Assembly: GCA_028698185.1 (NCBI GenBank)
Contig: JAQVDW010000046.1
Location: forward strand, 1 to 9,209
Origin: Erysipelotrichaceae bacterium
GTDB lineage: Bacteria; Bacillota_I; Bacilli_A; Erysipelotrichales; Coprobacillaceae
Direction of reading: 5' to 3'
Length of the DNA: 9,209 bases
This document shows positions 1-9,209 of the stretch, piece by piece. A model generated the notes under the pieces. That model did not search any database and was not told the DNA's origin. It saw only the letters and a list, made by a program, of their open reading frames with translations. How positions within the stretch are numbered: the stretch's first letter is position 1; each line of letters opens with the position of its first letter. The translations under genes were made by a program, and so were the position numbers.

Positions 1-218
1 CTTACGATGAGAAGATGCTTATCGAAGATGAGGTGGAACTTGTGGTCCAAGTCAACGGCAAAGTCCGGGCCAAACTGACAGTCGCCCTCAACGAGGATGA
101 TGACAAAGTCAAGGAAATGGCTCTGACTAACGAGAATGTCATTTTCCACACCAAAGACAAGAACATTGTCAAGATCATTGTCGTGAAAAACAAGATCGTC
201 AACATCGTTGTCAAATAA
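1..218 (+). CDS. leuS: Leucyl-tRNA synthetase, C-terminal fragment (5' end lies outside the window)
   Basis: The frame is open from position 3 and ends at TAA 216-218. The translation ...VELVVQVNGKVRAKLTVALNEDDDKVKEMAL...IVKIIVVKNKIVNIVVK matches the conserved LeuRS C-terminal signature (E. coli ...VVQVNGKVRAKITVP...KVIYVPGKLLNLVV). A terminator follows. Confidence 0.88.
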   Translation, partial: YDEKMLIEDEVELVVQVNGKVRAKLTVALNEDDDKVKEMALTNENVIFHTKDKNIVKIIVVKNKIVNIVVK

Positions 219-232
219 TCGGTTTATATTGA

Positions 233-267
233 AGCATGATTGTGCCTGCATGATCATGCTTTTTTTT
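233..267 (+). terminator. Rho-independent terminator of leuS
   Basis: An 8-bp stem (agcatgat 233-240 pairing with atcatgct 253-260) with a 12-nt loop runs into a T8 tract at 260-267, 15 nt after the leuS stop. Confidence 0.75.
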
Positions 268-358
268 GCCTGGAAAAATCTTATGGCGCTCCAGGTCACT
301 AGATTCATGACCATTGCACGATAATTTGAGTGCATAACGGGCGCACAAATTCATATCA

Positions 359-367
359 TGATATAAT
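359..367 (+). promoter_or_regulatory. Candidate extended -10 promoter element (TGaTATAAT) upstream of the dioxygenase gene
   Basis: TG 359-360 and TATAAT 362-367. There is no convincing -35 at 17-nt spacing. The perfect 12-bp palindrome atatcatgatat (353-364) overlaps it. The implied leader is about 155 nt. Confidence 0.3.
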
Positions 368-526
368 CATCATTGTAAGATTCAATGCAGTGAGGGATGT
401 GGCAATCAAGCATTTTTAAATACTGCTTCGACATAAATATGACTTTGCCACGGCCTGGATGTATGTTCAGGCTGCCTGAAATCCAATCCGGTTCTTGCCG
501 GTGGCGATCTTGTCAATGAAAGAAGG

Positions 527-1330
527 ATGATTATGAAAATGCCTGCAATATTTGTCGGCCACGGTTCGCCGATGAATGCGATTGAAACAAACGGATACAC
601 AAGGGTTTGGGCCAGAATCGGACAGATGTATAAGTCCAAGGCCATATTGATGATCAGCGCCCACTGGTACAAAGCGGAAACGTATATCCAGGACGCCACG
701 ATTCCAAAGCGGATATATGACATATATGGATTTCCTGAAGCCCTATACAAGCTAAGATACCCGGCCCAGGGCGACAAGGAACTGACTGGAAAGGTTGTCG
801 CGGCGCTGGGACAGTCCGCCATTTCCATCGACAATAGCTGGGGCATTGACCATGGGGCCTGGTCGGTTCTGGGGCACATGTATCCAAAGGCAAAAATACC
901 GGTAGTCCGGCTAAGTGTCAGCAACCGGCTCAATCCCGTGCAACAGTTTGAAATGGGAAAGAAGCTGGCCCATTTGCGCTTAGAGGGCTACATGATAATA
1001 GCCAGCGGGAATATCGTCCACAACCTGGGCCTGGCAGATTTTTATGGCATTGATCCCTTCGACTTTGCGGTCAATTTCGATGACCGAATCGAAACGGCGA
1101 TAATTAACGGGGATTACGCCGCCTGTGTCGCTTACCGTGACCTAGGCGACACGGCCCGACTGGCCGTACCGACGACAGACCACTATTATCCGTTGCTCGT
1201 GCTACTGGGAACGGTTGGGAAAAACGACCGGGTCACCGTCTTCAACAAGGCCTACGAATACGGCAGCCTTTCAATGACCGGCTACCTGTTCGATGAAGAC
1301 GGGACAGAAAGCCTGACCAACGACCGGTAG
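527..1330 (+). CDS. ygiD: Class III extradiol ring-cleavage dioxygenase, 4,5-DOPA dioxygenase (YgiD/LigB) family
   Basis: MPAIFVGHGSPMNAIETNGYTRVW...ISAHWY...FPEALY..YPAQG...WGIDHGAWSVL..MYP.A.IPVV.LS...ASGNIVHNL...DHYYPLL...GSLSM aligns along its whole length with my recollection of E. coli YgiD. The real start is probably ATG 533, since SD AGAAGGA (521-527) overlaps the ATG at 527. Stop is TAG 1328-1330. Confidence 0.9.
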   Translation: MIMKMPAIFVGHGSPMNAIETNGYTRVWARIGQMYKSKAILMISAHWYKAETYIQDATIPKRIYDIYGFPEALYKLRYPAQGDKELTGKVVAALGQSAISIDNSWGIDHGAWSVLGHMYPKAKIPVVRLSVSNRLNPVQQFEMGKKLAHLRLEGYMIIASGNIVHNLGLADFYGIDPFDFAVNFDDRIETAIINGDYAACVAYRDLGDTARLAVPTTDHYYPLLVLLGTVGKNDRVTVFNKAYEYGSLSMTGYLFDEDGTESLTNDR

Positions 1331-1356
1331 CCAAAAAACAGCGGATATGTTACAAT
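1328..1356 (+). promoter_or_regulatory. Candidate internal promoter for AKR-A (TAGCCA-N17-TGtTACAAT)
   Basis: -35-like TAGCCA at 1328-1333 (4/6), 17-nt spacer, TG at 1348-1349 and -10 TACAAT at 1351-1356. It lies in the 54-nt gap before ATG 1385. This is sequence pattern only. Confidence 0.3.
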
Positions 1357-1384
1357 AGACTAAAATGATATCAAGGAGACGATT

Positions 1385-2392
1385 ATGGATAAAGTTACTT
1401 TGGGCATTACCGGAATTACCGTGAATCGAAACGGCTTTGGGGCCTTGCCGGTGCAGCGGGTCGACATGGCCGGGGCGGTGGCCCTGCTGCAAAAAGCCTA
1501 TGAAAATGGTATCCGCTTTTTCGATACGGCCCGGCTCTACAGCGATTCCGAGGCGAAGCTCGGGGTGGCGCTGGCGTCCGTGCGTCAGGAAATTTATATC
1601 GCAACCAAGACAAATGCGACCACCCCGGAGAAGTTCTGGGCGGACCTGGCCACGTCTTTGGACAACCTCAAGAGCGACTATGTCGATATCTACCAGTTTC
1701 ACAATCCGTCGTTCTGTCCGCGGCCAAATGATGGCACCGGATTGTATGAAGCTATGCTTGAGGCCAAGGCTCAGGGGAAAATCCGCCATATCGGGCTGAC
1801 CAACCATTCCCTGGAAGTGGCGATGGAAGCGGCCAACTCGGGGTTGTATTCCACAATCCAGTTTCCCTTCAGTTATCTTGCCAGTGAGAAGGATCTCGAG
1901 CTTGTTAAGCTGTGCCAGGAAAAGAACATCGGGTTTATCGCGATGAAGTCGCTGGCGGGGGGCCTGATCACCAAGTCAAATCTCGCTTACGCTTTTGCGA
2001 GTCAATTCGACAATGTCCTGCCGATCTGGGGCATCCAGAAGGAAAACGAACTCGATGAGTTCATTTCCTACCAGAGCATTCCGCCAATCCAAGATGAGAA
2101 AATGGCAAAGGCCATCGCGGCCGATGTCAATGAGCTAGGCGGGGACTTCTGCCGGGGCTGTGGCTACTGCATGCCTTGTCCTGTTGGCATCGAGATCAAC
2201 AACTGCGCGCGGATGTCGCTGCTGCTGCGACGGTCGCCAGCGGCGGGATGGCTCAATGAATCGTGGCAGGCCAAGATGGCCAAAATCGAAGACTGTCTCA
2301 ACTGTGGCCAATGCTCAAGCAAATGTCCATACAATCTCGACACGCCGGCACTGCTTGCCAAGAACCTGGCCGATTACAGGACCTTCCTTTGA
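1385..2392 (+). CDS. Aldo/keto reductase fused to a C-terminal dicluster 4Fe-4S ferredoxin-like domain (COG1453-type), AKR-A
   Basis: SD AAGGAG (1373-1378) lies 6 nt before the ATG. AKR tetrad candidates are present: FFDTARLY (D, Y), IATK (K), QFHN (H). The C-terminus carries CRGCGYCMPCP and CLNCGQCSSKCP Cys clusters (nt 2150-2329). Stop is TGA 2390-2392. Confidence 0.9.
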   Translation: MDKVTLGITGITVNRNGFGALPVQRVDMAGAVALLQKAYENGIRFFDTARLYSDSEAKLGVALASVRQEIYIATKTNATTPEKFWADLATSLDNLKSDYVDIYQFHNPSFCPRPNDGTGLYEAMLEAKAQGKIRHIGLTNHSLEVAMEAANSGLYSTIQFPFSYLASEKDLELVKLCQEKNIGFIAMKSLAGGLITKSNLAYAFASQFDNVLPIWGIQKENELDEFISYQSIPPIQDEKMAKAIAADVNELGGDFCRGCGYCMPCPVGIEINNCARMSLLLRRSPAAGWLNESWQAKMAKIEDCLNCGQCSSKCPYNLDTPALLAKNLADYRTFL

Positions 2393-2519
2393 TTAATCGC
2401 AAACAGGAATTTTCACTTGACCTTAAAGCGGACTTTAACGATATAGTTAGTAAAGGAGGTATCAGACGCTATTGGAAATAGCCGGTCATAAAGGCGGGCG
2501 GCAGTGTCTGAAAATTCTA

Positions 2520-2645
2520 ATGGAAATAGTAATAGTAGACGGACAGGGCGGCGGCATCGGCCGGAGCATCTGACAGATTTTGAAACAGAACTTCGATGAT
2601 ATTTTCATCATCAACAGCCGATTGGCGAATATCTCGAAGAATTAG
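2520..2645 (+). pseudogene. Decayed N-terminal remnant of a DUF3842-like small gene, interrupted by an in-frame TGA and truncated
   Basis: ATG 2520 encodes MEIVIVDGQGGGIGRSI, then TGA (2571-2573), then QILKQNFDDIFIINSRLANISKN and TAG (2643-2645). The M.I.VIDGQGGGIG..I.e.l.. pattern is how I remember DUF3842 N-termini. That family is about 115-135 aa, so most of the gene is missing. Confidence 0.35.
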
Positions 2646-2773
2646 TTACTATATTGAAAAAACGGTAAAGAGTGTTTGATACATGAAGTATGGATGGACC
2701 GGAGATCCGGTTGTTGCTTGCATGGACACTTTTTCTTTTACGATTTTTACCCCGTTCTATAAAGGAGAATTTC

Positions 2774-3556
2774 ATGGATAAATTGGAACAACTTAAAGAG
2801 CTGCTGCGATCATACCACAAGGTGGCGATCGCTTACAGCGGCGGAGTCGACTCGAATTTCCTTTTCGAGGTGGCCAAGGCGACCCTGGGTGCAGACAACG
2901 TCCTGGCGGTATTCTGCCAGGGGGCAATGATTGCCGAGTCGGAAAAAGCCGAGGCCTCGATGATGCTTAAAGGGGCCCGGCACCGGGTTGTTGATATCGA
3001 TGTCTTGGCGATTGAGCAGTTCAAACACAACGACAAGTTGCGCTGTTACCACTGCAAGTTCGCAATCATGTCAAAGGTCATTGCAGTAGCGAAAGAAGAA
3101 GGATTCGCCATCGTTCTGGATGGGCGCAACCACGATGATGGCAAAAGCTACCGGCCGGGCATCCAGGCCTGCGAAAAACTAGGCATCCTTTCTCCTCTGG
3201 CGGGCGTGGCTATGACTAAAGCTGAAATCCGGGCCTATTCGAAACAGCTGAAAATTGCCACTTACGACAAGCCGGCCAACGCCTGTCTGGCATCCCGCTT
3301 TGATTATGGGACTGAACTGGACTTGAGCAAACTCGAACGCGTGGCCCAAGGCGAAGAGATTATCAGGGAAATGGGAATCGCCTCGCTCCGTCTTCGGGTC
3401 GCCGGTGACCTGGCGCGGATTGAAGTCGAACCCCAGGATTTTGAAAAAATTATCGGTTCGAGCCAGCTGGTTGCCAAGCTAAAAAAGCTGGGCTTTACTT
3501 ATGTGACATTGGATCTGGCCGGACTTAAAAGTGGAGGATACGACCGTGAAAGTTAA
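2774..3556 (+). CDS. larE: LarE, ATP-dependent sulfur insertase for nickel-pincer nucleotide cofactor biosynthesis (PP-loop ATP pyrophosphatase family)
   Basis: SD AAAGGAG (2761-2767) lies 6 nt before ATG 2774, so the longer ORF from 2690 is probably not used. PP-loop SGGVDS at 2837-2854. Conserved ...PANACLASRFDYG... motif with Cys at 3284-3286, plus CYHC at 3044-3055. C-terminal ...LRLRV.GDLARIEV... and GF.YVTLDL.G..SG are typical of LarE. Confidence 0.92.
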   Translation: MDKLEQLKELLRSYHKVAIAYSGGVDSNFLFEVAKATLGADNVLAVFCQGAMIAESEKAEASMMLKGARHRVVDIDVLAIEQFKHNDKLRCYHCKFAIMSKVIAVAKEEGFAIVLDGRNHDDGKSYRPGIQACEKLGILSPLAGVAMTKAEIRAYSKQLKIATYDKPANACLASRFDYGTELDLSKLERVAQGEEIIREMGIASLRLRVAGDLARIEVEPQDFEKIIGSSQLVAKLKKLGFTYVTLDLAGLKSGGYDRES

Positions 3557-4289
3557 AGAAATATTGGAACAGGTGCAAAACCAGAAAATTTCAGTGGAAA
3601 AAGCGCAGCAGCTTCTGGAACAGCCGCTGGACTATGCGACGATTGATTTTGACCGCGAGAAGCGGACCGGAATCTCGGAAGTGATATATGGTGAAGGCAA
3701 GACCGCCCGGCAGATTGCCGGAATCATCCAGAACATGCTTGACCATGACTGCAAGACAATCCTGGCGACCCGGATTTCTCAGGAAAAAAGAGCCTACCTC
3801 GATCCGCTCTTCCCGGATTTCGAATACGATGAGCTGGCACGTACCTTCTTCTATCATCACAACAACATTCCCCACAACATCGGCAAGATTGCGGTTGTCT
3901 GCGCGGGCACATCGGATCTGCCGGTGGCCCGGGAAGCATACATCACTGCGAAGTTCCTGGGCAACGAGACAATCCTTATCAGCGATGTCGGGGTGGCGGG
4001 AATCCACCGCCTGTTCAACCGGCTCGATGATATCCGCGAAGCGAGCGTCGTCGTTGTCGTGGCGGGCATGGAAGGGGCCCTGGCATCGGTTGTCGGGGGG
4101 CTGACGGACAAACCGGTCATCGCCTGTCCGACCTCGGTGGGATATGGAGCCAATCTTGACGGTCTGGCCACCCTGCTTGCCATGCTCAACAGCTGCGCTA
4201 GCGGTATCGCTGTCGTCAACATCGACAACGGCTTCGGGGCCGGATACATGGCCCATTCGATCAACAATCTGAAAGGAAAAAAAACATGA
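3546..4289 (+). CDS. larB: LarB, NaAD carboxylase/hydrolase for nickel-pincer cofactor biosynthesis (PurE/AIR-carboxylase-like)
   Basis: Probable GTG start at 3546, 7 nt after SD GGAGGA (3533-3538). The ORF track begins at an earlier GTG, 3531. It overlaps the larE stop (3554-3556). N-terminal helix KEILEQV...IS.E.A..LL; PurE-like core IAVVCAGTSDLPVA.EA...LG...ISDVGVAGIHRL...VVVVVAGMEGALASVVGGL...PVIA.PTSVGYGA; conserved LNSC Cys codon at 4194-4196. Confidence 0.92.
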   Translation: MKVKEILEQVQNQKISVEKAQQLLEQPLDYATIDFDREKRTGISEVIYGEGKTARQIAGIIQNMLDHDCKTILATRISQEKRAYLDPLFPDFEYDELARTFFYHHNNIPHNIGKIAVVCAGTSDLPVAREAYITAKFLGNETILISDVGVAGIHRLFNRLDDIREASVVVVVAGMEGALASVVGGLTDKPVIACPTSVGYGANLDGLATLLAMLNSCASGIAVVNIDNGFGAGYMAHSINNLKGKKT

Positions 4290-5635
4290 AAGCACTGTAT
4301 TTTGACTGCTCGAGCGGCATCTCCGGCAACATGACAATCGCCGCATTGATGGAACTGCTTGACGATACGACATACCTGGAAAACGAACTCAAGAAAATCA
4401 ATGTCCCCGGGTACCATCTCGTAATCGACAAGCGCAACAAGAACGGCATTATGGCGACCCATGTGGAAGTGGTCATCGGCCATGAACACTCGCATGACCA
4501 CAACCACGAGCACGGCCATGAACACTCACATGACCACAGCCACGAGCACGGCCATGAACACTCACATGACCACAGCCACGAGCATGGCCATGAACATTCG
4601 CATGACCACAACCACGAGCACGGCCATGAACACTCGCATGACCACAACCACGAGCACGGCCACGATCAAGGACACCATCATGAGCATCGCAACCTGACGG
4701 CAATCAACAGCCTTATCGACGGGAGCAGCCTCGATAATCCGACCAAGGACCTGGCCAAGCGGATCTTCCTGCGGGTGGCCCGGGCCGAAAGCAAAGTGCA
4801 TGGCAAACCGCTCGAACAGGTGCATTTCCATGAGGTCGGCGCCATCGATTCGATCATCGATATCGTGGCCACCGCGATATTGATAAACAAGATCGCACCC
4901 GATGCCATCTATGCTTCAATTGTCAATGACGGTCACGGGTTTGTCAAATGTGCCCACGGACTGATGAGCGTTCCGGTTCCTGCGACAAGCGAGATTTTCG
5001 CTTCAAGCGACGTGGTCTGTCGCCAGATCGATATCGATGGCGAACTTGTGACTCCAACCGGTGCGGCCATAATCGCCGAACTGGCCAGCAGCTTTGGGGT
5101 GATGCCGGCGATGAAGGTGACCAAGATCGGCTGGGGCAGCGGCACCAAGGATCTTGCAATTCCCAATGTCCTGAAGGTGTCGATGGGGCAAATCACCAAG
5201 GACAAACCCAAGATAGCGGTCATGGAGAGCAATATCGATGACACGACCGGCGAGATTATGGGTTACACGATGGAGCGACTGTTCGAGGCGGGGGCGCTCG
5301 ATGTCTTTTTCACGCCGATCTTCATGAAAAAGAACCGGCCGGCCTACCGTCTTAGTGTTGCCTGCCAGGAGGAAAGCATGGCGGCACTCAAGGACATCAT
5401 TTTCGCCGAGACGACCACGATCGGAATCCGCTACCGCTATGAGGACCGTTTCGTTTTGGATCGGGAAATAATCACCAAAGAGACATCGCTAGGGCCGGTG
5501 CGCCTGAAGGTCACGCAGAATCGGGACATCCGCGACGAGTATTTCGAATTCGAGGATCTCAAACGGGTGGCCCAGGAAAACGGGATGGCTATCAAGGATG
5601 TCATCAGGATCTTGACAAAGGAATTTTCAAAATAA
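4286..5635 (+). CDS. larC: LarC, CTP-dependent nickel insertase (cyclometallase, DUF111 family), single fused polypeptide with an expanded His-rich tract
   Basis: An ATGA start/stop overlap links it to larB. SD AAGGA (4273-4277). Motifs: MKALYFDCSSGISGNM..AAL, HRNL..I..LI, AESKVHG.PLEQVHFHEVGAIDSIIDIV, GELVTPTGAAI, ESNIDD..GE..GY.ME.LFEAGALDVF.TPI.MKKNRP, ETTTIGIRY. It is uninterrupted from the N-terminal (LarC1-like) to the C-terminal (LarC2-like) region. Confidence 0.93.
   Translation: MKALYFDCSSGISGNMTIAALMELLDDTTYLENELKKINVPGYHLVIDKRNKNGIMATHVEVVIGHEHSHDHNHEHGHEHSHDHSHEHGHEHSHDHSHEHGHEHSHDHNHEHGHEHSHDHNHEHGHDQGHHHEHRNLTAINSLIDGSSLDNPTKDLAKRIFLRVARAESKVHGKPLEQVHFHEVGAIDSIIDIVATAILINKIAPDAIYASIVNDGHGFVKCAHGLMSVPVPATSEIFASSDVVCRQIDIDGELVTPTGAAIIAELASSFGVMPAMKVTKIGWGSGTKDLAIPNVLKVSMGQITKDKPKIAVMESNIDDTTGEIMGYTMERLFEAGALDVFFTPIFMKKNRPAYRLSVACQEESMAALKDIIFAETTTIGIRYRYEDRFVLDREIITKETSLGPVRLKVTQNRDIRDEYFEFEDLKRVAQENGMAIKDVIRILTKEFSK
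4481..4660 (+). repeat. Five tandem copies of a 36-bp in-frame unit encoding HEHSHD(N/S)HEHG inside larC
   Basis: Units are 4481-4516, 4517-4552, 4553-4588, 4589-4624 and 4625-4660. Units 1 and 5 are identical. Unit 4 differs from unit 1 by 1 nt, unit 3 from unit 2 by 1 nt, and unit 2 from unit 1 by 2 nt. A degenerate His-rich tail HDQGHHHEH follows, ending at 4687. Confidence 0.97.
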
Positions 5636-5675
5636 GAAAATCCCGTGTGTCCCTTTACCGTACAGTCGACTTTAA

Positions 5676-5684
5676 TGGTACAAT
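5676..5684 (+). promoter_or_regulatory. Candidate extended -10 element (TGgTACAAT) in the larC/AKR-B gap
   Basis: TG 5676-5677 and TACAAT 5679-5684. The -35 is poor (TTTACC 5654-5659 at 19-nt spacing). The predicted start site would sit only a few nt before SD AAAGGAG (5694-5700), so function is uncertain. Confidence 0.25.
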
Positions 5685-5707
5685 AGGTTTTGTAAAGGAG
5701 TGATTCT

Positions 5708-6811
5708 ATGTTATCAGATTCGAAATTCGGTTTTGGATTGATGCGCCTGCCTAAGGACGCAGAAAATAATATTGACATCGACCAGGTAAAGGCCATGGTT
5801 GATGGATTCATGGCCAGCGGTTTCAACTATTTCGATACCGCCTATGTATACAACGGGTCGGAAGAGGCGATGAAGGCGGCGCTGGTCGATCGCTATCCCC
5901 GTGAGAGCTACACCATCGCCAACAAGATCCACAAAATGGCTTTAAAAACCAAGGAGCAGGTGGCTGAAGTTTTCAACGAGTCACTTAGACGCTGTGGCGT
6001 CGACTATTTCGACTTCTACCTGATCCATGCCATCAACCGGAAGCTGTATGGCGAATATCAGGAATTTGGCTGTTTCGAGTATTGCCAGGAGCAAAAAGAG
6101 GCCGGGAAGATCCGCTATCTTGGCTTCTCGTTCCATGACGATGCCGACTTGCTCGACCAGGTTCTTACCGAACATCCCGAGATCGACTTCGTCCAGCTCC
6201 AGCTCAACTATCTCGATTGGGACAGCGGGGTCATCCAGGCTCGCAATAACTACGAAGTGGCCCGGCGACACAACAAGCCGATCGTGGTCATGGAGCCCAT
6301 CAAGGGCGGCAACCTGGCGGTACTGCCCGACCATATCGAAAAAATCTTCAAGGACTATAATCCTGATGCCTCAATGGCTTCCTGGGCATTGCGTTATGTC
6401 GGATCGCTCGAAGGGGTGATGACCATCCTTTCGGGAATGTCGACGCCGGGGCAAATGGCCGACAATCTGGCAACGATGAAGGATTTCCAGCCGATAAACA
6501 GCCAGGAGGCAAGCCTGATTGCCAAGATCACCAAGGAATATCTGGCATTGAAGACAATCGACTGCACTGCCTGTCGCTATTGTGTCGCCGGCTGTCCTAA
6601 GAACATCCTGATTCCCGACCTGTTTGCCGCCTATAACGACCAGATGGCCTATGGCAAGACAAGCCGGCCTAAGACATTCTACCTCGAGCATACCGGCGAG
6701 GGCCATGGCCTGGCGAGTGAATGCATCGCCTGTGGCAAGTGCGAACATGTCTGCCCGCAACACCTGCCAATCATCGACTTGCTCAAAAAGGTCGCTGCCA
6801 CATTCGAATAG
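5708..6811 (+). CDS. Aldo/keto reductase fused to a C-terminal dicluster 4Fe-4S ferredoxin-like domain (COG1453-type), AKR-B
   Basis: SD AAAGGAG lies 7 nt before ATG 5708. AKR tetrad candidates: YFDTAYVY (D, Y), IANK (K), YLIHA (H). Two canonical CxxCxxCxxxCP motifs, CTACRYCVAGCP and CIACGKCEHVCP (nt 6563-6757). It sits 72 nt after larC with no intervening terminator. Stop is TAG 6809-6811. Confidence 0.9.
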   Translation: MLSDSKFGFGLMRLPKDAENNIDIDQVKAMVDGFMASGFNYFDTAYVYNGSEEAMKAALVDRYPRESYTIANKIHKMALKTKEQVAEVFNESLRRCGVDYFDFYLIHAINRKLYGEYQEFGCFEYCQEQKEAGKIRYLGFSFHDDADLLDQVLTEHPEIDFVQLQLNYLDWDSGVIQARNNYEVARRHNKPIVVMEPIKGGNLAVLPDHIEKIFKDYNPDASMASWALRYVGSLEGVMTILSGMSTPGQMADNLATMKDFQPINSQEASLIAKITKEYLALKTIDCTACRYCVAGCPKNILIPDLFAAYNDQMAYGKTSRPKTFYLEHTGEGHGLASECIACGKCEHVCPQHLPIIDLLKKVAATFE

Positions 6812-6813
6812 CT

Positions 6814-6837
6814 AAGACGCCCAGGCGTCTTTTTTTT
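6814..6837 (+). terminator. Rho-independent terminator ending the larEBC/AKR-B transcription unit
   Basis: GC-rich hairpin aagacgc-ccag-gcgtctt (6814-6831), starting 3 nt after the stop and running into a T8 tract (6830-6837). Confidence 0.85.
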
Positions 6838-6842
6838 AATGT

Positions 6843-6871
6843 TTGATTTGAAGCGCTTACATTGTTATAAT
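6843..6871 (+). promoter_or_regulatory. Sigma-A-type promoter of ppk2 (TTGATT-N17-TGtTATAAT)
   Basis: -35 TTGATT at 6843-6848, 17-nt spacer, extended TG at 6863-6864, consensus -10 TATAAT at 6866-6871. It lies directly after the upstream terminator. Confidence 0.55.
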
Positions 6872-6916
6872 TGAGATATGGAAGGTTGCAAGACAAAAAA
6901 TGAAAGGGTGGGGAAG

Positions 6917-7780
6917 ATGAATCTTGATGATTACCGTTATCCCAAAGCAGGGAAAGTGAATCTGCGCGAAATTTCCACCGAACCGGAAACCGAATGTGAC
7001 AAGGAAGAATGCATGAGACGGCTCGAAAGCAACATCCTGGAAATCGTGGAATACCAGGAAAAACTGTATGCGGCAAAAAGGGAGGGGCTGATCATCGTCC
7101 TGCAGGCGATGGATGCCGGGGGCAAGGACAGCACAATCAAGAAGGTAACTTCCGGTATCAATCCAGCGGGGATCGATATCGCCGATTTCAAGAAACCAAA
7201 CTCCGGTGACCTCGAACATGACTTTTTGTGGCGGGTGAACAAGATGACGCCCGTAAGAGGCAAAATTGCCATCTACAACCGCTCATATTACGAGGATGTC
7301 CTCGCGGTGCAGGTCCACAATCTCCATCTAGGATTCAAGATGATGCCCCGCGTGATCGCCAATCCCGAATTCTTTGAGCGCCGCCAAAGGGATATCATCC
7401 ATTTCGAACAGTATCTGTTCGACGAAAGCTACCGGATTGTCAAGATTTTTCTCCATATCTCCAAGGATGAACAAAAACGCCGCTTCTACGAAAGGCTTGA
7501 GGATCCTGACAAGAACTGGAAATTCGATCCCGGCGATCTGGTCGACCGTGAAAATTGGGACAAGTATCAGGACATTTATGAGGACATCATCACCAATACG
7601 GCCACCAAGAACGCCCCCTGGTACGTCATTCCCGCTGACAAGAAATGGTATTCGCGTTTTGTCGTATCCCAGATCATCCTGGACACTTTGAAAATGATGG
7701 ATCCTCAGTATCCGATCCTCGACGAGGAAGAGCTGGAGAAGTTCACCATGTACAAGCGGCTCCTTGACAATGAGAAATAG
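6917..7780 (+). CDS. ppk2: Polyphosphate kinase 2 family protein (polyphosphate:nucleotide phosphotransferase), single-domain
   Basis: Motifs: LIIVLQAMDAGGKDSTIKKV (Walker A-like), NP.G....FK.P...E..HDFLWR, G.IAIYNRSYYEDVL, ...ISK.EQ..RF..R...P.K.WKF...D...R..W..Y...YE......T....APWYVIPAD.KW. I chose ATG 6917 (purine-rich GGGTGGGGAAG just upstream) because the ORF-track start 6878 sits about 7 nt from the predicted -10. Stop is TAG 7778-7780. Confidence 0.88.
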   Translation: MNLDDYRYPKAGKVNLREISTEPETECDKEECMRRLESNILEIVEYQEKLYAAKREGLIIVLQAMDAGGKDSTIKKVTSGINPAGIDIADFKKPNSGDLEHDFLWRVNKMTPVRGKIAIYNRSYYEDVLAVQVHNLHLGFKMMPRVIANPEFFERRQRDIIHFEQYLFDESYRIVKIFLHISKDEQKRRFYERLEDPDKNWKFDPGDLVDRENWDKYQDIYEDIITNTATKNAPWYVIPADKKWYSRFVVSQIILDTLKMMDPQYPILDEEELEKFTMYKRLLDNEK

Positions 7781-7818
7781 GCTGTGACCTTCAAATAAAA
7801 GCAAAAGAGGAATTGAAG

Positions 7819-8442
7819 ATGAGAAAGTTGAAAAAATTATTAATCCTGGTTCTGATTGCCGGGCTGACTTTTGGCTGTGGCGCCAGCGCGAAACCTGATG
7901 ACGTGGTCAAGGATTTCTTTGAAGCGGCGAAGACATTCGATATGGAAGGGATGGTCGCGACCATCGTGCCGGAAAATTCGGCGGCGGCGGCCTATACCAA
8001 GGAAATCTTCTCCGATGAGGAATTCGAAGACTATCCTGAGGAGTTTTTGGCCTATCTTGAAGAAAACGCCGGCAAGATCAACTATGAGATAACCTCGAGT
8101 GAAGTTGACGGCGACATGGCTACAGTCACCGTCGATGTCAGCTATATCGACAGCTATGTGCTGCTTGAAGATGTTTTTAGCGAATACATGACTCAGGCGT
8201 TTACCATGGCTTTTAGCACCCAGGATGTCTTAGACGAAGATTACGACAAGCTCTTGAGCGACATCTTCCTTGACAAGATGACCAATGGCGAAGACACTTT
8301 CAAGGATGCGACTTTGGAAATCCCTTGCGAAAAAATCGACGGCAAGTGGTACATCAAGGATGTCAGCGAGGAAATGATGGATGTGTTCCTGTCAGGTTTC
8401 ATTGCGGCGGCGGCGACATTCGAGTCACAGTTCAACCAATAG
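7819..8442 (+). CDS. Putative secreted lipoprotein, DUF4878/NTF2-like fold suspected
   Basis: SD AGAGGA (7806-7811) lies 7 nt before ATG 7819; the ORF track starts at TTG 7813. N-terminus MRKLKKLLILVLIAGLTFGC has a basic n-region, a hydrophobic core and a lipobox-like TFGC, followed by GASAKPDD. The acidic mature domain with DVVKDFFEA... and ...KIDGKWYI resembles DUF4878-type lipoproteins. The family call is tentative. Confidence 0.7.
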   Translation: MRKLKKLLILVLIAGLTFGCGASAKPDDVVKDFFEAAKTFDMEGMVATIVPENSAAAAYTKEIFSDEEFEDYPEEFLAYLEENAGKINYEITSSEVDGDMATVTVDVSYIDSYVLLEDVFSEYMTQAFTMAFSTQDVLDEDYDKLLSDIFLDKMTNGEDTFKDATLEIPCEKIDGKWYIKDVSEEMMDVFLSGFIAAAATFESQFNQ

Positions 8443-8461
8443 GGCTTAGTCCCTATTTTTT
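8439..8461 (+). terminator. Probable rho-independent terminator after the lipoprotein gene
   Basis: A 6-bp stem (ataggg 8439-8444 pairing with ccctat 8451-8456) overlaps the stop codon and is followed by a T-tract to 8461. The stem is short and only half GC. Confidence 0.5.
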
Positions 8462-8531
8462 AATTTGAGCATATCGGTGGCGCTAACTTGGAATTTTCGT
8501 ATAATTAAGTTAAAGAAACGGAGGGATTGCA

Positions 8532-9044
8532 ATGACTAAAACATTAATTGCCTATTTTTCAAGAACCGGGGAAAATTTTGTCCAGGGAACCATCAAGGGA
8601 CTGGAAGTGGGGAACACCGAGATTGTCGCCAGAAAGATCCAGGAATTCACCGGTGGCGATTTGTTCAAGATTGATCCCGTTGTCCCGTATGATGACGATT
8701 ATGATATCTGCTCCAACCAGGCCCGGCAGGATTTCCAGAACCAGGCCCGACCCGAATTCAAGAATCCCCCGGCCACCCTCAAGGAATACGATACAATCTA
8801 TCTGCTTTTCCCAAATTACTGGAACACGATGCCGATGCATGTCTGGACGTTTTTGGAAAGATACGATTTTTCAAACAAGACCATCAAGCCGCTGGTGACC
8901 CATATGGGCAGCCGCTTTGGAACCGCGGAGATCGACATCGCCAACGTTTGCAAAGGAGCCCGGGTGCTCAAAGGCCTCGCTGTCCTAGGCGATCTGGCCA
9001 ACGATTCCGATGCCAAGATCAAAAGCTGGGTCGAACTCAATTGA
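8532..9044 (+). CDS. Flavodoxin-family protein (Flavodoxin_4-like)
   Basis: SD GGAGGG (8521-8526) lies 5 nt before the ATG. KTLIAYFSRTGENF...GNTE..A..I...TGGDLF.I.P...Y..DY....D.....ARP........EYDTIYL.FPNYW...PM.V.TFLE.YDFS.KTI.P..TH.GS is the typical pattern of this FMN-binding family. Stop is TGA 9042-9044. Confidence 0.87.
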   Translation: MTKTLIAYFSRTGENFVQGTIKGLEVGNTEIVARKIQEFTGGDLFKIDPVVPYDDDYDICSNQARQDFQNQARPEFKNPPATLKEYDTIYLLFPNYWNTMPMHVWTFLERYDFSNKTIKPLVTHMGSRFGTAEIDIANVCKGARVLKGLAVLGDLANDSDAKIKSWVELN

Positions 9045-9067
9045 GTGGAGTTTTCTCCACTTTTTTT
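9044..9067 (+). terminator. Rho-independent terminator of the flavodoxin gene
   Basis: Hairpin agtggag-tttt-ctccact (9044-9061) begins in the stop codon and is followed by a T7 tract (9061-9067). Confidence 0.8.
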
Positions 9068-9072
9068 ACGGG

Positions 9073-9099
9073 AAAAAAATTTGGCTATGTTAGCCCAAA
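9073..9099 (-). terminator. Probable minus-strand rho-independent terminator for a convergent gene
   Basis: Read on the minus strand: tttgggcta-aca-tagccaaa (about 8 bp with one bulged G) followed by T7, which is the A7 at 9073-9079 on the + strand. It sits immediately downstream of the minus-strand stop at 9101-9103. Confidence 0.5.
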
Positions 9100-9100
9100 G

Positions 9101-9208
9101 CTATGCTTTCGTAGATAAAGCCTGTTCCAATATAATTTTCTCTCCTAAAATCACAATGGCATTGATAAATATCCACAAAATAATCATGGACGTCTCTGGC
9201 TCTTGTTT
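9101..9208 (-). CDS. 3' end of an unidentified convergent gene, possibly a membrane protein (5' end outside the window)
   Basis: The minus-strand frame ...KQEPETSMIILWIFINAIVILGEKIILEQALSTKA ends at TAG (complement of 9101-9103), directly before the minus-strand terminator. A second minus-strand frame is also open, ending at 9090-9092 inside the hairpin, so the frame and product are uncertain. The region is visibly more AT-rich than the rest of the window. Confidence 0.3.
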   Translation of the reverse strand, partial: KQEPETSMIILWIFINAIVILGEKIILEQALSTKA

Positions 9209-9209
9209 C

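Follow-up and report, generated by a model that had tools for sequence, protein, structure and literature searches.

A LarA-less nickel-pincer cofactor module in a gut Erysipelotrichaceae bacterium is flanked by two Fe-S aldo-keto reductases, its probable clients

Analysis of a 9,209-nucleotide stretch of DNA from a gut bacterium (Erysipelotrichaceae bacterium, GCA_028698185.1, contig JAQVDW010000046.1, forward strand, positions 1–9,209; hereafter the window) revealed a LarA-less module for the nickel-pincer cofactor (NPN/NPMN), larE-larB-larC, with an Fe-S aldo-keto reductase (AKR) on either side. The two enzymes, AKR-A (type A) and AKR-B (type B), are the most likely clients of the cofactor, and AKR-B would be co-expressed with the module through MerR-type promoters; judged from sequence comparison, we put the probability of this reading at about 0.6. 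Gene identities were obtained from Pfam and NCBIfam profile searches with curated cut-offs, which covered 10 real genes and 10 shadow ORFs. As an earlier interpretation of the same DNA (the sequence-only reading) had stated, these searches of the window gave no match to LarA (DUF2088, PF09861), LarD, LarR, or a nickel transporter, and none of the four was found among the precomputed Pfam families within 10 kb on each side in three relatives of 85–96% identity (L006–L008). Approximately 15% of analyzed genomes make the nickel-pincer cofactor and have no LarA (PMC11796402).

The precedent for an AKR that uses this cofactor is NphT, an NPMN-dependent hydride transferase from Alicyclobacillus cellulosilyticus (PDB code 9YEB; Semersky et al., Nat Chem 2026, PMC13524815). 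NphT has an AKR fold, is encoded beside larBCE without LarA, and binds NPMN via His144 and Lys200; its study counted 427 co-occurrences of AKR and lar genes and described a +450 Da adduct together with a structure at 1.3 Å, and the activity shown was redox-neutral hydride shuttling (PMC13524815). The sequence-only reading had held that the LarA family contains the only characterized NPN users, a view that is outdated since NphT, of the AKR superfamily, uses the cofactor. Its proposal that an AKR beside larEBC is an NPN user named the right kind of enzyme, one that is no longer new in kind because NphT has already proved the case for lar-adjacent AKRs; however, it had singled out AKR-B and mentioned AKR-A just in passing, and the better candidate by the published criteria is AKR-A.

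The three cofactor genes, all on the forward strand, are intact and overlapping. The first, larE (2774–3556), encodes an ATP-dependent sulfur insertase of the CXXC-C [4Fe-4S] type (TIGR00268, 274 bits; cut-off 150), in whose translation the PP-loop SGGVDS occupies residues 22–27 and the cluster motif (Cys91, Cys94, and Cys171) aligns with Cys92, Cys95, and Cys172 of Thermotoga maritima LarE (LarE_Tm; PMC9283937). It is followed by larB (3546–4289), encoding the NaAD carboxylase/hydrolase (NF033503, 296 bits; cut-off 175), and by larC (4286–5635), encoding a fused LarC1-LarC2 nickel cyclometallase (PF01969, 464 bits; LarC1, TIGR00299, 208 bits, cut-off 90; LarC2, NF052512, 144 bits, cut-off 50) with a His-rich tandem repeat of 5.2 copies of 36 nt at 4477–4662 (TRF). 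The junctions reported earlier were all found again, namely the ATGA overlap of larB and larC (4286–4289), the 72-nt gap between larC and AKR-B (5636–5707) with no terminator-like site, and the intrinsic terminator (6814–6839, forward strand; hairpin at 6814–6831 with a 7-bp stem and a 4-nt loop, then a T8 run) that closes the larEBC/AKR-B unit. The 11-nt overlap of larE and larB also holds if larB starts at GTG 3546, as it does in the gene calls of relatives; a GTG at 3531, the earliest start codon in the frame, is the alternative. The equivalogs LarB, LarC, and LarE are shared with the Lactiplantibacillus plantarum lar operon, and the CXXC-C motif with the catalytic [4Fe-4S] LarE_Tm. Differences from these systems are the absence here of larA, larD, larR, and larMNQO, and the fusion of LarC into one protein that bears a long His-rich repeat. 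LarB, the [4Fe-4S]-type LarE, and LarC make NPN/NPMN in a module that has no LarA.

AKR-A (1385–2392, forward strand; 335 aa) is an NphT-like type-A Fe-S AKR with PF00248 and Fer4 matches. Its best match in the PDB is NphT (9yeb_A), with E values of 4.4e-20 (single sequence) and 7.2e-31 (profile) and scores of 75 bits versus 59 for the next match and 110.6 versus 85.2, respectively. In the alignment GLTNHS lies on GITGHG and IAMKSLAGG on TIKAIARG, so that His141 takes the position of His144, the nickel ligand of NphT, and Lys188 that of Lys200, the lysine of its thioamide tether. Neither residue varies among 14 aligned homologues, and across the homologue loci TxH together with MKxxxGG is kept in 79 of 80 species and MKxxxGG in all 80. 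The AKR tetrad (Asp47, Tyr52, Lys75, and His106) is intact and, like the two CxxCxxCxxxCP motifs (Cys256/259/262/266 and Cys304/307/310/314), invariant in the aligned homologues. The Pfam AKR match ends at profile position 201 of 291, and the predicted model (pLDDT 85.5) matched AKRs with a Foldseek probability of 1.00. Because the nickel-ligand His and the tether Lys are both present and NphT is the top PDB match, AKR-A appears, by the published criteria, to be a stronger NphT-like candidate than AKR-B. It is predicted to hold NPMN as NphT does, with Lys188 forming the thioamide tether and His141 on the nickel, and its tetrad would serve proton-coupled hydride transfer to C4 of the pincer.

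AKR-B (5708–6811, forward strand; 367 aa) is a type-B Fe-S AKR that combines a full-length PF00248 domain with a 4Fe-4S dicluster domain. His143 (GFSFHD) lies at the position of NphT His144, with SxH in 80 of 80 homologue loci; by itself, this His may not be a diagnostic feature. The Lys200 column of the alignment is occupied by Glu196, so the tether Lys is missing, and since Glu replaces Lys, AKR-B belongs to the His-only class of the NphT study. Three residues further on, Lys is found in 62 of 80 loci and Arg in 18; this residue in AKR-B, Lys199, is invariant in the aligned homologues. If AKR-B does use the cofactor, binding could be non-covalent, via Lys199, or of the dinucleotide form. Its best PDB profile match is AKR11C1 (E = 8e-13), with 9yeb at only E = 1e-4, and AKR-B looks more akin to this NADPH-type enzyme. 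The lack of the tether Lys, the full AKR domain, and the NADPH-dependent nearest solved relative all speak against a client role for AKR-B.

As the sequence-only reading had claimed, AKR-A is a distant paralog of AKR-B (21% identical, E = 9e-14), both keep the tetrad (Asp43, Tyr48, Lys73, and His107 in AKR-B, also invariant in aligned homologues), and both are fusions of an AKR with 2×[4Fe-4S]. The fusion is evident from matches to Pfam Fer4_9 and Fer4_17 and from the paired Cys motifs, those of AKR-B being at 286–297 (Cys286/289/292/296) and 339–350 (Cys339/342/345/349) with every Cys invariant in the aligned homologues. The AKR-B model (pLDDT 88.8) also matched AKRs with a Foldseek probability of 1.00; the top matches of both models were canonical AKRs, in a library (to 2026-04-08) that does not contain 9YEB.

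Both window enzymes share the AKR TIM-barrel and D/Y/K/H tetrad with NphT, the tetrad numbering being identical in AKR-A, and NphT His144 corresponds to a His in each (Thr142 is also kept), as does Lys200 to AKR-A Lys188. The setting is likewise similar, with larB, larC, and larE adjoining and no LarA nearby (in the window, and within 10 kb on each side in L006–L008). They differ from NphT in the C-terminal 2×[4Fe-4S] domain, which is absent from the main text of that paper (PMC13524815), in the Pfam AKR match of AKR-A, which covers just profile positions up to ~200, in the Glu of AKR-B at the Lys position, and in their hosts, which are anaerobic gut Firmicutes; cofactor binding here is a prediction from sequence. 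The LarA family (PF09861/DUF2088), which comprises the classical NPN users, depends on the same cofactor and biosynthetic genes, and its attachment through a Lys thioamide and a His on nickel is apparently mimicked by AKR-A; LarA, however, has an unrelated fold and no Fe-S domain, and it racemizes or epimerizes 2-hydroxyacids.

Between AKR-A and larE lies a DUF3842 pseudogene remnant (2520–2668, forward strand), recognized by alignment with the intact genes of 126–133 aa in L006 and L008 (PF12953, 152 bits for the L006 copy). It carries a nonsense change, TGC to TGA, at 2571–2573 and an internal 253-bp deletion between 2612 and 2613. DUF3842, an extra and undescribed neighbor in comparison with L. 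plantarum and T. maritima, bridges the lar and Fe-S AKR gene sets, as it recurs inside a Thomasclavelia lar cluster and directly 3′ of type-A or type-B AKRs (L169 and L177). Taken together with a 1-nt frameshift in the AKR-B of a close relative, the pseudogene could indicate that the module is decaying. Just 5′ of larE, a long, terminator- or attenuator-like hairpin with a U-run (2670–2739, forward strand) folds with −25.7 kcal/mol, at a z-score of only −1.1. It is kept in L006–L008 and L096, with compensatory changes at four outer-stem pairs and ACAUGAAGUA invariant on the 5′ side; an Rfam search for the hairpin gave no match.

Two near-duplicate promoters on the forward strand, each with a 19-nt spacer, precede the lar genes and AKR-B. 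P1 (2417–2447), upstream of the DUF3842 remnant and larEBC, has a MerR-type layout consisting of a −35 element TTGACC (2417–2422), a dyad TTAAAG-CGGA-CTTTAA (2423–2438), and a −10 element TATAGT (2442–2447). P2 (5654–5684), in the larC/AKR-B gap, consists of TTTACC (5654–5659), GTACAG-TCGA-CTTTAA (5660–5675), and a TG-extended −10 TACAAT (5679–5684). The two are identical at 23 of 32 nt over 2416–2447 and 5653–5684, spans that each start one base 5′ of the −35 hexamer. P1 is invariant and P2 conserved in L006–L008, with a perfect P2 dyad in L006. The same type (19-nt spacer, dyad TTAAAG-N4-CTTTAA) is found in other lineages before lar genes (L171 and L096), a type-B AKR (L177), stand-alone AKR-A orthologues (L023, L027, and L054), and DUF362 (L149); the search gave nine independent matches compared with 0.5 in shuffles, and the spacer is always 19 nt in P1, P2, and nine further sites. 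The AdhR box may resemble the P1/P2 dyad. In MerR-family promoters, a quasi-palindromic dyad is nested in a −35/−10 spacer of 19–20 nt (PMC5001606), and the 19-nt spacer and nested dyad of P1 and P2 are like those of CueR, ZntR, and AdhR/NmlR types. In contrast to such promoters, no MerR gene was found near any P1/P2-type site, and no MerR domain was seen in the window (genes and shadow ORFs) or in the annotated neighbors of L171, L177, and L096; the gene for the regulator may lie at another site. It had been suggested that a promoter in the gap might uncouple AKR-B from larC; since P2 nearly duplicates the promoter and operator of P1, it points instead to co-regulation of larEBC and AKR-B. 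One MerR-type regulator would be expected to turn on cofactor synthesis and AKR-B together through these like promoters. The DUF3842 pseudogene, the hairpin before larE, the conserved promoter and operator in the gap, and the 2026 literature were all absent from the sequence-only reading.

It is possible, if somewhat doubtful, that AKR-A alone is an NPN enzyme and that AKR-B reduces aldehydes with NAD(P)H or ferredoxin, in which case it would owe its lar promoter type to a joint stress regulon (e.g. carbonyl/aldehyde stress and an AdhR/NmlR-like MerR regulator). The Glu at the Lys200 position, the complete AKR C-terminal region, and the weak match to 9yeb are consistent with such a role, and AdhR/NmlR-type MerR regulators of Gram-positive bacteria govern aldehyde-detoxifying dehydrogenases (PMC5001606). 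However, the gene within the lar transcription unit is AKR-B and not AKR-A, type-B AKRs adjoin lar genes (L096 and L140) and DUF3842 (L177), and AKR-B His143 is invariant; moreover, His-only AKRs, none of which was tested experimentally, make up 40% of the lar-adjacent candidates (PMC13524815).

Four independent gene orders join lar genes with Fe-S AKRs. One (L096/097) comprises DUF362, a type-B AKR, an H/K Fe-S AKR, DUF3842, larE, larB, larC, a methyltransferase, and a nik-like ABC transporter; the others are type-B AKR, larB, larC, larE (L140/145), larB, larC, AKR-A with overlapping genes (L039), and nik-like ABC transporter, larB, DUF3842, AKR-A (L055). The neighborhood comparison proposed earlier gave an association above expectation (combined P ∼0.005–0.02), but one confined to 2 of 80 species loci for AKR-A orthologues (expected ∼0.4–0.6) and 4 of 80, two of them independent, for AKR-B homologues (expected ∼0.3–0.45). 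The Fe-S AKR family keeps 64–72% identity in hundreds of Firmicute species of the gut, Faecalibacterium, Enterocloster, and Thomasclavelia among them, and type A on its own is present in no fewer than 597 species of gut/anaerobic Firmicutes. The rarity of lar adjacency and the stand-alone position of most family members count against the client reading.

These frequencies bear on the proposal that each Fe-S AKR is an ordinary carbonyl reductase, NAD(P)H-dependent or linked to ferredoxin. In that case lar adjacency would be lineage-specific synteny, and the NPN user, whether a LarA homologue, an enzyme of the ornithine-cyclodeaminase type, or something else, would be encoded at another site of the genome. 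Adjacency in just 2–5% of homologue loci, with no conserved neighbor for AKR-A orthologues, would fit this, and the several AKR paralogues per clostridial genome (four AKR genes in L096) raise the odds of chance adjacency. The intact tetrads suit NAD(P)H chemistry equally well, canonical AKRs share both fold and tetrad, and AKR-B aligns across its entire AKR domain with AKR11C1, which binds NAD(P). We nevertheless consider the proposal unlikely. The His and Lys that are invariant in AKR-A match the cofactor ligands of NphT and are missing in canonical AKRs (PMC13524815), which have Ala (perakine reductase) or Ile (AKR11C1) at the His position, Gly/Ala at the Lys position, and neither an Fe-S domain nor any link to lar. 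NphT furthermore leads the AKR-A PDB matches by 25 bits, lar and AKR genes are joined in four independent gene orders, DUF3842 is tied to both sets, and a promoter/operator is common to them.

It is highly improbable that AKR-B is instead an accessory of cofactor biosynthesis that keeps the LarE [4Fe-4S] cluster reduced or processes a pathway intermediate: the CXXC-C type of LarE and the two [4Fe-4S] motifs of an enzyme in the lar transcription unit would suit such a role, but LarE_Tm works catalytically with cysteine desulfurase as sole sulfur donor (PMC9283937), LarB, LarE, and LarC alone suffice to make NPMN in vitro (PMC13524815), lar clusters such as L171/172 have no AKR within 9 kb, and electron delivery would not need an intact AKR active site. 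The related suggestion of a redox helper for LarE finds no specific support because a CXXC-C LarE needs a sulfur donor and not a dedicated reductase.

If, as we favor, both Fe-S AKRs are clients of the LarA-less module, the ferredoxin-like domain may link the nickel site to one-electron carriers, which would allow net carbonyl/alcohol reduction or oxidation beyond NphT-type redox-neutral shuttling. The AKRs bearing 2×[4Fe-4S], the link of DUF3842 to lar and Fe-S AKR genes, and the near-duplicate MerR-type promoters are new here. More tentatively, type-A and type-B Fe-S AKRs might represent a large unrecognized nickel-pincer class that supplies the client so far lacking for many orphan larBCE clusters, with an organometallic Ni-pincer hydride site wired through two [4Fe-4S] clusters to ferredoxin/flavodoxin, NPN acting as a two-electron/one-electron converter; DUF3842, a small Rossmann-like protein, might then be an NPN-pathway accessory (carrier or insertase), and a dedicated MerR-type regulator might respond to aldehyde stress or nickel. 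Experimental handles are provided by Lys188 and His141 of AKR-A, by DUF3842 as a partner protein, and by the common promoter/operator, through which the regulator and its signal could be traced. If these Fe-S AKRs bind the cofactor, its known chemistry would no longer be confined to redox-neutral hydride shuttling but would take in reactions coupled to electron carriers, and a protein family of hundreds of gut Firmicute species would be given a nickel requirement.

The locus reported by the sequence-only reading, a larE-larB-larC cluster flanked by two Fe-S-fused aldo-keto reductases (AKRs) with no LarA in the window, was confirmed and is real and well described. All real genes lie on the + strand, comprising the 3' end of leuS (15-218), a LigB/4,5-DOPA-dioxygenase-type gene (527-1330; NF007914, 242 bits), AKR-A (1385-2392), larE (2774-3556), larB (3531/3546-4289), larC (4286-5635), AKR-B (5708-6811), PPK2 (6878-7780), a lipoprotein-like ORF (7813-8442), and flavodoxin (8532-9044). 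LarE (274 bits versus a cut-off of 150), LarB (296 versus 175), and LarC (208 versus 90 plus 144 versus 50) all pass curated NCBIfam equivalog cut-offs, and LarE is of the CXXC-C type (C91/C94/C171). The 11-nt larE/larB overlap holds with the GTG start at 3546, which is the start used in the relatives' gene calls, larB and larC overlap by ATGA, and the 72-nt spacing between larC and AKR-B has no terminator-like site, with a clean terminator (6814-6831 plus T-run) following AKR-B. No LarA, LarD, LarR, or nickel transporter was found among the window genes or ten shadow ORFs, nor in the 10 kb flanking each side in three close relatives (L006, L007, and L008; 85-96% identical).

Several further features of the locus were observed. 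The LigB-type gene lies 54 nt 5' of AKR-A, a placement kept in 3/3 relatives, and the region 5' of it is not conserved. A 36-nt tandem repeat (5.2 copies) at 4477-4662 within larC accounts for the His-rich HEHGHEHSHDHS segment of LarC, a protein whose length ranges from 444 to 463 aa across relatives; several public short-read contigs (L001-L005) break off at this repeat. AKR-B of the 2.88-Mb relative (L007:9840-10942) is broken by a 1-base deletion (GGCC to GGC), which is either a true frameshift or a long-read assembly error.

AKR-A (335 aa; a 100% match to an NCBI protein of an Erysipelotrichaceae MAG) and AKR-B (367 aa) each consist of a PF00248 domain and a 4Fe-4S dicluster domain, and are distant paralogs (21% identity) with intact D/Y/K/H tetrads, as had been claimed. 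NphT (PDB code 9YEB) is an AKR that binds the nickel-pincer cofactor NPMN covalently via Lys200 (+450 Da) with His144 as nickel ligand in a 1.3 Å structure, retains the AKR tetrad, and carries out intermolecular hydride transfer (PMC13524815). The same study lists 427 co-occurrence cases for PF00248 AKRs, with both His and Lys in 34% of lar-adjacent AKRs and His only in 40%, and its main text makes no mention of iron-sulfur, ferredoxin, or fusion proteins (PMC13524815). The suggestion that an AKR is the cofactor user was therefore right in kind but not new, the headline idea being known already through NphT.

Compared with every PDB sequence, AKR-A matched 9yeb_A best (E = 4.4e-20, 75 bits; runner-up 59 bits), and a profile of 14 family members scored 110.6 bits against it (E = 7e-31; runner-up 85.2). 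Asp47, Tyr52, Lys75, and His106 of AKR-A align with the NphT tetrad, Thr139 and His141 with Thr142 and His144 (GLTNHS/GITGHG), and Met187-Lys188 with Ile199-Lys200 (IAMKSLAGG/TIKAIARG), where NphT residues follow the paper's numbering (PDB chain numbering being higher by 3). These AKR-A residues are invariant among the 14 aligned homologues and the His/Lys motifs are found in 79-80 of 80 species-level orthologues. AKR-B, in contrast, matched 9yeb with E = 1e-4 only and its family profile is nearest to the NADPH-dependent AKR11C1 (E = 8e-13). Its His143 is replaced by Ile in AKR11C1 and Ala in perakine reductase, and the NphT Lys200 column holds Glu196, with a Lys or Arg three residues further on. 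On these alignments and PDB matches, AKR-A conforms fully to the published NphT sequence criteria, and AKR-B belongs to the His-only class of candidate NPN binders.

Predicted models of both proteins show a helical Cys-rich domain C-terminal to a confident AKR barrel (pLDDT 85.5 for AKR-A and 88.8 for AKR-B), and Foldseek searches of the PDB returned canonical AKRs only, from a library extending to 2026-04-08 in which 9YEB was not among the entries. The 2x[4Fe-4S] motifs are invariant in the aligned homologues of each protein. A strict regular expression (CxxCxxCxxxCP twice) matched 80/80 AKR-B loci and only 2/80 AKR-A loci, the latter count not being taken as a sign of absent clusters. A third Fe-S AKR type, 353 aa long (L096:10820-11881) and adjoining DUF3842-larEBC in a metagenomic locus, has the NphT His/Lys motif (GLSSHS, VMKAFCGG), but its tetrad is altered, with His in place of both Tyr and Lys.

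The main alternative, that AKR-A and AKR-B are ordinary NAD(P)H-dependent AKRs whose synteny with lar is due to chance, would suit the families' distribution. Both are very large (more than 8000 matches each, as lower bounds), most members are stand-alone genes with no conserved neighbour, and at least 597 GTDB species have an AKR-A orthologue of 64-72% identity, among them Faecalibacterium prausnitzii, Clostridium drakei, Enterocloster, and Faecalibacillus. When the genes around 80 AKR-A orthologues were clustered without bias, no shared partner emerged; synteny with enolase and gpmI was confined to some Lachnospiraceae. Against chance, lar genes lie within 10 kb of AKR-A orthologues in 2/80 loci and of AKR-B homologues in 4/80 metagenomic loci (two independent arrangements), compared with 0.3-0.6 per set expected from genome size (combined Poisson P ~0.005-0.02). 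The neighbourhood comparison put forward by the sequence-only reading thus came out above expectation, an enrichment that is real but modest. Gene content of the lar-positive loci is more telling than these counts: larB, larC, and AKR-A overlap in L039; a nik-like ABC transporter, larB, DUF3842, and AKR-A are grouped in L055 (Faecalispora); and L096/097 carry, in order, DUF362, a type-B AKR, the His/Lys-bearing third Fe-S AKR, DUF3842, larE, larB, larC1/C2, a methyltransferase, and a Nik/Opp-type ABC transporter, a rearrangement of the window's own gene set. Taken with the likeness of AKR-A to NphT, we consider the chance explanation unlikely.

Literature searches on Fe-S-fused AKRs and COG1453 yielded no functional information. 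Genes for iron-type alcohol dehydrogenases and class-I methyltransferases are found repeatedly next to Fe-S AKRs of types A and B (L055:8565-9674(-), L178:4833-5999, L096:15146-15874, and L178:7128-7766), which hints at an alcohol/aldehyde substrate context.

The lar/Fe-S-AKR link is also supported by the double association of DUF3842 (PF12953). An intact copy of 126-133 aa lies between AKR-A and larE in 3/3 close relatives (L006:6575-6976, L007:6417-6797, and L008:6524-6922), and the window retains a pseudogene remnant (2520-2668) with a nonsense change (TGC to TGA at 2571-2573) and an internal deletion of 253 bp. DUF3842 adjoins lar, an Fe-S AKR, or both in the independent loci L096, L171, L169, L177, and L055: in Thomasclavelia (L171) it lies between larE and cbiMQO-larB-larC, and it lies 3 nt 3' of a type-A AKR in Tannockella kyphosi (L169) and 3 nt 3' of a type-B AKR in L177. 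In L174 a type-B AKR is 5 kb away, and in L173 neither lar nor an Fe-S AKR is nearby. Its N terminus (VVDGQGGGIG) weakly resembles Rossmann dinucleotide-binding loops (E ~0.3), and literature searches turned up nothing on its function. Association with both lar and Fe-S AKRs suggests that DUF3842 may serve the nickel-pincer system as an accessory protein, a role not previously described.

Two similar promoters precede the genes of the cluster. P1 (2417-2447, +), 5' of the DUF3842 remnant, reads TTGACC, TTAAAG-CGGA-CTTTAA, and TATAGT; P2 (5654-5684, +), in the larC/AKR-B gap, reads TTTACC, GTACAG-TCGA-CTTTAA, and TG-n-TACAAT. They are identical at 23/32 positions (2416-2447 and 5653-5684), both with 19-nt spacers, and the P2 dyad of L006 is perfect. 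The dyad may resemble the aldehyde-sensing AdhR/NmlR box. The composite -35/dyad/-10 pattern, whose spacer is 19 nt in every case, lies 5' of the Thomasclavelia lar operon (L171:8134), the DUF362-AKR-lar operon (L096:8613), a type-B AKR-DUF3842 pair (L177:7822), stand-alone AKR-A orthologues (L023:9908; L027 of Longibaculum muris, 9284 and 9950; L054:9833 of C. drakei), and a DUF362 gene next to an AKR-B homologue (L149:1180(-)); it also occurs at L094:464(-), and a PTS-IIB-like ORF is among the genes it precedes in other lineages. Nine independent matches were found in 2.25 Mb, whereas 40 block shuffles averaged 0.5, with at most 2 in any one. The dyad core alone was not enriched in the 250 nt 5' of all 160 AKR homologues (3 versus ~2.3 expected), and specificity lies only in the composite pattern. 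MerR-family activated promoters are typified by an elongated spacer of 19-20 nt that encloses a quasi-palindrome (PMC5001606), and P1 and P2 are predicted to be of this type. No MerR gene was found near the sites in the window or among the annotated neighbours in L171, L177, and L096. P2 had been thought able to uncouple AKR-B from lar; its resemblance to P1 argues otherwise, since both would answer to one predicted regulator. The DUF362 genes (~289 aa; L096:8662-9528, where it opens the AKR-lar operon, and L149:256-1125(-)) have the same MerR-type promoter. A degenerate dyad 5' of the LigB gene (~434) was dropped, as it is not conserved in relatives.

The 380-nt AKR-A/larE gap contains no known riboswitch, and an Rfam search of the whole window (E up to 1) gave only a chance CRISPR-DR match. 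A long hairpin with a U-run (2670-2739; L096 counterpart 12350-12420) lies between the DUF3842 remnant and larE, without an Rfam match. It is conserved in close relatives and L096, with compensatory outer-stem changes and an invariant ACAUGAAGUA, in a dataset of five sequences of which four are close relatives (z-score -1.1). As the interval to larE is too short for a good promoter, transcription of larE probably comes from P1 by read-through, and the hairpin would then be a terminator or attenuator. Its 10-mer ACATGAAGTA recurs in L039 within an aminoacyl-tRNA synthetase T-box leader, a match put down to chance. A ~32-nt GC-rich hairpin and T-run 3' of the AKR-A stop in L006 and L008 (L006:6415-6455) is absent from the window (2393-2415); in this strain, LigB/AKR-A transcription may therefore extend into the region of the lar promoter.

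Collectively, we favor, at a probability of roughly 0.6, a lar-made cofactor used by the flanking Fe-S AKRs. NPMN would be made by LarB, the CXXC-C type LarE (C91/C94/C171), and LarC. AKR-A, noted earlier as an upstream paralog, is probably an NPN enzyme, in which NPMN would be tethered at Lys188 and nickel held by His141; for AKR-B this role is tentative, with possible non-covalent binding of NPMN or NPAD. The 2x[4Fe-4S] domains would exchange electrons with ferredoxin or flavodoxin. The Fe-S-fused form and its very broad occurrence, together with DUF3842 and the MerR-type promoter common to lar and the AKR genes, go beyond what is known from NphT, and each is a prediction open to direct testing.
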